In this document: in pieces, positions 1-64,000 of the stretch | Layout of the letters: the number at the start of each line of letters is the position of its first letter | How positions within the stretch are numbered: the first letter of the stretch is position 1 | NCBI RefSeq assembly: GCF_003334335.1 | Contig: NZ_QOWQ01000012.1 | Strand: one strand, 5' to 3' | Length of the DNA: 64,000 nt | Origin: Escherichia coli | Lineage (GTDB): Bacteria > Pseudomonadota > Gammaproteobacteria > Enterobacterales > Enterobacteriaceae | The notes under the pieces: generated by a model | What the model was told of the DNA's origin: nothing | The model's database searches: none | Seen by the model: the letters and a program-made list of their open reading frames with translations, nothing else | Position numbers and translations under genes: made by a program

Positions 1-408
1 GAAAAACTGGGGATCAACCCTGATTTTTACGAAAAACGTGACATCCACGTCCACGTACCGGAAGGTGCGACGCCGAAAGATGGTCCGAGTGCCGGTATTG
101 CTATGTGCACCGCGCTGGTTTCTTGCCTGACCGGTAACCCGGTTCGTGCCGATGTGGCAATGACCGGTGAGATCACTCTGCGTGGTCAGGTACTGCCGAT
201 CGGTGGTTTGAAAGAAAAACTCCTGGCAGCGCATCGCGGCGGGATTAAAACAGTGCTAATTCCGTTCGAAAATAAACGCGATCTGGAAGAGATTCCTGAC
301 AACGTAATTGCCGATCTGGACATTCATCCTGTGAAGCGCATTGAGGAAGTTCTGACTCTGGCGCTGCAAAATGAACCGTCTGGTATGCAGGTTGTGACTG
401 CAAAATAG
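1..408 (+). CDS. lon: Lon protease, C-terminal end (5'-partial; window starts inside the gene)
   Basis: Frame 1 is open from base 1 to the stop at 408; translation [41 protein letters not shown]...[10 protein letters not shown] matches the Lon proteolytic domain C-terminus; hupB follows as in E. coli. Confidence 0.9.
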
Positions 409-440
409 TGACCTCGCGCAAAATGCACTAATAAAAACAG

Positions 441-478
441 GGCTGGCAGGCTAATTCGGGCTTGCCAGCCTTTTTTTG
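441..478 (+). terminator. Rho-independent terminator after lon
   Basis: GC hairpin ggctggcaggc...gcttgccagcc (442-470) followed by a T7 run (471-477). Confidence 0.7.
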
Positions 479-616
479 TCTCGCTAAGTTAGATGGCGGA
501 TCGGGCTTGCCCTTATTAAGGGGTGTTGTAAGGGGATGGCTGGCCTGATATAACTGCTGCGCGTTCGTACCTTGAAGGATTCAAGTGCGATATAAATTAT
601 AAAGAGGAAGAGAAGA

Positions 617-889
617 GTGAATAAATCTCAATTGATCGACAAGATTGCTGCAGGGGCTGATATCTCTAAAGCTGCGGCTGGCCGTGCGTTAGATGCTATT
701 ATTGCTTCCGTAACTGAATCTCTGAAAGAAGGGGATGATGTAGCACTGGTAGGTTTTGGTACTTTTGCCGTTAAAGAGCGTGCTGCCCGTACTGGCCGCA
801 ACCCGCAGACCGGTAAAGAGATCACCATCGCTGCTGCTAAAGTACCGAGCTTCCGTGCAGGTAAAGCACTGAAAGACGCGGTAAACTAA
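617..889 (+). CDS. hupB: DNA-binding protein HU-beta
   Basis: 90 aa from a GTG start; [32 protein letters not shown]...[12 protein letters not shown] is the HU-beta sequence. Confidence 0.95.
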
Positions 890-1080
890 GCGTTGTCCCC
901 AGTGGGGATGTGACGAAGTTCAAGGGCGCATCTACTGATGTGCCTTTTTTATTTGTATTCGGTGACTTTCTGCGTCTTGTGGGCTGACAATTGCCCCCGT
1001 TTCTTGTCACAATAGGCCTTTGCGCGCATCGATACGTTGCGTGAGGTACACAGTCATCTACAGCGGAGTGTTGTTACACC

Positions 1081-3526
<2,446 letters not shown>

Positions 3527-3567
3527 TGACCTCTGTACTTATAACAACAACGTAAGGTTATTGCGCT

Positions 3568-3966
3568 ATGCAAACACAAATCAAAGTTCGTGGATATCAT
3601 CTCGACGTTTACCAGCACGTCAACAACGCCCGCTACCTTGAATTTCTCGAAGAAGCCCGCTGGGATGGGTTGGAAAATAGCGACAGTTTTCAGTGGATGA
3701 CGGCCCATAACATCGCCTTCGTCGTGGTCAATATCAATATTAACTATCGTCGCCCAGCGGTATTAAGTGACCTGTTAACTATTACCAGTCAGTTGCAGCA
3801 ATTAAACGGTAAAAGCGGCATCTTAAGCCAGGTCATTACACTGGAGCCGGAAGGGCAGGTGGTAGCGGATGCGCTTATTACGTTTGTTTGTATTGATCTT
3901 AAAACGCAGAAAGCATTAGCTCTGGAAGGGGAATTGCGCGAAAAGCTGGAGCAGATGGTTAAGTAA
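3568..3966 (+). CDS. fadM: Long-chain acyl-CoA thioesterase III (hot-dog fold)
   Basis: 132 aa; MQTQIKVRGYHLDVYQHVNNARYLEFLEEARWDG is a 4HBT-type thioesterase N-terminus; length matches FadM/YbaW. Confidence 0.85.
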   Translation: MQTQIKVRGYHLDVYQHVNNARYLEFLEEARWDGLENSDSFQWMTAHNIAFVVVNININYRRPAVLSDLLTITSQLQQLNGKSGILSQVITLEPEGQVVADALITFVCIDLKTQKALALEGELREKLEQMVK

Positions 3967-4017
3967 ACGTTTTGTGGTGCCGGATGCTCAAGCCGCATCC
4001 GGCGACACCCGGAATAA

Positions 4018-4713
4018 TTACCTCAACCCGGTTTTCTGCTTCATCGCTGCCATCACCGTCGGTTTATCGGCCAGATAATGATTCAAACCGTTGGCGCGTA
4101 AATTACATGCCGCACAATGACCGCAACCGTCGCCTTTAAAGCCGTTATAGCAGGTCAACGTTTCGTTACGGACTAAATCCAGTTTGCCGTAATAATCTGC
4201 CAGCGCCCAGGTTTCCGCTTTATCAATCCACATCAGCGGCGTTTCAAAACGAATATCTTTCGCCATGCCCAAACTGACGGCATGGTTTAGTGCTTTCACA
4301 AACTCATCGCGGCAATCCGGGTAGCCGGAGAAATCCGTTTCGCAGACGCCAGTAATTACGGCTTCTGCTTTTACCTGATACGCATATATTGCCGCCAGCG
4401 TCAGGAACAAAATATTACGCCCTGGGACAAACGTATTCGGGATACCATCGGCTTCAGGTTCATAATCAGGCACCGGAATGCTGTCACGCGTCAGGCTACT
4501 GACCGCCAGCTCGTTGAGCAGGGTGACATCCAGCACCTTATGCGCGCGTGCCCCCAGTTTCAGCGCCAGTTCGCGTGCCACGTCGATTTCTGCGCGATGC
4601 CGCTGACCGTAATCGAACGTCACGCAATGGACTTCATCATATTGTTGTAATGCCTGCACCAGACAGGTGGTGGAATCCTGACCTCCACTGAACACAACGA
4701 CAGCACGTTTCAT
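4018..4713 (-). CDS. queC: 7-cyano-7-deazaguanine synthase (queuosine biosynthesis)
   Basis: 231 aa; [20 protein letters not shown]-loop ATPase motif (SGGxDS) and C-terminal Zn-binding cysteines (CGHCAAC). Confidence 0.95.
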
Positions 4714-4777
4714 AGATAATCCTGCTTGAACAATAAAAGCGTTATGGTAACGCCTGCGATTAACCCGGACCAGCTAT

Positions 4778-6478
4778 TCATTGCGATGGCGCGGGAAGCC
4801 AGGCTTCGGTAAATTCAAACCAGCCGCGCGGTGTCAGTCGCACACCGTTCACGCCGGGAGGGGCACTAATGCGATAGTGATAGTTGAACAGCGGCGTCAG
4901 CGTCGCATCTGTCATTAACTGGCTAAAAACCGCTTTCAGGGCATTAAATCGGTTTTCTTCATCAGGCATTATTTGCACGGCATCCAGTGTCGATTGTAGA
5001 TGTGCGTATGCTGGAGCGTCGAAAACATGTGGCCACAGCGGATCGCAGCGCAGCCATTGCTCCAGAGTATATTCCGGTGCTTCGCCAATTAATCTGTCGC
5101 CCATCATGAGGTCTGCGTGTGCCTGTAGGGTCGTGTCGTCCCAGTTTTTTGCGTTATGAAAAATAATTGTGAGTTCACAGCCTTCCGCTGCCAGTGTCGC
5201 CTGTAGGCGTTCTGCCATGGTATGAAGTTCTATCGGTAGGTGATAAACCAGCGTCAAGGTTTTCGGTAGTTTGACTTCATCCGGTACCTGCCAATGCGGA
5301 ATAGTCCAGCCTGGCAGTAATGCATGACTGGCGGTGATCAGGTTTTCTCCGACTTCTAACGTTTGTAATAAACCGGATTGATGAATAATGGAGATCACTT
5401 TTCGCGCCTGCCAGAGGGAGAGTCGGGGACTTTTGCGCAACGTCAAATAGCAAAAACCTAAACTGATGCCGCTACTGACCTGGCTGACCCGTTGCAGCTC
5501 CTCCGGTTTGCCGATGGTGATTTGCACGGGATGCCGACAACTGGTTCCCAAATCTTTTTCGAAAAGCGGCGGAGTTATCCAGTACTCAACCGCTTTAAGC
5601 AGCGGATGACGTAAATGGTAATAATCATGGCTTTCCAGGCGCACCAGCTCTGCTGTGAATTGTGTTAAGCGAAAAGGACCCGTGCCGATCAGTGGGAATT
5701 GCGGATGCGCCAGATGGCTGCAATAGCTCGCCAGCCGGTGCGCAAGCCAGTAATCAGGGCGATGTAAAAAGAAGGTCAGACACTGCGGATGGGTGACTTC
5801 AATACGCTTCACGCTAATAAATAATTGATCCAGTGCTGGCAGTTGTAACAGCATCAATAATCGCTGGTGTAAGTGTGAGGCTTTTACTGCATCGCCGTTA
5901 TGCCAGTGTAGGGTTGAACGAAGATAAAAGTCCCAGCGTAACCCGTCAGTAGAGGTTTCCCAGTGATGCGCTAAATCGCCAATCGGGCGCTGAGTATTAT
6001 TATCGAAGCGGGTCAGGCCGGAAAATATCTGCCCGGCGAGATGCTGCTCGGCACGGCCGGGCAAAAAGCCTGGTTGTAGCGGTTCGAGCGGGCGATAGTA
6101 GGGAATACGCAACGTGGGTGTATCGTTTTGCCATTGTCCGCCCATAAACGGCTGTAACAGAGTGCGCAGCTCACCTGGGGCCAGTTGCGCCAGCTCCAGC
6201 ACATCTTGCTGCTTTCCGGTTTCCAGTGCCTGTTCCATCATCGCATTGCGTAGCGATTCCGGCGTGACCAGAAAGCGTAATTGTCCGCGCTTTCCGCGTC
6301 CTGACTGCGCCTGCCACTCCAGCCATCCCGCCTCCTGTGCCTGACGCAACAGCGTACGAACATGGCGTTCGCTGCAAAAACAGCGTTCGGCCAGTTCGCT
6401 GACGGTGACGGTTTGCGGCTTTCCGGCGGAAGGTTGCCACAGACGTTGATACTGGTTAAGACGGTTGAGCAATCGCAT
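4778..6478 (-). CDS. ybaE: SgrR-like regulator/solute-binding-domain protein (N-terminal HTH, SBP family-5-like C-terminus)
   Basis: Track ORF 4778..6493 (571 aa); I prefer the internal ATG at 6478 (MRLLNRLNQYQRLWQ..., 566 aa), the length I recall for YbaE. Confidence 0.75.
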   Translation of the reverse strand: MRLLNRLNQYQRLWQPSAGKPQTVTVSELAERCFCSERHVRTLLRQAQEAGWLEWQAQSGRGKRGQLRFLVTPESLRNAMMEQALETGKQQDVLELAQLAPGELRTLLQPFMGGQWQNDTPTLRIPYYRPLEPLQPGFLPGRAEQHLAGQIFSGLTRFDNNTQRPIGDLAHHWETSTDGLRWDFYLRSTLHWHNGDAVKASHLHQRLLMLLQLPALDQLFISVKRIEVTHPQCLTFFLHRPDYWLAHRLASYCSHLAHPQFPLIGTGPFRLTQFTAELVRLESHDYYHLRHPLLKAVEYWITPPLFEKDLGTSCRHPVQITIGKPEELQRVSQVSSGISLGFCYLTLRKSPRLSLWQARKVISIIHQSGLLQTLEVGENLITASHALLPGWTIPHWQVPDEVKLPKTLTLVYHLPIELHTMAERLQATLAAEGCELTIIFHNAKNWDDTTLQAHADLMMGDRLIGEAPEYTLEQWLRCDPLWPHVFDAPAYAHLQSTLDAVQIMPDEENRFNALKAVFSQLMTDATLTPLFNYHYRISAPPGVNGVRLTPRGWFEFTEAWLPAPSQ

Positions 6479-6577
6479 ATAAACCCGGAACAATATTATT
6501 TAACTATTCACTATTACTTCCGTATATATCAGGTGATACTCAATCACCATTAACCGTGTCACAGAGTGGAGAAAGAA

Positions 6578-7396
6578 ATGGCTCGTCTGGCAGCATTTGA
6601 TATGGATGGCACTTTATTGATGCCTGACCATCATTTAGGTGAGAAAACCCTCTCTACTTTGGCGCGACTGCGTGAACGCGACATTACCCTCACTTTTGCC
6701 ACGGGGCGTCATGCGCTGGAGATGCAGCATATTCTCGGGGCGCTATCGCTGGATGCGTATTTGATTACCGGCAACGGAACGCGCGTGCATTCTCTGGAAG
6801 GTGAACTTTTACATCGTGATGATTTACCTGCGGATGTCGCGGAGCTGGTGCTGTATCAGCAATGGGATACCCGAGCCAGCATGCATATCTTCAATGACGA
6901 CGGTTGGTTTACCGGGAAAGAGATCCCTGCGTTGTTGCAGGCATTTGTCTATAGCGGTTTTCGTTATCAGATAATCGATGTCAAAAAAATGCCACTCGGC
7001 AGCGTCACCAAGATCTGCTTCTGTGGCGATCACGACGATCTTACACGCTTGCAGATCCAGCTATACGAAGCATTAGGCGAGCGTGCACATTTGTGTTTTT
7101 CCGCCACGGATTGCCTCGAAGTGCTGCCGGTGGGCTGCAATAAAGGCGCTGCATTGACGGTGCTGACCCAACATTTAGGTTTATCGTTGCGCGATTGCAT
7201 GGCCTTTGGTGATGCGATGAACGATCGCGAAATGTTAGTCAGCGTCGGTAGCGGATTTATTATGGGCAATGCGATGCCGCAACTGCGCGCGGAGCTCCCG
7301 CATTTACCGGTGATTGGACATTGCCGAAATCAGGCTGTCTCTCACTATTTGACGCACTGGCTGGACTATCCACATCTACCTTATTCCCCCGAATAA
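6578..7396 (+). CDS. cof: HAD-family HMP-PP phosphatase Cof
   Basis: Track ORF begins at GTG 6566; ATG 6578 with GGAG 8 nt upstream gives the 272-aa Cof protein ([14 protein letters not shown]..., HAD motif DxDGT). Confidence 0.85.
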
Positions 7397-7411
7397 CGAG
7401 ATCCCTTCCAG

Positions 7412-7438
7412 CACCGGGCAATTGCCCGGTTTTTTTTG
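7412..7438 (+). terminator. Rho-independent terminator after cof
   Basis: Perfect hairpin ccgggcaattgcccgg (7414-7429) followed by T8 (7430-7437). Confidence 0.8.
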
Positions 7439-7548
7439 CGTTGAATTTGTCATTTTGTGCCGTGGTGTTTAAACCGCACAGAATAAATTGTCGTGATTTC
7501 ACCTTTAAAATAAAATTAAAAGAGAAAAAAATTCTCTGTGGAAGGGCT

Positions 7549-8007
7549 ATGTTAGATAAAATTGACCGTAAGCTGCTGGCCTTACTGCAGCAGGATTGCA
7601 CCCTCTCTTTGCAGGCACTGGCTGAAGCCGTTAATCTGACAACCACCCCTTGCTGGAAGCGCCTGAAACGGCTGGAGGACGACGGTATCCTTATCGGCAA
7701 AGTCGCCCTGCTGGATCCGGAAAAAATAGGCCTCGGCCTGACCGCTTTTGTGCTGATAAAAACGCAACATCACAGCAGCGAATGGTATTGCCGCTTTGTC
7801 ACGGTGGTTACCGAAATGCCAGAAGTGCTGGGGTTCTGGCGCATGGCTGGTGAATACGATTATCTGATGCGCGTCCAGGTTGCCGACATGAAACGCTACG
7901 ACGAGTTTTATAAGCGTCTGGTAAACAGCGTGCCGGGGCTGTCGGACGTCACTTCCAGCTTCGCGATGGAACAGATTAAATACACCACTTCTTTACCCAT
8001 CGAATAA
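7549..8007 (+). CDS. decR: Lrp/AsnC-family transcriptional regulator
   Basis: Track ORF 7321..8007 is over-extended; ATG at 7549 ([48 protein letters not shown]...) gives 152 aa with an AsnC-type HTH and RAM domain (YbaO/DecR). Confidence 0.85.
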
Positions 8008-8036
8008 ATATCCAGAATCAGGTCAGGACACAACGC

Positions 8037-11583
<3,547 letters not shown>

Positions 11584-11695
11584 ATAGCGCAATATTTCAT
11601 CGTTGGTGCAAAAATGTAACGCACTGTGCACTGTCATAGTGCGTTTTCATTTTCAAACTTCTTAACTTCCTGCTCTCTTTCTCGTTTTTCATTTC

Positions 11696-11711
11696 TGGCA
11701 CACCGCTTGCA
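11696..11711 (+). promoter_or_regulatory. Candidate sigma54 (-24/-12) promoter upstream of glnK-amtB
   Basis: TGGCAC-N5-TTGCA (tggcacaccgcttgca) about 50 bp upstream of the glnK ATG; TGCAC...GTGCG dyad-like elements at ~11615-11660 are possible NtrC sites. Confidence 0.7.
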
Positions 11712-11763
11712 ATACCTTCTTCGTGTAGCAGAACCATTACCGAATTCTGACCGGAGGGGATCT

Positions 11764-12102
11764 ATGAAGCTGGTGACCGTGATAATCAAACCATTCAAGC
11801 TGGAAGACGTTCGTGAAGCGTTATCTTCCATTGGTATTCAGGGCCTGACCGTCACCGAAGTGAAAGGTTTCGGGCGTCAGAAAGGGCATGCCGAGCTGTA
11901 CCGGGGGGCGGAATACAGCGTCAATTTCCTGCCAAAAGTAAAAATTGATGTGGCGATTGCTGATGACCAACTCGATGAAGTGATCGATATCGTCAGTAAG
12001 GCGGCTTACACCGGAAAAATTGGCGACGGCAAAATCTTCGTCGCTGAATTGCAACGCGTCATTCGTATTCGTACCGGCGAAGCCGACGAAGCGGCGCTGT
12101 AA
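11764..12102 (+). CDS. glnK: Nitrogen regulatory protein PII-2
   Basis: Track ORF 11626..12102 is over-extended; ATG at 11764 gives 112 aa MKLVTVIIKPFKLEDVREALSSIGIQGLTVTEVKGFGRQKGH... with the T-loop uridylylation region (RGAEY). Confidence 0.95.
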   Translation: MKLVTVIIKPFKLEDVREALSSIGIQGLTVTEVKGFGRQKGHAELYRGAEYSVNFLPKVKIDVAIADDQLDEVIDIVSKAAYTGKIGDGKIFVAELQRVIRIRTGEADEAAL

Positions 12103-12131
12103 TCTCTGGCACACAGCAACAGGAACGAAAA

Positions 12132-13418
12132 ATGAAGATAGCGACGATAAAAACTGGGCTTGCTTCACTGGCGATGCTTCCGGGACTGGTAATGGCTGCA
12201 CCTGCGGTGGCCGATAAAGCCGACAATGCGTTTATGATGATTTGTACTGCGCTGGTGCTGTTTATGACTATTCCGGGGATTGCCCTGTTTTACGGTGGGT
12301 TGATTCGCGGCAAAAACGTGCTGTCGATGCTGACGCAGGTGACGGTGACATTTGCACTGGTCTGTATTCTCTGGGTGGTTTACGGTTACTCGCTGGCGTT
12401 TGGTGAGGGCAACAACTTCTTCGGCAACATTAACTGGTTGATGCTGAAAAACATCGAACTGACGGCGGTGATGGGCAGCATTTATCAGTATATCCACGTG
12501 GCGTTTCAGGGATCGTTTGCCTGCATTACCGTCGGCTTGATAGTTGGGGCGCTGGCGGAACGAATCCGCTTCTCAGCTGTGTTGATTTTCGTGGTGGTAT
12601 GGCTGACGCTCTCTTACATTCCGATTGCGCATATGGTGTGGGGCGGTGGTTTGCTGGCTTCTCACGGTGCGCTGGATTTCGCGGGTGGCACCGTGGTGCA
12701 CATTAACGCCGCAATCGCCGGTCTGGTGGGCGCGTATCTGATAGGAAAACGCGTGGGCTTCGGTAAAGAGGCGTTTAAACCGCACAACCTGCCGATGGTC
12801 TTCACCGGGACTGCCATTCTCTATATCGGTTGGTTTGGCTTTAACGCCGGGTCAGCGGGCACGGCGAATGAAATCGCGGCACTGGCATTTGTGAATACTG
12901 TGGTCGCAACGGCGGCGGCAATTCTTGGCTGGATCTTCGGTGAATGGGCGCTGCGTGGTAAGCCTTCACTGCTGGGGGCGTGTTCTGGCGCGATTGCCGG
13001 TCTGGTCGGCGTGACGCCAGCCTGCGGCTACATTGGGGTTGGCGGCGCGTTGATTATCGGCGTGGTAGCTGGTCTGGCGGGCTTGTGGGGCGTTACCATG
13101 CTCAAACGCTTGCTGCGGGTGGATGATCCCTGCGATGTCTTCGGTGTGCACGGCGTTTGTGGCATTGTCGGCTGTATCATGACCGGGATTTTTGCCGCCA
13201 GCTCGCTGGGCGGCGTGGGCTTCGCTGAAGGTGTGACGATGGGCCATCAGTTGCTGGTACAGCTGGAAAGCATCGCCATTACGATCGTCTGGTCCGGTGT
13301 TGTGGCATTTATCGGCTACAAATTGGCGGATCTGACGGTTGGTCTGCGTGTACCGGAAGAGCAGGAGCGAGAAGGGCTGGATGTCAACAGCCACGGCGAG
13401 AATGCCTATAACGCGTAA
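12132..13418 (+). CDS. amtB: Ammonium channel AmtB
   Basis: 428 aa; signal peptide then 11-TM Amt/MEP protein; directly downstream of glnK. Confidence 0.95.
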   Translation: MKIATIKTGLASLAMLPGLVMAAPAVADKADNAFMMICTALVLFMTIPGIALFYGGLIRGKNVLSMLTQVTVTFALVCILWVVYGYSLAFGEGNNFFGNINWLMLKNIELTAVMGSIYQYIHVAFQGSFACITVGLIVGALAERIRFSAVLIFVVVWLTLSYIPIAHMVWGGGLLASHGALDFAGGTVVHINAAIAGLVGAYLIGKRVGFGKEAFKPHNLPMVFTGTAILYIGWFGFNAGSAGTANEIAALAFVNTVVATAAAILGWIFGEWALRGKPSLLGACSGAIAGLVGVTPACGYIGVGGALIIGVVAGLAGLWGVTMLKRLLRVDDPCDVFGVHGVCGIVGCIMTGIFAASSLGGVGFAEGVTMGHQLLVQLESIAITIVWSGVVAFIGYKLADLTVGLRVPEEQEREGLDVNSHGENAYNA

Positions 13419-13435
13419 CAAGCACTGCAAAAAAC

Positions 13436-13468
13436 AGCCGGACGGTTTTCACCTCCGGCTATTTTTTT
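13436..13468. terminator. Bidirectional terminator between convergent amtB and tesB
   Basis: Hairpin agccggacgg-ttttcac-ctccggct flanked by A-run (5') and T-run (3'). Confidence 0.7.
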
Positions 13469-14327
13469 AATTGTGATTACGCATCACCCCTTCCTGAACG
13501 GTCGAGGCAACCAGTACGCCGTCTTGGGTATAAAACTCACCGCGCACAAAGCCACGTGCGCTGGACGCCGAGGTGCTCTCCACGCTATACAGCAGCCATT
13601 CATTCAAATTAAACGGGCGATGGAACCACATGGAATGGTCAATGGTGGCAATCTGAATCCCCGGTTCGAGAAAACCGATGCCGTGCGGCTGTAGAGCTAC
13701 CGGCAGGAAGTTAAGATCAGAAGCGTAACCGAGCAGATACTGATGAACGCGCAGGTCATCCGGCACGCTACCATTTGCGCGGATCCACACCTGACGATGT
13801 GGTTCTGCGACGTGACCTTTCAGTGGGTTATGAAACTCCACCGGACGGACTTCCAGCGGACGATCGCAGATGAATTTATCTTTCAGCACTGGCGGCAGCA
13901 GGTGCGCCAGCGATTGGGCGATTTGCGTTTCCGAAGGTAGGCCATCAGGCGCTGGCGCGGACGGCATTGTTTTTTGATGTTCGAAACCCGCTTCTGGTGC
14001 CTGGAAAGAGGCAGTCATATAAAAAATCGGTTTGCCGTTTTGAATAGCAGCAACCCGGCGGGCGCTGAAGCTGTTACCGTCACGCAGCGTTTCGACATCA
14101 TAAATAATCGGCTTCTTACTATCGCCAGGGCGAAGAAAGTAGCTGTGAAACGAATGTACCAGCCGCTCTTCAGGGACGGTCTCTTTTGCAGCATACAAGG
14201 CCTGACCCACGACCTGGCCGCCAAACACCTGGCGTAAACCTAAATCTTCACTCTGGCCGCGAAAGAGTCCTTCCTCAATTTTTTCCAGATTTAACAATGT
14301 CAGTAAATTTTTTAGCGCCTGACTCAT
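13467..14327 (-). CDS. tesB: Acyl-CoA thioesterase II
   Basis: Track ORF 292 aa; internal ATG at 14327 gives the 286-aa TesB ([44 protein letters not shown]...). Confidence 0.9.
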
Positions 14328-14544
14328 ATAACTCTCCAGTAACAAAGCTGCCGCAGCAAGCCAAAGTGAGTTGAGTATAACGCAAATTTGCTACTGGTCT
14401 GATGGGTGCAATGGTCTGAATTACGGGCTAATTACAGGCAGAAATGCGTGATGTGTGCCACACTTGTTGACGTTACTATTTTGTTAACCACTCTTCCGGC
14501 GAGGAAAGTTAGCCCGCTGGTGCATTGATAATAAGGAGAAATGA

Positions 14545-15117
14545 ATGAAACTCGTGCACATGGCCAGTGGTTTAGCGGTTGCGATTGCGTTGGCGGCTTG
14601 CGCAGATAAAAGCGCGGATATTCAGACGCCAGCACCGGCTGCAAATACGTCTATTTCAGCAACACAACAACCAGCTATCCAGCAACCGAATGTCTCCGGT
14701 ACCGTCTGGATCCGTCAGAAAGTCGCACTGCCGCCTGATGCTGTGCTGACCGTGACACTTTCTGACGCGTCGTTAGCCGATGCACCGTCAAAAGTGCTGG
14801 CGCAGAAAGCGGTGCGTACTGAAGGTAAACAGTCACCATTCAGCTTTGTTCTGCCATTTAACCCGGCAGATGTTCAGCCGAACGCGCGTATTCTGTTGAG
14901 TGCGGCGATTACCGTGAATGACAAACTGGTATTTATCACCGATACCGTTCAGCCGGTGATCAACCAGGGCGGAACTAAAGCCGACCTGACATTGGTGCCG
15001 GTACAGCAAACCGCCGTGCCGGTTCAGGCCAGCGGTGGCGCAACGACTACCGTACCTTCGACTTCACCAACTCAGGTGAATCCGTCTTCGGCAGTTCCAG
15101 CTCCTACGCAATATTAA
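14545..15117 (+). CDS. ybaY: Outer-membrane lipoprotein YbaY
   Basis: 190 aa; lipoprotein signal with lipobox LAAC (MKLVHMASGLAVAIALAACADKS); Pro/Thr-rich C-terminus. Confidence 0.85.
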   Translation: MKLVHMASGLAVAIALAACADKSADIQTPAPAANTSISATQQPAIQQPNVSGTVWIRQKVALPPDAVLTVTLSDASLADAPSKVLAQKAVRTEGKQSPFSFVLPFNPADVQPNARILLSAAITVNDKLVFITDTVQPVINQGGTKADLTLVPVQQTAVPVQASGGATTTVPSTSPTQVNPSSAVPAPTQY

Positions 15118-15123
15118 GCGACG

Positions 15124-15150
15124 TTAACCCTCTCCGCCCGGAGAGGGTTA
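15124..15150. terminator. GC-rich palindromic hairpin between convergent ybaY and atl
   Basis: taaccctctcc-gccc-ggagagggtta, a perfect 11-bp inverted repeat; overlaps the atl stop codon. Confidence 0.6.
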
Positions 15151-15537
15151 GTAGTTCCAGCGATAACGCTGCAAGTCGATTTGCCCGCTTCCCGATACCA
15201 TCACACCTTCTGCCAGTAATGCCTGTCGCTGACGCTGTAAATCCGGTCCGGTTAGCGAAATTGTGCCGTGGCGATTAACCACCCGGTGCCAGGGTAAGGT
15301 GCTGCCTTCAGGGAGACGCTTTAACACACCGCCCACCTGGCGCGCGGCGCGGGGCGATCCCGCCAGTTTCGCCACATCACCGTAAGTGGTGACATAGCCT
15401 TCGGGAATAGCGGCGACGATTTGCCAGACGCGTTGGGGAAATGAATCTTCTTTTTCCATCTTTTCTTCCTGAGGTAATTTTTCAGCATAATCTGGAAAAA
15501 CGCCCGAGTGAAGTCGCATTGCGCAAGAAACCAGCAT
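15148..15537 (-). CDS. atl: Alkyltransferase-like DNA-damage recognition protein (MGMT-like, lacks active Cys)
   Basis: Track ORF starts at a TTG (15558); ATG at 15537 gives 129 aa MLVSCAMRLHSGVF...PWHRVVNRHG (PWHRV motif of the O6-alkylguanine transferase-like fold). Confidence 0.75.
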   Translation of the reverse strand: MLVSCAMRLHSGVFPDYAEKLPQEEKMEKEDSFPQRVWQIVAAIPEGYVTTYGDVAKLAGSPRAARQVGGVLKRLPEGSTLPWHRVVNRHGTISLTGPDLQRQRQALLAEGVMVSGSGQIDLQRYRWNY

Positions 15538-15837
15538 CTGGCACGCGATGGGTTGCAATTAGCCGGGGCAGCAGTGATAATGCGCCTGCGCGTTGGTTCT
15601 CAACGCTCTCAATGGGGGCTCTGTTGGTTCTCCCGCAACGCTACTCTGTTTACCAGGTCAGGTCCGGAAGGAAGCAGCCAAGGCAGATGACGCGTGTGCC
15701 GGGATGTAGCTGGCAGGGCCCCCACCCATTTCTGCCTCCCACCGTTTCGTCAAAAAATCCCAACATGGCTAAACTTTAACCACAACTGACGTCGCAAGAA
15801 TTGTCTGGCTGCGCAGTACGCTTCGGAGGTATGTCTG

Positions 15838-16191
15838 ATGAAGTATGTTGATGGTTTTGTGGTTGCCGTTCCTGCCGATAAAAAGGATGCCTATCGGGAA
15901 ATGGCCGCTAAGGCTGCGCCATTGTTTAAAGAGTTTGGCGCGCTTCGTATTGTCGAATGCTGGGCCAGCGATGTACCGGATGGCAAAGTGACCGATTTTC
16001 GTATGGCGGTGAAAGCGGAAGAGAATGAAGAGGTTGTCTTTAGCTGGATTGAATACCCTTCAAAAGAGGTCCGCGACGCTGCTAATCAAAAGATGATGTC
16101 GGACCCACGGATGAAAGAGTTCGGCGAGTCCATGCCGTTTGACGGCAAGCGAATGATCTATGGCGGATTCGAGTCAATCATCGACGAATAG
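15838..16191 (+). CDS. ybaA: DUF1428-family protein YbaA
   Basis: 117 aa; MKYVDGFVVAVPADKKDAYREMAAKAAPLFKEFGALRIVECW...; function unknown. Confidence 0.8.
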   Translation: MKYVDGFVVAVPADKKDAYREMAAKAAPLFKEFGALRIVECWASDVPDGKVTDFRMAVKAEENEEVVFSWIEYPSKEVRDAANQKMMSDPRMKEFGESMPFDGKRMIYGGFESIIDE

Positions 16192-16232
16192 GTAGCGTGA
16201 CGGGCTGTGCGGCGTGCCGTCAGCCCAAAAAT

Positions 16233-17783
16233 TCACAAATGTTGCTCGGCCCAGCGTAAGAAATCTTCTTTCGGTAATGCCTTGCTGTAGAGCCAGCCCT
16301 GACCGTAGTGCACGCCATGCTGGCGTAACCACTCTTCTTGTTTACTGGTTTCGATTCCCTCCGCTACCATTTTCAGTTTCAGTGTTTTTGCCATTTCGAT
16401 GATATGCGGCGTGACATTTTTATATTCCAGCGCATCAACGAAAGATTTATCGATCTTCAGAATGTCGACATCCAGATCCTGTAAATAACTTAAACTTGAA
16501 TACCCCGTACCAAAATCATCAAGATAAATTTCATGGCCCGCCTCCCGGTAGCGAGAAATTATCGGGGCGCTGGTTTTCGGATCGGCAAACTCGCGTTCAG
16601 TGAGTTCAAGCGCGATCTGTCTGGGATTAACCTGATAGTGATTGATCATGTCACGCAGCAATTGCGGGATTTTTTCCGAGGTGAGCACGGGGGATTCAAG
16701 ATTGATCGAAATATGCTGCTGTGGATGCTGACGCAGCCAGTCGCCCATATCTTCAAAGACGCTTCTTATAATCAGTAGCGTCAATGGCTCAGAAAGGCCC
16801 GTTTGCTGTGCCAGCGGAATAAAACTATCTGGTGACAACCAACTACCGTCTGTCTGCGGCCAGCGCGCCAGTGCCTCAGCACCGACAATTTTGCCATTGG
16901 CTAAGGAGACAATCGGCTGATAGTGCACGCAAATATCACGATTTTCGATAGCATCCTGCAGCCGATGATGCGGTGACTGAATACGGCGCAAAATACGCAG
17001 CACAAACATCGCTGCCAGCAGGCCAATCACCAACCCGAGCGGTAACCAAATAAAGACTTGCCGATGCCAGCCTTTCTGCAACATTTTCGTTGAAGCCCAT
17101 GTGATGATCGAAATATTCATCTCCGGTAAGGGCAGGATATCGTAAATGATTCCATTATTTTCGATATGCTCACCGGGTGTTTTTTGTAGCCTGGTAATAA
17201 TTCCCTGAGCAATTTCATCGCTGCTGGTTATGACAACGTTATGGACATTGCCAATAATGGCGGCATCAATTTGCCATGAGCTATAGGGAATGACATCAAT
17301 AAAGGAAGCGGGGTCGATCATGACGACATAATGTGCCGTTCCCATGGCGACCATGTAACGGATAATGCCTAAATCGTTATGCGATGTTAACCAGACACGA
17401 TAACCATCTTTCGAAATTTTACCTGGCTCGGGGAAGGTATCGGGCGGACTTTCATGCTCCAGAGACGAACACTGGGGAACGTTGTTATCGATATAAGCCA
17501 CTTCCTGAATATAGCGATAACTGTAAGATACCCGACGCATTTCCATGAGATGGGCTTCGCTACAGGCAGCGCCTTGCCATCTTTCCAGCTCCTGCAGCGC
17601 ATCTTTCCCTTGTGTCGCCACCTTATTGGCTCGAATAGCGACGCGGGAGGAATAGGTATCCAGCTCTTCAATAAACGATGTTTCTACCTGCTGATGGGCC
17701 AGCCAGATGCTTAAGCCGACAGGCAGCAATACTGAAAGAATCAGTACTCCCGAAATAAGGCCGACCAGATGTCGTGTTCTCAC
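16233..17783 (-). CDS. pdeB: c-di-GMP phosphodiesterase with periplasmic CSS-motif domain and EAL domain
   Basis: Track ORF 518 aa from 17789; I prefer the GTG at 17783 (MRTRHLVGL..., 516 aa). C-terminal EAL motifs (QPIVSL, EALARW, DDFGTGYSSL) read in the translation. Confidence 0.8.
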   Translation of the reverse strand: MRTRHLVGLISGVLILSVLLPVGLSIWLAHQQVETSFIEELDTYSSRVAIRANKVATQGKDALQELERWQGAACSEAHLMEMRRVSYSYRYIQEVAYIDNNVPQCSSLEHESPPDTFPEPGKISKDGYRVWLTSHNDLGIIRYMVAMGTAHYVVMIDPASFIDVIPYSSWQIDAAIIGNVHNVVITSSDEIAQGIITRLQKTPGEHIENNGIIYDILPLPEMNISIITWASTKMLQKGWHRQVFIWLPLGLVIGLLAAMFVLRILRRIQSPHHRLQDAIENRDICVHYQPIVSLANGKIVGAEALARWPQTDGSWLSPDSFIPLAQQTGLSEPLTLLIIRSVFEDMGDWLRQHPQQHISINLESPVLTSEKIPQLLRDMINHYQVNPRQIALELTEREFADPKTSAPIISRYREAGHEIYLDDFGTGYSSLSYLQDLDVDILKIDKSFVDALEYKNVTPHIIEMAKTLKLKMVAEGIETSKQEEWLRQHGVHYGQGWLYSKALPKEDFLRWAEQHL

Positions 17784-17946
17784 CAGCATATCCTTATTAA
17801 CACAGTGTAGGGAAAGTATATCTGATTGTGGAAAAAGGCTGGCTGGAGATAAGGAGGTAGAGCTGGTATTTCATGAAGTGATGGGTGGAAACGATCATTG
17901 TCATTTGACCAGGCGCAGAGCTTTACGCCTGGTATGTAACCCTAAC

Positions 17947-18417
17947 TTAAGATGTTGATTCGGCGCGAGCGAGGGTAAAAATATCGTAAAAAGACAGTTC
18001 ACCTTTACGGACGATCATTTTTTGCAGTTGTTCCTTATGAACATCCGCGACACGCGGAGAGTTCAAGATGGCTTCAACCAGCGCGGCAGGTACAAAGCGC
18101 GTGTTGTACCATTCGCCGTTATAGCAAACGCGGAAATCCAGCACGTCGATATCTTCATAGCGGTAGCGTGGGTAGACATCGAAAAAGAAGAAACCATTAA
18201 GCAGGATAAATAATACAACCAGTAGCCAGACAGAGCCTGACAGCGTTTCGGACTGCAACATCACCGCCAGGGTGGCAAAAAAAGCAACGTACATACCGAT
18301 AAACAGCCCCGGATGTTTACGGATAAAACTGATACTAAAGCGGGGTTTGTTGTCGCGTTTTTCGCGGGTATTCAGAGACTCAATCGTTTCGGTCAGCAGG
18401 CGTTGTATTTCGGTCAT
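17947..18417 (-). CDS. ylaC: Inner-membrane protein YlaC (DUF1449)
   Basis: Track ORF 169 aa; internal ATG at 18417 ([22 protein letters not shown]...) gives 156 aa with two TM helices. Confidence 0.75.
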
Positions 18418-18532
18418 CGTTTGCCTTCGTGGTATCTGCAACTTTCCAGGGAACACCCTATTTTAACGTGGGAATAGTAGAGGGGAAGTAACAGATCTAC
18501 CACAATTTTGCATAACAGTTGCGAAAAACCGA

Positions 18533-19084
18533 TTACAATTTTTTAATTATTCTGGCTGGATTACCGCCCACGACAACGTTGTCCGGGACATCTTTTGTGA
18601 CAACTGCACCTGAGGCTACCACGACGTTATCACCAATGGTCACACCAGGGTTAATGACCGCGCGTCCGCCAATCCAGACGTTATTACCGATGGTGACGGG
18701 TTTCCCCAGTTCAGCACCGCTATTACGTGCTACAGGGTCGATGGGATGTGTTGCCGTGTAGATATGAACGCCTGGTGCCAACATACAGTTATCACCGATG
18801 CGAATAGGGCAGACATCAAGCATCACGCAATCGAAGTTGGCGAAAAAATTATTACCGAGAAAAATGTTATAGCCATAGTCACAGCGAAACGTTGGCTCAA
18901 TATAAGCCTCTGTCACCTGACCGAATAGATCAGCGAGAATTTGCTGGCGTAATGTGTGCTCTTCCGCCAGGGAATGATTGTATCGGTGAATAAGCTGACG
19001 AGCGCGCAGGCGATCGCGAGATAACGTCTCATCTGCCGAGCGATACAACTCACCAGCAATCATCTTTTCTTTTTCTGTGCTCAT
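18533..19084 (-). CDS. maa: Maltose O-acetyltransferase (hexapeptide-repeat acyltransferase)
   Basis: 183 aa; [21 protein letters not shown]... with left-handed beta-helix hexapeptide repeats ([45 protein letters not shown]). Confidence 0.9.
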
Positions 19085-19255
19085 TACTGACCTCCGGTTG
19101 CTGAAAATGCGGCAACACAGTAAGACGAAAAGTCAGTGAAGAGAACGTTCCCATTACATCTGTGTGATAAAGATCACATAGGGTATGTCTTCATGGCGAA
19201 AAAGTATAAAATTCTTAATAAACAGCCGGTTATAGCTCCGAAAGCGAATTATTTA

Positions 19256-19474
19256 TTAGCGAATAAATTTCCATACTGAGGAAGGGATCTTGTCGTACAG
19301 TTTATTCATGGTCAATTCGGCGAGGCGGTGATCTGCGGCTGAGTAAAATACCGCCAGTTCATTATCTGATAATTCGTATTTATTTTTCTCGATAACACGC
19401 TCCAGCGTGTCAATTGTCTGGCAACGACGTAAACGCATTAAATAATCGGTTTTCGTTAAAGGTTTTTCGGACAT
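19256..19474 (-). CDS. hha: Hemolysin expression-modulating protein Hha (H-NS co-regulator)
   Basis: Track ORF 154 aa is over-extended; ATG at 19474 gives 72 aa [72 protein letters not shown]. Confidence 0.9.
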
Positions 19475-19499
19475 ACTTCTACCTATGGTTGTAATAATT

Positions 19500-19874
19500 C
19501 TAACAAGATAAACTCGCAGGATTCTCTTTCGTCGCATTGACAAAACAACGGAATAGTCGATTACCTGACTTCCGCCATTTCTGAAGATCCTGCATATTAA
19601 TACCATAACTACTGAACAACATAAAGGTGTCATCCAGATATTCGTCGATCTGCTCAATGAGCTTATTGTCTTCATTATACTTAATTTTGTAATTAAGTGC
19701 GAAGGTCGCAATATGCTCAATCAGTTCATTCAACTGGAGGTTGATCGCCGAGGTTGGGTCGTTTACCCAGCCATGATTGCTTTCTTCAAGGTTTGCAAGG
19801 CAGTCATGATACAGGGTTTCACAGAGAAACTTAAGCTGTGCGATATCATGTCTTTTGGGTGAGTATTCATCCAT
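19500..19874 (-). CDS. tomB: Hha toxicity modulator TomB (YbaJ)
   Basis: 124 aa; [40 protein letters not shown]...; immediately upstream of and co-oriented with hha. Confidence 0.85.
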
Positions 19875-20375
19875 AACGCGTCCCCTTCTTAGCGGTTGAA
19901 CTAACGGACACCTTTCGGGATGGAAAAAACTTACTGACCTGGACTTGCCCTCTCGTTTGTTAGCTTAACTATAAGCCACTCTTTGCAGGTTTTCATCGCA
20001 TTATTACGAAAAATTACAATTAGGAAGGAAGCGGGACAGGACTCATTTTTTCATACTAGCACTAACCCGCAGCAGGTAAAAGCAGTTTGCTCGAACTATT
20101 CATAACATTTCAGGATTATCGCCAGATGAAATTGGTGACACTAATACCAGGATTGCTCTGAATATGACGTAATAACCGAGGAATGAATAAAGAATTACCG
20201 CAAATAATTAAGAATAGCCTCTAAATGATTATGGATTATTAAATCTATTAGCGCTACTTAATATAAATTAACTAACAATCAGTATTTTTTATGAATTTTA
20301 TCCGTGGTTAATACTGGTTTTCGTATGAGATCCTGAGTTGGTGGTTCAATTACTCCTTAATGTTCGTAGGTTATG

Positions 20376-20402
20376 CATAAAAAAGGCCGCTTACGCGGCC
20401 TT
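20376..20402 (-). terminator. Rho-independent terminator after acrB
   Basis: Hairpin aaggccgc-ttac-gcggcctt preceded on the + strand by an A-run (T-run on the minus strand) just downstream of the acrB stop. Confidence 0.75.
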
Positions 20403-20419
20403 AGTGATTACACGTTGTA

Positions 20420-23572
<3,153 letters not shown>

Positions 23573-23591
23573 TTAACGGCTCCTGTTTAAG

Positions 23592-24785
23592 TTAAGACTT
23601 GGACTGTTCAGGCTGAGCACCGCTTGCGGCTTGCTGGTTATTATCAGCGGTAACTTCTTGTGCTTTTACCTGGACACCAGGACGCACTTTCTGCAGCCCA
23701 CTTATTACTACGCGATCGCCTGCTTTCAGACCTTCTGTCACCAGCCACTTATCGCCAATAGCCTGGCTTGCAACGATCGGACGGGTTTCCACTTTGTCAT
23801 CCGCGCCAACTACCAGTACGGTGGCATCGCCACGCGGCGTACGGGTTACGCCCTGTTGCGGGACTAAAATAGCGTTTGGATTAAGCCCTTCTTCCAGACG
23901 TGCGCGCACGAACATACCCGGCAGCAGAGTGTGATCCGGGTTCGGGAAGATAGCGCGTAGGGTGATAGACCCAGTGGTCTGATCAACGGTAACGTCAGAG
24001 AATTCCAGCGTACCGTCCTGCGGGAACTTAATGCCGTCACTGGTGATCAGTGACACTTTGGCTTTGCCGTTCTCTTGTTTCAGCGTGCCATTCGCCAGTT
24101 CCTGTTTCAGGCGCAGGAAGTCGTTGCTGGACTGGGTCACATCAACGTAGATCGGATCAAGTTGCTGCACGGTTGCCAGCGCAGTCGCCTGACCGTTCTG
24201 TACCAATGCGCCTTCCGTCACGTTCGACTTACCAATGCGACCGCTAATCGGAGAGGTGACTTTGGTGTAAGCCAGATTGATCCGCGCAGTTTCAACGGCA
24301 GCTTTCGCCGCAGTTACCGCAGCATTCGCCTGTTGCGCATCAGCCAGAGCCTGATCGTACTCTTGCTTACTGATGTACTGAGTACCGAGCAGTTTCTGAT
24401 AACGATTCACCGTCAATTGCGCGATATTGGCTGCAGCCTGGGCTTTCGCCAGATCACCTTTCGCACTGTCGTATGTCGCCTGATAGGTCGCAGGATCAAT
24501 CTGATAGAGAGAGACACCTGCTTCGATGTCGCTACCTTCTTTGAAATTACGCTTCAGGATAATCCCGCTAACTTGAGGACGAACTTCTGCGATCCGGTAG
24601 GCACTGGTGCGACCCGGAAGCTCGGTTGTGATCTGCAGAGGTTCAGTTTTGACTGTTACTACGCCAACGGCGGGCATCTGCTGGCCACCTTGTTGGGCCT
24701 GTTTGTCGTCACATCCTGTTAGGGCTAAGCTGCCTGAGAGCATCAGAACGACCGCCAGAGGCGTAAACCCTCTGTTTTTGTTCAT
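23592..24785 (-). CDS. acrA: Efflux periplasmic adaptor (membrane fusion) lipoprotein AcrA
   Basis: Track ORF 409 aa; ATG at 24785 with GAGG SD gives 397 aa MNKNRGFTPLAVVLMLSGSLALTGCDDKQ (lipobox LTGC). Confidence 0.95.
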   Translation of the reverse strand: MNKNRGFTPLAVVLMLSGSLALTGCDDKQAQQGGQQMPAVGVVTVKTEPLQITTELPGRTSAYRIAEVRPQVSGIILKRNFKEGSDIEAGVSLYQIDPATYQATYDSAKGDLAKAQAAANIAQLTVNRYQKLLGTQYISKQEYDQALADAQQANAAVTAAKAAVETARINLAYTKVTSPISGRIGKSNVTEGALVQNGQATALATVQQLDPIYVDVTQSSNDFLRLKQELANGTLKQENGKAKVSLITSDGIKFPQDGTLEFSDVTVDQTTGSITLRAIFPNPDHTLLPGMFVRARLEEGLNPNAILVPQQGVTRTPRGDATVLVVGADDKVETRPIVASQAIGDKWLVTEGLKAGDRVVISGLQKVRPGVQVKAQEVTADNNQQAASGAQPEQSKS

Positions 24786-24874
24786 ATGTAAACCTCGAGT
24801 GTCCGATTTCAAATTGGTCAATGGTCAAAAGTTAATAAACCCATTGCTGCGTTTATATTATCGTCGTGCTATGG

Positions 24875-24898
24875 TACATACATTCACAAATGTATGTA
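24875..24898. promoter_or_regulatory. AcrR operator: 24-bp palindrome in the acrR-acrAB divergent promoter region
   Basis: tacatacattcacaaatgtatgta reads as a perfect inverted repeat (10-bp arms, 4-bp centre) between the acrA start (24785) and acrR start (24927). Confidence 0.85.
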
Positions 24899-24926
24899 AA
24901 TCTAACGCCTGTAAATTCACGAACAT

Positions 24927-25574
24927 ATGGCACGAAAAACCAAACAAGAAGCGCAAGAAACGCGCCAACACATCCTCGATGTGGCTCTACGTCTTTTCTC
25001 ACAGCAGGGGGTATCATCCACCTCGCTGGGCGAGATTGCAAAAGCAGCTGGCGTTACGCGCGGTGCAATCTACTGGCATTTTAAAGACAAGTCGGATTTG
25101 TTCAGTGAGATCTGGGAACTGTCAGAATCCAATATTGGTGAACTAGAGCTTGAGTATCAGGCAAAATTCCCTGGCGATCCACTCTCAGTATTAAGAGAGA
25201 TATTAATTCATGTTCTTGAATCCACGGTGACAGAAGAACGGCGTCGATTATTGATGGAGATTATATTCCACAAATGCGAATTTGTCGGAGAAATGGCTGT
25301 TGTGCAACAGGCACAACGTAATCTCTGTCTGGAAAGTTATGACCGTATAGAACAAACGTTAAAACATTGTATTGAAGCGAAAATGTTGCCTGCGGATTTA
25401 ATGACGCGTCGCGCAGCAATTATTATGCGCGGCTATATTTCCGGCCTGATGGAAAACTGGCTCTTTGCCCCGCAATCTTTTGATCTTAAAAAAGAAGCCC
25501 GCGATTACGTTGCCATCTTACTGGAGATGTATCTCCTGTGCCCCACGCTTCGTAATCCTGCCACTAACGAATAA
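24927..25574 (+). CDS. acrR: TetR-family repressor of acrAB
   Basis: 215 aa; [55 protein letters not shown] (TetR HTH); divergent from acrA. Confidence 0.95.
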
Positions 25575-25701
25575 CCCTGAATCTGACTCCAGGATTTTTC
25601 CTGGACATTTTCGTCGTTGCTATTCTGGTTCACTGCGTCGTGATATTCTTGCGGTTTGACTTTTTCAGGTCGTTCTTCAGGTTCAGAAACCTTCATTCAT
25701 C

Positions 25702-28700
25702 ATGACTATGTTCCAGTATTACAAACGATCACGGCATTTTGTTTTTTCAGCATTTATTGCTTTTGTTTTTGTCTTGTTATGCCAGAACACGGCGTTTGCG
25801 CGGGCGTCATCGAATGGTGATCTGCCGACAAAAGCGGACCTGCAGGCGCAACTTGACTCACTAAATAAACAAAAAGATCTTTCTGCTCAGGACAAACTGG
25901 TGCAGCAGGATCTGACAGATACATTAGCCACCCTCGATAAAATCGATCGCATAAAAGAAGAGACAGTTCAGCTACGGCAAAAAGTCGCTGAAGCGCCGGA
26001 AAAAATGCGCCAGGCGACCGCGGCGTTAACAGCACTTAGCGATGTCGATAACGACGAAGAAACGCGCAAAATTCTGAGCACGCTGTCGTTGCGCCAGCTG
26101 GAAACTCGCGTTGCCCAGGCGCTGGACGATTTGCAAAACGCACAAAACGATCTGGCGTCTTATAACAGCCAGCTGGTTTCGTTACAGACGCAGCCCGAAC
26201 GCGTGCAAAATGCGATGTATAACGCTTCGCAGCAGCTGCAACAAATTCGCAGTCGTCTGGATGGGACTGATGTCGGCGAGACAGCCTTACGTCCCAGCCA
26301 GAAAGTGTTAATGCAGGCCCAGCAGGCGTTGCTGAATGCGGAGATTGACCAGCAGCGTAAAAGCCTGGAAGGGAACACCGTCTTGCAGGATACCTTGCAA
26401 AAGCAACGTGATTACGTGACGGCGAACAGCGCTCGTCTGGAGCACCAGTTACAACTGTTGCAAGAAGCGGTAAACAGCAAGCGCCTGACTTTAACCGAAA
26501 AAACGGCGCAGGAAGCCGTCTCCCCGGATGAAGCCGCGCGTATTCAGGCTAATCCGCTGGTGAAGCAGGAACTGGAAATTAACCAGCAGTTAAGTCAGCG
26601 TCTGATTACCGCGACTGAAAACGGTAATCAGTTGATGCAGCAAAACATTAAAGTCAAAAACTGGCTGGAGCGGGCGCTGCAATCGGAACGCAATATTAAA
26701 GAGCAGATTGCCGTCCTGAAGGGCAGCCTGCTGTTGTCTCGTATCCTTTACCAGCAACAACAAACGCTGCCCTCGGCGGATGAACTGGAAAACATGACCA
26801 ACCGCATCGCGGATTTGCGTCTCGAACAGTTTGAAGTTAACCAGCAGCGTGATGCACTCTTCCAGAGCGATGCGTTCGTCAACAAACTGGAAGAAGGTCA
26901 CACCAACGAAGTCAACAGCGAAGTTCACGATGCGTTATTGCAAGTGGTTGATATGCGTCGCGAATTGCTGGATCAACTCAACAAACAGTTGGGTAACCAG
27001 CTGATGATGGCCATTAACCTGCAAATCAACCAGCAGCAGTTAATGAGTGTGTCGAAAAACCTGAAATCCATCCTGACTCAGCAAATCTTTTGGGTGAACA
27101 GTAACCGTCCAATGGACTGGGACTGGATCAAAGCGTTCCCGCAAAGCCTGAAAGATGAATTTAAGTCGATGAAAATCACGGTGAACTGGCAAAAAGCCTG
27201 GCCCGCCGTTTTTATCGCTTTCCTCGCTGGTTTGCCGCTGCTGTTGATTGCCGGGCTGATCCACTGGCGTCTGGGCTGGCTGAAAGCGTATCAACAAAAA
27301 CTGGCTTCCGCTGTGGGTTCCCTGCGTAACGACAGCCAGCTCAACACACCAAAAGCGATCCTTATCGACCTGATCCGTGCGCTGCCGGTGTGCCTGATTA
27401 TTCTCGCGGTTGGCCTGATTCTGTTGACCATGCAGCTCAACATCAGCGAACTGCTATGGTCGTTCAGCAAAAAACTGGCGATATTCTGGCTGGTGTTTGG
27501 CCTGTGCTGGAAGGTACTGGAGAAAAACGGCGTTGCCGTACGTCACTTCGGCATGCCGGAACAGCAGACCAGCCACTGGCGTCGGCAAATTGTCCGCATC
27601 AGTCTCGCATTGCTGCCTATCCATTTCTGGTCTGTGGTGGCAGAACTTTCCCCGCTGCATCTGATGGATGATGTGCTGGGGCAAGCGATGATTTTCTTCA
27701 ACCTGCTGCTGATTGCCTTCCTGGTATGGCCGATGTGCCGCGAAAGCTGGCGTGATAAAGAGTCGCACACCATGCGACTGGTCACCATTACCGTGCTGTC
27801 GATAATCCCGATTGCGCTGATGGTGCTGACTGCTACAGGCTACTTCTACACTACGCTGCGTCTGGCAGGACGCTGGATTGAAACCGTTTATCTGGTGATC
27901 ATCTGGAACCTGCTGTACCAGACGGTACTGCGTGGCTTAAGCGTAGCGGCGCGGCGTATCGCCTGGCGTCGTGCGCTGGCGCGTCGGCAGAATCTGGTGA
28001 AAGAGGGCGCAGAAGGTGCTGAACCGCCGGAAGAACCCACCATTGCACTGGAGCAAGTTAACCAGCAGACGCTGCGTATTACCATGTTGCTGATGTTTGC
28101 GCTGTTCGGTGTCATGTTCTGGGCAATTTGGTCCGATTTGATCACCGTGTTCAGCTATCTCGACAGCATCACGCTCTGGCATTACAACGGCACTGAAGCT
28201 GGCGCTGCGGTGGTGAAAAACGTCACCATGGGCAGTCTGTTGTTTGCGATTATCGCCTCAATGGTGGCCTGGGCGTTGATTCGCAACCTGCCTGGTTTAC
28301 TGGAAGTGCTGGTGCTCTCGCGACTGAATATGCGCCAGGGCGCGTCGTATGCCATTACTACCATCCTTAACTACATCATTATTGCTGTTGGTGCGATGAC
28401 GGTGTTCGGATCGCTGGGCGTCTCTTGGGATAAACTCCAGTGGCTGGCCGCAGCATTATCCGTAGGTCTTGGTTTTGGTTTACAAGAAATTTTCGGTAAC
28501 TTCGTCTCCGGTTTGATCATTCTATTCGAACGTCCGGTGCGTATTGGCGATACGGTAACCATTGGTAGCTTCTCGGGGACGGTAAGTAAGATCCGTATTC
28601 GTGCGACAACGATTACCGATTTCGATCGCAAAGAAGTGATCATCCCGAACAAAGCGTTTGTTACCGAGCGTCTGATCAACTGGTCGTTGACTGACACTAC

Positions 28701-29064
28701 TACGCGTCTGGTGATCCGTCTCGGCGTGGCCTATGGCTCCGATCTGGAAAAAGTGCGTAAAGTGTTACTGAAGGCGGCGACTGAGCACCCAAGGGTGATG
28801 CACGAACCAATGCCGGAAGTCTTCTTTACGGCATTTGGTGCCAGCACGTTGGATCATGAGCTGCGTCTGTATGTGCGTGAACTGCGTGACCGTAGTCGTA
28901 CTGTCGATGAGCTGAACCGTACTATCGATCAGCTGTGCCGTGAAAACGACATCAACATTGCCTTTAACCAGCTTGAAGTGCATCTGCACAACGAGAAGGG
29001 CGATGAGGTGACGGAAGTAAAACGCGACTACAAAGGCGATGACCCGACGCCAGCGGTAGGGTAA
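25702..29064 (+). CDS. mscK: K+-dependent mechanosensitive channel MscK (KefA/AefA)
   Basis: 1120 aa; signal peptide, long periplasmic coiled-coil region, then multi-TM domain and C-terminal MscS-like domain. Confidence 0.9.
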   Translation: MTMFQYYKRSRHFVFSAFIAFVFVLLCQNTAFARASSNGDLPTKADLQAQLDSLNKQKDLSAQDKLVQQDLTDTLATLDKIDRIKEETVQLRQKVAEAPEKMRQATAALTALSDVDNDEETRKILSTLSLRQLETRVAQALDDLQNAQNDLASYNSQLVSLQTQPERVQNAMYNASQQLQQIRSRLDGTDVGETALRPSQKVLMQAQQALLNAEIDQQRKSLEGNTVLQDTLQKQRDYVTANSARLEHQLQLLQEAVNSKRLTLTEKTAQEAVSPDEAARIQANPLVKQELEINQQLSQRLITATENGNQLMQQNIKVKNWLERALQSERNIKEQIAVLKGSLLLSRILYQQQQTLPSADELENMTNRIADLRLEQFEVNQQRDALFQSDAFVNKLEEGHTNEVNSEVHDALLQVVDMRRELLDQLNKQLGNQLMMAINLQINQQQLMSVSKNLKSILTQQIFWVNSNRPMDWDWIKAFPQSLKDEFKSMKITVNWQKAWPAVFIAFLAGLPLLLIAGLIHWRLGWLKAYQQKLASAVGSLRNDSQLNTPKAILIDLIRALPVCLIILAVGLILLTMQLNISELLWSFSKKLAIFWLVFGLCWKVLEKNGVAVRHFGMPEQQTSHWRRQIVRISLALLPIHFWSVVAELSPLHLMDDVLGQAMIFFNLLLIAFLVWPMCRESWRDKESHTMRLVTITVLSIIPIALMVLTATGYFYTTLRLAGRWIETVYLVIIWNLLYQTVLRGLSVAARRIAWRRALARRQNLVKEGAEGAEPPEEPTIALEQVNQQTLRITMLLMFALFGVMFWAIWSDLITVFSYLDSITLWHYNGTEAGAAVVKNVTMGSLLFAIIASMVAWALIRNLPGLLEVLVLSRLNMRQGASYAITTILNYIIIAVGAMTVFGSLGVSWDKLQWLAAALSVGLGFGLQEIFGNFVSGLIILFERPVRIGDTVTIGSFSGTVSKIRIRATTITDFDRKEVIIPNKAFVTERLINWSLTDTTTRLVIRLGVAYGSDLEKVRKVLLKAATEHPRVMHEPMPEVFFTAFGASTLDHELRLYVRELRDRSRTVDELNRTIDQLCRENDINIAFNQLEVHLHNEKGDEVTEVKRDYKGDDPTPAVG

Positions 29065-29124
29065 AAACGAAAGGGGGCAACATTTAGTTGCCCCGAGATT
29101 GCTAACAAAGTGCGCGTTGTTCAT

Positions 29125-29222
29125 GCCGGATGCGGCGTGACCGCCTTATCCGGCCTACGAAACCGCAAGAATTCAATATATTGCAGGAGCGGTGTAGGCC
29201 TGATAAGCGTAGCGCATCAGGC
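29125..29222. repeat. REP/BIME element (two inverted REP units)
   Basis: gccggatgcggcgtgaccgccttatccggcctac and ggtgtaggcctgataagcgtagcgcatcaggc are typical E. coli REP palindromes. Confidence 0.8.
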
Positions 29223-29275
29223 AGTTTTGCGTTTGCCCGCAACCTTAGGGGACATTTAGCGACCCCATTTATTTT

Positions 29276-29437
29276 TCACTTTTCCGCCTCATCATCGCGC
29301 GTTAATTTCTTTTCATAATCACGCTTTACAATATCCAGCGCGCGCAGCACGGTACTGGCAGGGATCTGATTTTCCTCCAGCAGCACAATCAAATCGACAG
29401 CCAGTTTGACATCGTCAGGGGCATTTTCCAGTGACAT
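29276..29437 (-). CDS. ybaM: Small protein YbaM (DUF2496), 53 aa
   Basis: Not in the ORF track (<60 aa). Hand translation of the minus strand from ATG 29437: [53 protein letters not shown], stop at 29276-29278. Confidence 0.7.
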
Positions 29438-29450
29438 ATTCTCTCCATTG

Positions 29451-29978
29451 CTAGCGGGTTAAACGCGCTAACCTGTTTTCGATTTTTTCCAGCGCATGGC
29501 GGCAGCGTGCCAGGCGCGCTTCATAGGCTTCCACTTCACGATGCAGCGTTTGCTGTTCCACGAGATCGGTCACCCGCGCCAGACGGGCTCTGCGTTCGGC
29601 AACCATCTCACGTAGCCGCCGCTCAAAATCCTGATGCTGAATACGTTTACGCTGCCAGCGGGCAATTTTCGGTGGTGCACTGTCCCACTCGCGCAATGAC
29701 CAGGCGGAGGCTTCACGCGCGATGGCTTCCAGTTGTGCCGCCAGATGTTCCGCCAGCCAGGCCACTTGCGGCAGCTGTTGCTGCTCAACTGCATGACGAA
29801 GCGCAGCCAGATTATCGCCCGCCTCGTCGAGACAAGCCTGTAGTGTTGTCGCACGAGTCTGAAAAAGATGCCTGTCGAAACGAGCACTTAGCGTGGCGAA
29901 CTGTGACACCGGGGCACAACGCTGACGCAGCGTAGCGAGCTGTCCTTCCAGTTTTTCCAGCAGCAGGGCGGTTTTCAC
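29451..29978 (-). CDS. priC: Primosomal replication protein N'' (PriC)
   Basis: 175 aa; [66 protein letters not shown]... Confidence 0.85.
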
Positions 29979-30047
29979 GATAAGACCTCAATGAAAATGA
30001 TAATTGTTATGCTAAAGTAGCCACTCTGTAAGCTGACAACACTCAAT

Positions 30048-40727: not shown

Positions 40728-42404
40728 TTACCCCGTCACCACCTCACCCGCCGGTGGCGTTTCCAGCAGTTCCAGCATGGTACGGGCGATTTCACGCTCG
40801 CCCATCACTACCTGATTCGCACCACGTTCGGTGATATACGCCACTTCATCGTCATAATGGGCGCGGGCAATAATCTCAATATCCGGATTTTTCGCGCGGG
40901 CAGATGCCACAATCTCACCCGCTTCATAACCGTTGGGAATCGTCAGGATCAGCCATTTTGCACATTCCAGATGCGCCAGTTGCATAATTTCTTCGTTCGC
41001 CGCATTGCCCAATACTGCGCGGACCCCGCGCTCTCGCAGCTCATCAACACGGGTTCGTGACGTCTCAATCACCACCAGCGGAATATCAGAGGCGAGCAAT
41101 TTCTCCCCCAGCAGGCTGCCTACACGACCGTAACCCACCAGTAGCGCATGGTTGCAAATATCCACTGGGATCTGCTTCTCTTCTTCGATTGCCTCTTCCA
41201 GCGTCTGCTCTTCCAGCGTTTCGGTCTTCGCCAGATATTTCTCCAGTAGTGCGAACAGTACCGGGTTGAGCATAATCGACAGGATCGCCCCTGCCAGTAC
41301 CAGGTTTTGTCCGGCCTGCGGCAGTAAATTCAATGCCATTCCCAGTCCCGCCAGGATAAACGCGAACTCACCAATCTGCGCCAGGCTGGCGGCGATGGTT
41401 AATGCCGTACGTTGGGAGTGACCAAACAGTCGCACCAGGAAAAATGCGGCTAACGACTTACCAAACAGAATAATCGCCAGCGTCGCCAGCACTGCCAGCG
41501 GTTGCTGAATCAGAATTAACGGATCAAACAACATCCCGACGGAGACAAAAAACAGCACCGCAAACGCGTCGCGCAATGGCAGCGTATCGTGGGCGGCACG
41601 GTGACTCAGTTCAGACTCGTTCAGTACCATCCCGGCAAAGAACGCACCGAGTGCAAAGGAGACATCAAACAGCTCTACCGCACCAAAGGCAACCCCTAAC
41701 GCCAGCGCCAGCACCGACAGGGTAAACAGCTCGCGAGAACCGGTTGCCGCGCTGCGTGCCATAATCCACGGCACCAGACGGCGACCTACCAGCATCATAA
41801 TGGCGATAAATGCGATCACTTTGCCGATGGTGATCCCCATATCGACTGCAAGAGTGGCAAAGCCCACATCGCCCTGTTCCATCATTCCTGCCACTGCGGG
41901 CAGCAACACCAGCGTCAGAACCATTACCAGGTCTTCCACAATCAACCAACCGATGGCGATTTGCCCACGCTGACTGTCAATTAATTGCCGTTCTTCAAGT
42001 GCGCGCAGTAACACCACGGTACTGGCGGTGGAAAGACATAAACCGAACACGATACCGGTCATTAACGACCAGCCCAGCACGGCAGAGAGCGCCATACCCA
42101 GCAGCGTCGCCACGGCTATCTGGGCGATCGCACCGGGAATGGCGATGGCCTTTACCGCCATCAAATCCTTCAGCGAAAAGTGCAAACCGACGCCAAACAT
42201 CAACAGAATGACGCCCAGTTCAGCCAGTTCCGGGGCAAGCTTGGTATCGGCAACAAAGCCCGGAGTGAATGGTCCTGCCAGCACACCCGCTAACAGATAT
42301 CCCACCAGAGGAGAAATACGTAGTTTATTGGCCAGCATGCCGAGGATAAAGGCGAGCACAAGGCCGCCAACAATGGTGGTGATAAGCGGGGTGGCGTGAT
42401 GCAT
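40728..42404 (-). CDS. ybaL: CPA2-family cation/proton antiporter with C-terminal RCK/TrkA-N domain
   Basis: 558 aa; MHHATPLITTIVGGLVLAFILGMLANKLRISPLVGYLLAGVLAGPFTPGF...; Rossmann motif GYGRVGS in the C-terminal domain. Confidence 0.9.
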   Translation of the reverse strand: MHHATPLITTIVGGLVLAFILGMLANKLRISPLVGYLLAGVLAGPFTPGFVADTKLAPELAELGVILLMFGVGLHFSLKDLMAVKAIAIPGAIAQIAVATLLGMALSAVLGWSLMTGIVFGLCLSTASTVVLLRALEERQLIDSQRGQIAIGWLIVEDLVMVLTLVLLPAVAGMMEQGDVGFATLAVDMGITIGKVIAFIAIMMLVGRRLVPWIMARSAATGSRELFTLSVLALALGVAFGAVELFDVSFALGAFFAGMVLNESELSHRAAHDTLPLRDAFAVLFFVSVGMLFDPLILIQQPLAVLATLAIILFGKSLAAFFLVRLFGHSQRTALTIAASLAQIGEFAFILAGLGMALNLLPQAGQNLVLAGAILSIMLNPVLFALLEKYLAKTETLEEQTLEEAIEEEKQIPVDICNHALLVGYGRVGSLLGEKLLASDIPLVVIETSRTRVDELRERGVRAVLGNAANEEIMQLAHLECAKWLILTIPNGYEAGEIVASARAKNPDIEIIARAHYDDEVAYITERGANQVVMGEREIARTMLELLETPPAGEVVTG

Positions 42405-42641
42405 TCCGTCTCCTTTTCCTGGTGGTTATTGTCCATTTTTGGCCGGGAAAACCAAAATTACAGGTAATAGTTTATGACAATTTCATTGATGATGTTCATG
42501 AATAATTATTGAATTTTGCAGAAAAATGGAATTAGCTGCAAAAAAAGCACGGATCGGAAAACAGAAGGCGGTTTAACAGAGGAAAGGCTTATGGCGACTG
42601 TAAAACGATGCAGCCAAAGTTTGCCTTTGGCTGCAATGAAA

Positions 42642-43862
42642 TCAGTCTTTATGCCGGTTATCAGGCAGGAATATGGTCAACATCCCCAATAGTGGCAGGA
42701 AAGCACAGATTTTATAGACTAACTCGATGCTGGTGTGATCGGCGATAAGCCCCAGAACTGCCGCTCCCAGACCTCCCATGCCAAAAGCAAAACCGAAAAA
42801 GAGTCCAGAAACCATACCGATACGTCCTGGAAGCAGCTCCTGAGCGTAGACCAGAATGGCAGAGAATGCCGAAGCGAGGATAAATCCAATAATCACCGTT
42901 AAAACCCCCGTCCAGTGCAGGCTGGCGTAGGGTAAAATCAGCGTAAACGGCGCAACGCCGAGGATAGAGCCCCAAATCACATATTTCCGCCCAATTTTAT
43001 CCCCTACAGGCCCGCCGATCACCGTACCTGCCGCAATGGCAAACAGGAAGGCAAACAGATGAAGCTGAGCATTCTGGATAGATAATCCGAATTTTTGCAT
43101 CAGATAAAAGGTGTAATAGCTGCTGATGCTCGCCATATAGAAATATTTCGAGAAAATGAGGATTAACAGAATGCTGACCGCCAGTACAACTTTATTGCGC
43201 GGCAGTGGATTGATAATCGTCGCTTTGGGTTTTCCTTTATTCATTCGGTGCTGTGCCGAGTACCAACGGCTGATTTGCGCCAACACCACGATCGCCAGCA
43301 GTGCCGCAAGCACAAACCAGGCAACGTTGCCTTTGCCATAAGGCGCGATAATCACCGCCGCCAGCAAGGGTCCCAGGGAACTGCCAAAGTTGCCGCCGAC
43401 CTGAAAGATAGATTGCGCCAGGCCATGCCGCCCGCCGGAAGCCATACGGGCCACGCGAGAAGATTCCGGATGAAAGACCGATGAACCGGTACCGACCAGC
43501 GCCGCCGCCAGCAGAACTGCGCCAAAACTGCCCGCCAGCGCAAGCAGCACCAGACCGCTTAAGGTAAAGCACATGCCAATTGGCAACGACCATGGCATCG
43601 GATATTTATCGGTCCAGTAGCCGACCACTGGTTGCAGTAGCGAAGAGGCGAGCTGGAAGGTGAGGGTTATCATGCCAATCTGCATAAATGTCAGAGAAAA
43701 TTCTGACTGAAGCAGCGGATAAATCGCCAGAATCAGCGATTGGATCATGTCGTTCAGCAGATGTGAGAGGCTGATAGCACCTAAAATACCAAACGATGTT
43801 CGGGCCTTGGTCGTTGACGCAGCCGCGCCCGCCACAGGCTGGGGTTGTTCACTCATTGCCAT
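42642..43862 (-). CDS. fsr: MFS transporter (fosmidomycin resistance protein)
   Basis: 406 aa; 12-TM MFS protein, MAMSEQPQPVAGAAASTTKARTSFGILGAISLSHLLNDMIQS... Confidence 0.9.
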   Translation of the reverse strand: MAMSEQPQPVAGAAASTTKARTSFGILGAISLSHLLNDMIQSLILAIYPLLQSEFSLTFMQIGMITLTFQLASSLLQPVVGYWTDKYPMPWSLPIGMCFTLSGLVLLALAGSFGAVLLAAALVGTGSSVFHPESSRVARMASGGRHGLAQSIFQVGGNFGSSLGPLLAAVIIAPYGKGNVAWFVLAALLAIVVLAQISRWYSAQHRMNKGKPKATIINPLPRNKVVLAVSILLILIFSKYFYMASISSYYTFYLMQKFGLSIQNAQLHLFAFLFAIAAGTVIGGPVGDKIGRKYVIWGSILGVAPFTLILPYASLHWTGVLTVIIGFILASAFSAILVYAQELLPGRIGMVSGLFFGFAFGMGGLGAAVLGLIADHTSIELVYKICAFLPLLGMLTIFLPDNRHKD

Positions 43863-44079
43863 AGGAAAGTCACTTTTTCAGGGTTGCGATGTAAAGAATG
43901 ATCTTATTTGTGATTATTACCAGACTAACATACCTGTATGCGTCGTCTGAAGGAAGTCTCAACGCCGAATACAGAATTTCTAATCTGGATGCAGATTTAT
44001 CTTCACCGGACGCAGACTTGTCTATGATGTCGCGTCATACTATTTTTCAACACGTTGAAATCAGGTCAGGGAGAGAAGT

Positions 44080-45732
44080 ATGAAATTATTGCAGCGGGGC
44101 GTGGCGTTAGCGCTGTTAACCACATTTACACTGGCGAGTGAAACTGCTCTGGCGTATGAGCAGGATAAAACCTACAAAATTACAGTTCTGCATACCAATG
44201 ATCATCATGGGCATTTTTGGCGCAATGAATATGGCGAATATGGTCTGGCGGCGCAAAAAACGCTGGTGGATGGTATCCGCAAAGAGGTTGCGGCTGAAGG
44301 CGGTAGCGTGCTGCTACTTTCCGGTGGTGACATTAACACTGGCGTGCCCGAGTCTGACTTACAGGATGCCGAACCTGATTTTCGCGGTATGAATCTGGTG
44401 GGCTATGACGCGATGGCGATCGGTAATCATGAATTTGATAATCCGCTCACCGTATTACGCCAGCAGGAAAAGTGGGCCAAGTTCCCGTTGCTTTCCGCGA
44501 ATATCTACCAGAAAAGTACTGGCGAGCGCCTGTTTAAACCGTGGGCGCTGTTTAAGCGTCAGGATCTGAAAATTGCCGTTATTGGGCTGACAACCGATGA
44601 CACAGCAAAAATTGGTAACCCGGAATACTTCACTGATATCGAATTTCGTAAGCCCGCCGATGAAGCGAAGCTGGTGATTCAGGAGCTGCAACAGACAGAA
44701 AAGCCAGACATTATTATCGCGGCGACCCATATGGGGCATTACGATAATGGTGAGCACGGCTCTAACGCACCGGGCGATGTGGAGATGGCACGCGCGCTGC
44801 CTGCCGGATCGCTGGCGATGATCGTCGGTGGTCACTCGCAAGATCCGGTCTGCATGGCGGCAGAAAACAAAAAACAGGTCGATTACGTGCCGGGTACGCC
44901 ATGCAAACCAGATCAACAAAACGGCATCTGGATTGTGCAGGCGCATGAGTGGGGCAAATACGTGGGACGGGCTGATTTTGAGTTTCGTAATGGCGAAATG
45001 AAAATGGTTAACTACCAGCTGATTCCGGTGAACCTGAAGAAGAAAGTGACCTGGGAAGACGGGAAAAGCGAGCGCGTGCTTTACACTCCTGAAATCGCTG
45101 AAAACCAGCAAATGATCTCGCTGTTATCACCGTTCCAGAACAAAGGCAAAGCGCAGCTGGAAGTGAAAATAGGCGAAACCAATGGTCGTCTGGAAGGCGA
45201 TCGTGACAAAGTGCGTTTTGTACAGACCAATATGGGGCGGTTGATTCTGGCAGCCCAAATGGATCGCACTGGTGCCGACTTTGCGGTGATGAGCGGAGGC
45301 GGAATTCGTGATTCTATCGAAGCAGGCGATATCAGCTATAAAAACGTGCTGAAAGTGCAGCCATTCGGCAATGTGGTGGTGTATGCCGACATGACCGGTA
45401 AAGAGGTGATTGATTACCTGACCGCCGTCGCGCAGATGAAGCCAGATTCAGGTGCCTACCCGCAATTTGCCAACGTTAGCTTTGTGGCGAAAGACGGCAA
45501 ACTGAACGACCTTAAAATCAAAGGCGAACCGGTCGATCCGGCGAAAACTTACCGTATGGCGACATTAAACTTCAATGCCACCGGCGGTGATGGATATCCG
45601 CGCCTTGATAACAAACCGGGCTATGTGAATACCGGCTTTATTGATGCCGAAGTGCTGAAAGCGTATATCCAGAAAAGCTCGCCGCTGGATGTGAGTGTTT
45701 ATGAACCGAAAGGTGAGGTGAGCTGGCAGTAA
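44080..45732 (+). CDS. ushA: Periplasmic 5'-nucleotidase / UDP-sugar hydrolase
   Basis: 550 aa; signal peptide MKLLQRGVALALLTTFTLASETALA then metallophosphoesterase motifs (ITVLHTNDHHGHF, GNHEFD). Confidence 0.95.
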   Translation: MKLLQRGVALALLTTFTLASETALAYEQDKTYKITVLHTNDHHGHFWRNEYGEYGLAAQKTLVDGIRKEVAAEGGSVLLLSGGDINTGVPESDLQDAEPDFRGMNLVGYDAMAIGNHEFDNPLTVLRQQEKWAKFPLLSANIYQKSTGERLFKPWALFKRQDLKIAVIGLTTDDTAKIGNPEYFTDIEFRKPADEAKLVIQELQQTEKPDIIIAATHMGHYDNGEHGSNAPGDVEMARALPAGSLAMIVGGHSQDPVCMAAENKKQVDYVPGTPCKPDQQNGIWIVQAHEWGKYVGRADFEFRNGEMKMVNYQLIPVNLKKKVTWEDGKSERVLYTPEIAENQQMISLLSPFQNKGKAQLEVKIGETNGRLEGDRDKVRFVQTNMGRLILAAQMDRTGADFAVMSGGGIRDSIEAGDISYKNVLKVQPFGNVVVYADMTGKEVIDYLTAVAQMKPDSGAYPQFANVSFVAKDGKLNDLKIKGEPVDPAKTYRMATLNFNATGGDGYPRLDNKPGYVNTGFIDAEVLKAYIQKSSPLDVSVYEPKGEVSWQ

Positions 45733-45739
45733 TCCGAAA

Positions 45740-45763
45740 GTGCCGGATGTTTGCATCCGGCAC
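45740..45763. terminator. Bidirectional terminator between convergent ushA and ybaK
   Basis: Perfect hairpin gtgccggatg-tttg-catccggcac between the ushA stop (45730-45732) and ybaK stop (45769-45771). Confidence 0.75.
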
Positions 45764-45768
45764 AATGC

Positions 45769-46263
<495 letters not shown>

Positions 46264-46369
46264 TTAAACAAAAAAACGAAGCAAGCATACGCCTGATGGC
46301 GGTCCAAAAAAAAGAGTCATCTTGCCTAAGAGTATTGGCAGGATGGTGAGATTGAGCGACAATCGAGTT

Positions 46370-46453
46370 ACACCGTCGCTTAAAGTGACGGCATAATAAT
46401 AAAAAAATGAAATTCCTCTTTGACGGGCCAATAGCGATATTGGCCATTTTTTT
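46370..46453 (+). ncRNA. chiX: Hfq-dependent small RNA ChiX (MicM/SroB/RybC)
   Basis: ybaK-ybaP intergenic; acaccgtcgcttaaagtgacggcataataataaaaaaatgaaattcctctttgacgggccaatagcgatattggccattttttt matches the ChiX sequence as I recall it, ending in hairpin ggccaatagcgatattggcc plus T7. Confidence 0.75.
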
Positions 46454-47246
46454 AGCGCAACATTTGCGGCAAATTCCCTTCTCCATACAGGTGTAGTGCA
46501 CCGACCGCGACCACATATCGCCCCGGCGGCATGGCGCGTAATTTATCCCGCCAGGCGAGATTTCGCTGATGCATCAGCACATCGTACAGCGACTGACTGA
46601 ACGTATTGGGCAGCGTTATATCATTATTTTGCGGCGGTGCATTCAGCCACCAGCTCATCATTTGTTGCAGCAACCGTGCGTTGGTATGCCAGTGGGTCAG
46701 CGTATCGTCCAGCAGCGCCAGTCCTTTGTCAGGGAGCTGGAGCAACATGGCAATCTGGTTTTCAGCCCCTTCCAGTTCAATCACGGGTTTATGTTGTTGC
46801 TTCGCCGCCTGCAATAGCTGGTAATCGATACCGTATTCTGCCCGCAGCCCCAGTTTTTGTGCCTGCGTCGCCTGAAGAACCATCGCGATTTGCCACAGCG
46901 GTTGGGTAGAAAAGAGTGAGGGAGAAATGCCCATCTCCTGGCTAATGTGCTGCAGGTTTTGGAGTTGCTCCTCGCTAATGCGCTCTTCCAGCGCCTCGCA
47001 GGCAGGCAAATTAGCAAAAGGCGTATCGCTGGTGGAAACATCCGCCTCGACGATCAGCGCATCGGCGTTTTTGAGCTTTTTGAGCAAACGGGTGGGCAGG
47101 GGAGCCATATCGTGGCTACCCATATGAATACTGCCAATCAGATGAAAATGGCGATTGCCGGGGAGGGTGATATCGATGGCAGGCCAGGTGTAATGATTAC
47201 CGCGCAGCGCGGCCCAAAGCGTTTTTACCCGGTACAACAGATCCAT
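46452..47246 (-). CDS. ybaP: TraB/GumN-family protein YbaP
   Basis: 264 aa; MDLLYRVKTLWAALRGNHYTWPAIDITLPGNRHFHLIGSIHMGSHDMAPLPT... Confidence 0.85.
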   Translation of the reverse strand: MDLLYRVKTLWAALRGNHYTWPAIDITLPGNRHFHLIGSIHMGSHDMAPLPTRLLKKLKNADALIVEADVSTSDTPFANLPACEALEERISEEQLQNLQHISQEMGISPSLFSTQPLWQIAMVLQATQAQKLGLRAEYGIDYQLLQAAKQQHKPVIELEGAENQIAMLLQLPDKGLALLDDTLTHWHTNARLLQQMMSWWLNAPPQNNDITLPNTFSQSLYDVLMHQRNLAWRDKLRAMPPGRYVVAVGALHLYGEGNLPQMLR

Positions 47247-47383
47247 ACGACCTCCCTTTGTGAAATATCATGCTAGCGCGCGGTGAGGGATGGCGCAAAT
47301 GGAGTTGGAGACTTGTTTAATGTGTTTGTATGATTCAGTATGTTCTTGCATCGCTATTCACAAGGAAGCAACAGTTAAAAACC

Positions 47384-47725
47384 ATGAAACAGGCAACAAG
47401 AAAACCGACGACACCCGGAGATATTCTTCTCTATGAATATCTGGAACCGCTCGATTTGAAAATCAATGAGTTAGCAGAGTTGCTGCATGTTCATCGTAAT
47501 AGCGTCAGTGCACTGATCAATAACAATCGTAAACTCACTACTGAGATGGCATTTCGTCTGGCGAAAGTTTTTGATACCACAGTCGATTTTTGGCTAAACC
47601 TCCAGGCGGCGGTTGATCTTTGGGAAGTTGAAAACAACATGCGCACCCAGGAAGAATTGGGACGGATTGAAACAGTGGCTGAATATTTGGCACGCCGTGA
47701 AGAGCGTGCAAAAAAGGTCGCGTAA
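47384..47725 (+). CDS. ybaQ: XRE-family HTH protein, HigA-antitoxin-like (no partner toxin adjacent)
   Basis: Track ORF 131 aa; ATG at 47384 gives 113 aa MKQATRKPTTPGDILLYEYLEPLDLKINELAELLHVHRNSVSALINNNRKLTTEMAFRLAKVF (HTH_XRE). Confidence 0.8.
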   Translation: MKQATRKPTTPGDILLYEYLEPLDLKINELAELLHVHRNSVSALINNNRKLTTEMAFRLAKVFDTTVDFWLNLQAAVDLWEVENNMRTQEELGRIETVAEYLARREERAKKVA

Positions 47726-47746
47726 GGCCAAAACATCGCTTCATCT

Positions 47747-48000
<254 letters not shown>

Positions 48001-48040
48001 AAATGCGCCACCCTAAAGCAGCGCATCCGCAATGATGTAC

Positions 48041-50545
48041 TTATTCCTTCGGTTTAAACCGCAGCAACCGGTTGGCGTTACTCACTACGGTAATCGACGA
48101 GAGCGCCATTGCCGCTCCGGCAACTACCGGGTTAAGCAGTGTTCCAGTGAACGGCCACAAAATACCGGCGGCGACCGGAATACCGATACTGTTGTAGATA
48201 AACGCACCGAGCAGGTTCTGCTTCATGTTGTGCAGCGTTGCGCGGGAAATAGCGAGCGCATCCGCAACGCCCATCAGGCTATGGCGCATCAGGGTAATCG
48301 CCGCGGTTTCAATGGCAACATCACTGCCGCCACCCATCGCAATGCCGACATCCGCCTGAGCCAGCGCTGGCGCGTCGTTAATGCCGTCGCCCACCATTGC
48401 CACCTGACGTCCTTCACTTTGCAGATGTTTGATCGCTTCGGCTTTACCGTCCGGCAGCACCCCGGCGATCACCTCATCAATCCCTGCTTCTTTGGCGATC
48501 GCATTGGCGGTGGTTGGGTTATCCCCGGTCAACATCACCAGACGATATCCCGCTTTATGCAGGCGTTGCAGCGCCGCCACGCTATCACTACGCAACGGAT
48601 CGCGTACTGCCAGCAGGGCTACCGCTTTCCCGTCAACCGCCAGCAGCACAGGCGTTGCCCCTTGCGATGCCTGAGCAGTAATCTCCGCTTCGATAGCTTT
48701 GGTACCAACCTGTTGCTCATTTAACAGCGCCTGATTGCCCAGCAATAACGCATGACCTTCAGCTTCACCGCTCACGCCCAGCCCGCGCAATGTGCGGAAA
48801 CCGTTGACCTGCGGTAGCTGCATATCACCTGCTTTATCGAGGATCGCTCGTGCCAGCGGATGGCTGGAACCTTGCTCCAGTGCCGCCGCCAGACGCAATG
48901 CCTGCGCTTCATCAACATCAGCAAATGTTTTCACTGCGACAACCTGCGGCTTCCCTTCAGTCAGCGTCCCGGTTTTATCGAACACTACAGTGTCGAGTGT
49001 ACTGGCGCGTTGCAGCGCGTCAGCGTCCCGCACCAGCACGCCAAACTCAGCCGCCCGCCCGACGCCGGAAATAATCGACATCGGCGTCGCCAGCCCCAGC
49101 GCACACGGACAGGCAATAATCAGTACCGTGGTGGCAATCACCAGGGTATAGACAATCTGCGGTGCCGGACCAAAGAAATACCAGATTGCCGCACTGACAA
49201 GCGCAATAACCACCACTACCGGCACAAATACGGCTGAGATTTTATCCGCCAGCTGACCGATTTCTGGCTTGCTGCTCTGGGCCTGGCGCACCATGCGAAT
49301 GATTCGTGACAGCGTAGTATGGCTGCCAACCGCACTGGCACGAAACAGCACACTGCCGTCCTGTACCACTGTCCCGGCATGGACGCTATCGCCTTCGCCT
49401 TTTTGCTGCGGGATTGGTTCGCCCGTCAGCATCGCTTCATCCAGCCATGCTTCGCCCTGGGTAATCTCGCCATCTACCGGCACGCGATCGCCGGTCGTCA
49501 GGCGCAGCAACATACCTGGCTGCACTTCTGCCAGAGGCACGCTTTTTTCACCTTCGTCAGTAACCAGGCGTGCCGTCGGCGGGGTTAAATCGAGTAACTT
49601 TTCCAGCGCCTTAGAAGAACGCTGGCGTGCGCGCGCTTCCAGCATATGGCCGAGATTGATCAGACCGATAATCATCGCGCTGGCTTCGTAATAAAGATGT
49701 CGCGCTTCCATCGGGAACCACTGCGGCCACAGGTTGACGCTCATCGAATAGAGCCACGCCACGCCAGTACCCAGCGCCACCAGCGTATCCATCGTCGCCG
49801 CACCGTTCAGCAGGCTTTTCCATGCACTGCGGTAAAAATGGCCGCCGGCGAAAACCATCACTGCCAGGGTTATCAGGCCGATAACCAACCACAGGCTGCG
49901 GTTGTCAGCGGTGACCATCATGTTATCGCCGATCATCCCCCAGACCATCACCGGGATACCCACCGCCAGTGCGACAATTGCCTGCCAGCGGAAGCGCTTC
50001 ATCGTAGCGACGGCGGTTTCTTGCTGGCGCTCGCGGCGTTTAGCGTCATCTTCAATCGCTTCCGCGCCGTAGCCCGCTTTTTCCACCGCCTGCACTAAAT
50101 CTTGTGGGGAGGCACTGCCCATCACCAGCGCAGTACGCTCCGCCAGGTTTACCCGTGCCTGAGTGACGCCCGGTACGCTTTGCAGCGCATTTTGTACGCG
50201 GGTGACACAGCTGGCGCAGCTCATGCCGCTCAGCAGCAACTGCTGGCTGTCATCGTCATCGGCGGTCGCTGCCGGAAGCGCCTCAGAAACCGCTGTCAGT
50301 GCTTCCGACGGGATTGATGACTCCGCCAGCGGTTTAGCCTTTGGGTGGCTTACAGATGCGTCATAACCCGCTTGTTTGATGGTTTCGATCAGCTGTTCTG
50401 CACTGGCAGTCCCGGTAACGTGCGCTTCAGTGATAGACACATCCGCCTGCTCAACATCCGGACGCTGTTCAAGACTTTCTTTCACGCGTTTAACGCAGTG
50501 ACCGCAGGACAGGCCGTCCAGGGTCAGGTCGATAGTTTGTGACAT
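48041..50545 (-). CDS. copA: Cu(I)-translocating P1B-type ATPase CopA
   Basis: 834 aa; two N-terminal CxxC metal-binding domains (GLSCGHC, GMSCASC), CPC transmembrane motif, DKTGT phosphorylation site. Confidence 0.95.
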
Positions 50546-50584
50546 AAAACACTCCTTTAAGACAGTTTTGACTGGCTGTGATAA

Positions 50585-50615
50585 AGGTTAAACCTTCCAG
50601 CAAGGGGAAGGTCAA
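50585..50615 (-). promoter_or_regulatory. copA promoter with CueR (MerR-type) operator in a 19-bp spacer
   Basis: Minus strand reads TTGACC (-35, 50610-50615), 19-nt spacer containing the dyad CCTTCC-N7-GGAAGG (50593-50611), then TAACCT (-10, 50585-50590), ~40 bp upstream of the copA ATG at 50545. Confidence 0.8.
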
Positions 50616-50806
50616 GAAATTAATAAACCAGGCGGGTAAAAGTCCGTAAAGATTAAAAAATCGGCTCGATTTGCATCAGGATTAGACATTTATCTCTTTG
50701 TTTTCCTGTAGTTAAGTTGCGGGTGCTAAGTTAAATCAGGATGCCTGAAAATCGGCACCGGGGTGAGGAATTACCTCCCGCATCTATAAAAAGGAGTTAA
50801 CAAAAG

Positions 50807-51739
50807 ATGTTAGATGCAAACAAATTACAGCAGGCAGTGGATCAGGCTTACACCCAATTTCACTCACTTAACGGCGGACAAAATGCCGATTACATTCCCT
50901 TTCTGGCGAATGTACCAGGTCAACTGGCGGCAGTGGCTATCGTGACCTGCGATGGCAACGTCTATAGTGCGGGTGACAGTGATTACCGCTTTGCACTGGA
51001 ATCCATCTCGAAAGTCTGTACGTTAGCCCTTGCGTTAGAAGATGTCGGCCCGCAGGCGGTACAGGACAAAATTGGCGCTGACCCGACCGGATTGCCCTTT
51101 AACTCAGTTATCGCCTTAGAGTTGCATGGCGGCAAACCGCTTTCGCCACTGGTAAATGCTGGCGCTATTGCCACCACCAGCCTGATTAACGCTGAAAATG
51201 TTGAACAACGCTGGCAGCGAATTTTACATATCCAACAGCAACTGGCTGGCGAGCAGGTAGCGCTCTCTGACGAAGTCAACCAGTCGGAACAAACAACCAA
51301 CTTCCATAACCGGGCCATAGCCTGGCTGCTGTACTCCGCCGGATATCTCTATTGTGATGCAATGGAAGCCTGTGACGTGTATACCCGTCAGTGCTCCACG
51401 CTCCTCAATACTATTGAACTGGCAACGCTTGGCGCGACGCTGGCGGCAGGTGGTGTGAATCCGTTGACGCATAAACGCGTTCTTCAGGCCGACAACGTGC
51501 CGTACATTCTGGCCGAAATGATGATGGAAGGGCTGTATGGTCGCTCCGGTGACTGGGCGTATCGTGTTGGTTTACCGGGCAAAAGCGGTGTAGGTGGCGG
51601 TATTCTGGCGGTCGTCCCTGGAGTGATGGGAATTGCCGCGTTCTCACCACCGCTGGACGAAGATGGCAACAGTGTTCGCGGTCAAAAAATGGTGGCATCG
51701 GTCGCTAAGCAACTCGGCTATAACGTGTTTAAGGGCTGA
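50807..51739 (+). CDS. glsA: Glutaminase 1
   Basis: 310 aa; MLDANKLQQAVDQAYTQFHSLNGGQNADYIPFLANVPGQLAAVAIVTCDGNVYSAGD (serine-dependent glutaminase family). Confidence 0.9.
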   Translation: MLDANKLQQAVDQAYTQFHSLNGGQNADYIPFLANVPGQLAAVAIVTCDGNVYSAGDSDYRFALESISKVCTLALALEDVGPQAVQDKIGADPTGLPFNSVIALELHGGKPLSPLVNAGAIATTSLINAENVEQRWQRILHIQQQLAGEQVALSDEVNQSEQTTNFHNRAIAWLLYSAGYLYCDAMEACDVYTRQCSTLLNTIELATLGATLAAGGVNPLTHKRVLQADNVPYILAEMMMEGLYGRSGDWAYRVGLPGKSGVGGGILAVVPGVMGIAAFSPPLDEDGNSVRGQKMVASVAKQLGYNVFKG

Positions 51740-51741
51740 TC

Positions 51742-53034
51742 ATGATGAACACGGAAGGTAATAACGGTAACAAACCTCTCGGTCTATGGAACGTCGTTTC
51801 CATCGGCATTGGGGCAATGGTGGGGGCGGGGATCTTCGCGCTGCTGGGGCAGGCTGCATTGCTAATGGAAGCCTCGACCTGGGTCGCCTTTGCTTTTGGC
51901 GGTATTGTGGCGATGTTTTCCGGTTATGCCTATGCGCGTCTGGGGGCGAGCTATCCCAGCAATGGCGGCATTATCGACTTCTTTCGTCGCGGATTAGGCA
52001 ACGGCGTCTTTTCGCTGGCGCTCTCGTTACTGTACCTGTTGACGCTGGCGGTGAGCATCGCCATGGTCGCCCGTGCTTTTGGCGCTTATGCCGTGCAGTT
52101 TTTGCATGAAGGCAGCCAGGAGGAGCACCTTATTTTGCTCTACGCGTTGGGGATCATTGCGGTGATGACGCTTTTCAACTCCTTAAGCAACCATGCGGTA
52201 GGGCGGCTGGAAGTGATCCTCGTCGGCATTAAAATGATGATCCTGTTATTGCTGATTATTGCCGGTGTCTGGTCGCTGCAACCGGCGCATATTTCCGTCT
52301 CTGCGCCCCCCAGCTCCGGTGCGTTCTTCTCCTGTATTGGGATAACTTTCCTTGCCTATGCGGGCTTTGGCATGATGGCGAACGCGGCGGATAAAGTGAA
52401 AGATCCGCAGGTCATTATGCCACGGGCGTTTCTGGTGGCGATTGGCGTTACCACGTTGCTTTATATCTCGCTGGCACTGGTTTTGCTTAGCGATGTATCG
52501 GCATTAGAGTTAGAAAAATATGCCGATACCGCCGTAGCGCAGGCTGCTTCTCCGCTGCTCGGGCATGTGGGTTATGTGATCGTCGTCATCGGCGCTTTAC
52601 TGGCGACGGCTTCAGCCATTAACGCGAACCTGTTCGCCGTGTTTAACATCATGGACAACATGGGCAGCGAACGCGAACTGCCGAAGCTAATGAATAAATC
52701 CCTGTGGCGGCAGAGTACCTGGGGCAACATTATTGTCGTGGTGTTGATTATGCTGATGACGGCGGCACTGAATTTAGGCTCACTCGCCAGCGTTGCCAGC
52801 GCCACCTTTTTGATTTGCTACCTGGCGGTGTTTGTGGTGGCGATCCGCCTGCGTCATGATATTCACGCCTCGTTGCCGATTCTTATCGTTGGTACGTTGG
52901 TGATGTTGTTGGTGATCGTTGGCTTTATCTACAGTCTGTGGTCCCAGGGTAGCCGTGCGTTGATATGGATTATTGGCTCACTCTTACTCAGCCTTATTGT
53001 GGCAATGGTCATGAAGCGCAATAAAACCGTATAA
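51742..53034 (+). CDS. ybaT: APC-superfamily amino-acid transporter YbaT
   Basis: 430 aa, 12 predicted TM segments; starts 3 nt after the glsA stop, so probably an operon. Confidence 0.85.
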   Translation: MMNTEGNNGNKPLGLWNVVSIGIGAMVGAGIFALLGQAALLMEASTWVAFAFGGIVAMFSGYAYARLGASYPSNGGIIDFFRRGLGNGVFSLALSLLYLLTLAVSIAMVARAFGAYAVQFLHEGSQEEHLILLYALGIIAVMTLFNSLSNHAVGRLEVILVGIKMMILLLLIIAGVWSLQPAHISVSAPPSSGAFFSCIGITFLAYAGFGMMANAADKVKDPQVIMPRAFLVAIGVTTLLYISLALVLLSDVSALELEKYADTAVAQAASPLLGHVGYVIVVIGALLATASAINANLFAVFNIMDNMGSERELPKLMNKSLWRQSTWGNIIVVVLIMLMTAALNLGSLASVASATFLICYLAVFVVAIRLRHDIHASLPILIVGTLVMLLVIVGFIYSLWSQGSRALIWIIGSLLLSLIVAMVMKRNKTV

Positions 53035-53158
53035 CATCTCTCTGTGCGCAGTACTTCCTGTATTATTGTGGTGGCGGTCGATATTCGCACTGGCAAAAAA
53101 ACGTGCTTGAATATCTGTTGAAACCCTTTAACAAAGCACAGGAGGCGTTGCGCGAACG

Positions 53159-53566
53159 ATGAACATCAGCGATGTAGCAAAAATTACCGGCCTGACCAGC
53201 AAAGCCATTCGCTTCTATGAAGAGAAGGGGCTGGTGACGCCGCCGATGCGCAGCGAAAACGGTTATCGCACCTACACGCAGCAGCATCTCAACGAACTGA
53301 CCTTACTGCGCCAGGCACGGCAGGTGGGCTTTAACCTGGAAGAGAGCGGCGAGCTGGTGAATCTGTTTAACGACCCGCAGCGGCACAGCGCCGACGTCAA
53401 ACGGCGCACGCTGGAGAAGGTGGCGGAGATCGAACGACACATTGAGGAGCTGCAATCCATGCGCGACCAGCTGCTGGCACTGGCGAATGCCTGCCCTGGC
53501 GATGACAGCGCCGACTGCCCGATTATCGAAAATCTCTCCGGCTGCTGTCATCATCGGGCAGGGTGA
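53159..53566 (+). CDS. cueR: MerR-family Cu(I)-responsive regulator CueR
   Basis: 135 aa; [26 protein letters not shown] (MerR HTH); C-terminal metal-binding cysteines ([10 protein letters not shown]). Confidence 0.95.
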
Positions 53567-54025
53567 TTAAGACGAGACGGCTCGGATATGTAGGGTTATC
53601 CCTTCTATCGCAATGACTTCAACATGCGTACCTGCACCGAGATCCTCGCTGGCGCTGACAGGCCATGAACTGTCACCGACGCGCATATGACCGCGCCCGT
53701 TGACCAGCGGAGATTCCAGCACAAAACGTCGGCCAATCAGCTGCTGCCCGCGCTGGTTTAAATGACTATCGCTGTGCTTTTGTTCGCGCACCCGCCGCGA
53801 CAACCATTTCCACCACAGCCAGGCGGCGAGCAGCGTCAGGATGGCAAACATTACCCCTTGCCACTCCCAACCCAGCGGCACCAGCCAGACCACCAGGCCG
53901 GTAATCACCGCTGCCACGCCGCTCCACAACAAATAACCATTTCCGCCCAGCATCTCGGCTGCCAGCAGCAAACCGCCGAGACTGAGCCAGAAAATATGTG
54001 GATGAACGACCATTAACTCCATCAT
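53567..54025 (-). CDS. ybbJ: NfeD-like membrane protein (partner of SPFH protein QmcA)
   Basis: 152 aa; N-terminal TM helices and C-terminal OB-fold-like region; overlaps the qmcA stop by 4 nt. Confidence 0.8.
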
Positions 54026-54939
54026 GGCTGAGTCCGTTTGTTGGCGCTGTCTTTCACCAGCTCGGCAATCCCGGCAATCGACCCCATCAGGCTGCTGGCC
54101 TCTAATGGCATCATCACTACTTTGCTGTTACTGGAGGAACCGATCTGCTGTAACGCTTCGGTGTATTTCTGCGCTACGAAGTAGTTCACCGCCTGAATAT
54201 CACCGGAGGCGATAGCTTCAGACACCATTTTGGTGGCGCGGGCTTCTGCTTCGGCGGAACGTTCACGCGCTTCAGCCTGTAAAAACGCCGACTGACGTTC
54301 GCCTTCCGCTTTCAGGATTTGCGACTGTTTTTCACCTTCGGCTTTGAGGATTTCCGCCTGACGGATCCCTTCCGCTTCAAGAATGTAAGCGCGTTTGGTA
54401 CGTTCCGCTTTCATCTGCGCGTTCATTGAAGAGATAAGCTCTGCCGGTGGGCGCACGTCGCGAATTTCAATACGGGTGACTTTAATCCCCCACGGGTTGG
54501 TGGCTTCATCGACAATACGCAGCAGGCGTGAGTTGATGCTGTCGCGCTGAGAGAGCATTTCGTCAAGTTCCATTGAACCCAGCACGGTACGGATGTTAGT
54601 CATGGTCAGGTTGATGATCGCCAGCTCCAGATTGCTGACTTCATAAGCCGCGCGCGGCGCGTCAATCACCTGAATAAAGCACACGGCGTCGATGGTAACG
54701 TTGGCGTTATCTTTCGAGATAACTTCCTGGGAAGGGATATCGAGCACTTGCTCCATCATATTGATCTTGCGACCAATGCGATCCATAAACGGCACCACCA
54801 GACTGAGCCCCGGCTGTAACGTTTTGGTATAGCGACCAAAGCGTTCTACTGTCCACTGATAGCCCTGCGGTACGATTTTGACACCCGCGCCGACAATGAC
54901 CAGCGCGACAAAAATGAGAATCGGGATAAAGATAAGCAT
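54022..54939 (-). CDS. qmcA: SPFH/stomatin-prohibitin-family protein QmcA
   Basis: 305 aa; N-terminal TM anchor [23 protein letters not shown] then band-7 domain and EA-rich coiled coil ([29 protein letters not shown]). Confidence 0.85.
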
Positions 54940-55084
54940 CGGAAAAACCTCCTGTTGTACCGTCCATAATCAGCAAAATTGCTGCTTGATTAAACAAATT
55001 ATACCTGATTACTGAAAGAGAGTTCCCCCTTATTCCTGCGAAGGATAAACTGTTTTTAGTAAAAATCAGAAAAAGGGAACAGCG

Positions 55085-55762
55085 ATGCAGGAAAATAGTC
55101 CTTTGCTTCAGCTACAAAACGTAGGATATCTGGCGGGTGATGCGAAGATTCTTAATAACATCAATTTTTCGCTGCGTGCTGGCGAATTTAAGTTAATTAC
55201 CGGTCCTTCTGGTTGTGGCAAAAGTACGCTGCTAAAAATAGTTGCTTCATTGATCAGCCCAACCAGCGGAACGTTACTGTTTGAAGGTGAGGATGTCAGC
55301 ACACTAAAGCCAGAAATCTACCGCCAACAAGTCTCTTACTGCGCCCAGACACCGACGCTGTTTGGCGATACGGTATACGATAATCTGATCTTTCCCTGGC
55401 AGATCCGTAACCGGCAGCCTGACCCAGCCATTTTTCTCGATTTTCTCGAACGCTTCGCCTTGCCGGACAGCATTTTGACGAAGAATATCGCCGAGCTATC
55501 TGGTGGTGAAAAACAACGCATCTCATTGATTCGTAACCTGCAATTTATGCCGAAGGTTTTATTGCTGGATGAAATAACCAGTGCGCTGGATGAAAGTAAT
55601 AAACATAACGTCAATGAGATGATCCATCGTTATGTGCGCGAGCAAAATATTGCCGTGCTGTGGGTGACACACGATAAAGACGAAATTAATCATGCGGATA
55701 AAGTGATTACACTGCAACCGCATGCCGGAGAAATGCAGGAAGCACGCTATGAACTCGCATAA
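55085..55762 (+). CDS. fetA: ABC transporter ATP-binding protein FetA (YbbL)
   Basis: 225 aa; Walker A GPSGCGKST, signature LSGGEKQR, Walker B LLLDE. Confidence 0.85.
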   Translation: MQENSPLLQLQNVGYLAGDAKILNNINFSLRAGEFKLITGPSGCGKSTLLKIVASLISPTSGTLLFEGEDVSTLKPEIYRQQVSYCAQTPTLFGDTVYDNLIFPWQIRNRQPDPAIFLDFLERFALPDSILTKNIAELSGGEKQRISLIRNLQFMPKVLLLDEITSALDESNKHNVNEMIHRYVREQNIAVLWVTHDKDEINHADKVITLQPHAGEMQEARYELA

Positions 55763-56528
55763 TATTACTAACGAATCATTAGCACTGGCATTAATGCTGG
55801 TGGTGGTGGCAATCTTAATTAGCCATAAAGAAAAACTGGCGCTGGAGAAAGATATTCTCTGGAGCGTCGGGCGAGCGATAATTCAGCTGATTATTGTCGG
55901 CTATGTGCTGAAGTATATTTTCAGCGTGGATGATGCCAGCCTGACATTATTGATGGTGTTATTTATCTGCTTTAATGCGGCGTGGAACGCGCAAAAACGC
56001 AGTAAATATATTGCTAAAGCTTTTATCTCATCGTTTATTGCCATTACGGTCGGGGCGGGAATTACCCTGGCGGTGCTGATTCTCTCAGGGTCGATTGAAT
56101 TTATCCCGATGCAGGTGATCCCTATCGCCGGGATGATTGCCGGTAACGCCATGGTAGCGGTGGGGTTGTGTTACAACAATTTAGGGCAACGGGTCATTAG
56201 CGAACAGCAACAGATTCAGGAGAAACTGAGTCTTGGTGCGACGCCGAAGCAGGCTTCAGCGATATTGATTCGCGACAGTATTCGCGCGGCTTTAATTCCG
56301 ACGGTCGATTCAGCAAAAACGGTTGGCTTAGTGAGTTTACCAGGAATGATGTCCGGGCTGATATTTGCCGGGATTGATCCGGTGAAGGCGATTAAATATC
56401 AGATTATGGTGACCTTTATGCTGCTCTCAACCGCCAGCTTGTCGACCATTATTGCCTGCTATTTAACCTATCGTAAGTTTTATAATTCGCGCCACCAGTT
56501 GGTGGTGACGCAATTGAAGAAGAAATGA
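55749..56528 (+). CDS. fetB: Iron-export ABC permease FetB (YbbM, UPF0014)
   Basis: Track ORF 268 aa; ATG at 55749 gives 259 aa MNSHNITNESLALALMLVVVAILISHKEK...; overlaps the fetA 3' end by 14 nt. Confidence 0.8.
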   Translation: MNSHNITNESLALALMLVVVAILISHKEKLALEKDILWSVGRAIIQLIIVGYVLKYIFSVDDASLTLLMVLFICFNAAWNAQKRSKYIAKAFISSFIAITVGAGITLAVLILSGSIEFIPMQVIPIAGMIAGNAMVAVGLCYNNLGQRVISEQQQIQEKLSLGATPKQASAILIRDSIRAALIPTVDSAKTVGLVSLPGMMSGLIFAGIDPVKAIKYQIMVTFMLLSTASLSTIIACYLTYRKFYNSRHQLVVTQLKKK

Positions 56529-56590
56529 TGCGATGCCGGATGCGCAGCATCGCATCCGGCGTTGTGGTTCATGTGCCGATCAACGGAATA

Positions 56591-57487
<897 letters not shown>

Positions 57488-57505
57488 TTAAGCGCGCGCT
57501 TCAAC

Positions 57506-58315
57506 TCACCCCTGCAATATTTTGTCCATCACGCGCCCCGGCAGCAGGCGCTTAAGCACCATTACCGCCCAGGTCACCAGCGTCACCGGATAGCGCATCT
57601 TCGGCTTCTCGCTAATAAAAGCATGGCGTACTTTGTCCACCACCGCTTCCGGTCCCAACGTAAAGCGGGCGGCGATGCCGGGATTTTCGACTGGTTTATC
57701 ACTTTGCGTCTGGTTGACGTTGTCGGTGAAGCGAGTACGAATGGGACCGGGTTCGATCAGGCTGACTTTAATTCCGCTGTGGCGCAGCTCCATGCGCAGT
57801 GCGTCTGACCACGCCTCCAGCGCATATTTACTGGCCGCGTAAGCGCCACGACCCGGCGTGGAGATTAATCCCATCACCGATGATGTCATCACAATACGCC
57901 CTTCACCGTGCGGTAACATCGCGGGTAACAGGCGCATGGTGAGCTGGTGTGCGCCGAAAAAGTTGGCGGAAAACTGCTGTTCCATCTGCGCACGGCTGAT
58001 GGTGGAAAGGGGGCCATACATGCCGAATCCGGCATTGTTAAAGATCCCATACAGACAATTATCGGTCAGGGCGATCACCTCGTCGGCTGCGCGATCAACA
58101 CTTTCTGGTGAATCCAGATCGATCAACACGCCGGTAAATCCCATGCTGTTCATGCGCTCAACATCATCCGGTTTCCGGCAACCTGCCAGCACATGAAAAC
58201 CCTGGCGTTTTAATTCGAGCGCGCTTTCCAGGCCAATTCCACTGGAACATCCGGTAATTAAGACCGATTTTTGCATAACTTTACCTGTCAGGATCTCCGT
58301 TGCTTTATGAGTCAT
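57506..58315 (-). CDS. ybbO: Short-chain dehydrogenase/reductase YbbO
   Basis: 269 aa; SDR cofactor motif TGCSSGIG and catalytic YxxxK (YAASKYALEAW). Confidence 0.85.
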   Translation of the reverse strand: MTHKATEILTGKVMQKSVLITGCSSGIGLESALELKRQGFHVLAGCRKPDDVERMNSMGFTGVLIDLDSPESVDRAADEVIALTDNCLYGIFNNAGFGMYGPLSTISRAQMEQQFSANFFGAHQLTMRLLPAMLPHGEGRIVMTSSVMGLISTPGRGAYAASKYALEAWSDALRMELRHSGIKVSLIEPGPIRTRFTDNVNQTQSDKPVENPGIAARFTLGPEAVVDKVRHAFISEKPKMRYPVTLVTWAVMVLKRLLPGRVMDKILQG

Positions 58316-58931
58316 GATTTACTAAAGGCTGCAACTGCTTCGCCATCCAGTCGGCAATAAACGGCTGGGCGTCGCGGTTGGGATGAATACCGTCATCCTG
58401 CATCCATTGTGGCTTGAGGTAGACCTCTTCCATAAAAAAGGGCAGCAGCGGAACATCAAACTCTTTGGCGAGTTTGGGGTAAATGGCGCTAAAGGCTTCA
58501 TTATAACGGCGACCATAGTTTGCAGGCAGACGTATTTGCATTAACAATGGTTCAGCGTTGGCGGCTTTGACATCCTGCAAAATCTGGCGCAGCGTTTGCT
58601 CGGTTTGCTGTGGCTGAAAACCACGCAAACCGTCATTGCCGCCCAGTTCAACCAGCACCCAACGCGGCTGATGCTGTTTCAGCAGAGCCGGAAGGCGCGC
58701 CAGTCCTTGTTGCGAGGTGTCGCCGCTGATGCTGGCATTAACTACCGACGTTTTACTCTGCCACTTATCATTCAACAAGGCAGGCCAGGCCGCGCTAGCA
58801 GACATTCGATACCCGGCGCTCAGGCTATCACCCAGAATCAATAACGTGTCCGCTGCGGCGGCACGGAAGGTTAACAGGACCAGGAACAGGAAGGGCAAAT
58901 GCCAGCGGAAAACATTGTTGAAGTTCATCAT
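58305..58931 (-). CDS. tesA: Periplasmic SGNH/GDSL multifunctional acyl-CoA thioesterase I / lysophospholipase L1
   Basis: Track ORF 218 aa; ATG at 58931 gives 208 aa MMNFNNVFRWHLPFLFLVLLTFRAAAADTLLILGDSLSAGY (signal peptide + GDSL motif). Confidence 0.9.
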   Translation of the reverse strand: MMNFNNVFRWHLPFLFLVLLTFRAAAADTLLILGDSLSAGYRMSASAAWPALLNDKWQSKTSVVNASISGDTSQQGLARLPALLKQHQPRWVLVELGGNDGLRGFQPQQTEQTLRQILQDVKAANAEPLLMQIRLPANYGRRYNEAFSAIYPKLAKEFDVPLLPFFMEEVYLKPQWMQDDGIHPNRDAQPFIADWMAKQLQPLVNHDS

Positions 58932-59585
58932 CTTAAGAAGTCCGTCGGTCAGGGGGAGCATGAACTCTCCATCCTCACCGGAGTTGAGCTGGTTGTCAAA
59001 CGTGGCGAGACCATCGCACTGGTGGGCGAGTCGGGATCGGGTAAGTCAACCTTGCTGGCGATCCTCGCCGGGCTTGATGACGGCAGCAGTGGCGAAGTGA
59101 GTCTGGTGGGACAACCGCTACATAATATGGACGAAGAAGCGCGGGCAAAGTTGCGCGCGAAGCACGTCGGCTTTGTTTTTCAGTCATTTATGTTAATTCC
59201 TACCCTTAACGCGCTGGAAAACGTCGAGCTTCCGGCTCTGCTGCGCGGTGAGAGTAGCGCGGAAAGTCGTAACGGGGCGAAAGCGTTGCTCGAACAGTTA
59301 GGGCTGGGTAAACGTCTGGATCATCTTCCGGCACAGCTTTCCGGCGGTGAACAGCAACGAGTGGCGCTGGCACGAGCCTTTAATGGTCGACCTGATGTGC
59401 TGTTTGCCGACGAACCCACCGGCAACCTTGACCGCCAGACGGGCGATAAAATTGCCGACCTGCTGTTTTCCCTCAACCGTGAACATGGCACCACGTTGAT
59501 TATGGTGACCCACGACCTGCAACTGGCGGCACGCTGCGACCGCTGCTTACGGCTGGTGAACGGGCAGTTGCAGGAGGAAGCATGA
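58899..59585 (+). CDS. ybbA: ABC transporter ATP-binding protein YbbA
   Basis: 228 aa; MPAENIVEVHHLKKSVGQGEHELSILTGVELVVKRGETIALVGESGSGKST, signature LSGGEQQR; 5' end overlaps the divergent tesA 5' end. Confidence 0.85.
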   Translation: MPAENIVEVHHLKKSVGQGEHELSILTGVELVVKRGETIALVGESGSGKSTLLAILAGLDDGSSGEVSLVGQPLHNMDEEARAKLRAKHVGFVFQSFMLIPTLNALENVELPALLRGESSAESRNGAKALLEQLGLGKRLDHLPAQLSGGEQQRVALARAFNGRPDVLFADEPTGNLDRQTGDKIADLLFSLNREHGTTLIMVTHDLQLAARCDRCLRLVNGQLQEEA

Positions 59586-61996
59586 TTGCACGTTGGTTCT
59601 GGCGCGAATGGCGTTCGCCGTCGCTATTAATTGTCTGGCTGGCGCTAAGCCTGGCGGTGGCCTGCGTGCTGGCGCTGGGCAATATCAGCGATCGCATGGA
59701 GAAGGGCTTAAGCCAGCAAAGCCGTGAGTTTATGGCGGGCGATCGGGCGTTGCGCAGTTCACGCGAAGTGCCGCAAGCGTGGCTGGAGGAAGCGCAAAAG
59801 CGCGGCCTGAAAGTCGGCAAGCAGCTGACTTTCGCCACAATGACCTTTGCAGGCGACACACCGCAGCTGGCGAACGTCAAAGCGGTGGATGATATCTACC
59901 CGATGTATGGCGATCTGCAAACTAATCCCCCTGGCCTGAAACCGCAGGCGGGCAGCGTATTGCTGGCCCCACGCCTGATGGCACTGCTTAACCTGAAAAC
60001 GGGCGACACCATTGACGTGGGCGATGCCACCTTGCGGATTGCCGGAGAAGTGATTCAGGAACCGGATTCCGGTTTTAACCCCTTCCAGATGGCTCCGCGT
60101 CTGATGATGAATCTGGCGGATGTCGATAAAACCGGAGCCGTGCAGCCGGGGAGTCGGGTCACCTGGCGTTATAAATTCGGCGGCAACGAGAACCAGCTCG
60201 ACGGCTATGAGAAATGGTTGTTACCTCAGCTTAAACCCGAACAACGCTGGTACGGTCTGGAACAGGACGAAGGCGCGCTGGGGCGATCGATGGAACGCTC
60301 GCAACAGTTCCTGCTGCTTTCGGCGCTTCTGACCTTGCTGCTGGCAGTGGCAGCGGTGGCGGTAGCGATGAATCATTACTGTCGCAGTCGCTACGATCTG
60401 GTGGCGATCCTCAAAACGCTGGGGGCAGGGCGAGCGCAACTGCGTAAGCTAATCGTCGGTCAGTGGTTGATGGTGCTGACGCTTTCAGCCGTTACCGGTG
60501 GGGCCATAGGCCTGTTGTTCGAAAACGTGTTGATGGTGCTGCTCAAGCCCGTTCTGCCTGCTGCACTACCGCCAGCCAGCCTCTGGCCGTGGCTGTGGGC
60601 GCTTGGCACCATGACGGTCATCTCGCTGCTGGTGGGGCTACGACCATATCGCTTGTTGCTGGCAACGCAGCCTTTACGCGTATTACGTAATGATGTGGTA
60701 GCGAACGTCTGGCCGCTGAAGTTTTATCTGCCGATTGTCAGTGTGGTGGTTGTGCTGCTGCTCGCCGGATTAATGGGTGGCAGCATGCTGCTTTGGGCGG
60801 TGCTGGCGGGCGCGGTAGTACTGGCTTTGCTGTGCGGTGTGCTGGGCTGGATGCTGCTGAATGTACTTCGCCGCATGACGCTGAAATCGCTGCCTCTGCG
60901 CCTGGCGGTTAGCCGCCTGTTACGTCAGCCGTGGTCAACGTTAAGTCAGCTTTCGGCATTTTCGCTCTCCTTTATGCTGCTGGCACTGCTGCTGGTGTTG
61001 CGTGGCGATCTGCTCGACCGCTGGCAGCAGCAGCTACCTCCAGAAAGCCCGAACTACTTTTTAATTAACATCGCCACAGAACAGGTAGCACCGCTAAAAG
61101 CGTTCCTCGCGGAACATCAGATAGTCCCGGAATCGTTTTATCCGGTGGTGCGGGCGCGGCTGACGGCGATTAACGATAAGCCGACAGAAGGTAATGAAGA
61201 TGAGGCGCTTAACCGCGAACTCAATCTTACCTGGCAAAATACGCGGCCCGATCATAATCCGATTGTCGCCGGTAACTGGCCGCCAAAAGCCGATGAAGTG
61301 TCGATGGAAGAGGGGCTGGCGAAACGCTTAAACGTTGCCCTCGGTGATACCGTGACTTTTATGGGCGATACCCAGGAGTTCCGCGCTAAAGTGACCAGCC
61401 TGCGCAAAGTGGACTGGGAAAGTCTGCGGCCTAATTTCTATTTTATTTTCCCTGAAGGGGCATTAGACGGGCAACCGCAGAGCTGGCTTACCAGTTTCCG
61501 CTGGGAGAATGGCAACGGCATGTTGACACAACTCAACCGCCAGTTCCCGACCATTAGCCTGTTAGATATTGGCGCGATTTTAAAACAGGTCGGTCAGGTG
61601 CTGGAGCAGGTAAGTCGGGCGCTGGAAGTGATGGTGGTACTGGTCACCGCCTGCGGTATGTTGCTGTTGCTGGCACAGGTGCAGGTGGGAATGCGTCAGC
61701 GTCATCAGGAGCTGGTGGTGTGGCGCACACTCGGTGCGGGGAAAAAACTGCTGCGTGCCACGTTGTGGTGTGAGTTCGCCATGCTTGGGTTTGTTTCCGG
61801 CCTGGTGGCCGCAATTGGTGCGGAAACGGCGCTGGCAGTGTTGCAGGCGAAAGTGTTTGATTTTCCGTGGGAGCCAGACTGGCGATTGTGGATTGTTCTG
61901 CCGTGCAGCGGAGCGCTGCTGCTGTCGCTTTTCGGCGGCTGGCTGGGTGCGCGACTGGTTAAGGGTAAGGCGCTGTTCAGGCAGTTTGCGGGGTGA
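59582..61996 (+). CDS. ybbP: ABC transporter permease YbbP (FtsX-like)
   Basis: 804 aa; ATG overlaps the ybbA stop (ATGA); N-terminal TM helix, periplasmic domains and two blocks of TM helices typical of FtsX/MacB-type permeases. Confidence 0.85.
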   Translation: MIARWFWREWRSPSLLIVWLALSLAVACVLALGNISDRMEKGLSQQSREFMAGDRALRSSREVPQAWLEEAQKRGLKVGKQLTFATMTFAGDTPQLANVKAVDDIYPMYGDLQTNPPGLKPQAGSVLLAPRLMALLNLKTGDTIDVGDATLRIAGEVIQEPDSGFNPFQMAPRLMMNLADVDKTGAVQPGSRVTWRYKFGGNENQLDGYEKWLLPQLKPEQRWYGLEQDEGALGRSMERSQQFLLLSALLTLLLAVAAVAVAMNHYCRSRYDLVAILKTLGAGRAQLRKLIVGQWLMVLTLSAVTGGAIGLLFENVLMVLLKPVLPAALPPASLWPWLWALGTMTVISLLVGLRPYRLLLATQPLRVLRNDVVANVWPLKFYLPIVSVVVVLLLAGLMGGSMLLWAVLAGAVVLALLCGVLGWMLLNVLRRMTLKSLPLRLAVSRLLRQPWSTLSQLSAFSLSFMLLALLLVLRGDLLDRWQQQLPPESPNYFLINIATEQVAPLKAFLAEHQIVPESFYPVVRARLTAINDKPTEGNEDEALNRELNLTWQNTRPDHNPIVAGNWPPKADEVSMEEGLAKRLNVALGDTVTFMGDTQEFRAKVTSLRKVDWESLRPNFYFIFPEGALDGQPQSWLTSFRWENGNGMLTQLNRQFPTISLLDIGAILKQVGQVLEQVSRALEVMVVLVTACGMLLLLAQVQVGMRQRHQELVVWRTLGAGKKLLRATLWCEFAMLGFVSGLVAAIGAETALAVLQAKVFDFPWEPDWRLWIVLPCSGALLLSLFGGWLGARLVKGKALFRQFAG

Positions 61997-62011
61997 TGAG
62001 AGTAAATAAGG

Positions 62012-62042
62012 GGCGTTCTGGTTGAATGGAACGCCTTGTTTA
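62012..62042 (+). terminator. Candidate terminator after ybbP
   Basis: Hairpin ggcgttc-tggttgaatg-gaacgcc followed by TTGTTTAAATT. Confidence 0.6.
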
Positions 62043-62425
62043 AATTAATTCTACAATATGTTTCATTGATGATGTTATTGAATTGGTGATTTCCTATCTT
62101 TCTATTGCTGATATTAATCTGAATCGGTGGAGTTTATTGATTTTAAATATAGCCCTACAAAAATAACTCAGACTAATAAAATCATAAATCATATGCGTTG
62201 AATGGATATTATCCATATAGTGAATTTGTTGATGATGAATTCATCTGTGCTAAAAATGTTAGTTTAATAAAATATTGAAAGTGACCTGTAATAACAGTTG
62301 TTGTTGATTGAGAACAAATAAGTTTATGTGAAAAATATATAAATACATTAGCTGGTCTTGTGTGTCATTTTATTTTTTTTGTTGCTAACACAGGGATATG
62401 AACAATAACTAAAAGGGCACTTTAT

Positions 62426-64000: not shown

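What the first reader, a model, noticed from the sequence alone, without database searches (positions are those of the whole stretch)
11584..11763. sigma54-type promoter and candidate NtrC enhancer sites upstream of glnK-amtB
TGGCAC-N5-TTGCA (11696-11711) is a near-perfect -24/-12 element about 50 bp upstream of glnK. Further upstream, TGCAC...GTGCG dyad-like motifs (about 11615-11660) resemble NtrC binding sites. This is consistent with nitrogen-starvation control of the PII-2/ammonium channel operon.
Basis: partly seen in the sequence, partly recalled or inferred. Interest (0 to 1): 0.4.

Follow-up and report, generated by a model that had tools for sequence, protein, structure and literature searches.

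The report
Known E. coli glnK nitrogen-starvation promoter

Summary
The window is E. coli chromosome. Coordinates 11584-11763 are exactly the 180-bp mdlB-glnK intergenic region, 100% identical to K-12 MG1655. TGGCAC-N5-TTGCA sits at 11696-11711, with GG (11697-98) and GC (11709-10) separated by 10 nt and the element ending 52 nt before the glnK ATG (11764). It is the top sigma54 PWM hit in the window. It is also the published sigma54 ChIP-seq site for glnK, and glnK falls 18.8-fold in an rpoN deletion. The dyad TGCACTGTCATAGTGCG (11627-11643) is real. By sequence statistics alone it is weak. It is, however, invariant across Enterobacterales, sits at helically phased distances from the -24/-12 element, and has a weaker site 20 bp upstream. 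Published NtrC ChIP-seq and gSELEX place NtrC in this spacer, and glnK mRNA needs glnG. No sigma70-like promoter or IHF-like site was found. Verdict: observation confirmed, interpretation supported, already known. One untested extra: the same dyad forms a conserved hairpin plus U-tract 34 nt after the mdlB stop and may also be the mdlB terminator. A CT-rich stretch just upstream of the start site can sequester the glnK Shine-Dalgarno in read-through RNA, matching a published insulator.

The parts
11581..11583 (+). mdlB stop codon (TGA); upstream boundary of the intergenic region
   Evidence: ORF list and RefSeq annotation of a 100% identical genome
11607..11623 (.). Weak NtrC-like site TGCAAAAATGTAACGCA (8/12 on the dyad pattern). 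Its centre is 20 bp upstream of the strong site, about -107 from the predicted start. It overlaps a canonical GGTGCA half-site at 11605-11610.
   Evidence: The block TGGTGCAAAAATGTAACGCA is conserved in Escherichia, Citrobacter and Enterobacter-like species. A tandem site with the same 20-bp spacing is seen in Yersinia and Rahnella. Binding is inferred, not shown.
11627..11643 (.). Strong NtrC-type dyad TGCACTGTCATAGTGCG (11/12 on the dyad pattern; 10/14 on the published consensus). Its centre is about -87 from the predicted start.
   Evidence: An 11/12 site is present upstream of the sigma54 element in 11 of the 15 Enterobacterales loci compared, and the other four carry a 10/12 match. The half-sites are nearly invariant. 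Published NtrC ChIP-seq and gSELEX peaks lie in this spacer.
11618..11653 (+). Candidate intrinsic terminator of mdlB. The hairpin is AACGCACTGTG/CATAGTGCGTT (11618-11645, dG -14.4 kcal/mol), followed by TTCATTTT. It overlaps the NtrC sites.
   Evidence: The hairpin plus T-tract is found in 9 of 9 Enterobacteriaceae loci. Pairing is 92.9%, with one compensated pair (CG in 5, UA in 4). No experimental 3' end was found.
11654..11695 (+). Variable CT-rich spacer between the enhancer and the core promoter. It is about 54 bp shorter in Escherichia than in Enterobacter-like species. It includes the distal CT-rich run at 11674-11684.
   Evidence: Alignment A1. No IHF-like site was found.
11696..11711 (+). 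Sigma54 -24/-12 core element TGGCAC-N5-TTGCA (GG 11697-98, GC 11709-10)
   Evidence: Published sigma54 ChIP-seq site OS03 and known-promoter table.
11715..11722 (+). Proximal CT-rich anti-Shine-Dalgarno segment (CCTTCTTC). It lies just upstream of the start site and is transcribed only in read-through RNA.
   Evidence: In read-through RNA, 11716-11722 pairs with the SD at 11753-11759. This matches the 7-nt CT-rich region centred at -4 described in bioRxiv 10.1101/086108.
11722..11763 (+). Predicted glnK 5' UTR (42 nt). The start at about 11722 is inferred from placing the C of the GC at -12. The Shine-Dalgarno GGAGGGG is at 11753-11759.
   Evidence: Inference from the motif register. It agrees with 'distance 42' in the sigma54 ChIP-seq table. 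The SD region is conserved.
11764..12102 (+). glnK (PII-2 nitrogen regulator), first gene of the operon
12132..13418 (+). amtB (ammonium channel), second gene, 29 nt after glnK

Best explanation
This is glnKp, the sigma54-dependent, NtrC-activated promoter of the E. coli glnK-amtB operon.

Mechanism. RNA polymerase carrying sigma54 sits on TGGCAC-N5-TTGCA (11696-11711) as a closed complex that cannot open by itself. This is the established behaviour of the class. Under nitrogen limitation NtrB phosphorylates NtrC. NtrC~P dimers then bind the strong dyad at 11627-11643 (about -87) and, cooperatively, the weak site 20 bp upstream (11607-11623, about -107). They oligomerise, reach the polymerase by looping the short intervening DNA, and use ATP hydrolysis to open the promoter. 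Transcription starts near 11722 and gives an mRNA with a 42-nt leader, then glnK and amtB.

Shown by published experiments on identical sequence: sigma54 occupancy, rpoN dependence, NtrC occupancy of the spacer, and glnG dependence.

Inferred here: which bases form the enhancer, the exact start site, and the looping geometry.

Two further layers probably keep glnK silent when only the upstream mdlAB genes are transcribed. First, the enhancer dyad, once transcribed, forms a hairpin plus U-tract 34 nt after the mdlB stop and is a candidate terminator (inferred). Second, in any read-through RNA the CT-rich bases 11716-11722 pair with the glnK Shine-Dalgarno. This insulator is published for reporter constructs and is reproduced here by folding the native sequence.
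For: - Identity: the spacer plus 20 bp on each side is 100% identical to MG1655, and the region is present once in 5424 of 5426 complete E. coli genomes.
- Sigma54 element: canonical register. Exact matches number 2 against 0.12 expected, and both are published ChIP-seq sites. It is the top PWM hit in the window.
- Published experiments: sigma54 ChIP-seq OS03; glnK down 18.8-fold in an rpoN deletion; NtrC ChIP-seq peak 1, with glnK mRNA not readily detected in a glnG deletion and restored by complementation; gSELEX peaks for RpoN holoenzyme and NtrC in the spacer; glnKp transcription described as depending exclusively on NtrC phosphorylation, with 400-fold higher specific activity under starvation.
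- Alternatives absent: no sigma70-like promoter and no IHF-like site.
- Conservation: three islands are conserved, namely the enhancer block, the -24/-12 core and the SD region, with a variable spacer between them. All 15 Enterobacterales loci keep mdlB->glnK synteny, a sigma54 element 59-104 nt before the ATG, and a 10-11 of 12 NtrC dyad upstream.
- Phasing: enhancer-to-promoter distances fall in the classes 69, 79, 100, 112-113 and 122-124 bp. They are phased with a period of about 10.5-11 bp (R=0.93, about 1.4% of random sets do as well).
- Terminator.
- Insulator: the SD unpaired probability is 0.00-0.01 in read-through RNA against 0.43 in the sigma54 transcript, consistent.
Against: - By motif statistics alone the NtrC site is not distinguishable from chance: 0.92 sites expected for the dyad pattern, and only 10/14 on the strict consensus with about 35 equal or better sites in the window.
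- The second site is weak (8/12).
- The published NtrC ChIP-seq interval (U00096.2 471741-471821, equal to window 11683-11763) lies over the core promoter and leader, 40-100 bp downstream of the proposed enhancer. This is probably a matter of resolution, or of cross-linking through the loop.
- The primary footprinting and start-site papers (van Heeswijk 1996; Atkinson 2002) are not in the held library, so base-level assignment was not verified.
- For the terminator there is only one compensated pair, probably a single evolutionary event. The dyad would form a hairpin anyway because it is a protein-binding palindrome.
- No mdlB 3' end was found in the held supplements.
Confidence: 0.95

Rival explanations
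1. The dyad at 11618-11645 is only the Rho-independent terminator of mdlB. NtrC activates from somewhere else or from solution, and the resemblance to an NtrC site is incidental.
For: - The hairpin plus U-tract scores as a terminator and sits 34 nt after the mdlB stop.
- The T-tract is invariant in 9 Enterobacteriaceae.
- The motif match is at chance level.
- The NtrC ChIP interval is offset downstream.
- High NtrC~P can activate glnAp2 without specific sites.
Against: - The TGCAC-N7-GTGCG dyad is also conserved upstream of the sigma54 element in Yersinia, Rahnella, Acerihabitans and Photorhabdus. There it has no T-tract, and in two loci (L009, L017) a separate hairpin plus T-tract candidate lies elsewhere in the spacer.
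- No other NtrC-like site of 8/12 or better exists between 11560 and 11760 apart from three candidates: this dyad, its weak neighbour, and a non-conserved one over the mdlB stop.
- The distances to the promoter are helically phased, which a terminator would not need.
Confidence: 0.04
2. The -24/-12 match is a non-productive sigma54 binding site, like the many intragenic ones. glnK-amtB would then be transcribed mainly by read-through from mdlAB or from an unrecognised sigma70 promoter.
For: Sigma54 binds many sites that drive no detectable transcription, including the other exact match in this window, inside ybaT. mdlB and glnK are co-directional and only 180 bp apart.
Against: - glnK falls 18.8-fold in an rpoN deletion, and its mRNA is not readily detected in a glnG deletion.
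- No sigma70-like promoter was found.
- A terminator-like hairpin and an SD-sequestering segment both lie between mdlB and glnK.
Confidence: 0.01

Closest known systems
E. coli K-12 glnKp (glnK-amtB promoter) itself
   Same: The sequence is identical over the whole spacer. The -24/-12 17-mer is the one published, with the same position, -68..-51 from the ATG.
   Different: Nothing differs. The window simply contains this promoter.
E. coli glnAp2 (the paradigm NtrC/sigma54 promoter)
   Same: A sigma54 -24/-12 core, activated by NtrC~P bound to upstream dyads that oligomerise and contact the polymerase by looping.
   Different: - glnAp2 has two strong sites centred at -108 and -140, plus low-affinity 'governor' sites and an overlapping sigma70 promoter, glnAp1.
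- glnKp has one good site at about -87 and one weak site at about -107, no sigma70 promoter, and a better core (TTGCA against glnAp2's TCGCT).
- The literature describes glnKp as the 'simpler' promoter. It is proposed to fire only once glnAp2 has raised NtrC above a threshold.
E. coli glnHp2 and nac promoters (other NtrC/sigma54 promoters)
   Same: They belong to the same regulon and the same promoter class, and all appear in the known-promoter table.
   Different: glnHp and astCp are reported as weak promoters that are naturally bound by IHF or ArgR. No IHF-like site was found in the glnK spacer.
CT-rich anti-Shine-Dalgarno insulators in sigma54 promoters (Levy et al., bioRxiv 10.1101/086108)
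   Same: glnKp is the founding example. The 7-nt CT-rich run centred at -4 corresponds to 11715-11721 here, and folding the native sequence reproduces SD sequestration only in read-through RNA.
   Different: The published tests used reporter constructs with a synthetic upstream promoter. The native upstream gene, mdlB, and its candidate terminator were not part of that work (no occurrence of 'mdlB' in the text).

Membership tests
Sigma54 (RpoN)-dependent -24/-12 promoter | GG and GC dinucleotides separated by exactly 10 nt (TGGCAC-N5-TTGCW register) | tested here: met
   GG is at 11697-98 and GC at 11709-10, an exact 16-nt consensus match
Sigma54 (RpoN)-dependent -24/-12 promoter | Scores like known promoters on a matrix built from independent sites, and above background | tested here: met
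   18.9 bits on a PWM of 17 other known promoters, the top hit in the window. The training range is 12.1-24.6 bits and the maximum in random 64-kb sequences is 15.6 +/- 1.9.
Sigma54 (RpoN)-dependent -24/-12 promoter | Correct strand and a short distance upstream of a gene, with no competing sigma70 promoter | tested here: met
   On the + strand, ending 52 nt before the glnK ATG. No sigma70-like sites in 11400-12200.
Sigma54 (RpoN)-dependent -24/-12 promoter | Sigma54 occupancy in vivo and rpoN-dependent expression | tested here: met
   Met by look-up of published experiments on identical sequence: ChIP-seq site OS03, gSELEX, and an 18.8-fold drop in an rpoN deletion. Identity to K-12. No new experiment was done.
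Sigma54 (RpoN)-dependent -24/-12 promoter | Transcription start about 12 nt downstream of the GC | not testable with these tools
   The start at about 11722 is inferred from the register. It agrees with 'distance 42' and with the position of the '-4' CT-rich run. The primary mapping paper is not held.
NtrC (NRI) enhancer / upstream activating sequence | 17-bp dyad resembling TGCACCAnnnTGGTGCA | tested here: inconclusive
   11627-11643 matches 11/12 of TGCACY-N5-RGTGCA, where 0.92 such sites are expected in the window. It matches only 10/14 of the strict consensus, with about 35 equal or better sites.
NtrC (NRI) enhancer / upstream activating sequence | At least two adjacent sites on the same helical face, to nucleate the oligomer | tested here: inconclusive
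   The weak site at 11607-11623 (8/12) is 20 bp centre-to-centre from the strong one. The same 20-bp tandem occurs in Yersinia and Rahnella, and the block is conserved in Enterobacteriaceae. Occupancy is not shown.
NtrC (NRI) enhancer / upstream activating sequence | Located roughly 80-150 bp upstream of a sigma54 promoter, with constrained helical phasing | tested here: met
   The site centres are at about -87 and -107. Spacing across 15 Enterobacterales falls in classes 69, 79, 100, 112-113 and 122-124 bp, phased at about 10.5-11 bp (R=0.93, p about 0.014).
NtrC (NRI) enhancer / upstream activating sequence | NtrC binding and NtrC-dependent expression | tested here: met
   Met by look-up of published work. 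NtrC ChIP-seq peak 1 is glnK-amtB, and glnK mRNA needs glnG. There is an NtrC gSELEX peak in the mdlB/glnK spacer. Resolution is that of the spacer, not of the individual site.
Intrinsic (Rho-independent) terminator, for mdlB | Stable GC-containing hairpin immediately followed by a U-rich tract, downstream of a stop codon | tested here: met
   11618-11645, 11 pairs, dG -14.4, tail TTCATTTT, 34 nt after the mdlB stop
Intrinsic (Rho-independent) terminator, for mdlB | Structure conserved, with compensatory changes | tested here: inconclusive
   Hairpin plus T-tract in 9 of 9 Enterobacteriaceae. Pairing is 92.9%, with one compensated pair (CG:5, UA:4), and 5 of 500 shuffles reach the score. This is probably a single event, and the arms are also protein-binding half-sites.
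Intrinsic (Rho-independent) terminator, for mdlB | RNA 3' ends mapped at the U-tract | not testable with these tools
   No mdlB entry in the held supplements of two Term-seq papers; two other transcriptome papers have no supplements held as text.
Anti-Shine-Dalgarno insulator of sigma54 promoters | CT-rich segment upstream of the start site, complementary to the downstream SD, that pairs only in read-through RNA | tested here: met
   11716-11722 pairs with the SD at 11753-11759. The SD unpaired probability is 0.00-0.01 in read-through RNA against 0.43 in the sigma54 transcript. The reporter experiments are published.

The most novel reading that the evidence does not exclude
One conserved block of about 45 bp (11605-11653) may do two jobs. 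As DNA it is the NtrC enhancer of glnK-amtB. As RNA it is the Rho-independent terminator of the upstream mdlAB operon. Together with the published anti-SD segment it would give two layers of insulation, so that the ammonium channel operon responds only to NtrC. In Enterobacteriaceae the terminator appears to have been merged into the enhancer. In at least one Yersinia (L009) and one Photorhabdus (L017) locus a separate hairpin plus T-tract candidate lies elsewhere in the spacer.
Probability: 0.5. Interest if true: 0.3.

Novelty: already known. Interest (0 to 1): 0.08.

Why it matters
The finding shows that a sequence-only reader can recover a textbook regulatory region with correct coordinates and correct logic. 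It adds nothing new about nitrogen control. The one small point that might repay an experiment is the overlap of the NtrC enhancer with a candidate mdlB terminator. If real, it would be a compact example of one sequence acting as a 3'-end signal for one operon and as the activator site for the next. It would also help explain why the enhancer-flanking T-tract is invariant in Enterobacteriaceae.

Tried and rejected
- A third NtrC-like site, AGCGCCTGAATAGCGCA (11575-11591, 9/12), overlaps the mdlB stop. I rejected it: its left half is coding sequence, and its right half is not conserved in E. albertii or Citrobacter.
- IHF site between enhancer and promoter: no match of 7/9 or better to WATCAANNNNTTR in the spacer.
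- Sigma70 promoter: none found.
- Strict NtrC consensus scan: uninformative, with about 35 equal or better sites in the window.
- Experimental 3' ends for mdlB: no mdlB or glnK entry in the supplements held for PMC7815308 and PMC12207403. No supplements are held for PMC6061677, PMC9023263 or PMC4161252.
- Primary papers on the glnK enhancer and start site are not held: Atkinson 2002 (PMC135341), the review I recalled as PMC99035 (Reitzer & Schneider 2001), and the Cell Reports version of Levy 2017. A full-text search for the dyad sequence found no paper.
- The strong site's own short palindrome: its pairs are almost invariant and so carry no covariation signal either way.

Full report
**What the window is.** The 901 bases around the finding match 5424 of 5426 complete E. 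coli genomes, once each and at 95-100% identity. RefSeq annotation of a 100% identical genome gives the gene order decR-mdlA-mdlB-glnK-amtB, then tesB on the opposite strand, then ybaY. The 180-bp spacer plus 20 bp on each side is identical, base for base, to K-12 MG1655 NC_000913.3 472398-472617. Window position x corresponds to x+460834 in NC_000913.3. In the older U00096.2 numbering, which the cited papers use, it corresponds to x+460058. That mapping is confirmed at two sites 40 kb apart. The mdlB stop is at 11581-11583 and the glnK ATG at 11764, so the finding's range 11584-11763 is exactly the mdlB-glnK spacer.

**The sigma54 element.** TGGCACACCGCTTGCA occupies 11696-11711. GG is at 11697-98 and GC at 11709-10, with ten bases between them, which is the canonical register. 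The element ends 52 nt before the ATG.

- Exact matches to TGGCAC-N5-TTGCW occur twice in the window against 0.12 expected, and none of 100 shuffles had two.
- With one mismatch allowed the pattern is at chance frequency, 3 against 3.77. Only the exact match is informative.
- I built a position weight matrix from the 17 other known E. coli sigma54 promoters in Zhao et al. 2010. This site is the best of all positions on both strands at 18.9 bits. The best score in random 64-kb sequences averaged 15.6 +/- 1.9.
- No sigma70-like promoter is found in 11400-12200.

**The dyad.** TGCACTGTCATAGTGCG (11627-11643) matches 11 of 12 specified positions of TGCACY-N5-RGTGCA. It is the only such site in the window, but 0.92 are expected by chance. 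Against the published consensus TGCACCAnnnTGGTGCA it matches only 10 of 14, and about 35 sites in the window do as well or better. A weaker site, TGCAAAAATGTAACGCA (11607-11623, 8/12), lies 20 bp upstream centre to centre and overlaps a canonical GGTGCA half-site.

**Published experiments on this exact sequence.**

- Sigma54 ChIP-seq lists CTGGCACACCGCTTGCA as intergenic site OS03 for glnK, distance 42 (PMC4591121).
- Zhao et al. list glnK among 18 known sigma54 promoters at -68..-51 from the ATG, with an 18.8-fold fall in an rpoN deletion (PMC2831329).
- Brown et al. found glnK-amtB as NtrC ChIP-seq peak 1 in nitrogen-starved cells (39.7-fold). glnK mRNA was not readily detected in a glnG deletion and was restored by complementation (PMC4066584).
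- gSELEX finds RpoN holoenzyme and NtrC peaks in the mdlB/glnK spacer (PMC8743547).
- Schumacher et al. use glnKp as the 'simpler' reporter, one that depends exclusively on NtrC phosphorylation. They report 400-fold higher specific NtrC activity on starvation (PMC3870243).

I recall from memory, without being able to read them here, that van Heeswijk et al. 1996 first described this promoter. I also recall that Atkinson et al. 2002 showed the glnK enhancer to be weaker than that of glnA. Neither paper is in the held library.

**Comparative evidence for the enhancer.** A scan of species-representative genomes with GlnK returned 79 loci. In the 15 Enterobacterales loci:

- mdlB lies upstream of glnK.
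- A sigma54 element lies 59-104 nt before the ATG.
- A 10-11 of 12 NtrC dyad lies further upstream.

An alignment of nine Enterobacteriaceae spacers shows three conserved islands: TGGTGCAAAAATGTAACGCA-N3-TGCACYGTCATRGTGCGTTTT, the -24/-12 core, and the Shine-Dalgarno region. Between the first two is a spacer of variable sequence and length. The distance from dyad start to -24 start falls into classes: 69 bp (E. coli, E. albertii), 79, 100, 112-113 and 122-124 bp. These differ by near-multiples of a helical turn. The resultant length is 0.93 at a period of about 11 bp, a value reached by 1.4% of random sets. Yersinia and Rahnella also carry a second site 20 bp upstream of the strong one. This pattern is what a face-of-the-helix constraint on a short activation loop would predict. 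It supports 11607-11643 as the enhancer. In a small sample of the most divergent E. coli strains, the substitutions fall outside the dyads and the core element.

**Mechanism.** By the established model for this promoter class (glnAp2 as summarised), the sigma54 holoenzyme forms a closed complex at 11696-11711. NtrC~P dimers on the strong and weak sites (about -87 and -107 from the inferred start at 11722) oligomerise, loop to the polymerase and open the promoter by ATP hydrolysis. No IHF-like site lies in the loop. Compared with glnAp2, whose sites are centred at -108 and -140, the glnK enhancer is closer and has only one good site, while its core element is nearer to consensus. This fits the published proposal that glnK fires only once NtrC has risen above a threshold.

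**A second reading of the dyad.** The terminator scan flags 11618-11645 followed by TTCATTTT. The fold gives an 11-pair hairpin. The hairpin alone has dG -14.4 kcal/mol, and the 101-nt context has a z-score of -2.8. It begins 34 nt after the mdlB stop and is the only terminator candidate in the spacer.

- The hairpin plus T-tract is present in all nine Enterobacteriaceae.
- The four Ts after GTGCG are invariant.
- 92.9% of cells pair, with one compensated pair (C-G in five species, U-A in four). One member of that pair lies in the 3-nt gap between the two NtrC sites.
- One Yersinia locus (L009) has a separate hairpin plus T-tract right after mdlB, and one Photorhabdus locus (L017) has one after the NtrC site. 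In the non-Enterobacteriaceae loci whose spacers I read, the NtrC dyad is not followed by a T-tract.

This suggests, but does not prove, that in Enterobacteriaceae the enhancer also acts as the mdlB terminator. The evidence is thin. There is only one covariation event, the arms are protein-binding half-sites anyway, and I found no mapped 3' end.

**The published insulator.** Levy et al. showed that glnKp silences a downstream gene when transcribed from upstream. The effect was independent of rpoN and worked through CT-rich anti-Shine-Dalgarno segments, chiefly a 7-nt run centred at -4 (bioRxiv 10.1101/086108). That run is CCTTCTT at 11715-11721. I folded the native sequence. In RNA that begins upstream, 11716-11722 pairs with the SD GGAGGGG (11753-11759), and the SD unpaired probability is 0.00-0.01. 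In the transcript that begins at 11722 it is 0.43. The published mechanism therefore also holds, computationally, in the native context.

**Verdict.** The feature is the known E. coli glnKp promoter, so interest is low. The only loose thread is the possible overlap of enhancer and terminator.

Noticed in passing
window 52472-52487 (+): The only other exact TGGCAC-N5-TTGCW match in the window (TGGCACTGGTTTTGCT) lies inside the 430-aa ORF 51742-53034. It is the published intragenic sigma54 ChIP-seq site IS02 in ybaT, 679 bp upstream of cueR (PMC4591121).
   Followed up: yes
window 14439-14464 (-): The second-best sigma54 PWM hit in the window (16.5 bits, AGTGTGGCACACATCACGCATTTCTG) lies in the tesB-ybaY divergent spacer and points towards tesB. 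Its -12 element is ACGCA. The gene names tesB and ybaY do not occur in the text of the sigma54 ChIP-seq paper. The score is within the range of random maxima.
   Followed up: partly
window 12106-12114 (+): CTGGCACAC, the -24 half of the glnK promoter, recurs in the 29-nt glnK-amtB spacer but has no GC at the -12 position. It is partly conserved in close relatives only, so it is probably coincidental.
   Followed up: partly
L084 (E. coli isolate 30859_5#287, NZ_OZ040756.1), junction corresponding to window ~11749/11750: In this isolate the match to the spacer stops inside the glnK leader, between the promoter and the Shine-Dalgarno. It continues with GGTGATGCTGCCAACTTACTGATTTAGTGTATGATGG. From memory this looks like an IS1 terminal repeat, which would make it a natural insertion separating glnKp from glnK. 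The identity of the inserted element was not verified.
   Followed up: partly
window 11654-11695 versus L004-L006, L009-L012: The enhancer-to-promoter spacer is about 54 bp (about five helical turns) shorter in E. coli and E. albertii than in Enterobacter-like species, Yersinia, Rahnella and Acerihabitans. This gives Escherichia an unusually short activation loop.
   Followed up: partly
window 15622-15718, 32522-32586, 46370-46453, 40613-40690, 47751-47929: Rfam gathering-threshold hits elsewhere in the window: SRP RNA (ffs), the dnaX frameshift element, sroB sRNA, and three naRNA4 copies, two of which match on both strands. All are expected for this part of the E. coli chromosome.
   Followed up: no
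and summaries: Two of the 5424 matching records are labelled plasmids although the locus is chromosomal. One strain (DH1Ec169, H12) matches in two pieces, with about 225 extra bases near the 3' end of mdlB.
   Followed up: no

Follow-up and report, generated by a model that had tools for sequence, protein, structure and literature searches.

Why are the genes tomB and hha of Escherichia coli preceded by 545 bp of AT-rich DNA in which nothing is annotated, and does a short reading frame within that DNA encode a peptide? In the 64,000-nucleotide stretch of E. coli DNA analyzed here (hereafter the window), which is colinear with K-12 MG1655 (K-12 coordinate = window + 460834), hha, tomB, and acrB all lie on the minus strand. 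The second gene of the operon, hha (19256-19474, 72 aa), was identified from its ORF and translation and has identical coordinates in the K-12 annotation; the first gene, tomB (19500-19874, 124 aa), and the upstream neighbor acrB (20420-23569), which belongs to its own operon, are given by the ORF call and the K-12 annotation. The acrB–tomB spacer (19875-20419) ranks as the longest of the 46 inter-feature gaps in a 50-kb colinear stretch of K-12, where the runners-up measure 315 and 237 bp. Its GC content falls to 0.21-0.40 across 19950-20350, compared with about 0.5-0.6 in the flanking genes, and the window differs from K-12 at 1 position across the whole spacer. The ORF list contains no frame of at least 60 aa in this interval, and the spacer carries no annotation in K-12 and, among the rows sampled from 5,424 RefSeq E. 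coli genomes, only IS insertions. On all of these points (gene positions, an AT-rich gap of 545 bp, no ORF of 60 aa or more), the coordinates, gap ranking, GC profile, and ORF list agree with a preliminary description of this DNA. The same description drew attention to a plus-strand frame of 13 codons, with an ATG at 20183 that follows GAGGA and a stop at 20222-20224, and this frame does exist as translated (MNKELPQIIKNSL). The reading that we favor, with a probability of roughly 85%, is that the spacer combines several non-coding regulatory elements and that the 13-codon ORF is a chance reading frame.

By annotation and by analogy with Salmonella, tomB and hha represent a known toxin/antitoxin-like operon, in which the genes are adjacent (same strand, 25 bp apart), co-transcribed, and preceded by an autoregulated promoter. 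In K-12, the product of tomB is named ‘Hha toxicity modulator TomB’, and a single tomB/hha transcript has been reported that extends from -89 to +662 (Clarke et al., 2014). The module has been characterized in Salmonella, where TomB binds its own proximal promoter fragment. The K-12 product name and the Salmonella work are thus in agreement with the earlier view of a two-gene toxin/antitoxin-like module. The genes, their order, and their coordinates are identical to those of the K-12 tomB-hha (ybaJ-hha) locus with its promoter tomBp, and the window shows no substantive difference from it.

For comparison, a set of 76 genomes was assembled, 5 from Escherichia and 71 from other genera of the Enterobacteriaceae; in 80 loci of this family, tomB orthologues share 89-100% identity. 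The spacer is long in all 76 genomes (435-559 bp, median 509), and its length is therefore a conserved property and not a peculiarity of E. coli. Conservation of the sequence itself is confined to a few blocks, outside which identity ranges from 0 to 65% and indels are present.

One of these blocks is the tomB promoter. A promoter scan found a sole promoter-like site on the minus strand of the spacer, ATGAAA-17-TATAGT at 19996-19968, that is, 93-122 nt upstream of the tomB ATG. Its -35 hexamer ATGAAA (19991-19996) and -10 hexamer TATAGT (19968-19973) are an exact match to the tomB-hha promoter of Shimada et al. (2014), and hence the same as those published for K-12 tomBp. In the 76 genomes, the blocks TTGTAATTTTTCGT(A/G)AT, TGAAA, and TTATAGT, which together cover 20019-19968, are each at least 95% conserved. 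The hexamer ATGAAA is a weak -35, typical of activator-assisted promoters.

A position of -361 corresponds to the established length of the rne leader. Since the rne fragment of Clarke et al. (2014) starts at this very position, the boundaries in that study can be taken as probable transcription starts. From the tomB boundary and the forward primer used there, CTAACAAACGAGAGGGCAAG, which maps with its start at window 19963, transcription of tomB would begin near 19961-19963. The 5′ UTR would then measure about 89 nt (19875-19963, minus strand) and contains the Shine-Dalgarno (SD) sequence AAGGGGA at 19887-19881, which is invariant in an alignment of 20 genera; about 450 of the 545 bp of the spacer would lie upstream of the start. 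The in vivo sigma-S RNAP ChIP-seq peak, converted from older K-12 coordinates, falls at window 19864-20059 and covers the proximal promoter only. Three promoters were predicted in the 1 kb that precedes Salmonella tomB, and GFP was obtained from the proximal fragment alone. Taken together, the documented promoter, the -89 boundary, the proximal ChIP-seq peak, and the Salmonella reporters argue that the leader measures about 89 nt rather than 545. The proposal that the spacer might be a long 5′ UTR or leader of tomB-hha is not supported by this evidence, and the inactivity of the distal Salmonella promoter p622 also speaks against it.

A related possibility is that a second, distal promoter is used conditionally, for example under the control of sigma-S or upon relief from H-NS, and produces a leader of about 350 nt. 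A moderately conserved block does lie at 20230-20300 on the minus strand (…AAAATCATAAA…CTTATTG…TTTATTTT…TAnnAT), which most genera carry about 360-410 nt upstream of tomB; between genera its identity is 55-67%, above that of its surroundings, and it ends in a -10-like hexamer that reads TAnnAT in most other genera and AATAAT in E. coli (20240-20235). In addition, an in vitro SELEX peak of the RpoS holoenzyme lies at about window 20398 (converted from older K-12 coordinates), and the conservation of the block together with this nearby peak leaves some room for a conditional promoter at the 20240-20235 hexamer. However, the block coincides with the Salmonella promoter p622, predicted by BPROM with its distal TATAGT 387 nt upstream, which gave no GFP. 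The hexamer is degraded in Escherichia to AATAAT or AATAAC, with no more than 3-4 of 6 matches at the -35, the in vivo sigma-S peak is restricted to the proximal promoter, and the would-be leader of 350 nt has no fold signal. The ymoBA operon of Yersinia offers a precedent for two transcription start sites (TSSs), but both lie at most 188 nt from the start codon. A functional distal promoter of this kind is therefore quite unlikely.

The leader of about 89 nt contains a near-invariant motif, UCCAUCCCGA (19915-19924, minus strand), conserved to at least 90% over the 20 aligned genera. The leader itself appears unstructured: its fold z-score is -0.12 relative to shuffles, its stability is not above that of controls, and 0 of the 7 pairs in the 20-genus consensus fold covary. 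The only helix in this consensus joins CCAUCCC to the SD/AUG region. In most species UCCAUCCCGA is indeed complementary to the SD region of tomB, with a pairing that is neither thermodynamically robust nor accompanied by covariation. An anti-SD role for CCAUCCC was considered and is unsupported; partition-function calculations gave a probability of pairing with the SD of 0.00 for E. coli and of 0.00-0.98 for the others, pairing of the SD does not exceed that of shuffled controls, and no pair covaries. A leader uORF was also considered, given that a TTG frame of 9-10 codons overlies the motif in 15 loci, among them Citrobacter, Salmonella, and E. albertii; it was rejected, as a start codon is lacking at the motif in this E. 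coli window. It is conceivable, if rather unlikely, that UCCAUCCCGA, the distal block at 20300-20230 with its -10-like hexamer, or both are undescribed control elements of tomB-hha. On that supposition, the leader motif could bind a post-transcriptional regulator or act as a DNA operator for TomB/Hha-H-NS, and the distal block could be a conditionally active promoter with a leader of about 350 nt.

Immediately upstream of the promoter lies the non-coding element with the highest conservation in the spacer. It is a CpxR-type tandem repeat, GTAAT-N5-GTAAT (GTAATTTTTCGTAAT, 20003-20017, minus strand), which spans roughly -54 to -40 relative to the TSS with its center near -47, and it is nearly invariant in the 76 genomes, of which 71 are from outside Escherichia. 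The 5′ half-site is identical in all 76 rows; in place of the 3′ half-site GTAAT, about a dozen Citrobacter/Kosakonia loci have GTGAT, and one locus has GCCAT. The quoted CpxR consensus, TTTAC-N4-8-TTTAC, corresponds to GTAAA-N-GTAAA on the opposite strand. Against this consensus the box matches at 8 of 10 positions rather than 10 of 10, each GTAAT half-site scoring 4/5. A relaxed CpxR pattern occurs twice in the 64-kb window, versus an expectation of 0.30. The tandem spacing of the pentamers and their location just upstream of the -35 are those of a CpxR-regulated promoter. Both tomB and hha belong to the CpxR regulon in RegulonDB, and tomB is included in the CpxR iModulon. EMSA showed that CpxR~P binds the orthologous ymoB-ymoA promoter of Yersinia, whose activity it raises; the motif involved lies 56 bp ahead of TSS2, and the activator site in the window occupies an equivalent position. 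On the basis of the phylogenetic footprint, the regulon lists, and binding in Yersinia, the invariant block was assigned as a putative CpxR site, through which envelope stress would raise tomB-hha transcription. The tomB promoter resembles CpxR-activated promoters such as those of cpxP, degP, and yccA, which carry a tandem GTAAA-N5-GTAAA upstream of the -35, in its tandem direct repeat with 10-bp periodicity, in the center of that repeat near -47, in its weak -35, and in the membership of tomB and hha in the CpxR regulon and of tomB in the iModulon. It differs from them in its half-sites (GTAAT, 4/5) and in that no ChIP-exo peak was reported for tomB: the gene is absent from the ‘direct targets’ that Choudhary (2020) listed for CpxR, and that data set thus does not confirm direct binding in E. 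coli.

Elsewhere in the window, a perfect CpxR-type box, GTAAAAGTCCGTAAA, was observed at 50636-50650 on the plus strand, about 91-105 nt ahead of the copA start codon. By colinearity with K-12, copA occupies 48041-50545 on the minus strand; it is absent from the quoted RegulonDB list of CpxR targets.

Farther from tomB, the DNA upstream of the promoter (20030-20300) is AT-rich, with a GC content of 0.21-0.40, and is poorly conserved, with indels. Shimada et al. (2014) marked an H-NS genomic-SELEX site in this spacer, and H-NS bound to the AT-rich tract probably damps tomB-hha transcription. The tract is similar to other AT-rich intergenic regions bound by H-NS in its GC content, which is as low as 0.21, in its H-NS SELEX site, and in its accumulation of IS insertions. 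In contrast to such regions, it is flanked here by core genes rather than by horizontally acquired ones, and the length of the spacer is kept throughout the family. With the promoter, the CpxR-type box, and the H-NS SELEX site in place, the broader suggestion of the preliminary description, that the region upstream of tomB is regulatory, holds well.

Insertions within the spacer were observed in two natural isolates. In E. coli TUM13773, an IS1 element (locus L087, 1501-2428) stands in place of window 19932-20311; the tomB promoter is lost together with the CpxR-like box and only 57 nt remain upstream of tomB, and this strain presumably expresses tomB-hha differently. In E. coli O166:H15 JNE070796, an IS679 element of the IS66 family (locus L089, ~1100-3860) lies in the distal spacer, roughly between 20219 and 20326. 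A published mini-transposon insertion is also known in the spacer, and these three cases suggest that this AT-rich DNA tolerates or attracts insertions.

Between the AT-rich tract and acrB there is a segment of about 75 bp found only in Escherichia (20300-20375), which is gapped in at least 93% of the non-Escherichia loci. It occurs in one place per genome and is polymorphic, being identical in just 2928 of 5424 genomes. An origin as a repeat element was rejected on account of its single-copy status in the 5424 genomes. This segment, situated just downstream of the acrB terminator, varies more than the rest of the spacer, and 785 genomes carry it at 90-95% identity. The intrinsic terminator of acrB itself, AAGGCCGC-GTAA-GCGGCCTT followed by a T-run (20383-20402, minus strand), was detected by the terminator scan; it is a perfect inverted repeat of 8 bp and is conserved in all genera. 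A PdhR site, with a published match of 8/14, is classed as inside acrB.

A long unannotated gap with some conserved blocks could also be thought to host an unannotated small RNA or a cis-regulatory RNA element. Here, however, an Rfam scan of 18500-21000 at E ≤ 10 returned sub-threshold hits on the acrB terminator hairpin only, and no terminator-like site other than that of acrB was detected in the spacer. The fold z-scores of the rest of the spacer, on either strand, range from -0.40 to +1.27, none better than shuffles, and the leader consensus has no covarying pair. No riboswitch, attenuator, or sRNA was found in the spacer by the Rfam, fold, and covariation tests, which makes an RNA element of this kind very improbable.

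There remains the 13-codon frame at 20183-20224 on the plus strand, for which the alternative to a chance ORF would be a genuine E. coli-specific micropeptide. An intact ATG…TAA frame with an adjoining GAGGA is present, and 4315 of 5423 E. coli genomes have the 81-nt segment that carries it in identical form. This identity is uninformative because the flanks are equally invariant in 7 aligned strains. The geometry of the putative ribosome-binding site is poor: GAGGA is separated from the ATG by 0 nt (CCGAGGAATG), compared with a functional spacing of about 5-9 nt. As GAGGA abuts the start codon, no SD core stands at a functional distance, and none was found 5-16 nt before the ATG. Neither is the frame unusual for DNA of this composition. 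In 1000 dinucleotide-preserving shuffles, 4.9 ± 1.8 ATG-ORFs of at least 13 codons were expected, versus 3 in the real spacer, and an ORF with a properly spaced SD was present in 31% of shuffles and in none of the frames of the real spacer.

Comparative data are equally unfavorable to a micropeptide. Four sibling lineages of Escherichia (loci L002-L005), E. albertii and E. whittamii among them, have another sequence in place of the ATG, and where a shifted ATG is present in these siblings, it opens a frame of only 3 codons. In the 71 genomes of other genera, the corresponding stretch is 34-55% identical to that of E. coli, with indels and no alignable frame. Conservation of the ORF across the Enterobacteriaceae, which had been proposed as a check, is thus not observed: the start codon is lost in the nearest species, and indels intervene beyond them. 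On both strands of the distal part of the 76 spacers, no small-ORF family common to several genera was found. Other apparent ‘families’ of shared ORFs were rejected, since all of them lie over conserved promoter or leader DNA and have inconsistent starts and lengths.

The promoter scan found no plus-strand promoter-like site in the spacer, and reading the distal alignment by eye revealed no plus-strand promoter with acceptable -35/-10 spacing. Neither the curated K-12 annotation nor the PGAP annotations contain the ORF, and it has no entry in the supplement of one start-site profiling study (Stringer, 2021). In the natural isolates mentioned above, IS679 truncates the ORF at its 3′ end and IS1 deletes it. 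Like the validated small proteins of E. coli (≤50 aa, found by start-site profiling), it is a short intergenic ATG frame, and the likeness ends there; in contrast to them, it shows no proper SD spacing, conservation, same-strand promoter, or record in annotation or profiling. The preliminary description had itself called the ORF speculative, and a coding role is at odds with the SD geometry, the lack of any excess over chance, and the lack of an annotation or profiling record. We regard a real micropeptide as hardly credible and judge the frame to be a chance ORF. An imperfect direct repeat (74%, 20-nt spacing, AATAAAGAATTACCGCAAA / AATTAAGAATAGCCTCTAA) was noted at 20186-20224 on the plus strand, where it takes up most of the ORF, and TAAGAAT-like words recur at the ORF position in other genera.

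The composite, non-coding reading of the spacer can be followed from acrB toward tomB. The anatomy and its conservation, the identity of the promoter, the -89 boundary, membership in the CpxR regulon, and H-NS SELEX binding come from the present data or from the cited work; the roles given to the elements are putative. The acrB transcript would end at the Rho-independent terminator, which is followed by fast-evolving filler confined to Escherichia. About 270 bp of AT-rich, poorly conserved DNA would then serve as a binding platform for H-NS, possibly allowing feedback by Hha/H-NS. Next would come the deeply conserved CpxR-type tandem repeat, centered near -47, and the sigma-70 promoter ATGAAA-17-TATAGT with its weak -35. 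Transcription would start near 19961-19963 and yield a leader of about 89 nt that has a strong SD and appears to be unstructured.

The contents of the locus are ordinary and already known, as the promoter, CpxR control, H-NS binding, and the acrB terminator are all documented. The analysis removes a false small-protein candidate and explains a conspicuous gap of 545 bp by documented elements. The gain is modest: the phylogenetic footprint places the likely CpxR site of tomB-hha within a 15-bp stretch that hardly varies among the Enterobacteriaceae, and it also flags the conserved leader motif UCCAUCCCGA. As a minor observation, the search of E. coli genomes found two plasmid records that carry a copy of the acrB–tomB spacer.

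Follow-up and report, generated by a model that had tools for sequence, protein, structure and literature searches.

The divergent acrAB-acrR control region in a 64-kb segment of an Escherichia coli chromosome: a reference-identical AcrR operator, promoter and marbox

The DNA analysed here (referred to as the window, 64 kb in length) is a piece of the E. coli chromosome in which, judging from the sequence and the list of its open reading frames, acrA and acrR diverge across a 141-bp gap at 24786-24926, exactly where the initial annotation had placed it. The genes at this locus are:

20420-23569, reverse strand: acrB, RND permease of 1049 aa (open reading frame; RefSeq annotation of the identical K-12 stretch)
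23592-24785, reverse strand: acrA, periplasmic adaptor of 397 aa, ATG at 24785 (RefSeq annotation)
24927-25574, forward strand: acrR, TetR-family repressor of 215 aa, ATG at 24927 (open reading frame and annotation)

Intrinsic multidrug efflux in E. coli depends mainly on the AcrAB-TolC pump, and lesions in acrR or its operator are a recognised route to raised resistance. AcrB scored 2421.8 bits against the NCBIfam AcrB equivalog (cut-off 2150) and AcrA 885 bits against the AcrA equivalog (cut-off 765), the latter covering model positions 1-397 of 397. The open reading frame list had acrA start at a TTG at 24821 (giving 409 aa), which was set aside, since both the RefSeq annotation and the complete NCBIfam match (397/397) favour the ATG at 24785. 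The repressor gene, which open reading frames and annotation alike place divergently beside acrAB, encodes the full-length AcrR of 215 aa that had been proposed, with 215/215 residues (100%) identical to the E. coli AcrR of PDB 2QOP/3BCG. It scored 419.3 bits against the AcrR equivalog NF007949 (cut-off 271), versus 178.7 bits against the model of its paralogue EnvR (NF007430), which is under that model's cut-off of 274. The Pfam domains TetR_N (residues 16-62, E 1.9e-19) and TetR_C_2 (residues 84-202, E 3e-53) correspond to an N-terminal helix-turn-helix of the TetR type and a C-terminal ligand domain of the MAATS type. In the literature, acrR is likewise located 141 bp upstream of acrAB, transcribed divergently and autoregulated (PMC9769551).

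The DNA from 24500 to 25700 is 100% identical to that of K-12 MG1655, and this stretch, annotated as acrA / acrR, was found in 5424 of the 5426 complete E. coli genomes, the part from 24786 to 24950 having at least 99% identity in 5420/5424. When the whole window was compared base by base with the MG1655 record NZ_CP032667.1, it differed by 15 SNPs and a single 1-nt indel in a T-run (at about 62373, ~50 nt upstream of rhsD, where the window is 1 nt shorter), with the differences spanning 2327-61757 and about 62373. The first 21 kb of the window also matches many non-K-12 isolates at ~100%, and the strain is probably K-12-like rather than K-12 proper. Between 20047 and 29274 the base-by-base comparison gave zero differences, meaning that acrB, acrA, the control region, acrR and mscK are reference-identical, and that there is neither a mismatch in the palindrome discussed below nor a lesion in acrR. 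Other E. coli genomes do carry insertions here: the chicken isolate NZ_CP148461.1 has a 1.1-kb IS481-family insertion just upstream of the acrAB -35 (the equivalent of window 24900-24905, with a 6-bp duplication ATCTAA), which leaves the operator and core promoter intact and shifts the marbox and acrR ~1.1 kb away, and yet others have IS1 or ISApl1 elements inside acrR, none of which occur in the window.

For a comparison across species, acrR loci were taken from 80 species representatives ranging from Escherichia to Serratia (AcrR identity down to 64%), of which 79 loci were usable. The elements of the operator and the acrAB promoter, the latter assigned through a consensus scan and conservation, are:

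24875-24898, no strand: AcrR (and EnvR/AcrS) operator TACATACATTCACAAATGTATGTA, with arms at 24875-24884 and 24889-24898 and the spacer CACA at 24885-24888
24900-24895, reverse strand: promoter-like acrAB -35, TTTACA (consensus scan; 98.7% conserved in 79 species)
24876-24871, reverse strand: putative acrAB -10, TACCAT (consensus scan; 98.5% conserved in 79 species)
24864-24786, reverse strand: putative acrA 5' leader of ~79 nt, its start at ~24864 deduced from the position of the -10 (87-91% conserved in 79 species)

The operator had been described as a perfect 24-bp palindrome. Its coordinates and sequence are exact, but the inverted-repeat search resolves it into two 10-nt arms that are 100% complementary and 4 nt apart, i.e. 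a perfect 10+10 inverted repeat in which the spacer CACA is asymmetric (not self-complementary), so that 20/24 positions are symmetric. Read as the reverse complement, the operator is TACATACATTTGTGAATGTATGTA, the 24-bp AcrR site of the literature (PMC9769551, PMC10597343), which bears out its earlier assignment as a TetR-family operator. The AcrR site is described as two 10-bp inverted repeats 4 bp apart, and EMSA on the acrAB promoter (PMC10597343) is the literature source for AcrR binding and its relief by ligands; this palindrome is also a target of the paralogue EnvR in Salmonella, where mutations in the arms abolish EnvR binding (PMC9780535). Going by its sequence, then, the repeat is the very site that experiments have defined for AcrR, a TetR-family protein, in the acrAB promoter. 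It is also not a chance feature: the arm pattern has one match in the window even when 3 mismatches are allowed, and none in 100 shuffles. Perfect inverted repeats with 10-nt arms and a spacer of at most 10 nt gave 15 hits in the window (several of them nested), compared to a mean of 0.85 per window in 20 Markov-simulated 64-kb windows, and the operator is the only A+T-rich repeat among the 15. By our own reading, GCCGGATG-type sequences like those of REP elements occur in most of the G+C-rich repeats.

The -35 and -10 of acrAB are separated by an 18-nt spacer, which is filled by the operator, and the operator overlaps both hexamers. Such an arrangement is what one would expect if repression works by occlusion.

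The activator site lies on the other side of the -35, outside the intergenic gap:

24927-24946, forward strand: marbox (MarA/SoxS/Rob; RamA in Salmonella), ATGGCACGAAAAACCAAACA, nt 1-20 of the acrR coding sequence

The asymmetric 20-bp consensus AYNGCACNNWNNRYYAAAYN has its sole 14/14 match in the 64 kb at this position, where 0.03 would be expected by chance. The marbox, oriented against acrA transcription, precedes the acrAB -35 by 26 bp. Class I sites are reportedly defined, by Martin et al. in 1999, through the orientation and spacing of the marbox upstream of the -35. For E. coli, the MarA/SoxS/Rob marbox has been described as the first 20 nt of acrR (PMC11642870), and for Salmonella a RamA site of identical sequence was located at -161 to -142 from the acrA ATG, a fragment from -141 to +16 remaining unbound (PMC2527123); the Salmonella coordinates convert exactly to 24946-24927 of the window. 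That activators bind at the marbox, or that it is needed for activation, is taken from these two studies and PMC11633057. The initial annotation had pointed to 24786-24875 for a marbox scan, which is the wrong side of the promoter: this segment is acrA leader, and its best match has 10/14 consensus positions, a background score that is reached 597 times in the window. The second-best marbox match in the window (13/14, ACGGCACAAAATGACAAATT) is on the reverse strand at 7444-7463, between cof and decR(ybaO), where it precedes the decR ATG (7549) by 86-105 nt. Its core gcacaaaatgacaaa is listed among the MarA ChIP-seq targets, under ybaO, and was bound strongly in vitro (PMC5684230), which means that the two best consensus matches in the 64 kb are both known sites.

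Conservation provides a further view of the marbox. Its identity to the window is 0.995 across the 79 species, dropping to 0.65 over the next 10 nt, and its spacing to the operator is constant in 75/79. At the codon level, the window's codon is used in 79/79 species for acrR codons 2 (GCA), 3 (CGA), 4 (AAA) and 6 (AAA), and in 75/79 for codon 5 (ACC), where the remainder has ACT, which is still Y in the consensus. At four-fold codons further downstream (T12, R13, A20, S25, G28), all four bases are used across the 79 species. The frozen synonymous sites in codons 2-6 thus lend independent support to the marbox, although constraints on translation initiation could partly share in it. A positional lesson follows as well, in that a scan confined to the 141 intergenic bp misses the activator site, which lies in nt 1-20 of acrR; full acrR deletions and start-proximal lesions also take away activation (PMC11642870).

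Taken together, the locus is almost certainly, in wild-type form, the region from which the E. coli acrAB efflux operon and its local repressor gene acrR are divergently controlled, and none of the results speaks against this. The control region is already known and reference-identical, and adds nothing to the biology; for this genome, the intact, reference-identical acrR, operator, promoter and marbox form a useful negative annotation, i.e. no local derepression. With these local elements intact, AcrR-mediated repression should work. The earlier description of the locus as wild-type and repressible is therefore sound as far as the local repressor, operator, promoter and marbox are concerned, and does not extend to marR, soxR, rob and acrS/envR, which lie outside the window.

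It is conceivable, but quite unlikely, that the strain is nevertheless efflux-derepressed through outside mutations (in marR, soxR, rob, acrS/envR or lon) that act via the marbox. An intact marbox would pass on such activation, and activation through the marbox and derepression through AcrR are additive, full resistance requiring that AcrR is inactivated and the marbox kept (PMC11642870). Moreover, lon sequence makes up no more than the initial 408 nt of the window, and genes of mar, sox or rob are absent from it. However, there is no positive evidence for this reading, and the window is close to many ordinary commensal, animal and environmental isolates. Efflux-derepressing mutations (e.g. 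in marR, soxR or rob) are found in a minority of isolates.

The wild-type reading is also consistent with how the operator has been kept across species:

Both operator arms unchanged: 63/79 species
A single mismatch in the arms, in every case on the left: 16/79 species
Right arm, AATGTATGTA: invariant in 79 species
Spacer: CATA in 39, CACA in 32, CGCG in 6 and CAAA in 2 of the 79 species
Operator end to acrR ATG: 28 nt in 75/79 species
Identity to the window, left arm: 0.98
Identity to the window, right arm: 1.00
Identity to the window, spacer: 0.83
Identity to the window, -10: 0.985
Identity to the window, -35: 0.987
Identity to the window, 24901-24926: 0.79
Identity to the window, acrA leader: 0.87-0.91

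That AcrR has another, weak site at 24908-24931, 33 bp away from the centre of the operator, and there competes directly with MarA/SoxS/Rob for the marbox, is highly improbable. The segment forms a direct repeat with the operator (78% identity over 18 nt), matches the 24-mer at 14/24 positions, and in doing so resembles published 'predicted AcrR sites', which carry similar mismatch counts (PMC9769551, PMC10597343). Against this, 14/24 matches occur 33 times in the window and arms-only matches of 11/20 occur 114 times, its own dyad symmetry is only 5/10 by our reading, and the segment diverges in Serratia while the operator is kept. It was thus rejected as probably a chance match, 14/24 being background. 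With both strands of the 64 kb counted, 13/24 matches to the operator 24-mer number 123 and 14/24 matches 33, which puts the literature's 'predicted AcrR sites' with 9-11 mismatches (puuA, mdtUJI, flhDC) at background frequency as far as the sequence goes. Apart from the operator itself, the best matches, both 16/24, are at 19470-19493 (in the tomB-hha gap) and at 16224-16247.

That the inverted repeat, instead of being a protein operator, would serve chiefly as a hairpin in RNA or DNA (to terminate or attenuate transcription, or to affect mRNA stability) has a negligible probability, for although a 10-bp stem with a 4-nt loop can be drawn, the repeat is upstream of the inferred acrA start and so outside the acrA mRNA, its stem is A+T-rich with no T-run after it, a terminator scan placed no site there, Rfam at gathering thresholds gave no family in the acrA-acrR intergenic region, the left arm varies while the right arm is fixed across species, with changes that are uncompensated, and direct binding of AcrR and EnvR has been published (PMC10597343, PMC9780535). 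Conserved arms, a free spacer and uncompensated arm changes fit recognition of half-sites by a protein and not a base-paired hairpin. Elsewhere in the window, the Rfam hits at gathering thresholds are the SRP RNA (ffs), the DnaX frameshift element, three naRNA4 copies and sroB, with hit coordinates 15622-15718, 32522-32586, 40613-40690, 46370-46453 and 47751-47929; the SRP RNA and DnaX element are annotated in the MG1655 record, and all hits fit a well-annotated E. coli region.

On the acrR side, the candidate promoter elements are:

24854-24861, forward strand: candidate acrR -10, TATATT or TATTAT (consensus scan only)
24832-24837, forward strand: candidate acrR -35, TTAATA, paired with the -10 at 16/18 spacing (in the least conserved stretch of the region)
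24867-24875, forward strand: alternative candidate acrR extended -10, TGcTATGGT (our own reading of the sequence)

With either candidate promoter, transcription of acrR would start within the operator or shortly before it. An acrR start site was not reported in the literature searched.

The acrA leader contains two further short motifs:

24796-24793, reverse strand: Shine-Dalgarno motif GAGG (sequence)
24806-24802, reverse strand: TCGGA motif, matching the secondary CsrA site reported for Salmonella

CsrA is reported to bind the acrAB leader (PMC5727465). The primary CsrA motif of the Salmonella leader, AAGGA, is absent from the E. coli leader by our reading, which has TCGGA only. The minimum free energy fold of 24864-24760 amounts to -13.2 kcal/mol (z = 0.31), which is no better than that of shuffles. 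Within the leader, and at the same time within the candidate acrR promoter, there is a 20-nt block at 24837-24856, AAACCCATTGCTGCGTTTAT, which is nearly invariant across the 79 species and forms an imperfect inverted repeat, allowing a small hairpin (24835-24856) near the 5' end of the inferred leader. The sequence of this hairpin is conserved, with no compensatory changes across species, and none of the sites described in the literature searched (AcrR/EnvR operator, marbox, CsrA motifs) accounts for the block, which may already be annotated in RegulonDB or EcoCyc. It is rather unlikely that AAACCCATTGCTGCGTTTAT is a regulatory element not yet described; if so, it might bind a protein or form a 5'-proximal hairpin that stabilises the acrA mRNA.

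With binding and regulatory effects taken from the literature, and identity to the characterised elements, positions and conservation from the present analysis, the following mechanism may be proposed, of which we infer the exact transcription start sites and the steric part. AcrR, a dimer of the TetR family, would sit on both 10-bp arms of 24875-24898, and, bound between or over the -35 and -10, should block RNA polymerase at the acrAB sigma-70 promoter. AcrR should also hold down its own synthesis, since the putative start of the divergent acrR falls at the operator or just upstream of it. A ligand in the C-terminal domain would cause AcrR to leave the DNA, and MarA, SoxS or Rob on the single marbox (24927-24946) would recruit RNA polymerase and activate acrAB from upstream. 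The paralogue EnvR/AcrS may use the AcrR operator too, and CsrA would act on the acrA leader RNA.

The closest known system is the acrR-acrAB region of E. coli K-12 itself, which has the same 141-bp gap, the same 24-bp site and the marbox in acrR codons 1-7, with no difference inside the locus; the SNPs and the T-run indel that separate K-12 from the window are all outside it. The control region of Salmonella enterica has the 141-bp gap, the operator arms and an identical marbox (at -161 to -142) in common with E. coli, and its palindrome is bound by EnvR. The representative of S. enterica subsp. arizonae has CATA as spacer versus CACA in the window, and the Salmonella leader is reported to carry both the AAGGA and the TCGGA motif, whereas that of E. 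coli has the latter alone by our reading. RamA is present in Salmonella and not in E. coli.

More generally, the locus resembles systems of the TetR-tetO and QacR-IR1 type, in which a regulator and an efflux gene are divergent, the operator overlaps the promoter and release is induced by a ligand. AcrR likewise has a TetR_N helix-turn-helix, and a palindromic operator lies over the promoter of a divergent regulator/efflux pair. The operators differ in extent, tetO consisting of two 15-bp sites and QacR IR1 of 28 bp, compared to a single 24-bp site with 10-bp arms for acrAB. Unlike these systems, the acrR locus has the site of an AraC-family activator embedded in the coding sequence of the regulator itself.

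Follow-up and report, generated by a model that had tools for sequence, protein, structure and literature searches.

The 84 nucleotides at 46370-46453 on the plus strand are, with near certainty, the chiX gene, in which a sigma-70 promoter would give rise to an 84-nt RNA with its 3' end at an intrinsic terminator; that this RNA depends on Hfq, represses chiP and decays upon decoy pairing is taken from the literature. The gene lies in the window, i.e. the whole stretch of 64,000 nucleotides of Escherichia coli DNA that was analysed. ChiX is an already known and intensively studied small RNA, and there is nothing new in the RNA itself. A preliminary description had proposed at this position a plus-strand unit of about 84 nt with an intrinsic terminator between two minus-strand genes, had recognised it as ChiX, a regulator of chitoporin and chitobiose mRNAs, and had noted an overlap of its 3' end with the stop codon region of ybaP. 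This picture was corroborated throughout, and the locus comprises the following features.

46335 to 46340, plus strand: putative -35 hexamer TTGGCA of the chiX promoter (consensus scan; conservation in orthologues)
46358 to 46363, plus strand: putative -10 hexamer GACAAT, ending 6 nt before the transcript start (consensus scan)
46370 to 46453, plus strand: ChiX (SroB/MicM/RybC) small RNA, 84 nt (RF00368, identity to b4585, Term-seq 3' end)
46373 to 46391, plus strand: predicted 5' stem-loop (nt 4-22) of 8 pairs with the loop UAA (minimum free energy and centroid fold; orthologue hairpins; lead probing)
46393 to 46409, plus strand: single-stranded A-rich linker AUAAUAAUAAAAAAAUG, the Hfq distal-face site (sequence, count of ARN triplets, published footprint)
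46406 to 46428, plus strand: extended pairing region (nt 37-59), complementary to the chbB-chbC intergenic decoy (duplex energy against shuffles)
46414 to 46425, plus strand: seed UCCUCUUUGACG (nt 45-56), complement of the chiP Shine-Dalgarno region (12-nt exact complement; conservation)
46426 to 46453, plus strand: Rho-independent terminator, a stem-loop at 46426-46445 followed by A and U7 (46447-46453), the U-tail being the Hfq proximal-face site (scan, covariation, Term-seq, Hfq-III footprint)
46452 to 46454, minus strand: TAA stop codon of ybaP, sharing 2 nt with the 3' end of ChiX (open reading frame, K-12 record)

The identity of the RNA was established by family search and by comparison with the reference strain. 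When the whole window was searched with Rfam 15 at gathering thresholds, RF00368 (sroB, equivalent to ChiX/MicM/RybC) matched at exactly 46370-46453 on the plus strand; its score of 82.1 bits (E = 1.8e-10) is far above the gathering score of 44, and every model position (1-83 of 83) is covered. The sequence, ACACCGTCGCTTAAAGTGACGGCATAATAATAAAAAAATGAAATTCCTCTTTGACGGGCCAATAGCGATATTGGCCATTTTTTT, is identical to chiX (b4585) of K-12 MG1655 at 84 of 84 nucleotides, and in the region around the gene 4001 of 4001 nucleotides are the same. In the MG1655 record, the ncRNA chiX (b4585, 'small regulatory RNA ChiX') is annotated at 507204-507287 on the plus strand with ybaK and ybaP on either side. SroB, RybC, MicM and ChiX are names of the same RNA, and its position between ybaK and ybaP is given in the literature (PMC3384567, PMC4098024, PMC5006887). 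The feature thus described agrees with ChiX in sequence, length, strand, neighbours, promoter, terminator, seed and complementarity to both chiP and chbBC, and the analysis found no evidence against the identity.

The gene sits inside a 203-nt spacer between two open reading frames of the minus strand, ybaK (45769-46248) and ybaP (46452-47246), which are the two neighbours named before. This arrangement is the same in K-12, in which ybaP (507286-508080) and chiX likewise overlap by 2 nt. Differences from K-12 ChiX were found neither in the RNA nor within about 1.7 kb of it in the 64 kb compared. The complete window shares 99.975% identity with NC_000913.3:460835-524834; a raw position-by-position comparison gave 1223 mismatches, which come down to 15 substitutions and a single 1-nt indel at about 62.4 kb. 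Because of these 15 substitutions and the indel, the source of the window is not MG1655 itself; it is a very close relative. The indel is located near the start of rhsD.

Within the species, a search of 5426 complete E. coli genomes found the ybaK-chiX-ybaP spacer, queried as window positions 46249-46460, in 5423 of them with an identity of at least 95%. The spacer was absent from the other three, and two of the matches lay on records labelled as plasmids. A view restricted to coding sequences would leave an empty 203-nt spacer where chiX is located. This had been anticipated, and the 10 top-ranked E. coli genomes annotated by PGAP indeed show ybaP alone at the locus.

Upstream of the RNA, a consensus scan detected a sigma-70-like motif, TTGGCA-17-GACAAT, at 46335-46363 on the plus strand. 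A -10 element had been expected about 7 nt before 46370, and GACAAT at 46358-46363 ends 6 nt before this position, so that both a family match and promoter elements are present. The promoter match taken alone is at chance level, as one site was found and 0.8 were expected in shuffles of the 450-nt region; it therefore gains weight only from where it lies and from being conserved in other genera. This motif-level evidence is consistent with a sigma-70 promoter of its own that would start transcription at nt 1 of ChiX.

At the other end, the terminator stem at 46426-46445 (nt 57-76 of ChiX) is GC-rich, with 8 pairs, of which 4 are G-C, and a loop of 4, and is followed by ATTTTTTT with the U7 tail at nt 78-84. 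In MG1655, Term-seq placed the dominant plus-strand 3' end at 507287, which corresponds to window position 46453, in all three growth conditions; this end was covered by 445,279 to 955,394 reads in the three conditions and was labelled chiX / antisense ybaP (PMC7815308 supplementary file 1). A discrete ChiX of about 84 nt and its repression of chiP in vivo were documented by northern blots, Term-seq and chiP-lacZ fusions, all in MG1655 (PMC7815308; bioRxiv 10.1101/2021.08.13.456236).

The predicted fold comprises a hairpin near the 5' end (nt 4-22), an unpaired linker and the hairpin of the terminator; its energy is -24.1 kcal/mol, compared with -12.9 +/- 2.9 kcal/mol for dinucleotide shuffles (z = -3.9). 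Lead probing found nt 17-22 protected (PMC5006887). In the linker, four consecutive A-R-N triplets occupy nt 26-37 (46395-46406), and together with the U7 tail this (ARN)4 stretch provides, as judged from the sequence, the motifs for Class II Hfq binding. Such binding of ChiX via an A-rich distal-face site and the U-tail was described before (PMC5006887; bioRxiv 10.1101/2021.08.13.456236). Hfq footprints on ChiX were mapped to nt 24-33 (Hfq-I, A-rich, distal face), to nt 48-52 and to the poly(U) tail (Hfq-III, proximal face) (PMC5006887). These published Hfq and structure sites coincide with the computed hairpin (nt 4-22), ARN stretch (nt 26-37), seed (nt 45-56), terminator (nt 57-76) and U7 tail (nt 78-84). 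When over-expressed, ChiX is able to titrate Hfq (PMC5006887).

Pairing with the known targets was computed with the single-stranded segment of ChiX (nt 23-60) against the chiP and chb regions of K-12. The longest exact complement to K-12 chiP (ybfM) was formed by nt 45-56 with CGUCAAAGAGGA, i.e. 12 Watson-Crick pairs located 8-19 nt upstream of the chiP AUG, and because of this location the site covers the chiP Shine-Dalgarno region. The duplex has an energy of -21.0 kcal/mol, which was reached by 23 of 2000 shuffled targets and is, taken alone, just moderately unusual. With the chbB-chbC spacer, nt 37-59 form 12 and 7 base pairs around a 2-nt internal loop, giving -28.5 kcal/mol, an energy that none of 2000 shuffled targets reached (z = -6.0). 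This duplex is longer and stronger than that with chiP and therefore fits the published decoy model. Both complementarities agree with the earlier assignment of ChiX as a regulator of chitoporin and chitobiose mRNAs. Whole-molecule RNAduplex runs of ChiX against the chiP leader and chbBC ignored intramolecular structure, returned long and physically meaningless duplexes and were discarded.

The mechanism of ChiX, with its Class II dependence on Hfq, the repression of chiP and the relief of this repression by the chb and ChiZ sponges, is well established in published work, and the elements found here fit into it as follows. Identity, boundaries, promoter and terminator motifs, fold, both complementarities and conservation across genera were computed here, whereas Hfq dependence, chiP repression, decoy-induced decay and constitutive expression come from the literature. 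The sigma-70 promoter (TTGGCA-17-GACAAT) would drive synthesis of the 84-nt RNA up to the intrinsic terminator, and the product would consist of a 5' stem-loop, an unstructured A-rich (ARN) linker, a C/U-rich seed and a terminator hairpin with the U7 tail. The seed (nt 45-56) would pair with the Shine-Dalgarno region of the chiP mRNA and thereby keep the chitoporin from being translated; in the literature, this pairing also promotes Rho-dependent termination within chiPQ. Once chitosugars induce the chb operon, the longer site in the chbB-chbC spacer would pair with ChiX, lead to its decay and thereby free chiP; ChiZ, a fragment of the chiP 5'-UTR, would act as a second sponge. In published work, ChiX needs no specific inducer for its synthesis and represses chiP continuously; when chitobiose induces the chb operon, the resulting transcript titrates ChiX, which then decays rapidly, and ChiP is de-repressed (PMC4098024). 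Rho-dependent termination in chiP is raised by ChiX pairing, and ChiZ was reported as the second sponge (PMC7815308).

ChiX has relatives in function among other small RNAs of E. coli. Like ChiX, the Class II Hfq-binding RNAs MgrR and CyaR combine an A-rich/ARN distal-face site with a terminator U-tail for the proximal face (bioRxiv 10.1101/2021.08.13.456236). However, their sequences are unrelated to that of ChiX, and they have other targets and other inducing signals, whereas ChiX is expressed without a specific inducer (bioRxiv 10.1101/2021.08.13.456236) and is controlled mainly via decay. The sponge pairs GcvB/SroC and RybB/3'ETS-leuZ resemble the system in that a pairing transcript which mimics a target sets the activity of the small RNA (PMC4474525; PMC7815308). 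Unlike in these pairs, the decoys of ChiX come from its own regulon, namely the chbBC spacer and ChiZ from the chiP 5' UTR.

Conservation was assessed in a single pass over 298 Gb of representative genomes with the 15-mer AAATTCCTCTTTGAC, which returned at least 120 loci, mostly chance matches in unrelated phyla. True homologues among the 15-mer matches listed were picked by nhmmer and Rfam, and the resulting sample of species is incidental and not exhaustive. It contains 14 complete orthologues, from E. albertii, two Citrobacter, two Enterobacter, Superficieibacter, Pluralibacter, Cedecea, Enterobacter sp. Ag1, Yersinia, two Rahnella, Serratia and Pantoea, and all counts over 15 species refer to E. 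coli plus these 14 orthologues from the listed matches. The gathering score of RF00368 was passed by every one of them (14/14, 49.9-89.5 bits). Wherever the sequence reaches, ybaK and ybaP flank ChiX on the opposite strand; both were seen in 13 of the 14 loci, and the Cedecea locus, 1.1 kb long, reaches ybaP only.

In the MAFFT alignment, the seed block AAATTCCTCTTTGAC is invariant in all 15 species and the linker AUAAUAAU is nearly so. The terminator stem is paired in 98.2% of cells over 14 distinct sequences, compared with 13-44% in slid controls, and double changes from A-U to G-C occur at two pairs. MAFFT lost the register of the 5' hairpin across genera; hence each orthologue was folded separately and no column-wise covariation count was made. 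A hairpin was predicted at the same place in 15 of 15, with almost no sequence common across genera, so the structure of this element is, by prediction, conserved and its sequence is not. Fold z-scores were weak in three of the 15 orthologues (E. albertii -1.6, Pluralibacter -0.8, Yersinia -0.6). The promoter elements were followed in the same set. TTGGCA-17/18-GACAAT is kept in eight species, and TTGGCA or a near-variant at a spacing of 17-18 nt is conserved across 10 Enterobacteriaceae (E. coli, E. albertii, two Citrobacter, two Enterobacter, Superficieibacter, Pluralibacter, Cedecea and Enterobacter Ag1), in which GACAAT is invariant. In Yersinia, Serratia, Rahnella and Pantoea, a simple promoter scan did not find a consistently placed promoter.

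The same 15-mer also retrieved target sites. Among the matches listed, chiP leaders were hit in antisense in Enterobacter sp. Ag1, Yersinia artesiana, Serratia silvae, Cedecea neteri and Edwardsiella ictaluri (L040:1653, L042:1828, L070:3035, L105:2898 and L119:8190 in the list of loci). In these five genera, GTCAAAGAGGAATTT lies 19-21 nt upstream of the chiP start, and the encoded products are 68-84% identical to K-12 ChiP. The perfect ChiX complement at chiP amounts to 15 nt in the five genera compared with 12 nt in E. coli. Thus, with five chiP leaders carrying the seed complement, the seed of the small RNA and its target site are co-conserved across families of the Enterobacterales. A ChiX gene of Edwardsiella was not among the matches listed.

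Two other readings of the locus were weighed against chiX. The hairpin with its T-run stands directly at the end of ybaP and could be taken for merely the terminator of ybaP or ybaK, so that the 84 nt would form no independent RNA. However, the T-run follows the stem on the plus strand only, and the scan found no minus-strand terminator at this place; ybaK and ybaP are both minus-strand genes and unable to supply a plus-strand transcript. A positioned and conserved promoter lies upstream, the full-length Rfam match takes in the 5' hairpin and the seed as well, and the Term-seq 3' end is on the plus strand (PMC7815308). Strand and promoter geometry refute this reading, and its probability is negligible.

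The RNA also contains an ATG at 46407 (MKFLFDGPIAILAIF...) whose frame is open to the 3' end, and it might be supposed that the transcript codes for a small protein. The same open frame speaks against it, as no in-frame stop precedes the terminator and the message would be non-stop; moreover, the sequence upstream of the ATG, AAUAAUAAAAAAA, holds no Shine-Dalgarno element. Yersinia and Serratia deviate by 1-2 nt in the register between ATG and seed, and Pantoea has no ATG, whereas the nucleotides of the seed are invariant, and conservation therefore acts at the RNA level and not at the codon level. Without a Shine-Dalgarno element, an in-frame stop or a kept ATG register, the small-protein reading was rejected and deserves next to no credence.

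The overlap with ybaP described earlier was found as stated, with the TAA at 46452-46454 on the minus strand sharing 2 nt with the RNA. An overlap of 1-2 nt between the ybaP stop and the ChiX U-tail (46447-46453) is present in 12 of the 15 Enterobacterales species of the incidental sample (orthologous loci of the survey: L017, L048, L023, L043, L113, L030, L064, L104, L041, L069 and L046). In these 12, the stop is made up of the final U or final two U of the tail together with the base that follows, and this holds even for YbaP proteins whose C-terminus is extended by two codons. No overlap occurs in Pantoea (gap of 1 nt), Yersinia (7 nt) and Rahnella inusitata (138 nt). As the ybaP stop lies in the ChiX tail, any 3' UTR of ybaP would be perfectly antisense to ChiX.

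The surroundings of this junction offer two further observations. On the minus strand, a terminator-like hairpin with a T-run is located at 46295-46282, 34 nt upstream of the ybaK start codon and beyond the whole of chiX; it could end ybaP transcripts past chiX, or it may have arisen by chance, with 0.4 such sites expected from shuffles. On the plus strand, mapping with BCM/Rho placed a Rho termination region at K-12 507468, i.e. at window position 46634 in ybaP antisense (PMC7815308 supplementary file 2), which is 181 nt past the ChiX terminator and suggests that some chiX transcription reads through, antisense into ybaP.

These observations bear on the question of whether ChiX and ybaP are coupled in cis, such that convergent transcription or a duplex of the ybaP 3'-UTR with ChiX modulates ybaP or titrates ChiX. 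In favour of such a coupling, the overlap is kept in 12 of 15 species despite the varying C-terminal length of YbaP, the next terminator-like site of the minus strand (46295 to 46282) is reached only after all of chiX has been crossed, and the Rho termination region at 46634 points to transcripts that run past the end of ChiX and are antisense to ybaP (PMC7815308 supplementary file 2). In addition, reads labelled 'ybaP.EST3UTR' were taken as ChiX in one RIL-seq study (PMC10954441). However, tight packing inherited from a common ancestor accounts for the conservation without any function, and Yersinia, Pantoea and Rahnella inusitata manage without the overlap. Moreover, the Term-seq list contains no minus-strand primary 3' end of ybaP (PMC7815308), and no experiment or study tying ybaP to ChiX was found in the literature. 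On balance, a coupling of this kind is considered unlikely.

Other RNA elements were recorded in the window. Rfam returned three matches to naRNA4 (RF02564), which are REP-type palindromic elements, at 47751-47828, 47852-47929 and 40613-40690; two of them score on both strands. Two of the matches lie in a tandem duplicate of 137 nt (47747-47883 and 47848-47984, 97.8% identical) between ybaQ and copA, and Term-seq had reported 'orphan' plus-strand 3' ends at K-12 508673 and 508771 inside this ybaQ-copA array (PMC7815308). The DnaX programmed -1 frameshift element (RF00382, 96.8 bits) was matched at 32522-32586 on the plus strand inside dnaX, in agreement with the tau/gamma annotation of K-12, and ffs, the gene of the 4.5S / SRP RNA (RF00169, 68.1 bits), at 15622-15718 on the plus strand, the K-12 annotation mapping to window positions 15614-15727. 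The frameshift element and ffs are both known.

ChiX is a textbook Hfq-dependent small RNA, and the importance of its recognition in this chromosome is that of a correct annotation only. The conserved overlap between ChiX and the stop codon of ybaP is a minor curiosity and the sole mildly unexplored point of the locus. It might, with quite low probability, reflect a cis-antisense coupling, in which ybaP transcripts would serve as a further sponge of ChiX or convergent chiX transcription would limit ybaP.

Follow-up and report, generated by a model that had tools for sequence, protein, structure and literature searches.

Background

The described counterpart of the gene considered here is the higB-1/ybaQ module of Escherichia coli phylogroups B2 and F. 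Among 18 strains, ybaQ proved essential in five (Rousset et al., bioRxiv 10.1101/2020.05.25.114553). These belong to B2 and F and carry higB-1 upstream of ybaQ; the exception is CFT073, in which the toxin is truncated. Knockdown of ybaQ in strain S88 led to over-expression of higB-1 (Rousset et al., bioRxiv 10.1101/2020.05.25.114553). According to the same study, most phylogroups, that of K-12 included, lack higB-1, and phylogroup D has lost both genes. YbaQ had been listed earlier as a solitary antitoxin, and ygjN/ygjM as a pair (RASTA-Bacteria 2007). Tagged YbaQ has also been studied by ChIP-exo in K-12, which yielded binding regions and a motif (Gao et al. 2018).

Both the solitary status of YbaQ (2007) and the identity of its lost partner, with essentiality data (2020-21), are therefore already published, and the findings below carry little weight as a discovery on that account. 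What this analysis adds is a count of haplotypes over 5426 genomes, a conserved operator of four half-sites and its absence from the stretch that we analysed, a replacement segment that does not align with the toxin-bearing haplotype and is common to other Escherichia species, and close homologues on P1-like phage-plasmids. The stretch, hereafter "the window", is 64,000 nucleotides of E. coli contig NZ_QOWQ01000012.1.

Results and Discussion

The ybaQ gene and its product

The window has the K-12 gene order ushA, ybaK, sroB, ybaP, ybaQ, copA, and positions 46900-47800 are 100% identical to MG1655. RefSeq annotates the equal coordinates of K-12 MG1655 as ybaQ, "HigA family addiction module antitoxin" (WP_000806442.1). 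The list of open reading frames places a protein of 113 amino acids at 47384-47725 on the plus strand, with the ATG at 47384 and the stop codon ending at 47725. The start of ybaP is divergent from ybaQ, and 137 bp (47247-47383) separate the two genes. The features of the coding region are:

47384-47725, plus strand: ybaQ (113 codons and a stop codon), coding for an antitoxin/repressor of the HigA family with an XRE-type HTH, without a toxin (open reading frame, 2EBY, TIGR02607, RefSeq)
47429-47593, plus strand: HTH DNA-binding domain, ybaQ codons 16-70 (Pfam HTH_3)
47705-47722, plus strand: C-terminal RAKKVA, the last six ybaQ codons, a ClpXP recognition signal of the C-motif 2 type (sequence; PMC9775585, PMC2907309)

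The start was placed at 47384 because the homologues all begin with MKQATRKP and because both the PDB entry and RefSeq use this position. An open reading frame of 131 amino acids from an ATG at 47330 was considered as the ybaQ start and rejected, its extension being unconserved.

Several lines of evidence place YbaQ in the HigA family. Its sequence and that of PDB entry 2EBY ("putative HTH-type transcriptional regulator YbaQ") are 100% identical from end to end. The protein matches TIGR02607, the NCBIfam HigA equivalog ("HigA family addiction module antitoxin"), with a score of 105.3 bits (E = 1.1e-30), well above the curated cut-off of 47.7 bits, and the match takes in positions 2-80 of the 81 in the model. 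Pfam HTH_3 (PF01381) matches residues 16-70 (E = 1.6e-10), and this match, the identity to 2EBY and the solved HigA relatives agree in assigning an XRE/Cro-C1-type HTH fold; the nearest solved relatives are of HigA type (3TRB, 3CEC, 7CSV/6JPI, 6F8S/6F8H, 2ICP and 4MCX). The HMM search that the first-pass annotation had proposed thus bears out its statement that YbaQ has the size and HTH of a HigA-type antitoxin. Within the HTH domain, the stretch HVHRNSVSALINNNRKLT is almost unaltered in the homologues from phage D6 and plasmids.

The C-terminal RAKKVA has been catalogued as the C-motif-2 ClpXP tag of YbaQ (PMC9775585) and is in use as a degradation tag (PMC2907309). A ClpXP signal at the C-terminus fits an unstable antitoxin, and proteolytic instability of YbaQ would be predicted from it.

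Three structured RNA elements were also found in the window. The sroB sRNA (Rfam RF00368, 82 bits) lies at 46370-46453 on the plus strand, between ybaK and ybaP, and is kept in all haplotypes examined. A DnaX frameshift element (32522-32586, 96.8 bits) and a small SRP RNA (15622-15718, 68 bits) are both expected in this part of the K-12 chromosome.

Absence of a toxin from the window

The first-pass annotation described ybaQ as a gene between an upstream space too short for a toxin and a downstream REP array, and both observations hold. The 137-bp upstream space is too short, and the only open reading frames of at least 25 amino acids near it are located at 47290-47436 (plus strand, 48 amino acids, overlapping the ybaQ start in another frame), 47268-47351 (minus strand, 27 amino acids) and 47197-47298 (minus strand, 33 amino acids). 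None of the small open reading frames around ybaQ resembles a toxin; they are short and overlap ybaQ or REP units. The array downstream is:

47747-48007, no strand assigned: REP/BIME array of 2.5 units of 101 bp, between ybaQ and the copA end (direct repeats D1/D2; Rfam naRNA4)

Rfam naRNA4 matches are found at 47751-47828 and 47852-47929. The array is without a counterpart in a toxin-bearing strain (FDAARGOS_1292, discussed below), in which 57 bp lie between ybaQ and copA, and the copy number of the array after ybaQ varies among Escherichia lineages. The REP/BIME units at 47747-48007, and another at 40613-40690, match naRNA4 on both strands.

Searches of the whole window gave the same answer as the inspection of the flanks. 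With HigB-1 as a tblastn query, nothing was found in the 64 kb (best E = 0.09), and an HMM built from 13 toxins of the HigB-1 family found nothing among 1827 six-frame segments of the window with all filters off (best E = 2.8). The search for HigB-like genes and small open reading frames that the first-pass annotation had suggested accordingly yielded no toxin-like neighbour, and the domain assignment of YbaQ remained HigA. Neither YbaQ nor HigB-1 had a PADLOC defence-system match. YbaQ thus qualifies as a solitary antitoxin: no toxin is adjacent to it or present anywhere in the window, and at the sensitivity of megablast the 4160 genomes without the toxin hold no close copy of higB-1. A HigB (PF05015) toxin gene directly upstream of the antitoxin, in an operon, is missing from the window and is found at the orthologous locus in 1266 genomes.

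Haplotypes at the ybaP-copA locus in E. coli

The locus was surveyed in 5426 complete E. coli genomes. When the ybaP-ybaQ region was used as a query, the match in one class of strains was split by an insertion annotated as "type II toxin-antitoxin system RelE/ParE family toxin". In FDAARGOS_1292 (L001) the order is ybaP, an open reading frame of 100 amino acids encoding the toxin, a 35-bp gap, and ybaQ; the YbaQ accession in this strain is that of K-12, WP_000806442.1. The 100-residue toxin, HigB-1, matches Pfam HigB-like_toxin (PF05015) end to end (E = 9.4e-32) and PHROG 3066 ("toxin of TA system"). Among solved structures it is closest to chain 6F8S_B, a "Putative Killer protein", whose XRE-family partner in that entry, chain 6F8S_A, is one of the matches of YbaQ. 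In some B2 strains, for example LF82 (NC_011993.1, 512732-513033), the 303-nt higB-1 query spans 302 nt, which suggests a 1-nt deletion and hence a frameshift; the gene is still annotated as a toxin there.

The gene higB-1 is present in 1266 of the 5426 genomes, always as one chromosomal copy; in those toxin-bearing strains that were examined, ybaQ follows it directly. A 125-nt probe for the orphan junction (window 47296-47420) matched in full in 3567 genomes and not at all in 593; in exactly 1266 the match was confined to the part from window position 47378 onward, which begins 6 nt before the ybaQ ATG. The orphan state therefore accounts for 66% of the genomes, the paired state for 23%, and the state without the 5' end of ybaQ for 11%. 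Because exactly 1266 genomes have higB-1 and exactly 1266 lack the orphan junction while retaining the ybaQ start, the cognate toxin appears to be absent from the orphan lineage rather than placed elsewhere in it.

This result separates the two readings that the first-pass annotation had offered. The description of ybaQ as an orphan, antitoxin-like regulator stands; the suggestion of a split module, with ybaQ serving a toxin gene at another place in the genome, does not, and we consider it very improbable. Split and trans-acting antitoxins do exist, but higB-1 occupies one chromosomal place in 1266 genomes and is found in none of the others at the sensitivity of megablast, nothing HigB-like occurs in the window, and the other K-12 toxin of the HigB family, ygjN/higB, to our knowledge has an adjacent antitoxin of its own.

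The state without ybaQ comprises two different structures and so has at least two origins. In E. coli EP91A (L022, 2848-3018) a clean 372-bp deletion removed window positions 47332-47703 from the orphan type, leaving the last 21 nt of ybaQ; there is no REP array. In E. coli AR_0006 (L002) ybaQ is replaced by about 430 bp that include a 270-bp repeat element, and a repeat-containing stretch takes the place of ybaQ in 350 genomes. The repeat itself is GC-rich, about 270 bp long and unannotated; it lies at L002:2971-3241, in the ybaP-copA interval, and at L021:1501-1771 in K-12, between lysO and aqpZ. It occupies a median of three places per E. coli genome, K-12 included, and a search of Rfam with the copy in the ybaQ-less haplotype gave no match. 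The counts and structures described in this section agree with those of Rousset et al.

The sequence upstream of ybaQ

The space between ybaP and ybaQ consists of a part that all haplotypes have in common and a part specific to the orphan type:

47247-47307, no strand assigned: ybaP-proximal intergenic part common to all haplotypes, with 1 SNP in 61 bp relative to the toxin-bearing strain; also kept in strains without ybaQ
47308-47377, plus strand: orphan-type segment in place of about 400 bp of promoter, operator and higB-1, with no GCAC or GTGC half-site (alignment; probe boundary at 47378)
47306-47334, plus strand: promoter-like site TGGAGA, 17 nt, TATGAT, which could drive orphan ybaQ (consensus scan, 9 of 12 matches)

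In the alignment, 76 bp of the orphan type face 409 bp of the paired type, and the local score of 8, against a shuffle mean of 8.8, indicates no similarity beyond chance. A toxin or promoter remnant was sought in 47308-47383 and rejected, as global and local alignments to the 409 bp of the B2 type were no better than those of shuffled sequences. An ungapped match of 57% between the orphan segment and the promoter region was discarded as not significant, since 157 of 1000 shuffles reached it. The difference between the haplotypes is a sharp-edged replacement with no recognisable simple deletion, and we claim no deletion scar; given that the 76 bp are not significantly alignable with the toxin haplotype, a simple deletion is not demonstrated.

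The orphan junction is also found in two other species-level lineages of Escherichia (L004 and L009), where the segment is 93-97% conserved. Its presence in these lineages indicates that the event is old, or that the haplotype has spread by recombination.

The promoter-like site at 47306-47334 is the sole candidate for transcription of orphan ybaQ; it is a consensus match, and the number of such sites is not above that expected from shuffles. The AGGA nearest the orphan ybaQ ATG lies about 16 nt upstream (window 47362-47386), as compared with an AAGG at about 8 nt in the paired haplotype, so that translation of orphan ybaQ may be initiated more weakly.

Downstream of the replaced segment the haplotypes are nearly the same. 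Over the 342 nt of ybaQ, the orphan and paired copies differ by four synonymous substitutions and one substitution in the stop codon, with no amino-acid differences, a pattern that suggests purifying selection on the orphan protein.

These observations bear on the reading of orphan ybaQ as a relic without function, in the course of slow loss, which we regard as doubtful. The gene has been lost independently at least twice in E. coli, by the 372-bp deletion and by the repeat-element replacement; it is frameshifted in Escherichia sp. E1V33; and in the orphan type about 16 nt, rather than the roughly 8 nt of the paired type, separate the Shine-Dalgarno-like AGGA from the ATG. Yet the orphan junction is old, as judged by its presence across Escherichia species, and the protein is nonetheless intact and unchanged in 3567 genomes, with every coding difference from the paired copy synonymous. 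K-12 also makes the protein, which has been recovered as a ClpXP substrate (PMC9775585).

A conserved operator upstream of paired toxins

The operator was defined from 14 loci, namely the E. coli pair of B2, eleven of the pairs in other genomes and two on mobile elements (phage D6 and a plasmid of Salmonella); L011, L012 and L020 did not enter this set. All 14 have ATGCACTTGYGCACAGTGC-N5-GTGC upstream of the toxin, and a fuller consensus, ATGCACTTG(C/T)GCACAGTGC-N5-GTGC(R)nTA, is likewise found in 14 of 14. The layout, GCAC-N4-GCAC-N1-GTGC-N5-GTGC, comprises four half-sites arranged as overlapping inverted repeats. In the B2 strain the half-sites lie across a promoter (TTGCGC, 17 nt, TACAAT), overlapping both its -35 and -10 elements. 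Such a layout is typical of an autoregulated toxin-antitoxin promoter.

We infer that YbaQ binds the GCAC/GTGC operator, which is consistent with the YbaQ motif reported in the higB-1 promoter (Rousset et al., bioRxiv 10.1101/2020.05.25.114553). DNA of the sequence ATGCACTTGCGCACAGTGCTTGTGTGCATTACAAT would be expected to bind YbaQ, and window 47247-47383 would be expected to stay unbound. This interval contains no GCAC or GTGC and no inverted repeats or palindromes; an autoregulatory operator over the promoter is therefore lacking at the orphan locus. The operator pattern, allowing up to three mismatches, had no match in the 64-kb window, and the looser GCAC-N9-GTGC had two, which is the level expected by chance.

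Orphan YbaQ could have been co-opted as a transcription factor for chromosomal genes that have nothing to do with a toxin, a possibility that we entertain tentatively. The ChIP-exo binding regions and motif obtained in K-12 (Gao et al. 2018) are consistent with it, as is the absence of amino-acid changes between orphan and paired YbaQ; Rousset et al. suggested "other functions" because ybaQ is conserved without the toxin. On the other hand, no operator-like site occurs in the 64-kb window, the gene has been lost from about 11% of genomes, and the texts examined on K-12 YbaQ name no target gene or phenotype.

Relatives in other taxa and on mobile elements

A scan of other taxa, with one genome per species as defined by GTDB, returned 17 loci. 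Three lie at the ybaP-copA position and all three are of the orphan type (an E. coli, Escherichia sp. MOD1-EC7003 and Escherichia sp. E1V33). The remaining 14 are in unrelated contexts, on 13 Enterobacterales contigs and in one Caldilineaceae MAG, and every one of them has a HigB-1 homologue directly upstream. The paired loci come from Trabulsiella, Citrobacter, Enterobacter, Kluyvera, Sodalis, Erwinia, E. albertii, Escherichia sp. ESNIH1, Escherichia sp. E1V33 (a second locus) and the distant Caldilineaceae MAG. Pairing in all 14 relatives at other loci indicates that the pair is the normal, mobile form and the orphan the exception.

The toxin is damaged in four of the 14 paired loci, where the adjacent antitoxin looks intact. 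Two toxins have in-frame stops (L007:2679-2981 and L013:2382-2687), one is truncated at the N-terminus (L011:2659-2925) and one is frameshifted (L012:2653-2939); the hosts are Citrobacter portucalensis, C. koseri, Escherichia sp. ESNIH1 and Enterobacter sp. Bisph1. Toxin decay is thus recurrent, and proceeds in the same direction as in E. coli.

Escherichia sp. E1V33 carries both forms. At ybaP-copA its orphan ybaQ (L009:3001-3360) is frameshifted near codon 93 and has lost the ClpXP tail, and a complete D6-like toxin-antitoxin pair is found on a different contig (L010:2627-3336). D6 is a P1-like phage-plasmid in which the pair, orf70/orf71, sits among tail genes. Global alignment gives 76% identity between the D6 antitoxin and YbaQ (tblastn gives 78%), and the D6 toxin is 80% identical to the B2 HigB-1. 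The D6 module, or an 82%-identical variant, also occurs on plasmids of about 75-95 kb in E. coli and Salmonella, and the D6-type toxin is plasmid-borne in 76 of the 5426 E. coli genomes. Because the antitoxins of the E. albertii and E1V33 pairs are 98% identical to that of D6, these two loci are probably on phage-plasmid contigs. In E. albertii NBRC 107761 (L019, about 2590-2630) the 5' end of the toxin gene has about four to five tandem 7-nt AATGACC units, each with an ATG, where D6 has about two; these repeats could displace the toxin start or change its reading frame.

With such modules arriving on mobile elements, cross-talk between them and the chromosomal orphan YbaQ is conceivable. The orphan might neutralise the HigB-1-like toxin of incoming D6-type phage-plasmids and plasmids, repress its promoter, or both, so that loss of the element would no longer be lethal. 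We think this unlikely, although the similarity of the D6 and plasmid antitoxins to YbaQ (76-82%) and of their toxins to B2 HigB-1 (80%) speaks for it, as do the same operator and nearly the same HTH residues in the mobile pairs, the occurrence of the D6-type toxin on plasmids in those 76 genomes, and the purifying selection suggested for the orphan protein. Against it, YbaQ and the D6 antitoxin diverge strongly over their last 20 residues, antitoxins of type II systems are often specific for their own toxin, and carriage of 1.4% would be a weak selective force. The further proposal that most E. coli have kept orphan YbaQ as an immunity factor against the HigB-1-type modules of D6-like phage-plasmids and related plasmids seems to us slightly less probable again. 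Were it true, the separation of ybaQ from the family operator would free YbaQ expression from toxin-antitoxin autoregulation.

Origin of the solitary ybaQ

Taken together, the evidence makes it very probable that the window retains, in its ybaQ gene, the antitoxin half of a chromosomal higB-1/ybaQ module of the HigBA type. The complete module has the order promoter, higB-1, ybaQ. Its antitoxin, a dimeric XRE-HTH protein, would repress the operon at the four GCAC/GTGC half-sites over the -35 and -10 elements and would neutralise HigB-1, a RelE-like toxin that, by analogy with its family, may act as a ribosome-dependent mRNase. YbaQ itself is a substrate of ClpXP through its C-terminal RAKKVA. 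The K-12-like lineage would then have had about 400 bp of operator, promoter and toxin replaced by about 70 bp of unrelated sequence. The protein stayed unchanged, and the solitary ybaQ would now be transcribed from a different upstream sequence, unlinked from the operator of the family.

That the paired state is ancestral is inferred by parsimony from the universal pairing in other taxa, and agrees with Rousset et al. We counted against the proposed origin the evidence that the orphan is dispensable in at least some lineages, namely the 593 genomes without its 5' end and the one Escherichia species in which it is frameshifted. None of the readings of the orphan's present role, as a regulator, as a relic, or as protection against incoming toxins, in that order of plausibility, excludes this origin.

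The survival of ybaQ as half of a module makes the locus a clean natural example of module decay, in which the toxin was lost first and the antitoxin was kept and sometimes later lost. It also illustrates that a gene of the core genome can be essential only where a strain keeps an accessory toxin.

Comparison with known systems

The gene in the window is the orthologue of ybaQ in the higB-1/ybaQ module of phylogroups B2 and F, as it occupies the same locus, from ybaP to copA, and encodes the same YbaQ protein. It differs from that module in being without higB-1, the promoter and the four-half-site operator, in place of which there are about 70 bp of unrelated sequence. The REP array after ybaQ is found in the window only, as compared with the B2 strain examined.

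The D6 pair, orf70/orf71, has the operator and gene order of the E. coli chromosomal pair. Unlike the window gene it is complete and on a mobile element, and the last 20 residues of its antitoxin differ from those of YbaQ.

Among solved structures, the closest toxin-antitoxin relative is that of PDB entries 6F8S, 6F8H and 6FIX, in which an XRE regulator is joined by a "Putative Killer protein", and which we take to be GraA/GraT (GraTA) of Pseudomonas putida. In GraTA the toxin gene comes first and the antitoxin is an HTH repressor. The relationship is distant in sequence (YbaQ to the XRE chain, E = 3e-10; HigB-1 to the killer-protein chain, E = 3e-14), and YbaQ has a longer C-terminal tail than the 6F8S antitoxin, ending in the ClpXP signal. 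HigBA of Proteus vulgaris plasmid Rts1 and the HigA entries 2ICP/2ICT, presumably of E. coli CFT073, and 4MCX, 4MCT and 6CHV, presumably of P. vulgaris, belong to the same HigA family as YbaQ (E = 3e-9 to 6e-6) and have the same XRE-HTH fold. Their antitoxins are of another subfamily and, in contrast to YbaQ of the window, are part of complete modules.

Follow-up and report, generated by a model that had tools for sequence, protein, structure and literature searches.

The CueR-controlled copA promoter in an Escherichia coli contig: a known promoter with a 19-bp spacer, a conserved core and a possible role of that core in prophage attachment

Promoters activated by regulators of the MerR family share a particular geometry, in which the operator dyad starts at the edge of the -35 hexamer and fills an over-long spacer. 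Among them, PcopA and its regulator CueR belong to the best-characterised bacterial promoters and serve as a standard component of biosensors for copper and gold; a 19-nt spacer, as in PcopA, is 2 bp over the sigma-70 optimum. The Pmer promoter of Tn501 and Tn21 with MerR, and PzntA with ZntR, have in common with PcopA a spacer of 19-20 bp, a dyad running from the -35 edge through the spacer and activation by DNA distortion, and they differ from it in operator sequence and metal specificity. A further difference is that merR diverges from the operator through which it also regulates itself, whereas cueR of E. coli lies far off, without a copy of the operator upstream of it. The published CueR signal is ACCTTCCC-(5)-TGGAAGGT, and a 19-bp spacer is considered the hallmark of CueR/HmrR promoters; in Salmonella, copA and cueR form a divergon without ybaS and ybaT (PMC1526738). 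Cryo-EM of the CueR-RNAP-PcopA complex revealed that CueR bends the 19-bp spacer of PcopA (PMC8169799), the activation complexes having been built on PcopA positions -40 to +14. Metal-dependent bending and undertwisting of the spacer, together with repression by the apo-protein, are established for PcopA (PMC8169799; PDB entries).

The sequence analysed here is a 64,000-nt stretch of E. coli contig NZ_QOWQ01000012.1, hereafter referred to as the window. Attention was given to the 261-bp interval 50546-50806, which is the exact gap between the ATG of copA (50545) and the ATG of glsA (50807). Over 801 nt around the copA-glsA region, the window and E. coli K-12 MG1655 show 100% identity, and these surrounding 801 nt were found in 5,423 of 5,426 complete E. 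coli genomes. The gene order in RefSeq is ushA, ybaK, ybaP, ybaQ, copA(-), glsA(+), ybaT(+), a 98-nt pseudogene fragment, cueR(+), ybbJ, qmcA and fetAB, with the ATG of cueR overlapping the stop of the 98-nt gene remnant (RefSeq annotation). The initial annotation, made from the sequence alone, had located cueR at 53159-53566, 2.6 kb away behind glsA-ybaT; the coordinates agree with the annotated ones and the distance from the copA ATG to cueR is 2,614 bp, with glsA and ybaT in between. A search of 50200-51000 against Rfam (E<=1) gave no match, so that neither the leader nor the intergenic region shows a known RNA element. In other E. coli strains, ybaT is followed by a TolC-like gene and by a giant SiiEA/BapA-like adhesin gene. 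The features of the region are collected in Table 1.

Table 1. Position of genes and regulatory features in the window
Feature	Position	Strand	Basis
copA, Cu(I)-exporting P-type ATPase, regulated gene	48041-50545	-	ORF and RefSeq annotation
copA promoter, -35 hexamer TTGACC	50610-50615	-	direct reading; unique-pattern match; 78/78 species
copA promoter, 19-nt spacer TTCCCCTTGCTGGAAGGTT	50591-50609	-	direct reading; 19 nt in 78/78 species
copA promoter, -10 hexamer TAACCT	50585-50590	-	direct reading; pattern match
CueR operator dyad ACCTTCC-N7-GGAAGGT, centre 50602	50592-50612	.	unique in window; equals published CueR signal
Predicted copA transcription start	50577-50579	-	inferred: 6-8 nt downstream of -10 hexamer
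20-bp core CTTGACCTTCCCCTTGCTGG, attB of P2-family prophages in other E. coli strains (lead), empty in window	50597-50616	-	junctions
Putative CpxR-type direct repeat GTAAA-N5-GTAAA, perfect	50636-50650	+	sole window match, 0.13 expected
glsA core promoter, sigma-S-like -10 gCTAAGTTaaa (TAAGTT 50727-50732), TSS ~50737	50724-50741	+	conservation; TSS converted from Seo et al.
ChIP-exo footprint of GadW and GadX upstream of ybaST, with RpoS bound as well	50732-50765	+	Seo et al. 2015, coordinates converted
glsA (ybaS), glutaminase A	50807-51739	+	ORF and RefSeq annotation
ybaT, APC permease	51742-53034	+	ORF and RefSeq annotation
glsA-ybaT, DNA parting copA from cueR	50807-53034	+	ORF and RefSeq annotation
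cueR, MerR-family Cu(I) sensor	53159-53566	+	ORF, RefSeq annotation, PDB identity

On the minus strand, the initial annotation had read a promoter made of TTGACC, a 19-bp spacer and TAACCT, and a careful recount places it at exactly 50615-50585 with 19 nt between the hexamers. A single occurrence of TTGACC-N19-TAACCT was counted in the 64 kb, where 0.01 was expected, and its -10 hexamer agrees with the consensus at just 3 of 6 bases. The dyad first described as CCTTCC-N7-GGAAGG extends to arms of 7 bp, ACCTTCC at 50612-50606 and GGAAGGT at 50598-50592, and is the sole match in the window even when up to 2 mismatches are tolerated (0.13 expected). It had been described as lying inside the spacer: the dyad is indeed present, but it is not wholly inside, since its left arm takes the last 2 nt (with 6-bp arms) or 3 nt (with 7-bp arms) of the -35 hexamer. 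Similarly, the spacer length of 19 withstood the recount, while the proposed centring of the dyad between the -35 and -10 elements fails if taken literally, its centre (50602) being 2 bp upstream of that of the spacer (50600); this offset is invariant in 78 of 78 enterobacterial species (see below) and therefore belongs to the native geometry, which excludes a counting error. When 50300-51000 was scanned for sigma-70 promoters in the standard way, none was returned because only spacers of 16-18 bp were admitted. A prediction on both strands of 50546-50806 had been advised at the outset; made here with spacers of 15-21 bp, it found PcopA and no other promoter-like architecture in the 261 bp. 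A Shine-Dalgarno sequence, AGGAG, is present at 50556-50552 on the minus strand, and the predicted start would imply a copA leader of ~33 nt.

Comparison with the CueR consensus, also advised in the initial annotation, left no discrepancy: the operator at 50612-50592 matches exactly the published signal ACCTTCCC-(5)-TGGAAGGT (PMC1526738). Over its full 135 aa, the product of cueR in the window is identical to the crystallised E. coli protein (PDB 1Q05, 4WLW and 4WLS) and to CueR as present in the transcription-activation complexes solved by cryo-EM (6LDI, 7C17, 6XH7 and 6XH8). The sequence features of a promoter of the MerR family are found together at this locus, namely an over-long spacer, a dyad matching the CueR signal, an encoded Cu(I) sensor and a metal-efflux target, copA. 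The over-long-spacer architecture that MerR-family activators remodel, proposed from the sequence, is in accordance with the 19-bp spacer, the CueR signal and the cryo-EM of PcopA (PMC1526738, PMC8169799). We consider it practically certain that 50585-50615 is PcopA, the sigma-70 promoter of copA with its own CueR operator, on which CueR acts from 2.6 kb away. The sequence, spacing, uniqueness and conservation of the promoter as well as the identity of regulator and target were computed here, the Cu(I) dependence and the DNA distortion are taken from the literature and the start sites are inferred.

In the mechanism established for PcopA, the hexamers, being 19 bp apart, are 2 bp too far from each other and lie in the wrong helical phase to be used by RNA polymerase, and a CueR dimer, supplied in trans from the gene 2.6 kb off, sits on the dyad, which covers the end of the -35 hexamer and the greater part of the spacer. 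Apo-CueR, free of Cu(I), keeps the promoter in an inactive conformation; once Cu(I), Ag(I) or Au(I) is bound, CueR kinks and undertwists the spacer, realigning the hexamers and allowing copA to be transcribed. PcopA and CueR of K-12 MG1655 have the same sequence, hexamers, 19-bp spacer, dyad and regulator, with no difference. The feature is already known and corresponds to the rediscovery of a promoter that has been structurally solved in the reference strain.

The extent of constraint on this promoter was evaluated with the copA loci of 80 other species-level genomes of Enterobacteriaceae, which were fetched by their CopA protein (orthologues of 80-99% identity in the 80 loci) and are consequently unbiased towards the promoter. 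For the 78 usable upstream regions, the best dyad match alone was used as anchor and the other elements were then read at fixed offsets. The -35 TTGACC is present in 78/78 species and the spacing between the hexamers is 19 nt in all 78. The -10 hexamer follows TA[ACG][CG]CT (TAACCT in 53 species, TAAGCT in 11, TACCCT in 9, TAGGCT in 3 and TACGCT in 2), its positions 1, 2, 5 and 6 being invariant. Both 7-bp arms of the dyad are perfect in 74 of the 78. In ungapped alignment of these species, the mean fraction of the majority base reaches 0.96 over the 31-bp core versus 0.58 in both flanks (30 nt upstream, 26 nt downstream), and invariant columns amount to 19/31 in the core against 1/30 upstream and 0/26 downstream. 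Within the operator, the arms are 99.5% conserved compared with 87% for the central 7 nt, which is the pattern expected if a protein reads the arms and the centre has merely to be deformable. At a shorter evolutionary scale, a 41-nt core is identical in 5,392 of 5,416 E. coli genomes, while the surrounding 801 nt are at least 99% identical in just 1,527 of 5,423.

The position of cueR is far more variable than the promoter itself. It is directly divergent from copA in 39 of the 78 species, with a gap of 94-115 nt and a start codon ~9 nt upstream of the copA -35, and this divergon is the commonest layout outside Escherichia. In 17/78 species cueR lies within 6 kb of copA but is parted from it by other DNA, and in 18/78 it is absent within 6 kb of copA. 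Among the 78 species, glsA-ybaT separates the two genes only in Escherichia loci, four of which have a full-length glsA adjoining copA; a fifth, with a truncated glsA, is counted among the 17. The divergon of Salmonella and other enterobacteria has the same 31-bp promoter-operator core and the same regulator as E. coli, whereas Escherichia differs by the insertion of glsA-ybaT (2.2 kb), by a different sequence upstream of cueR and by a copA leader of 39 nt instead of 54-75. More generally, this leader is 54-75 nt long where cueR adjoins and mostly 29-41 nt where it does not, even within Citrobacter; since leader length tracks cueR adjacency, this suggests that the extra ~28 nt may house the divergent cueR promoter. 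Upstream of cueR in the window, no operator remnant was detected at up to 2 mismatches, and the sequence upstream of MG1655 cueR is unrelated to the ancestral one. An operator remnant at cueR, which would have pointed to autoregulation or to a duplication of the target by the glsA-ybaT insertion, was accordingly rejected.

On the other side of the interval, acid-stress control of glsA was evaluated in relation to the GAD box, which has the 20-bp consensus TTAGGATTTTGTTATTTAAA. The initial annotation had advised searching for GadE sites upstream of glsA; against this consensus, the best match has 9 mismatches out of 20 and was equalled by 1986 of 2000 shuffles, and a GadE site at glsA was rejected. 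ybaST has no entry in the GadE ChIP-exo table of Seo et al., and no GAD box was recognised; GadW, GadX and RpoS bind instead. For ybaST, Seo et al. 2015 (Supplementary Tables 2-3) give a single ChIP-exo site each for GadW and GadX, at 510790-510823 and with its centre at +11.5 relative to the TSS; RpoS is bound too. These positions were converted to the window by subtracting 460058, which assumes U00096.2 numbering, a choice of ours in line with the alternative numbering placing the site inside copA. At the place so predicted, the sequence has gCTAAGTTaaa, which is invariant in the genus and resembles a sigma-S-type -10 (C at -13, TAnnnT), the occupancy by GadX, GadW and RpoS being known from the literature; the block TGCTAAGTTAAATCAGG does not vary among five Escherichia species. 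No recognisable -35 was found upstream of TAAGTT 50727-50732. According to PMC6250119, citing Petersen and Moller 2000, the ybaS promoter fragment extends from 159 to 49 bp upstream of the ATG, and the predicted glsA start (~50737) falls within it. The early proposal that the same 261 bp also hold the divergent glsA promoter thereby agrees with this fragment (PMC6250119) and with the ChIP-exo site and TSS (Seo et al.). The divergent promoters of copA and glsA are ~160 bp apart, and a 2024 review (PMC10903455) states that copper does not induce ybaST in direct association with CueR. The glsA promoter is therefore supported as a separate unit, which does not use the CueR site.

Between the two promoters lies a putative CpxR-type box, 20 nt upstream of the copA -35, with its centre at about -65 relative to the start of copA and about -94 relative to that of glsA. 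It is intact only in E. coli proper (2/78 loci) and is degenerate in E. albertii and E. whittamii, and it could for this reason be either a recent acquisition or a chance match. A genome-wide study of CpxR reported copA up and glsA down in cpx mutants, and it is from this one expression study (PMC9600279) that a function of the box may be proposed.

Genomes of other E. coli strains provided a lead, apart from the main finding, on a second use of the promoter core. Strain 24A16CRGN010 matched the window only from 50597 onward and has a ~34.6-kb prophage of the P2 family between glsA and copA, with genes for an integrase, a P2-type capsid, a GpO scaffold, Ogr/Delta and the tail sheath and tube. 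The 20-bp core CTTGACCTTCCCCTTGCTGG comprises the -35 hexamer and, of the CueR dyad, its left arm and its centre. In this strain, the glsA-side junction reads host …atttcTTGACCTTCCCCTTGCTGG / ggacaaag… phage and the copA-side junction reads phage …ttaaaatg / CTTGACCTTCCCCTTGCTGGAAGGTTTAACCT… host, the integrase gene being 280 bp from the former. The core copy borne by the phage regenerates a complete PcopA beside copA, while phage DNA replaces the host sequence upstream of the -35, CpxR box included, and a half-operator is left on the glsA side. The predicted attP is …TTAAAATG-CTTGACCTTCCCCTTGCTGG-GGACAAAG…. Among 5,426 E. coli genomes, 18 carry this junction. In six of them the phage arm is at least 98% identical to that of 24A16CRGN010 and in twelve it is ~86% identical, five of the latter being derivatives of one strain. 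A second variant, in strain H1827/12, shares the breakpoint, its integrase being 82% identical, and some of the prophage copies are clearly decayed. The features of a tyrosine-integrase attB are thus found together, with the core at both junctions, an adjoining integrase and an empty site in the window and in ~5,400 genomes. The attachment sites described for P2-family phages (P2 locI, WPhi, PhiD145 and 186) likewise have an adjoining tyrosine integrase, a 20-bp core repeated at the junctions and an intergenic target other than a tRNA gene (PMC3448106); the copA site differs from them in that its core consists of the -35 and the left half of a metalloregulator operator, and in that the host promoter is restored by the copy that the phage brings. 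No copA site figures in a survey of P2-like att sites (PMC3448106), and no report of the copA core as an att site was found in the literature searched, a scope outside which many subscription journals lie. Against 50,697 deposited phage records, the predicted attP gave no megablast match and the closest phage integrase has only 53% identity.

Insertions at the same core could extend beyond E. coli. In four other genera, the DNA inserted between cueR and copA is bordered by the operator core in direct repeat: a 26-bp repeat around a 1.5 kb insert in locus L018, a ~29-bp repeat around a 2.2 kb insert in L066, a half-site adjoining cueR with a 4.9 kb insert in L051 (Enterobacter mori) and a decayed copy of the core in L068. 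A 30-residue remnant of the C-terminus of the same integrase was found by tblastn beside the cueR-side half-site of L051, the only locus to show one. A search with NCBIfam returned no recombinase in the inserts of L018, L066 and L051, giving only weak UmoC-like and VasI-like matches, and no remnant core survives next to glsA-ybaT in Escherichia. Altogether, we see roughly even chances for a joint reading in which CTTGACCTTCCCCTTGCTGG would be the dedicated attB core of an undescribed lineage of P2-family tyrosine integrases, integration would rebuild a CueR-controlled PcopA and swap all that lies upstream of the -35, including the CpxR box, for phage DNA, and repeated insertion would have moved cueR away from copA in several lineages of enterobacteria, the arrival of glsA-ybaT in Escherichia being possibly one such event. 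According to the same reading, CueR and the integrase would compete for one site because CueR occupies the DNA with or without copper.

The attribution of the site to CueR and PcopA has to be confronted with other readings of the same bases. All MerR-family metal sensors use dyads in spacers of 19-20 bp, and the HmrR- and GolS-type signals are nearly identical to that of CueR (PMC1526738), which could leave room for another member of the family (ZntR, SoxR or a GolS-like paralogue) as the protein served by the dyad. This is nevertheless extremely unlikely for an operator which equals the CueR signal exactly, controls a Cu(I) pump, has CueR encoded at the same locus and directly divergent from it in 39/78 species, and for which complexes of CueR with PcopA have been solved. 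The empty result of the standard promoter scan and a -10 with only 3/6 consensus bases might even evoke the fortuitous meeting of a sigma-70-like pattern and an inverted repeat, with no regulatory role. The probability of such a coincidence is negligible when confronted with an expected count of 0.01, with a spacing and arms constant over 78 species whose flanks diverge, and with extensive published biochemistry and structure; the conservation data had already refuted it.

Two further readings concern what else the site might do. The conservation of the 20-31 bp core could be partly owed to an attB role and not to the binding of CueR and RNA polymerase alone, considering the identical 20-bp core in P2-family prophages of 18 E. 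coli genomes with two integrase variants (82% identical), the operator-core repeats flanking inserts in four other genera, one with an integrase remnant, and the likewise invariant C directly before the -35, a base that belongs to the att core. Phages, however, adopt conserved host sequences as att sites and do not cause their conservation, occupancy is rare (0.3%) and the conserved block runs past the att core, through the right arm and the -10, all of which makes this contribution highly improbable. It has also to be considered whether the dyad is a bidirectional operator that drives the divergent glsA-ybaT as well, thereby explaining the copper induction of ybaST. PMC9628877 describes ybaST as copper-induced and needed for copper tolerance, an early comparative study included ybaS-ybaT-cueR in the CueR regulon (PMC1526738), and 39 other species carry the same operator between divergent copA and cueR. 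A shared operator remains improbable, as the dyad centre is ~135 bp upstream of the derived ybaS TSS and outside the 159-49 bp fragment, no second promoter with a 19-bp spacer is present on the plus strand, and the review PMC10903455 states that CueR is not directly associated with ybaST regulation. The interval is thus best described as PcopA with its own CueR operator, next to an independent glsA promoter.

This study illustrates that a reading of the sequence made without tools recovered PcopA accurately, and the cross-species footprint now shows which of its bases are constrained. Its side results bear on the organisation of copper resistance in Enterobacteriaceae: site-specific insertion at the operator is a possible reason for the remote position of cueR in E. 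coli, the gene being adjacent to copA in most relatives, and the doubling of the PcopA promoter and operator as a phage att site could be a modestly useful addition. It opens the questions of whether lysogeny may rewire the control of copA by copper and envelope stress, and whether a bound metalloregulator may protect an att site.

In E. coli 24A16CRGN010, a P2-family prophage of about 34.6 kb carries at both of its ends the 20-bp core CTTGACCTTCCCCTTGCTGG, which comprises the -35 element of the CueR-controlled copA promoter (PcopA) and the left half of its CueR operator. The corresponding site is empty in the window, and a breakpoint at this core is common to 18 of the 5,426 complete E. coli genomes, among which two integrase variants, 82% identical to each other, were distinguished. 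As read from these junctions, PcopA is restored upon prophage integration, but the region upstream of it is swapped out. No matching attP was found among deposited phages, nor any description of this attachment site in the literature searched. In the annotation of 24A16CRGN010, glsA is a pseudogene with an internal stop.

Coordinates of the features around copA in the window and in the compared loci
Feature	Sequence	Position	Strand	Remark
Attachment core	window	50597-50616		
Perfect CpxR-type box	window	50636-50650	+	GTAAA-N5-GTAAA, 20 nt upstream of copA -35
CCCAAAG	window	50339-50345	-	register C_CCA_AAG; copA nt 201-207
ybaQ	window	~47384-47725	+	
Frameshifted gene remnant, 98 nt	window	53065-53162	+	RefSeq annotation, between ybaT and cueR
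glsA pseudogene	L082 (E. coli 24A16CRGN010)	4211-5143		
Prophage-associated core sites	L083 (prophage-bearing E. coli)	480-505; 35097-35130		
Prophage-associated core site	L084 (E. coli)	3540-3565		
Core copies	L018 (Citrobacter amalonaticus)	4378; 5929		
Core copies	L066 (Enterobacteriaceae MAG)	3733; 5912		
Core copies	L051 (Enterobacter mori)	1012; 5902		
Integrase remnant	L051 (E. mori)	1130-1219		
Core copies	L068 (Pseudescherichia vulneris)	2286; 5912		

The CpxR-type box upstream of copA is intact in E. coli proper only; its counterparts in E. albertii and E. whittamii are degenerate. Both copA and glsA are listed among Cpx-responsive genes (PMC9600279). Within copA, a presence check located CCCAAAG at codons 67-69, which is the reported slippery site where programmed -1 frameshifting yields the short CopA(Z) chaperone. 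Just downstream of the gene, ybaQ is annotated as a HigA-family antitoxin, and the RefSeq record annotates no partner toxin beside it.

Between ybaT and cueR, the stop of the short gene remnant overlaps the cueR ATG (ATGA). Other E. coli strains (e.g. L082 6776-8504) carry a TolC-family gene and a SiiEA/BapA-like adhesin gene of about 19 kb after ybaT, and in three Escherichia loci (L002, L003 and L020) cueR is absent within 3.5 kb of ybaT. The MG1655 interval seems to be the deletion scar of a TolC/adhesin island.

The copA leader, measured from the -10 element to the ATG in the loci of other species-level genomes (L002-L081), is 54-75 nt long where cueR is directly divergent (39 species); in species lacking this arrangement it mostly spans 29-41 nt, a split which holds even inside Citrobacter. 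In the directly divergent species just ~9 nt separates the copA -35 element from the cueR ATG upstream of it, so the extra ~28 nt of the longer leader may carry the cueR promoter. An enterobacterial copA, accompanied by a perfect enterobacterial PcopA and encoding a CopA 87% identical to that of E. coli, is also present on a contig labelled Chryseobacterium sp. 18061 (L044, CACSKA010000001.1; also L041); this assembly is probably mislabelled or contaminated.

Inserts separating cueR from copA in four taxa are flanked by a second copy of the operator/promoter core, sometimes decaying, and a 30-amino-acid remnant of the same integrase family as that of the copA-core prophage persists in the E. 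mori insert. Together, the duplicated cores and this remnant point to the operator/promoter core between cueR and copA as a recurrent insertion hot spot.

Follow-up and report, generated by a model that had tools for sequence, protein, structure and literature searches.

In Escherichia coli, copA and cueR, the genes for the Cu(I) exporter and for its activator, are kept apart by a glutaminase gene (glsA) and a permease gene (ybaT), which raises the question of what this pair does and of what its position means for the copper genes on either side. The locus was analysed in a 64-kb window, that is, the whole stretch of 64,000 nucleotides examined, for which a first-pass annotation had proposed a glutamine-dependent acid-resistance operon inserted between the exporter and its regulator. 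The account favored here, to which a probability of roughly 0.88 is given, is that glsA and ybaT form an operon inserted in the copA-cueR divergon, that GlsA serves in glutamine-dependent acid resistance with YbaT in an accessory role, and that CueR acts in trans. The gene identities, spacing, synteny, junctions and insertion hot spot come from the present analysis; the enzyme function, the GadC requirement, the binding of GadW, GadX and RpoS and the co-expression are taken from the literature, and the mechanism of YbaT we infer.

The ORF list, the profile matches and the RefSeq annotation bore out glsA and ybaT as real genes on the same strand, nearly abutting and flanked by copA and cueR (Table 1). 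The copA product scored 1745 bits with the NCBIfam equivalog model NF007952 (cut-off 1316), with copA as its RefSeq name, and the cueR product 308.6 bits with the equivalog model NF007590 (cut-off 244), in agreement with RefSeq. GlsA passed the NCBIfam models NF009020, 'glutaminase A' (560.5 bits, cut-off 395), and TIGR03814 (378.2 bits, cut-off 255.4), and its residues 1–310 corresponded to residues 1–310 of PDB 1U60, 'Probable glutaminase ybaS' (691 bits, E 8.7e-208); a Shine-Dalgarno sequence, AAGGAG, lies 9 nt 5' of its ATG. The RefSeq label of ybaT is 'ybaT: APC family permease', and the precomputed Pfam matches of its protein are PF13520 and PF00324. The window belongs to the E. coli chromosome; the 2613 bp between the starts of copA and cueR are 100% identical in several E. 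coli chromosomes, and of 5426 complete E. coli genomes 5423 carry this block with the glsA-ybaT pair. The same locus is known from K-12 (b0485-b0486), where the ybaS(glsA1)-ybaT operon provides AR2_Q with its glutaminase (Lu et al. 2013; Pennacchietti et al. 2018; Djoko et al. 2017); the protein sequences match, the neighbors are again copA and cueR, and the genes themselves show no differences. The layout of the pair, its acid-resistance role, its location in the copA-cueR interval and its connection with copper stress have thus all been published already (Lu 2013; Djoko 2017; Pennacchietti 2018). The base-composition profile gave 51–57% GC for glsA-ybaT, like the neighboring genes, with no usable signal of horizontal transfer. 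An Rfam scan of 46000–56000 (E ≤ 0.1) returned zero matches across 48032–56000, so that no known riboswitch, leader or sRNA lies at glsA-ybaT.

Table 1. Features of the copA-cueR region, in window coordinates.
Feature	Position	Strand	Description
copA	48041..50545	-	Cu(I)-exporting P-type ATPase, 834-aa ORF; divergent from glsA
copA promoter and CueR operator	50585..50616	-	Hexamers read directly from the sequence
glsA (ybaST) promoter region	50732..50765	+	Published GadW/GadX ChIP-exo footprint, RpoS involved
glsA (ybaS, glsA1)	50807..51739	+	Glutaminase A, acid-activated; 310 aa, ATG start
ybaT	51742..53034	+	APC-superfamily permease, ApcT type; 430 aa, ATG start
Sigma54 binding motif CTGGCACTGGTTTTGCT	52471..52487	+ (sense)	In ybaT, 680 nt 5' of cueR
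Truncated ybaT intrinsic terminator	53045..53062	+	5' arm (GCGCAGTAC) and loop left only
hlyD relic	53064..53162	+	3'-terminal ~33 codons of an adaptor gene for type I secretion, 1-nt deletion
cueR	53159..53566	+	Cu(I)-sensing MerR-family activator of copA

The spacing of the two inner genes had been given as 3 nt; the near-abutting arrangement holds, and the figure is 2 nt (TC), between the glsA stop TGA at 51737–51739 and the ybaT ATG at 51742. A second in-frame ATG is found at 51745, and the first codon in E. albertii is ATA, which suggests that the real start of ybaT may be the ATG at 51745, with a gap of 5 nt. A Shine-Dalgarno-like AAGGG is located inside glsA, 8 nt ahead of the ybaT ATG. 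Consensus scans and folding, the means by which a promoter or terminator between the genes was looked for, gave neither: the glsA/ybaT junction showed no stable hairpin (z +0.88) and no terminator, and the sigma70 consensus scan found no promoter-like site on the + strand of 50400–53700, which spans glsA, ybaT and cueR. In published expression data the two genes are co-regulated, ybaS being up 9.1-fold and ybaT 9.4-fold (PMC6064147), and YdeO overexpression raises both (PMC4222967). That an internal promoter or terminator lies between glsA and ybaT, making them separately transcribed neighbors, is highly improbable. Three weak terminator-like hairpins on the + strand of ybaT (52080, 52433 and 52790) and the sigma54 site in the same gene would speak for such an arrangement, but all of them lie deep in ybaT, at least 340 nt past its start, and none is intergenic, while the genes are 2 nt apart, with an unstructured junction and equal fold changes in the published data (PMC6064147). 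Counted over both strands, terminator-like sites numbered 8 against 3.5 ± 1.9 expected, a weak excess, with short stems of 3–4 G-C pairs. The + strand hairpins within ybaT were rejected as internal terminators, given their short stems, their poor T-tracts and a count barely above chance. The sigma54 motif CTGGCACTGGTTTTGCT is site IS02 of Bonocora et al. 2015 (PMC4591121) and is missing from the other Escherichia loci checked. The supplements of the SMRT-Cappable-seq and 3'-end mapping papers hold no entry for ybaT, cueR or glsA. The sequence, the pairing conserved in Edwardsiella, Serratia and Morganella and the published co-expression support a two-gene glsA-ybaT operon, as had been proposed.

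For the start of this operon, published ChIP-exo peaks at ybaST were transferred to the window. The GadW and GadX peaks (510790–510823, 'RpoS involved: Yes'; supplement of PMC4918353) were converted with an offset of 460058, for which the sigma54 site served as a cross-check, and glsA-ybaT would be transcribed from a promoter about 45–75 bp upstream of glsA, bound by GadW, GadX and RpoS. The lack of a sigma70-consensus site on the + strand at glsA fits a promoter dependent on sigmaS or on an activator, a kind for which the scan is uninformative. In single knockouts of gadW or gadX the ybaS mRNA was unaltered (PMC4918353). A candidate GadE 'GAD box' upstream of glsA, matching by eye at about 10 of 20 positions of the consensus, was dropped as unreliable.

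The acid-active, ammonia-releasing glutaminase activity of YbaS, the protein that GlsA matches by sequence, was reported together with the finding that YbaS and GadC are both necessary for glutamine-dependent acid resistance, YbaS being the glutaminase of AR2_Q and GadC the indispensable transporter at pH 2.5 (PMC3641589). Within acid-resistance system 2, GlsA would be the enzyme of the glutamine-dependent branch (AR2_Q), converting glutamine to glutamate and ammonia; the ammonia would take up protons and the glutamate would feed GadA/B, the extreme-acid transporter, GadC, being encoded elsewhere. GadC, the transport component of AR2_Q, is not at the glsA locus, where the adjoining transporter is YbaT; gadC of E. 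coli lies elsewhere. The proposal of a glutamine acid-resistance module thus stands for GlsA as the AR2_Q glutaminase but is not borne out for YbaT as the transporter, the essential partner in extreme acid being GadC.

The similarities of YbaT point to another kind of carrier. In NCBIfam, general models of APC amino-acid transporters were the sole matches, every one below its equivalog cut-off, and no GadC model was among them; the best, TIGR00909 (2A0306), was matched at 156.5 bits, far short of its cut-off of 556.8. Among structures, no antiporter of the GadC/AdiC type was matched at E ≤ 1e-5, and YbaT aligned over its full length with ApcT (MJ0609) of M. jannaschii (PDB 3GIA/3GI9; residues 10–424 against 5–419, E 1.6e-60), Lys164 being aligned to ApcT Lys158, so that the lysine of TM5 is conserved. 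ApcT was reportedly characterized by Shaffer et al. in 2009 as an Na+-independent, H+-coupled APC amino-acid transporter with a functional role for Lys158. YbaT may be a proton-coupled, ApcT-like amino-acid permease with an accessory role, perhaps that of taking up glutamine at mild acid pH. The role of YbaT has been termed 'still elusive' in the literature (PMC6250119).

A more ambitious reading, in which glsA-ybaT is a self-contained module and YbaT a dedicated glutamine importer or an exporter of glutamate or another product for GlsA, is rather doubtful. It would agree with the tight pairing of the genes, kept across four enterobacterial families, with the report of Djoko 2017, cited in PMC10903455 and PMC9628877, that the relief of copper stress by glutamine at acid pH requires YbaST, and with the resemblance of YbaT to the proton-coupled, broad-specificity ApcT, since an acid-outside pH gradient would drive such a transporter inward. 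Against it, ybaS without ybaT complements a ybaST deletion, ybaS alone restoring copper tolerance (PMC9628877), and the clusters of other species hold a GadC-type Gln/GABA antiporter as well as YbaT, which implies that glutamine transport in the system is not simply the task of YbaT.

These clusters, of the order gadB-gadC-glsA-ybaT-marC, were found in Edwardsiella, Serratia fonticola and Morganella, where glsA and ybaT are separated by 5, 2 and 92 nt, respectively. Their GlsA proteins are 75–85% and their YbaT proteins 54–71% identical to those of E. coli, and their gadB and gadC products score above the equivalog cut-offs (GadC, TIGR03813, 867–881 bits). They correspond to 'group IIb' (Pennacchietti 2018) and have the glsA-ybaT order and near-abutting spacing in common with E. 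coli, whereas the E. coli pair is split from gadBC and marC and lies inside the copper divergon. The E. coli pair would be a sub-module of such clusters. Remoter homologues of YbaT, in Kerstersia (48% identity) and Enterovibrio (46%), are not beside a glutaminase gene, and the coupling of glsA and ybaT is therefore limited to close relatives.

The claim that the pair is inserted was upheld by synteny. In 39 other species of Enterobacteriaceae copA and cueR are contiguous divergent neighbors, with a gap of 87–141 bp (about 108 bp), and glsA or ybaT was found between them in Escherichia alone and in none of the non-Escherichia loci; a lineage-specific insertion in Escherichia is supported. Its left junction is at 50616/50617, where colinearity with other enterics ends in the alignment: other genera read GGTCAAG|GGGGAAAT-ATG(cueR) and E. 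coli reads GGTCAAG|AAATTAATAA. The inserted DNA lies exactly between the copA -35 hexamer and the ATG of cueR.

The copA promoter consists of a -35 hexamer TTGACC (50615–50610), a 19-bp spacer and a -10 hexamer TAACCT (50590–50585), and within the spacer, at 50593–50611, lies the perfect CueR dyad CCTTCCAGCAAGGGGAAGG (CCTTCC-N7-GGAAGG), the sole match with zero mismatches in the window. The dyad, the hexamers, the 19-bp spacer and the orthologous copA are common to E. coli and the contiguous divergon of most Enterobacteriaceae. In a MerR-type divergon the operator lies in a short shared intergenic region, and in the 39 species the CueR box ends 14–15 nt before cueR (apart from 71 nt in locus L018 and one locus without a perfect box), whereas in E. 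coli the distance from the box to the cueR ATG is 2548 nt here and ~29 kb in island-bearing strains. The native cueR leader of the divergon, GGGGGAAAT, is replaced in E. coli by the 3' end of hlyD. The first-pass annotation had taken the insertion as the reason for an action of CueR on copA from a distance, which must be withdrawn: CueR is diffusible and binds inside the copA promoter, reaching its operator by diffusion, just as it reaches cueO at another chromosomal site (PMC1526738). As a consequence of the insertion, it is only the regulator gene that is no longer beside its operator; CueR still acts in trans on the operator that remained with copA, and its action is indifferent to gene distance.

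The position itself has been linked to copper. The location of ybaST between copA and cueR and its induction by copper were described earlier (Djoko 2017, as cited in PMC9628877, PMC10903455 and PMC6250119), and one could suppose that the site was selected for a coupling of copper tolerance to acid and glutamine, ybaST belonging to the copper response. Copper at acid pH induces ybaST and the glutamine rescue of a copA mutant needs ybaST, in the account of Djoko 2017 given in PMC10903455; deleting ybaST makes cells sensitive to copper and deleting cueR makes them sensitive to acid (PMC9628877), and the CueR operator is only ~120–150 bp from the glsA promoter region. Yet the region has one CueR box, placed for copA, and in Edwardsiella, Serratia and Morganella the pair adjoins gadBC, not copper genes. 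Moreover, 18 non-Escherichia loci carry insertions of 213–5573 bp at the same junction, always with the CueR box kept with copA, and the ORFs screened in seven of the 18 are functionally unrelated (5'-nucleotidase-like, TrkH, DnaJ-domain, MFS and VasI). Selection of the position is therefore judged unlikely. A further seven loci probably carry an insertion of ~7.6 kb at this junction. The copA-cueR junction is a recurrent insertion hot spot, and the 18 insertions with their unrelated ORFs in the seven screened loci argue for a structural one. The exact insertion point, the recurrent hot spot and a deleted secretion island make up an evolutionary reconstruction of modest value.

This island, of ~26 kb and encoding type I secretion and a giant adhesin, lay between ybaT and cueR and is deleted in the present strain, as in roughly 80% of E. 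coli. The deletion junction was placed at 53062/53064 by homology break points, one genome match ending at query position 2517, which corresponds to window position 53062. In island-bearing E. coli the intrinsic terminator of ybaT is complete (GCGCAGTACAGCCTGTACTGCGCCTTTGTCTTT): GCGCAGUACA-GCC-UGUACUGCGC is followed by CUUUGUCUUU (dG -16.1, z -3.8), compared with dG -7.6 and z +1.5 for the counterpart in the window. Beyond the junction, the hlyD relic aligns with the intact hlyD of E. whittamii and of E. coli SCU-102; it ends in a stop codon that overlaps the ATG of cueR (ATGA), and it supplies the ribosome-binding site of cueR, AGGAGG. PGAP annotates the relic as a frameshifted pseudogene without an N-terminus, named 'hemolysin D' in strain IAI39. 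No published mention was found of the island deletion with its truncated ybaT terminator and hlyD-derived cueR leader.

With the 3' arm and the T-tract of the ybaT terminator removed by the deletion, read-through into cueR is plausible. It is tentatively suggested, at somewhat less than even odds, that in K-12-type, island-less strains the transcription unit is glsA-ybaT-cueR, cueR being the third cistron of a transcript driven by acid, GadXW and RpoS that partly reads into it. The terminator is intact in island-bearing strains and destroyed here, the scan of 53035–53158 gave no terminator-like or promoter-like site on the + strand, and the cueR leader is wholly the 3' end of hlyD, to which cueR was translationally coupled through the ATGA overlap. 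In MG1655, cueR mRNA was up 2.2-fold when ybaS and ybaT were up about 9-fold (PMC6064147), an acid shift raises cueR together with ybaST (PMC9628877), and a 2006 prediction joined ybaS, ybaT and cueR in one operon (PMC1526738). On the other side, termination could be Rho-dependent, or cueR could be served by a weak promoter in the relic or in ybaT (e.g., the sigma54 site at 52471), and the 124-nt ybaT-cueR spacer folds moderately well (z -2.06). If cueR does belong to this transcript, a simple explanation in cis would be at hand for the acid induction reported for cueR and, in addition, for some of the cross-talk between acid and copper, and the control of cueR expression would differ between E. 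coli with and without the island.

The proposal that glsA and ybaT form a glutamine-dependent acid-resistance operon inserted between copA and cueR was partly supported: the operon and the insertion stand, a self-contained glutamine module is doubtful and the reading that CueR acts at a distance fails. The window is E. coli chromosome and the finding is already known K-12 biology, and therefore of low interest. The gene positions were exactly those of the first-pass annotation in the ORF list, with a spacer of 2 nt (TC, between the glsA TGA and the ybaT ATG) in place of the 3 nt claimed. A second ybaT ATG follows at 51745 and, as the first position is ATA in E. albertii, may be the true start, giving a gap of 5 nt; under either start the two genes almost abut. 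GlsA reached 560 bits against a cut-off of 395 for the NCBIfam 'glutaminase A' equivalog and matched the crystallised YbaS (PDB 1U60) end to end. YbaT matched generic APC amino-acid-transporter models only, every one below the NCBIfam cut-off.

Coordinates of the features discussed (window positions)
Feature	Position	Strand	Remarks
sroB	46370-46453		sRNA (RF00368, 82 bits)
REP-type elements	47751-48031		three in tandem, scoring as Rfam naRNA4 (RF02564), just downstream of copA
copA	48041-50545	-	above NCBIfam equivalog cut-off; same name in RefSeq
CueR dyad	50593-50611		the single perfect dyad in the 64-kb window
glsA	50807-51739	+	ORF, 310 aa
ybaT	51742-53034	+	ORF, 430 aa
sigma54 motif CTGGCACTGGTTTTGCT	52471-52487	+	sense strand, within ybaT, 680 nt 5' of cueR
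hlyD relic	53064-53162		last ~98 nt, with a 1-nt deletion; supplies the cueR AGGAGG ribosome-binding site
cueR	53159-53566		above NCBIfam equivalog cut-off; same name in RefSeq

The operon was upheld by this short spacer, an unstructured junction, pairing in three other genera and published co-expression. A promoter or terminator separating the genes was looked for; the scan found no terminator-like or sigma70-like sites between glsA and ybaT, RNA folding found no stable structure at the junction (51690-51790, z +0.88), and an AAGGG Shine-Dalgarno lies inside glsA, 8 nt 5' of the ybaT ATG. YbaT homologues of Edwardsiella, Serratia fonticola and Morganella (71%, 57% and 54% identical, respectively) are preceded by a glutaminase A gene at 5, 2 and 92 nt, so the pairing is conserved well outside Escherichia. 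Parallel induction of ybaS (glsA) and ybaT, 9.1-fold and 9.4-fold, has been reported (PMC6064147), and YdeO overexpression raises both genes, as 'ybaST' (PMC4222967). GadW and GadX ChIP-exo sites, with RpoS, lie at U00096.2 510790-510823 (PMC4918353 supplement), which on coordinate conversion is 50732-50765, 42-75 bp 5' of the glsA ATG. The sole internal signal, the sigma54 motif, corresponds to ChIP-seq site IS02 (Bonocora et al. 2015, PMC4591121); it lies deep in ybaT and does not part glsA from it, and among the loci checked it was missing in E. albertii, two other Escherichia species and E. coli SCU-102. The glsA upstream region and leader (50700-50815) has an unusually stable RNA fold (dG -33.3, z -2.9) of two hairpins, one of them (GGGGUGAGGAAUUACCUCCC) just 5' of the glsA Shine-Dalgarno.

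The claim that the pair is inserted was confirmed by mapping CopA, GlsA, YbaT, CueR, YbbJ and QmcA on 80 cueR loci from species-representative genomes. In 39 non-Escherichia species (of Citrobacter, Enterobacter, Klebsiella, Kluyvera, Kosakonia, Lelliottia, Trabulsiella, Yokenella and others) copA and cueR lie side by side and are divergently transcribed, with 87-141 bp between them (most commonly 108 bp), and nearly all have a perfect CueR dyad whose end is 14-15 nt 5' of the cueR start, the exceptions being one locus with the dyad 71 nt from cueR (L018) and one without a perfect dyad (L011). Neither glsA nor ybaT occurs in any non-Escherichia locus of the set; the pair lies between copA and cueR in E. 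coli, E. albertii and another Escherichia species. At the left junction (alignment A2), CCTTCC-N7-GGAAGGTCAAG is common to all genera, after which the other genera run on GGGGGAAAT-ATG(cueR) and E. coli runs AAATTAATAA toward glsA; from this divergence point, the inserted DNA extends from 50617, directly after the copA -35 hexamer, to the cueR ATG. The 2613-bp block from copA start to cueR start is 100% identical to that of several sequenced E. coli strains and was found in 5423 of 5426 complete E. coli genomes, IAI39 being one of the three without a single match covering at least 80% of it. Insertions of 213-5573 bp occur at the same junction in 18 other loci (L013, L017, L025, L028, L031, L032, L034, L037, L039, L043, L047, L048, L052, L056, L064, L068, L073 and L075). 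In seven of these, the ORFs that were screened are unrelated (5'-nucleotidase-like, TrkH-like, DnaJ-domain, MFS symporter and VasI-like), several having no family match. The junction is a hot spot at which insertion has recurred within Enterobacteriaceae. The CueR box remains with copA in every insertion case, and lies ~7.6 kb 5' of cueR in seven Citrobacter or Pluralibacter loci. In L043 the box is duplicated, one copy beside copA and the other 14 nt before cueR. Escherichia sp. MOD1-EC7003 (L005:6089-6583) has a ~680-bp internal glsA deletion, with ybaT intact and a K-12-type ybaT-cueR junction.

The further claim, that the insertion explains why CueR acts at a distance, was not borne out. 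The dyad lies within the 19 bp that separate the copA -35 (TTGACC) from the -10 (TAACCT), so CueR binds within the copA promoter. CueR is a MerR-type activator, free to diffuse, and has cueO, at another chromosomal site, as a further target (PMC1526738). The insertion accounts only for the displacement of cueR from its operator, reportedly pointed out already by Djoko et al., and not for the way CueR acts; cueR is ~29 kb from the operator in about 18% of E. coli genomes.

As for acid resistance, the glutamine-dependent system has YbaS/GlsA as its glutaminase, and the order gadB-gadC-glsA-ybaT-marC holds the pair in Edwardsiella, Serratia fonticola and Morganella, gadB and the Gln/GABA antiporter GadC both scoring above equivalog cut-offs; this gene context supports the association. 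The self-contained module is doubtful, as gadC deletion abolishes glutamine protection at pH 2.5 with no substitute transporter (Lu et al., PMC3641589) and ybaS alone restores the copper tolerance of a ybaST deletion (Kim et al., PMC9628877). YbaT as a GadC equivalent was ruled out, because both occur together in the three-genus clusters. Among solved structures, YbaT comes closest to ApcT of M. jannaschii (full-length alignment, E 1.6e-60), with YbaT Lys164 aligned with ApcT Lys158. Shaffer et al. (2009) reportedly described this lysine as taking the place of the Na2 site in ApcT, a proton-coupled transporter. From the similarity and the aligned lysine we infer that YbaT is probably an H+-coupled amino-acid permease, whose uptake acid outside would favour.

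Between ybaT and cueR, E. whittamii and 960 of 5426 complete E. coli genomes carry an intact island of TolC-family, 21.7-kb siiEA giant adhesin, LssB-type ABC exporter and HlyD adaptor genes, the hlyD stop overlapping the cueR ATG (ATGA). RefSeq has a frameshifted pseudogene without its N-terminus just 5' of cueR, called 'hemolysin D' in IAI39. The segment 53045-53162 is the scar of a ~26-kb island deletion, in which the ybaT terminator has lost its 3' arm and T-tract and the hlyD relic is the cueR leader. The second end point is 53062, within the terminator, where one match in the E. coli genome comparison (H11) also breaks. In strains that carry the island, a perfect 10-bp hairpin precedes CUUUGUCUUU (dG -16.1, z -3.8); in the window the 5' arm alone is left (dG -7.6, z +1.5). 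The end-point sequences CCTGTA and CCGGTA suggest a microhomology-mediated event, and E. albertii, sharing only the final ~40 nt before cueR, suggests a separate, different deletion. The island deletion that truncated the ybaT terminator is a minor, testable and possibly new lead. Scanning the stretch between ybaT and cueR in this strain gave no recognisable terminator or promoter, which makes it plausible that a transcript from the acid-regulated glsA promoter reads through into cueR. Consistent with this are the 2.2-fold rise of cueR where ybaST rose about 9-fold (PMC6064147), cueR acid induction (PMC9628877) and an old prediction of a ybaS-ybaT-cueR operon (PMC1526738).

In the window ybbJ starts directly after the cueR stop (53566/53567). 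In other E. coli, E. whittamii and many Citrobacter and Kosakonia, ~3 kb is inserted there (compared at L088:23743-26595 and in L003 and L010-L014), and in E. coli SCU-102 and IAI39 this insert encodes a YadA-like adhesin along with small hypothetical genes. Together with the ybaT-cueR island, this puts a variable adhesin island on each side of cueR. In IAI39 (L002, 7235-9841), the hlyD relic and cueR have IS1 directly 5' and IS4 directly 3'; cueR no longer adjoins copA-glsA-ybaT there, its upstream neighbour being allB.

Follow-up and report, generated by a model that had tools for sequence, protein, structure and literature searches.

The qmcA-ybbJ operon on the Escherichia coli chromosome, encoding a stomatin-like SPFH protein and its short NfeD-family partner

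The window, a stretch of 64,000 nucleotides from Escherichia coli (contig NZ_QOWQ01000012.1 of assembly GCF_003334335.1), carries at positions 53567-54939 what is almost certainly the chromosomal qmcA-ybbJ operon of this species. Listing of the orfs over 51500-57000 returned two minus-strand orfs at exactly the coordinates given by the initial annotation, which had been made from the DNA letters alone: qmcA (also known as ybbK; 54022-54939), encoding a stomatin-like SPFH/Band-7 protein of 305 aa (RefSeq WP_000904502.1), and ybbJ (53567-54025), encoding a short NfeD-family inner membrane protein of 152 aa (RefSeq WP_000970323.1). The initial annotation had identified the products as QmcA and YbbJ, and in RefSeq the same DNA is annotated as qmcA, for an "SPFH domain-containing protein", and ybbJ, for an "NfeD family protein". 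The 4-nt overlap that it had reported between the two genes can be read directly at 54022-54025 on the minus strand, where the junction ...CAG CCA TGA TGG AG... holds the TGA stop codon of qmcA and the ATG start codon of ybbJ with four bases in common (ATGA). Because of this ATGA arrangement, the two genes are probably translationally coupled, as had been proposed. A strong Shine-Dalgarno sequence (AGGAGG, 54948-54953, minus strand), likewise read from the sequence, lies 8 nt upstream of the ATG of qmcA. The description of the pair as a conserved SPFH-NfeD operon architecture also holds: according to PMC2636767, the operons of 229 of 353 SPFH1 members include an NfeD gene.

The assignment of the locus to qmcA-ybbJ follows from its gene order and from the 2-kb stretch 53100-55100, which has 100% DNA identity to many E. 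coli chromosomes annotated with qmcA and ybbJ. The annotated gene order in strain ER1709 is copA, glsA, ybaT, cueR, ybbJ, qmcA, fetA, fetB and cnoX, and the neighbours CueR, FetA and FetB each score above the curated NCBIfam cut-offs. A chance resemblance is excluded by this DNA identity together with the E-values of the Band_7 (1.9e-39) and NfeD (5.1e-12) matches described below.

In the surroundings (approximately 50000-57500) lie genes with metal and redox functions: copA, the copper-sensing regulator cueR, the iron efflux genes fetAB and the chaperedoxin gene cnoX. The fetB orf extends over 55722-56528 (268 aa), and RefSeq starts the gene at approximately 55749, with a 14-nt overlap with fetA; alignment to the FetB model of NCBIfam begins at residue 10 of the 268-aa orf, in agreement with the shorter annotated gene. 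Between ybaT and cueR (approximately 53065-53162), RefSeq annotates a pseudogene fragment of a "hypothetical protein", frameshifted and truncated at the N-terminus, that overlaps the start of cueR by a few bases.

The QmcA protein begins with a hydrophobic membrane anchor (approximately residues 1-25; 54865-54939, minus strand), for which the 19-residue Kyte-Doolittle means are 2.0-3.0 in windows starting at residues 1-8; residues 1-27 are strongly hydrophobic, with means of up to 3.03. The anchor is followed by the SPFH/Band_7 domain (residues 21-191; 54367-54879, minus strand), which matches model positions 1-174 of 176 of Pfam PF01145 with an E-value of 1.9e-39. From its composition, a Glu/Ala-rich helical region was placed at residues 171-240 (54220-54429, minus strand): glutamate and alanine make up 37% of these residues vs 19% of the whole protein, proline is absent, and the motif ILKAEGE(K/R)QS is repeated. 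This region probably corresponds to the wall of helices in SPFH cages of known structure. A match to the Band_7_C model of Pfam covers residues 238-296 (E = 0.001). The initial annotation had credited the protein with a Band_7 domain, an N-terminal anchor and a Glu/Ala-rich coiled coil; the domain and the anchor are both found, and the coiled coil has its counterpart in the proline-free stretch of residues 171-240, described here as helical.

The YbbJ protein has a hydrophobic N-terminal part (approximately residues 4-75; 53801-54016, minus strand) with predicted transmembrane helices. Kyte-Doolittle windows exceed 1.6 at residues 4-22 and 30-55, and a third, tryptophan-rich hydrophobic stretch at approximately residues 57-75, which stays below the 1.6 threshold, was recognized by eye in the sequence. 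A polar linker leads from these stretches to the C-terminal domain, the partner-binding beta domain of NfeD proteins (residues 94-148; 53582-53746, minus strand), which matches model positions 2-56 of 57 of Pfam PF01957 with an E-value of 5.1e-12; the NMR structure 2K5H gives a weak match over the same residues. The NfeD membership expected for the partner protein is thereby confirmed, and the OB-fold-like region that had been placed at its C-terminus is this OB-like beta domain, the fold of which has been solved in a chain of identical sequence (PDB 8Z5G, chain B).

Two forms of NfeD protein have to be distinguished. The short form is about 140-150 aa long with three N-terminal hydrophobic stretches (PMC2636767), and YbbJ, with 152 aa and three such stretches (the third below the threshold), fits this form. 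The long form (NfeD1b, the STOPP protease form) was considered for YbbJ and rejected: the protein has only 152 aa and lacks an N-terminal ClpP-like serine protease domain. NfeD was the sole significant Pfam domain, with no ClpP or other peptidase domain among the matches, and the NCBIfam search gave no match. One publication terms YbbJ a "long NfeD protein" (PMC13086221), a wording that its sequence does not support.

Among proteins of solved structure, the closest relatives of QmcA after itself are PH1511 of Pyrococcus horikoshii (2.8e-35) and human stomatin (4e-29); HflK (4e-14), HflC (8e-07) and the flotillins (about 1e-4) are more distant. Membership of the HflK family was rejected at 78.9 bits vs a cut-off of 159.4 (NCBIfam TIGR01933), of the HflC family at 43.8 bits vs 134.4 (TIGR01932), and of the flotillins at 35.8 bits vs 700 (NF058507, FloT), the Pfam Flot model giving an E-value of only 0.0058. 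Judged by sequence, QmcA is thus to be classified as a stomatin-like SPFH1a protein and not as HflK, HflC or a flotillin. This agrees with the literature, where YbbK is placed among the prokaryotic stomatins (SPFH1a), with a short, protease-less NfeD1a protein as its partner (PMC2636767). QmcA has the features of the SPFH superfamily, namely the Band_7 domain, the N-terminal anchor with the helical region, and assembly into a large cage oligomer (8Z5G), and it has the pairing feature of SPFH1a, the short NfeD gene ybbJ immediately downstream with the ATGA overlap. The statement of one paper that QmcA could count as a "bona fide flotillin" is not supported by these scores.

The structure of the complex is already known. 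QmcA residues 1-305 are identical to chain A ("Protein QmcA") and YbbJ residues 1-152 to chain B ("Inner membrane protein YbbJ") of PDB 8Z5G, which contains 26 chains of each protein and which secondary sources attribute to the cryo-EM work of Tan et al. 2024 (Structure 32:1603). The QmcA (YbbK)-YbbJ pair of E. coli K-12 represented by 8Z5G has the same full-length sequences, the same gene order and the same neighbours as the pair in the window; it is the same locus, with no difference. PMC13086221 and PMC12478178 describe the complex as a closed cage on the inner membrane, built of 26 QmcA-YbbJ heterodimers and projecting into the cytoplasm. Modelling of the pair with AlphaFold-multimer, which had been suggested as a check, is redundant now that the 26:26 complex of the identical proteins has been solved experimentally by cryo-EM. 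In the cryo-EM structure, the transmembrane helices of YbbJ are said to bridge neighbouring QmcA subunits, and the NfeD/OB domain of YbbJ reportedly packs against the SPFH domain of QmcA.

A possible sequence of events from gene to cage can be outlined. The two genes would be co-transcribed from the divergent spacer between qmcA and fetA, and coupled translation through the ATGA overlap would suit a 1:1 stoichiometry of QmcA and YbbJ. The 26 N-terminal helices of QmcA, together with the helices of YbbJ, may fence off a patch of the bilayer, and the Glu/Ala-rich helices of QmcA may provide both the wall of the cage and its cap. The assembled cage may then function as a scaffold, either in the quality control of membrane proteins or in the organization of microdomains.

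The spacer between the divergent genes qmcA and fetA (54940-55084, 145 bp as judged by the gene positions) presumably holds the promoters of both. Binding of the RpoD holoenzyme is listed for the qmcA-ybbJ / ybbLM spacer, with no hexamers given (PMC3946193). A consensus scan of 53100-55150 found no sigma-70-like site in the spacer; the scanned region as a whole contained one promoter-like site, where 1.4 are expected by chance, and this site is antisense inside cueR. No Rfam family matched within 52900-55300 at E-values of up to 0.1. The spacer is present at 99% identity or more in 5417 genomes. It differs at two of its 145 nucleotides (98.6% identity) from that of a divergent E. coli lineage represented by a single comparison genome, a blood-culture isolate (L002), for which the corresponding identities are 97.4% for qmcA and 98.5% for fetA; unusual conservation of the spacer was considered and dismissed, 98.6% being unremarkable for so short a stretch.

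At the other end of the operon, the stop codons of the convergent genes cueR (plus strand) and ybbJ (minus strand) abut with no spacer at 53564-53569, TGA being followed by TTA (the complement of TAA), so that a terminator for either of the two transcripts would have to be located within the opposite gene. In the scan of 53100-55150, no canonical terminator was detected immediately downstream of ybbJ. A stretch of 160 nt, beginning a little before the ybbJ stop codon and extending into cueR antisense, can fold into a long hairpin in the antisense strand of the cueR 3' end, the stability of which is not significant relative to shuffled sequences (z = -1.4). The cueR/ybbJ junction (approximately 53560-53575) varies among strains: the stretch 53100-55100 is in one piece in 4007 of 5425 genomes, whereas the qmcA-ybbJ pair itself is unbroken in 5419, and in two divergent lineages accessory genes adjoin ybbJ in place of cueR. 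In L002, a hypothetical gene of 1224 nt and a REP-like palindrome lie beside the ybbJ stop codon, and in the other (L003) a YadA-family adhesin gene and a hypothetical gene are found there. Judging from these two examples, the break would fall at the cueR/ybbJ junction in each of the remaining genomes, which number roughly 1400.

Compared with 5426 complete E. coli genomes, the 1373-bp qmcA-ybbJ pair is matched in 5422, at identities of about 96% to 100%, and it counts as present, with at least 80% of its length in one place, in 5419 of the 5426. The matches amount to 5427 places, two of them on records classed as plasmids and not as chromosomes. Compared with L002, qmcA has 24 nucleotide differences and no amino acid differences, and ybbJ has 26 nucleotide differences and three amino acid differences (H146I, S151I and S152A), all of them confined to the seven C-terminal residues, and the ATGA overlap is kept. 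By these comparisons, qmcA-ybbJ is a core pair under purifying selection. In a few natural E. coli strains, insertions of IS1 or ISVsa5 split qmcA into two annotated SPFH fragments, which suggests that qmcA is dispensable in the backgrounds that bear them, in agreement with the reported absence of a growth phenotype; under laboratory conditions the pair is accordingly dispensable.

Comparison with other SPFH systems brings out what is particular to the pair. The stomatins of P. horikoshii (PH1511) and human share with QmcA the N-terminal anchor, the SPFH domain and the helical region, but the NfeD partner of the archaeal stomatin has a ClpP-like protease domain, which YbbJ lacks. To our knowledge, human stomatin has no NfeD partner. 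The cages of human stomatin (PDB 9OH9 and 9WMJ) have 16 chains vs 26 for QmcA. The HflK/HflC-FtsH complex (PDB 7VHP and 7WI3) belongs to the same superfamily, assembles into a 24-subunit cage and, as is reported for QmcA, has a link to FtsH; however, HflKC faces the periplasm whereas QmcA faces the cytoplasm, and HflKC combines two SPFH proteins in a hetero-oligomer with no NfeD partner whereas QmcA pairs with the NfeD protein YbbJ. The flotillin-type SPFH2/NfeD2 pairs, YqiK-YqiJ of E. coli and FloT(YuaG)-YuaF of Bacillus subtilis, are also encoded by operons of an SPFH gene and a short NfeD gene and also face the cytoplasm, but they constitute a subfamily different from that of QmcA, which matches flotillins at only about 1e-4. 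In addition, the NfeD gene comes first in yqiJK, whereas the SPFH gene comes first in qmcA-ybbJ.

With respect to function, QmcA has been located in the inner membrane, facing the cytoplasm, in punctate foci, and neither single nor quadruple deletions of SPFH genes caused a defect in growth or biofilm formation. One possibility, which we hold tentatively and short of probable, is that the QmcA-YbbJ cage is an accessory of FtsH/HtpX quality control, a cytoplasmic counterpart of HflKC that holds or presents misfolded membrane proteins. According to a summary in PMC2636767, multicopy qmcA rescues the otherwise lethal double deletion of ftsH and htpX, and QmcA interacts with FtsH; QmcA is also listed as upregulated upon depletion of YidC (PMC7618853), and HflK (4e-14) is its next-closest solved relative after the stomatins. 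However, the aminoglycoside and oxidative stress phenotypes of the SPFH mutant have been assigned to HflKC alone and not to QmcA, and QmcA scores far below the curated cut-offs for HflK and HflC. It is also conceivable, though again not to be called probable, that the pair forms a general lipid-microdomain ("raft") scaffold that sorts lipids such as cardiolipin and cargo proteins with no dedicated link to a protease. Enrichment of QmcA in detergent-resistant membranes and its discrete foci (PMC6788730) are consistent with such a scaffold, as are the alteration of the foci in the clsABC cardiolipin-synthase mutant and the interpretation of other SPFH cages as membrane compartmentalizers, but the same literature calls detergent resistance a debatable proxy for microdomains, and the study of SPFH mutants reported no deletion phenotype.

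Two further readings have little in their favour. A stomatin/protease pair of the archaeal type, in which a ClpP-like NfeD partner cleaves the stomatin as in PH1510/PH1511 of P. horikoshii, would be in keeping with the homologous operon pairing and with the rank of PH1511 as the closest solved relative of QmcA apart from itself (2.8e-35). This model is inapplicable because YbbJ has no ClpP-like protease domain: at 152 aa, with no peptidase detected by Pfam and no NCBIfam match, it corresponds to the short, protease-less NfeD protein that is the partner of SPFH1a (PMC2636767), and we consider cleavage of QmcA by its partner scarcely credible. It is very unlikely that the pair plays a part in phage resistance or in a quorum-eavesdropping response. 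The Salmonella orthologues srgKJ (ybbKJ) are under the control of SdiA and AHL (PMC11619404), and the same paper reports a Tn-seq study that implicated srgK in phage resistance; but among four E. coli fusions only fepE was regulated by sdiA and the qmcA-ybbJ reporter was not (PMC11619404), neither protein matched any of 5027 PADLOC defence models (PADLOC-DB 2.0, E-values of up to 0.01), and the pair belongs to the core genome (5419 of 5426 genomes), in contrast to typical defence islands, which are variable. More broadly, a specific client or conditional role of the cage, whether in phage resistance or an SdiA-linked response or in some connection with copA, cueR, fetAB and cnoX, may exist but is improbable.

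The locus is therefore not a new one: because its sequence and gene order are those of annotated E. coli chromosomes, it is the known qmcA-ybbJ operon, a structurally solved, core housekeeping locus of E. coli. The alleles in the window are exactly of the K-12 type that has already been cloned, localized, deleted and solved by cryo-EM, and their sequence adds nothing new to the picture. Cages of SPFH proteins (stomatin, prohibitin, flotillin, erlin and HflKC among them) serve universally to fence off patches of membrane, and QmcA-YbbJ is the reference structure for the way in which an NfeD partner joins an SPFH cage.

Follow-up and report, generated by a model that had tools for sequence, protein, structure and literature searches.

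A conserved head-to-head overlap of the tesA and ybbA coding sequences in Escherichia coli and other Enterobacterales

An overlap at the 5' coding ends of two divergent genes

The divergent genes tesA and ybbA of Escherichia coli share their first codons. In the window, which is the whole 64-kb stretch of DNA that was analysed, the two coding sequences overlap head-to-head across 33 nt on opposite strands (58899..58931), or across 30 nt with 58928 as the tesA start. We consider this to be, with high probability, a genuine and conserved overlap of genes whose products work together. A 33-nt overlap of the 5' ends had been claimed in an earlier note made from the sequence of this DNA, and it is borne out by the sequence itself, by the reference annotation NC_000913.3 (tesA 519139..519765(-), ybbA 519733..520419(+), giving the identical 33-nt overlap) and by 17 of 17 Enterobacterales loci, 16 of which have an overlap of 30-33 nt, with one of 39 nt in an uncultured lineage. 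The RefSeq PGAP annotation yields a 30-nt overlap. Under the best-supported starts, tesA and ybbA are a genuine divergent pair with shared 5' nucleotides.

The same note stated that the 33 bp encode the N-terminus of the TesA signal peptide on one strand and that of YbbA on the other, and this reading was correct: ybbA codons 1-11 (MPAENIVEVHH) exactly face tesA codons 11-1 (MMNFNNVFRWH). The overlap is in phase 123:321 (1:3, 2:2, 3:1), codon opposite codon. Ten other divergent pairs of coding sequences lie in the same 64 kb according to the K-12 annotation, with 69-300 nt between their starts, and tesA/ybbA is the sole overlapping one. The pair represents a rare, well-supported head-to-head overlap in a model organism, with products that form one machine.

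The locus and the two gene products

The segment 58200..59700 of the window was found in 5419 of 5426 complete E. coli genomes, and E. coli K-12 is 99.9% identical to it. The genes present are ybbO and tesA on the minus strand and ybbA and ybbP on the plus strand. The tesA coding sequence (58305..58931, minus strand; 208 aa from ATG 58931) specifies thioesterase I / protease I / lysophospholipase L1, a periplasmic SGNH/GDSL hydrolase, and the residues that mark this family (G34 D35 S36, G97 N99 D100, D180 H183) are invariant among 32 relatives. Its presequence, MMNFNNVFRWH-LPFLFLVLLTF-RAAA, is a cleavable signal of the Sec type, with n-, h- and c-regions and an AxA end. The signal peptide comprises residues 1-26 and the mature protein begins with ADTLL, from which point (residue 37 of the 218-aa ORF) its sequence is the same as that of PDB 1IVN/9GE8_T.

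The ybbA coding sequence (58899..59585, plus strand) specifies the 228-aa ATP-binding subunit of the type VII ABC transporter YbbAP. The protein is a 100% match to YbbA of PDB 9GE6-9GE8 (9GE6_B), aligns with LolD and MacB at E-values of 1e-54 and carries the Walker A motif GESGSGKST; it belongs to the type VII (MacB-like) ABC ATPases, with ybbP directly downstream in an ATGA overlap. The cryo-EM structures 9GE6-9GE8 reveal a YbbA2:YbbP:TesA complex (2:1:1), in which TesA is bound to YbbA2-YbbP on its periplasmic side (PLoS Biol 2025, PMC12646458).

The start codon of ybbA

The plus-strand ORF opens at ATG 58899. An in-frame TAA (58872..58874, plus strand) is located 9 codons before this ATG and there is no start codon in between, so that a start further upstream is impossible. 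It had been proposed to check whether ybbA might instead be initiated at a downstream in-frame codon ahead of the Walker A motif. The sole other in-frame start in that interval is a GTG one codon ahead of the motif, which is not usable, and ATG 58899 therefore stands. A downstream start is also contradicted by the ABC fold, which begins at residues 4-10: the structures of LolD, MacB, MJ0796 and BceA all align from YbbA residue 4-10, and the conserved fold therefore begins almost at the YbbA Met. Judged by sequence, fold and conservation, ATG 58899 is the only feasible start of ybbA.

The Shine-Dalgarno sequence of ybbA, AGGAAGGG (58888..58895, plus strand), is antisense to tesA codons 13-15 (Pro13-Phe14-Leu15), which encode part of the hydrophobic core of the signal peptide. 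The ybbA ATG with a Shine-Dalgarno sequence of the AGGA type is kept in every Enterobacterales locus examined. Furthermore, the TTCCT complement of this element is kept in 16 of 16 aligned Enterobacterales sequences, and the dual use of the DNA therefore reaches beyond the 33 shared coding bases.

Dual-coding constraint in the shared codons

Variation at third codon positions was measured as entropy. Among 16 Enterobacterales sequences, which are phylogenetically related, the third-position entropy of ybbA is 0.32 in codons 2-11 versus 0.94 in later codons (p=0.0013), and that of tesA is 0.37 versus 1.22 (p=0.002). The step falls exactly at the boundary of codons 11 and 12 in both genes, which argues that selection acts on both frames within the shared codons but not outside them. 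In Vibrio, where the two starts share a CATG, the corresponding ybbA values are 0.98 and 1.01 (p>0.2), and in Pseudomonas, where a 10-nt gap separates the genes, they are 0.55 and 0.64 (p>0.2). Hence, the shared stretch carries the footprint of purifying selection on both frames. The constrained evolution expected in the earlier note can thus be measured: third-position variation collapses in exactly the 11 shared codons and does not do so in Vibrio or Pseudomonas, where the long overlap is absent.

The start codon of tesA

The minus-strand ORF of tesA (58305..58961) offers four in-frame candidates, an ATG at 58961, 58931 or 58928 and the TTG at 58898. NC_000913.3 and GenBank start the gene at 58931 (208 aa), and RefSeq PGAP at 58928 (207 aa). 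Comparison of the loci supports translation from ATG 58931, ATG 58928 or both as the probable mode of initiation. The N-terminus (M)MNF[NK]xVFRWH is conserved in relatives, and an ATG is present at tesA codon 1 or 2 in 17 of 17 Enterobacterales loci, a conservation that is confounded with that of the YbbA His codons on the opposite strand. The two ATGs are nowhere lost together: three genera have kept only the second (YbbA His11 -> Arg), and three Photorhabdus species only the first (YbbA His10 -> Gln).

The overlap might instead be an artefact of annotation, with TesA starting at TTG 58898 and the coding sequences abutting without overlap. This TTG (TesA Leu12; 58896..58898, minus strand) is the only tesA start that avoids the overlap, and some pipelines have chosen it: 194- and 197-aa models (MPFLF.../MAFLF...) are found in public databases for Salmonella arizonae, Kosakonia and Klebsiella, and Klebsiella KPN_00472 is annotated at 594 nt. 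In surveys, long divergent overlaps usually prove to be 5'-extension errors (PMC2478687). There is, moreover, no strong Shine-Dalgarno sequence ahead of 58931, and the tesA and ybbA starts simply abut in many other Gammaproteobacteria.

The Leu12 codon, however, lacks conservation: Citrobacter werkmanii has TGG, Serratia and Rahnella have CTT or CTC, Acerihabitans has TTT, and Photorhabdus and Providencia have TTA; GTG is also among the substitutes in other genera. A start at this position would leave TesA with a signal peptide of 15 residues that lacks a positively charged n-region, and all 17 Enterobacterales loci have the ATG at codon 1 or 2. The strong constraint on the ybbA third positions that face tesA codons 1-11 is confined to the clade that bears the overlap, and the upstream ATGs fall within the mapped tesA mRNA. 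Initiation of tesA below 58899 had been named as an observation that would speak against the overlap; its sole candidate is this TTG, which was rejected as a tesA start on account of its unconserved codon and poor signal peptide, and we regard an annotation artefact as extremely improbable. Pipelines that trim tesA to the TTG in order to avoid the overlap are probably wrong.

Promoters and transcripts

A strict promoter scan of the window gave no match. A relaxed sigma-70 weight matrix, calibrated over the entire 64-kb window, returned as its top match in the tesA direction (99.9986th percentile of the 64-kb placements) a sigma-70-type promoter at 58971..58999 on the minus strand, composed of a -35 element TTGACA (58999..58994), a 17-nt spacer and a -10 element GAGGAT (58976..58971). 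These elements sit within ybbA codons 25-34. Kim et al. 2012 (PMC3415461) reported a tesA transcription start site (TSS) at 519021(-), supported by 45 reads and giving a leader of 32 nt, and the sequence ahead of it is identical to this TTGACA-17-GAGGAT promoter. For ybbA, the same study lists two TSSs, 518570 and 518802, each with 2 reads, and it also gives a ybbP-associated TSS at 519490, internal to ybbA (3 reads). The published 51-mers were placed on the window by exact sequence match, which maps the tesA TSS to 58963, in ybbA codon 22, and the other three to 58512, 58744 and 59432, respectively. The last of these (plus strand) lies inside ybbA, 150 nt upstream of ybbP.

The tesA 5' UTR (58932..58963, minus strand) thus measures 32 nt and occupies ybbA codons 12-22. 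It is A/U-rich and without a strong Shine-Dalgarno sequence, and its fold is not more structured than that of shuffled sequences (z = +1.0); in the leader fold, the tesA AUGs are placed in an unpaired A/U-rich stretch. As mapped, the tesA mRNA begins 5'-UC-AUG (58959-58963, minus strand).

For ybbA, Cappable-seq adds a plus-strand TSS at 518615 (score 2.45), equivalent to window position 58557, with none nearer ybbA among the listed sites. The three weak ybbA TSSs (58512, 58557 and 58744, plus strand) are found inside tesA codons 140, 125 and 63, antisense to tesA and 155-387 nt back from the ybbA ATG, and all three coincide with weight-matrix promoter matches; the -10 elements on the ybbA side are at 58499-58504, 58543-58548 and 58733-58738. 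The SMRT-Cappable-seq and TRAINSPOTTER supplements contain no tesA or ybbA entry, nor does the N-terminomics supplement that was searched. Since the mapped sites are weakly supported, the main ybbA promoter may be elsewhere or may be condition-specific.

The earlier note had reasoned that each promoter must lie inside the coding sequence of the other gene. This holds for tesA, whose TSS and promoter occupy ybbA codons 22-34, and it agrees with the published TSS maps for ybbA, weak as these sites are, which place its starts at tesA codons 63, 125 and 140. By the TSS positions, the 5' ends of the tesA and ybbA mRNAs have at least 220 nt of complementary sequence in common. The pair therefore falls among divergent units with overlapping 5' ends, with the ybbA side defined by weakly supported sites.

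The mapped tesA TSS lies only 2 nt before another in-frame AUG, at 58959..58961 (minus strand), and this brings in a further reading, in which TesA would be made mainly from ATG 58961 on a nearly leaderless mRNA, as a 218-aa precursor, with a 63-nt overlap with ybbA. The ORF is indeed open up to 58961, 218-aa models are present in databases, and the codon is found in about two-thirds of Enterobacterales loci. Its presence, however, merely tracks a YbbA His codon: Citrobacter sp. FP75, Rahnella and Photorhabdus caribbeanensis lack the ATG, and P. cinerea has GTG in its place. The ybbA codons that face the extension (12-21) have a third-position entropy of about 0.89, compared with 0.95 further in and 0.32 in codons 2-11, and this normal value argues that the extension is not under coding selection. 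A start at 58961 would also lengthen the signal peptide to 36 residues and put an acidic residue into the n-region, and extra 5' nucleotides are known to lower leaderless initiation in E. coli. The tesA mRNA does not qualify as leaderless, as transcription starts 2 nt before AUG 58961 and this AUG is unconserved and free of coding constraint. ATG 58961 was rejected as the conserved tesA start for want of conservation and of a constraint footprint; its main use is very unlikely and its minor use possible.

Start spacing across the Gammaproteobacteria

The arrangement was followed through 80 loci of TesA relatives, ranging from Escherichia to Pseudomonas and including one betaproteobacterium. 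A ybbA homologue is located directly upstream on the opposite strand, in divergent orientation, in all 80. Start spacing was scored in 76 of them; left out were L039, in which the GDS pattern was not matched, L056, whose ybbA lies beyond the 600-nt limit that was set, and L047 and L078 (no start within the set limits). With start calls that are rule-based outside the Enterobacterales, the two starts overlap or are at most 11 nt apart in 62 of the 76 scored loci. An overlap of at least 30 nt is present in 17 loci, and a further 17 have a shared CATG (2-nt overlap), as in Vibrio, Psychromonas, Rheinheimera, Oceanisphaera, Dokdonella and others. Gaps of 0-3 nt (CATATG, CATnATG) occur in 11 loci, gaps of 10-11 nt in 17 (Pseudomonas, CATGGAGAATCCGATG), and gaps of 23-110 nt in the other 14.

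The palindromic CATG joins the two starts in several gammaproteobacterial families (L019, L016, L020, L022, L023, L025, L053, L054 and others), near locus position 3450-3530. The Pseudomonas junction is found in L042, L051, L072, L081 and 13 more loci, near locus position 3481-3510; here 16 nt hold both start codons (an ATG in the case of tesA) together with the GGAG ribosome-binding site of tesA, and the ybbA start also forms a CATG with a second in-frame ATG. The idea that both genes of the CATG-type species are transcribed without leaders was considered and rejected: promoters placed so that the TSS would fall on the ATG score barely above background, with 1 of 28 and 0 of 28 CATG-type loci exceeding the 95th percentile of the background. 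In Vibrio hannami (L024, ~2817-3484), the ybbA tblastn match is split at residue 149/150, which suggests that this ybbA is frameshifted, either as a pseudogene or through an assembly error.

The distance from the Walker A codon to the GDS codon is 193-196 nt in Enterobacterales and 194-203 nt in Vibrio, and the TesA presequence comprises 32-34 codons in the former versus 24-27 in the latter. These figures are consistent with an origin in which the tight head-to-head arrangement would be ancestral. The ancestral Gammaproteobacteria would have had abutting start codons, often in the form of CATG, and the Enterobacterales may have lengthened the n-region of the TesA signal peptide into ybbA, adding 7-8 codons to the presequence by using an ATG inside that gene. 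Such an extension would be tolerated because the n-region of a cleaved signal peptide has few sequence requirements.

Comparison with known overlaps

The overlap itself is already known, since it is annotated in NC_000913.3 and was remarked on in the 2025 YbbAP-TesA paper (PMC12646458). The K-12 genes tesA (b0494) and ybbA (b0495), whose products are part of the YbbAP-TesA complex, are the same locus with the same 33-nt overlap. That paper does not include an analysis of start codons, constraint, TSS positions or cross-taxon spacing, all of which are presented here. The additions are modest, and consist of support for the start calls, the mapped promoter inside ybbA, the dual-coding footprint and the spacing across taxa.

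Divergent overlaps are the rarest class, at about 1% of well-characterised overlaps (331 of ~15,000), as surveyed by Lillo and Krakauer 2007 (PMC2174442) and Palleja et al. 2008 (PMC2478687). In these surveys, phase 123:321 makes up 25-30% of the divergent overlaps, and misannotation is frequent, accounting for all examined cases of more than 60 bp. The tesA/ybbA pair resembles the surveyed overlaps in its shared 5' ends and its phase, and its length of less than 60 bp puts it in the range that is possibly real. Unlike the often-misannotated class, its starts are backed by conservation, by the dual-coding footprint and by a mapped TSS.

With regard to transcription, Conway et al. 2014 (PMC4161252) found overlapping 5' ends in 136 of 388 divergent operons of E. 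coli, with a mean overlap of 168 nt, and the tesA and ybbA transcripts are likewise complementary at their 5' ends. In most of the Conway cases, untranslated leaders overlap across an intergenic region, whereas here the coding sequences themselves overlap and there is no intergenic region. A certain likeness to leaderless mRNAs such as that of lambda cI may also be noted, in that the tesA mRNA starts close to an in-frame AUG; in contrast to those mRNAs, AUG 58961 is preceded by two nucleotides, and neither conservation nor coding constraint is seen for it.

Possible regulatory consequences

The arrangement can be described as follows. The first 10-11 codons of tesA and of ybbA are the reverse complement of each other, with no intergenic DNA between the genes, and because there is none, all initiation signals reside inside the partner gene. 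The Shine-Dalgarno sequence of ybbA is carried by tesA codons 13-15, and the UTR, TSS and promoter of tesA by ybbA codons 12-34. With promoters placed within the partner genes, the 5' ends of the two mRNAs are complementary. Transcriptional interference between tesA and ybbA, as raised by the earlier note, is plausible, and a regulatory outcome might take the form of promoter occlusion, polymerase collision or antisense pairing.

The overlap, or the zero-length spacer, might itself be a selected regulatory device that couples the hydrolase and the transporter or sets their ratio. Such a device could act through convergent polymerases that cross the promoters of the partner, or through base pairing between the two mRNAs, whose 5' ends are complementary. 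Divergent pairing in 80 of 80 loci and near-zero spacing in 62 of 76 would fit such selection, as would the 5' complementarity of at least 220 nt deduced from the TSS positions, the assembly of the products into a 2:1:1 complex, the 45 reads at the tesA TSS against 2 at each ybbA TSS, and the fact that divergent transcripts with overlapping 5' ends form an established class in E. coli (PMC4161252). On the other hand, ordinary spacers of 23-110 nt are present in 14 of 76 loci, so tight spacing is not obligatory; neither an operator-like inverted repeat nor an Rfam RNA family was detected at the tesA/ybbA junction; and the compaction could equally be neutral. A selected device appears to us possible, although rather unlikely.

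The broader form of this idea, in which near-zero start spacing is an ancient, selected architecture that reciprocally controls the synthesis of hydrolase and transporter, we consider unlikely, and slightly more so. Near-zero spacing is kept in about 80% of the sampled Gammaproteobacteria. If the idea were true, the spacing in each of its forms (CATG, 0-3 nt, 10 nt in Pseudomonas, 30-33 nt in enterobacteria) would force the promoters into the partner coding sequence, and reciprocal control would follow by polymerase collision, promoter occlusion or 5' antisense pairing. A new biological question would arise only if the architecture proves to be regulatory.

The overlap has practical consequences for engineering. 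Edits to the first 11 codons of tesA or ybbA also alter the partner gene, and edits to ybbA codons 12-34 also hit the signals of tesA (ribosome-binding site and promoter). Chromosomal 'leaderless tesA' deletions, as made for fatty-acid production, likewise affect ybbA.

Other overlaps in the window

At their outer ends, both genes overlap a neighbour on the same strand: the tesA stop and the ybbO start share 11 nt (58305-58315), and the ybbA stop and the ybbP start share 4 nt (ATGA, 59582-59585). These two overlaps resemble those typical of translationally coupled operon genes. Finally, hemH (plus strand) and aes (minus strand) overlap tail-to-tail by 4 nt at approximately 38180-38183 of the window (K-12 499014-499017), the only other opposite-strand overlap of coding sequences in the annotated stretch.
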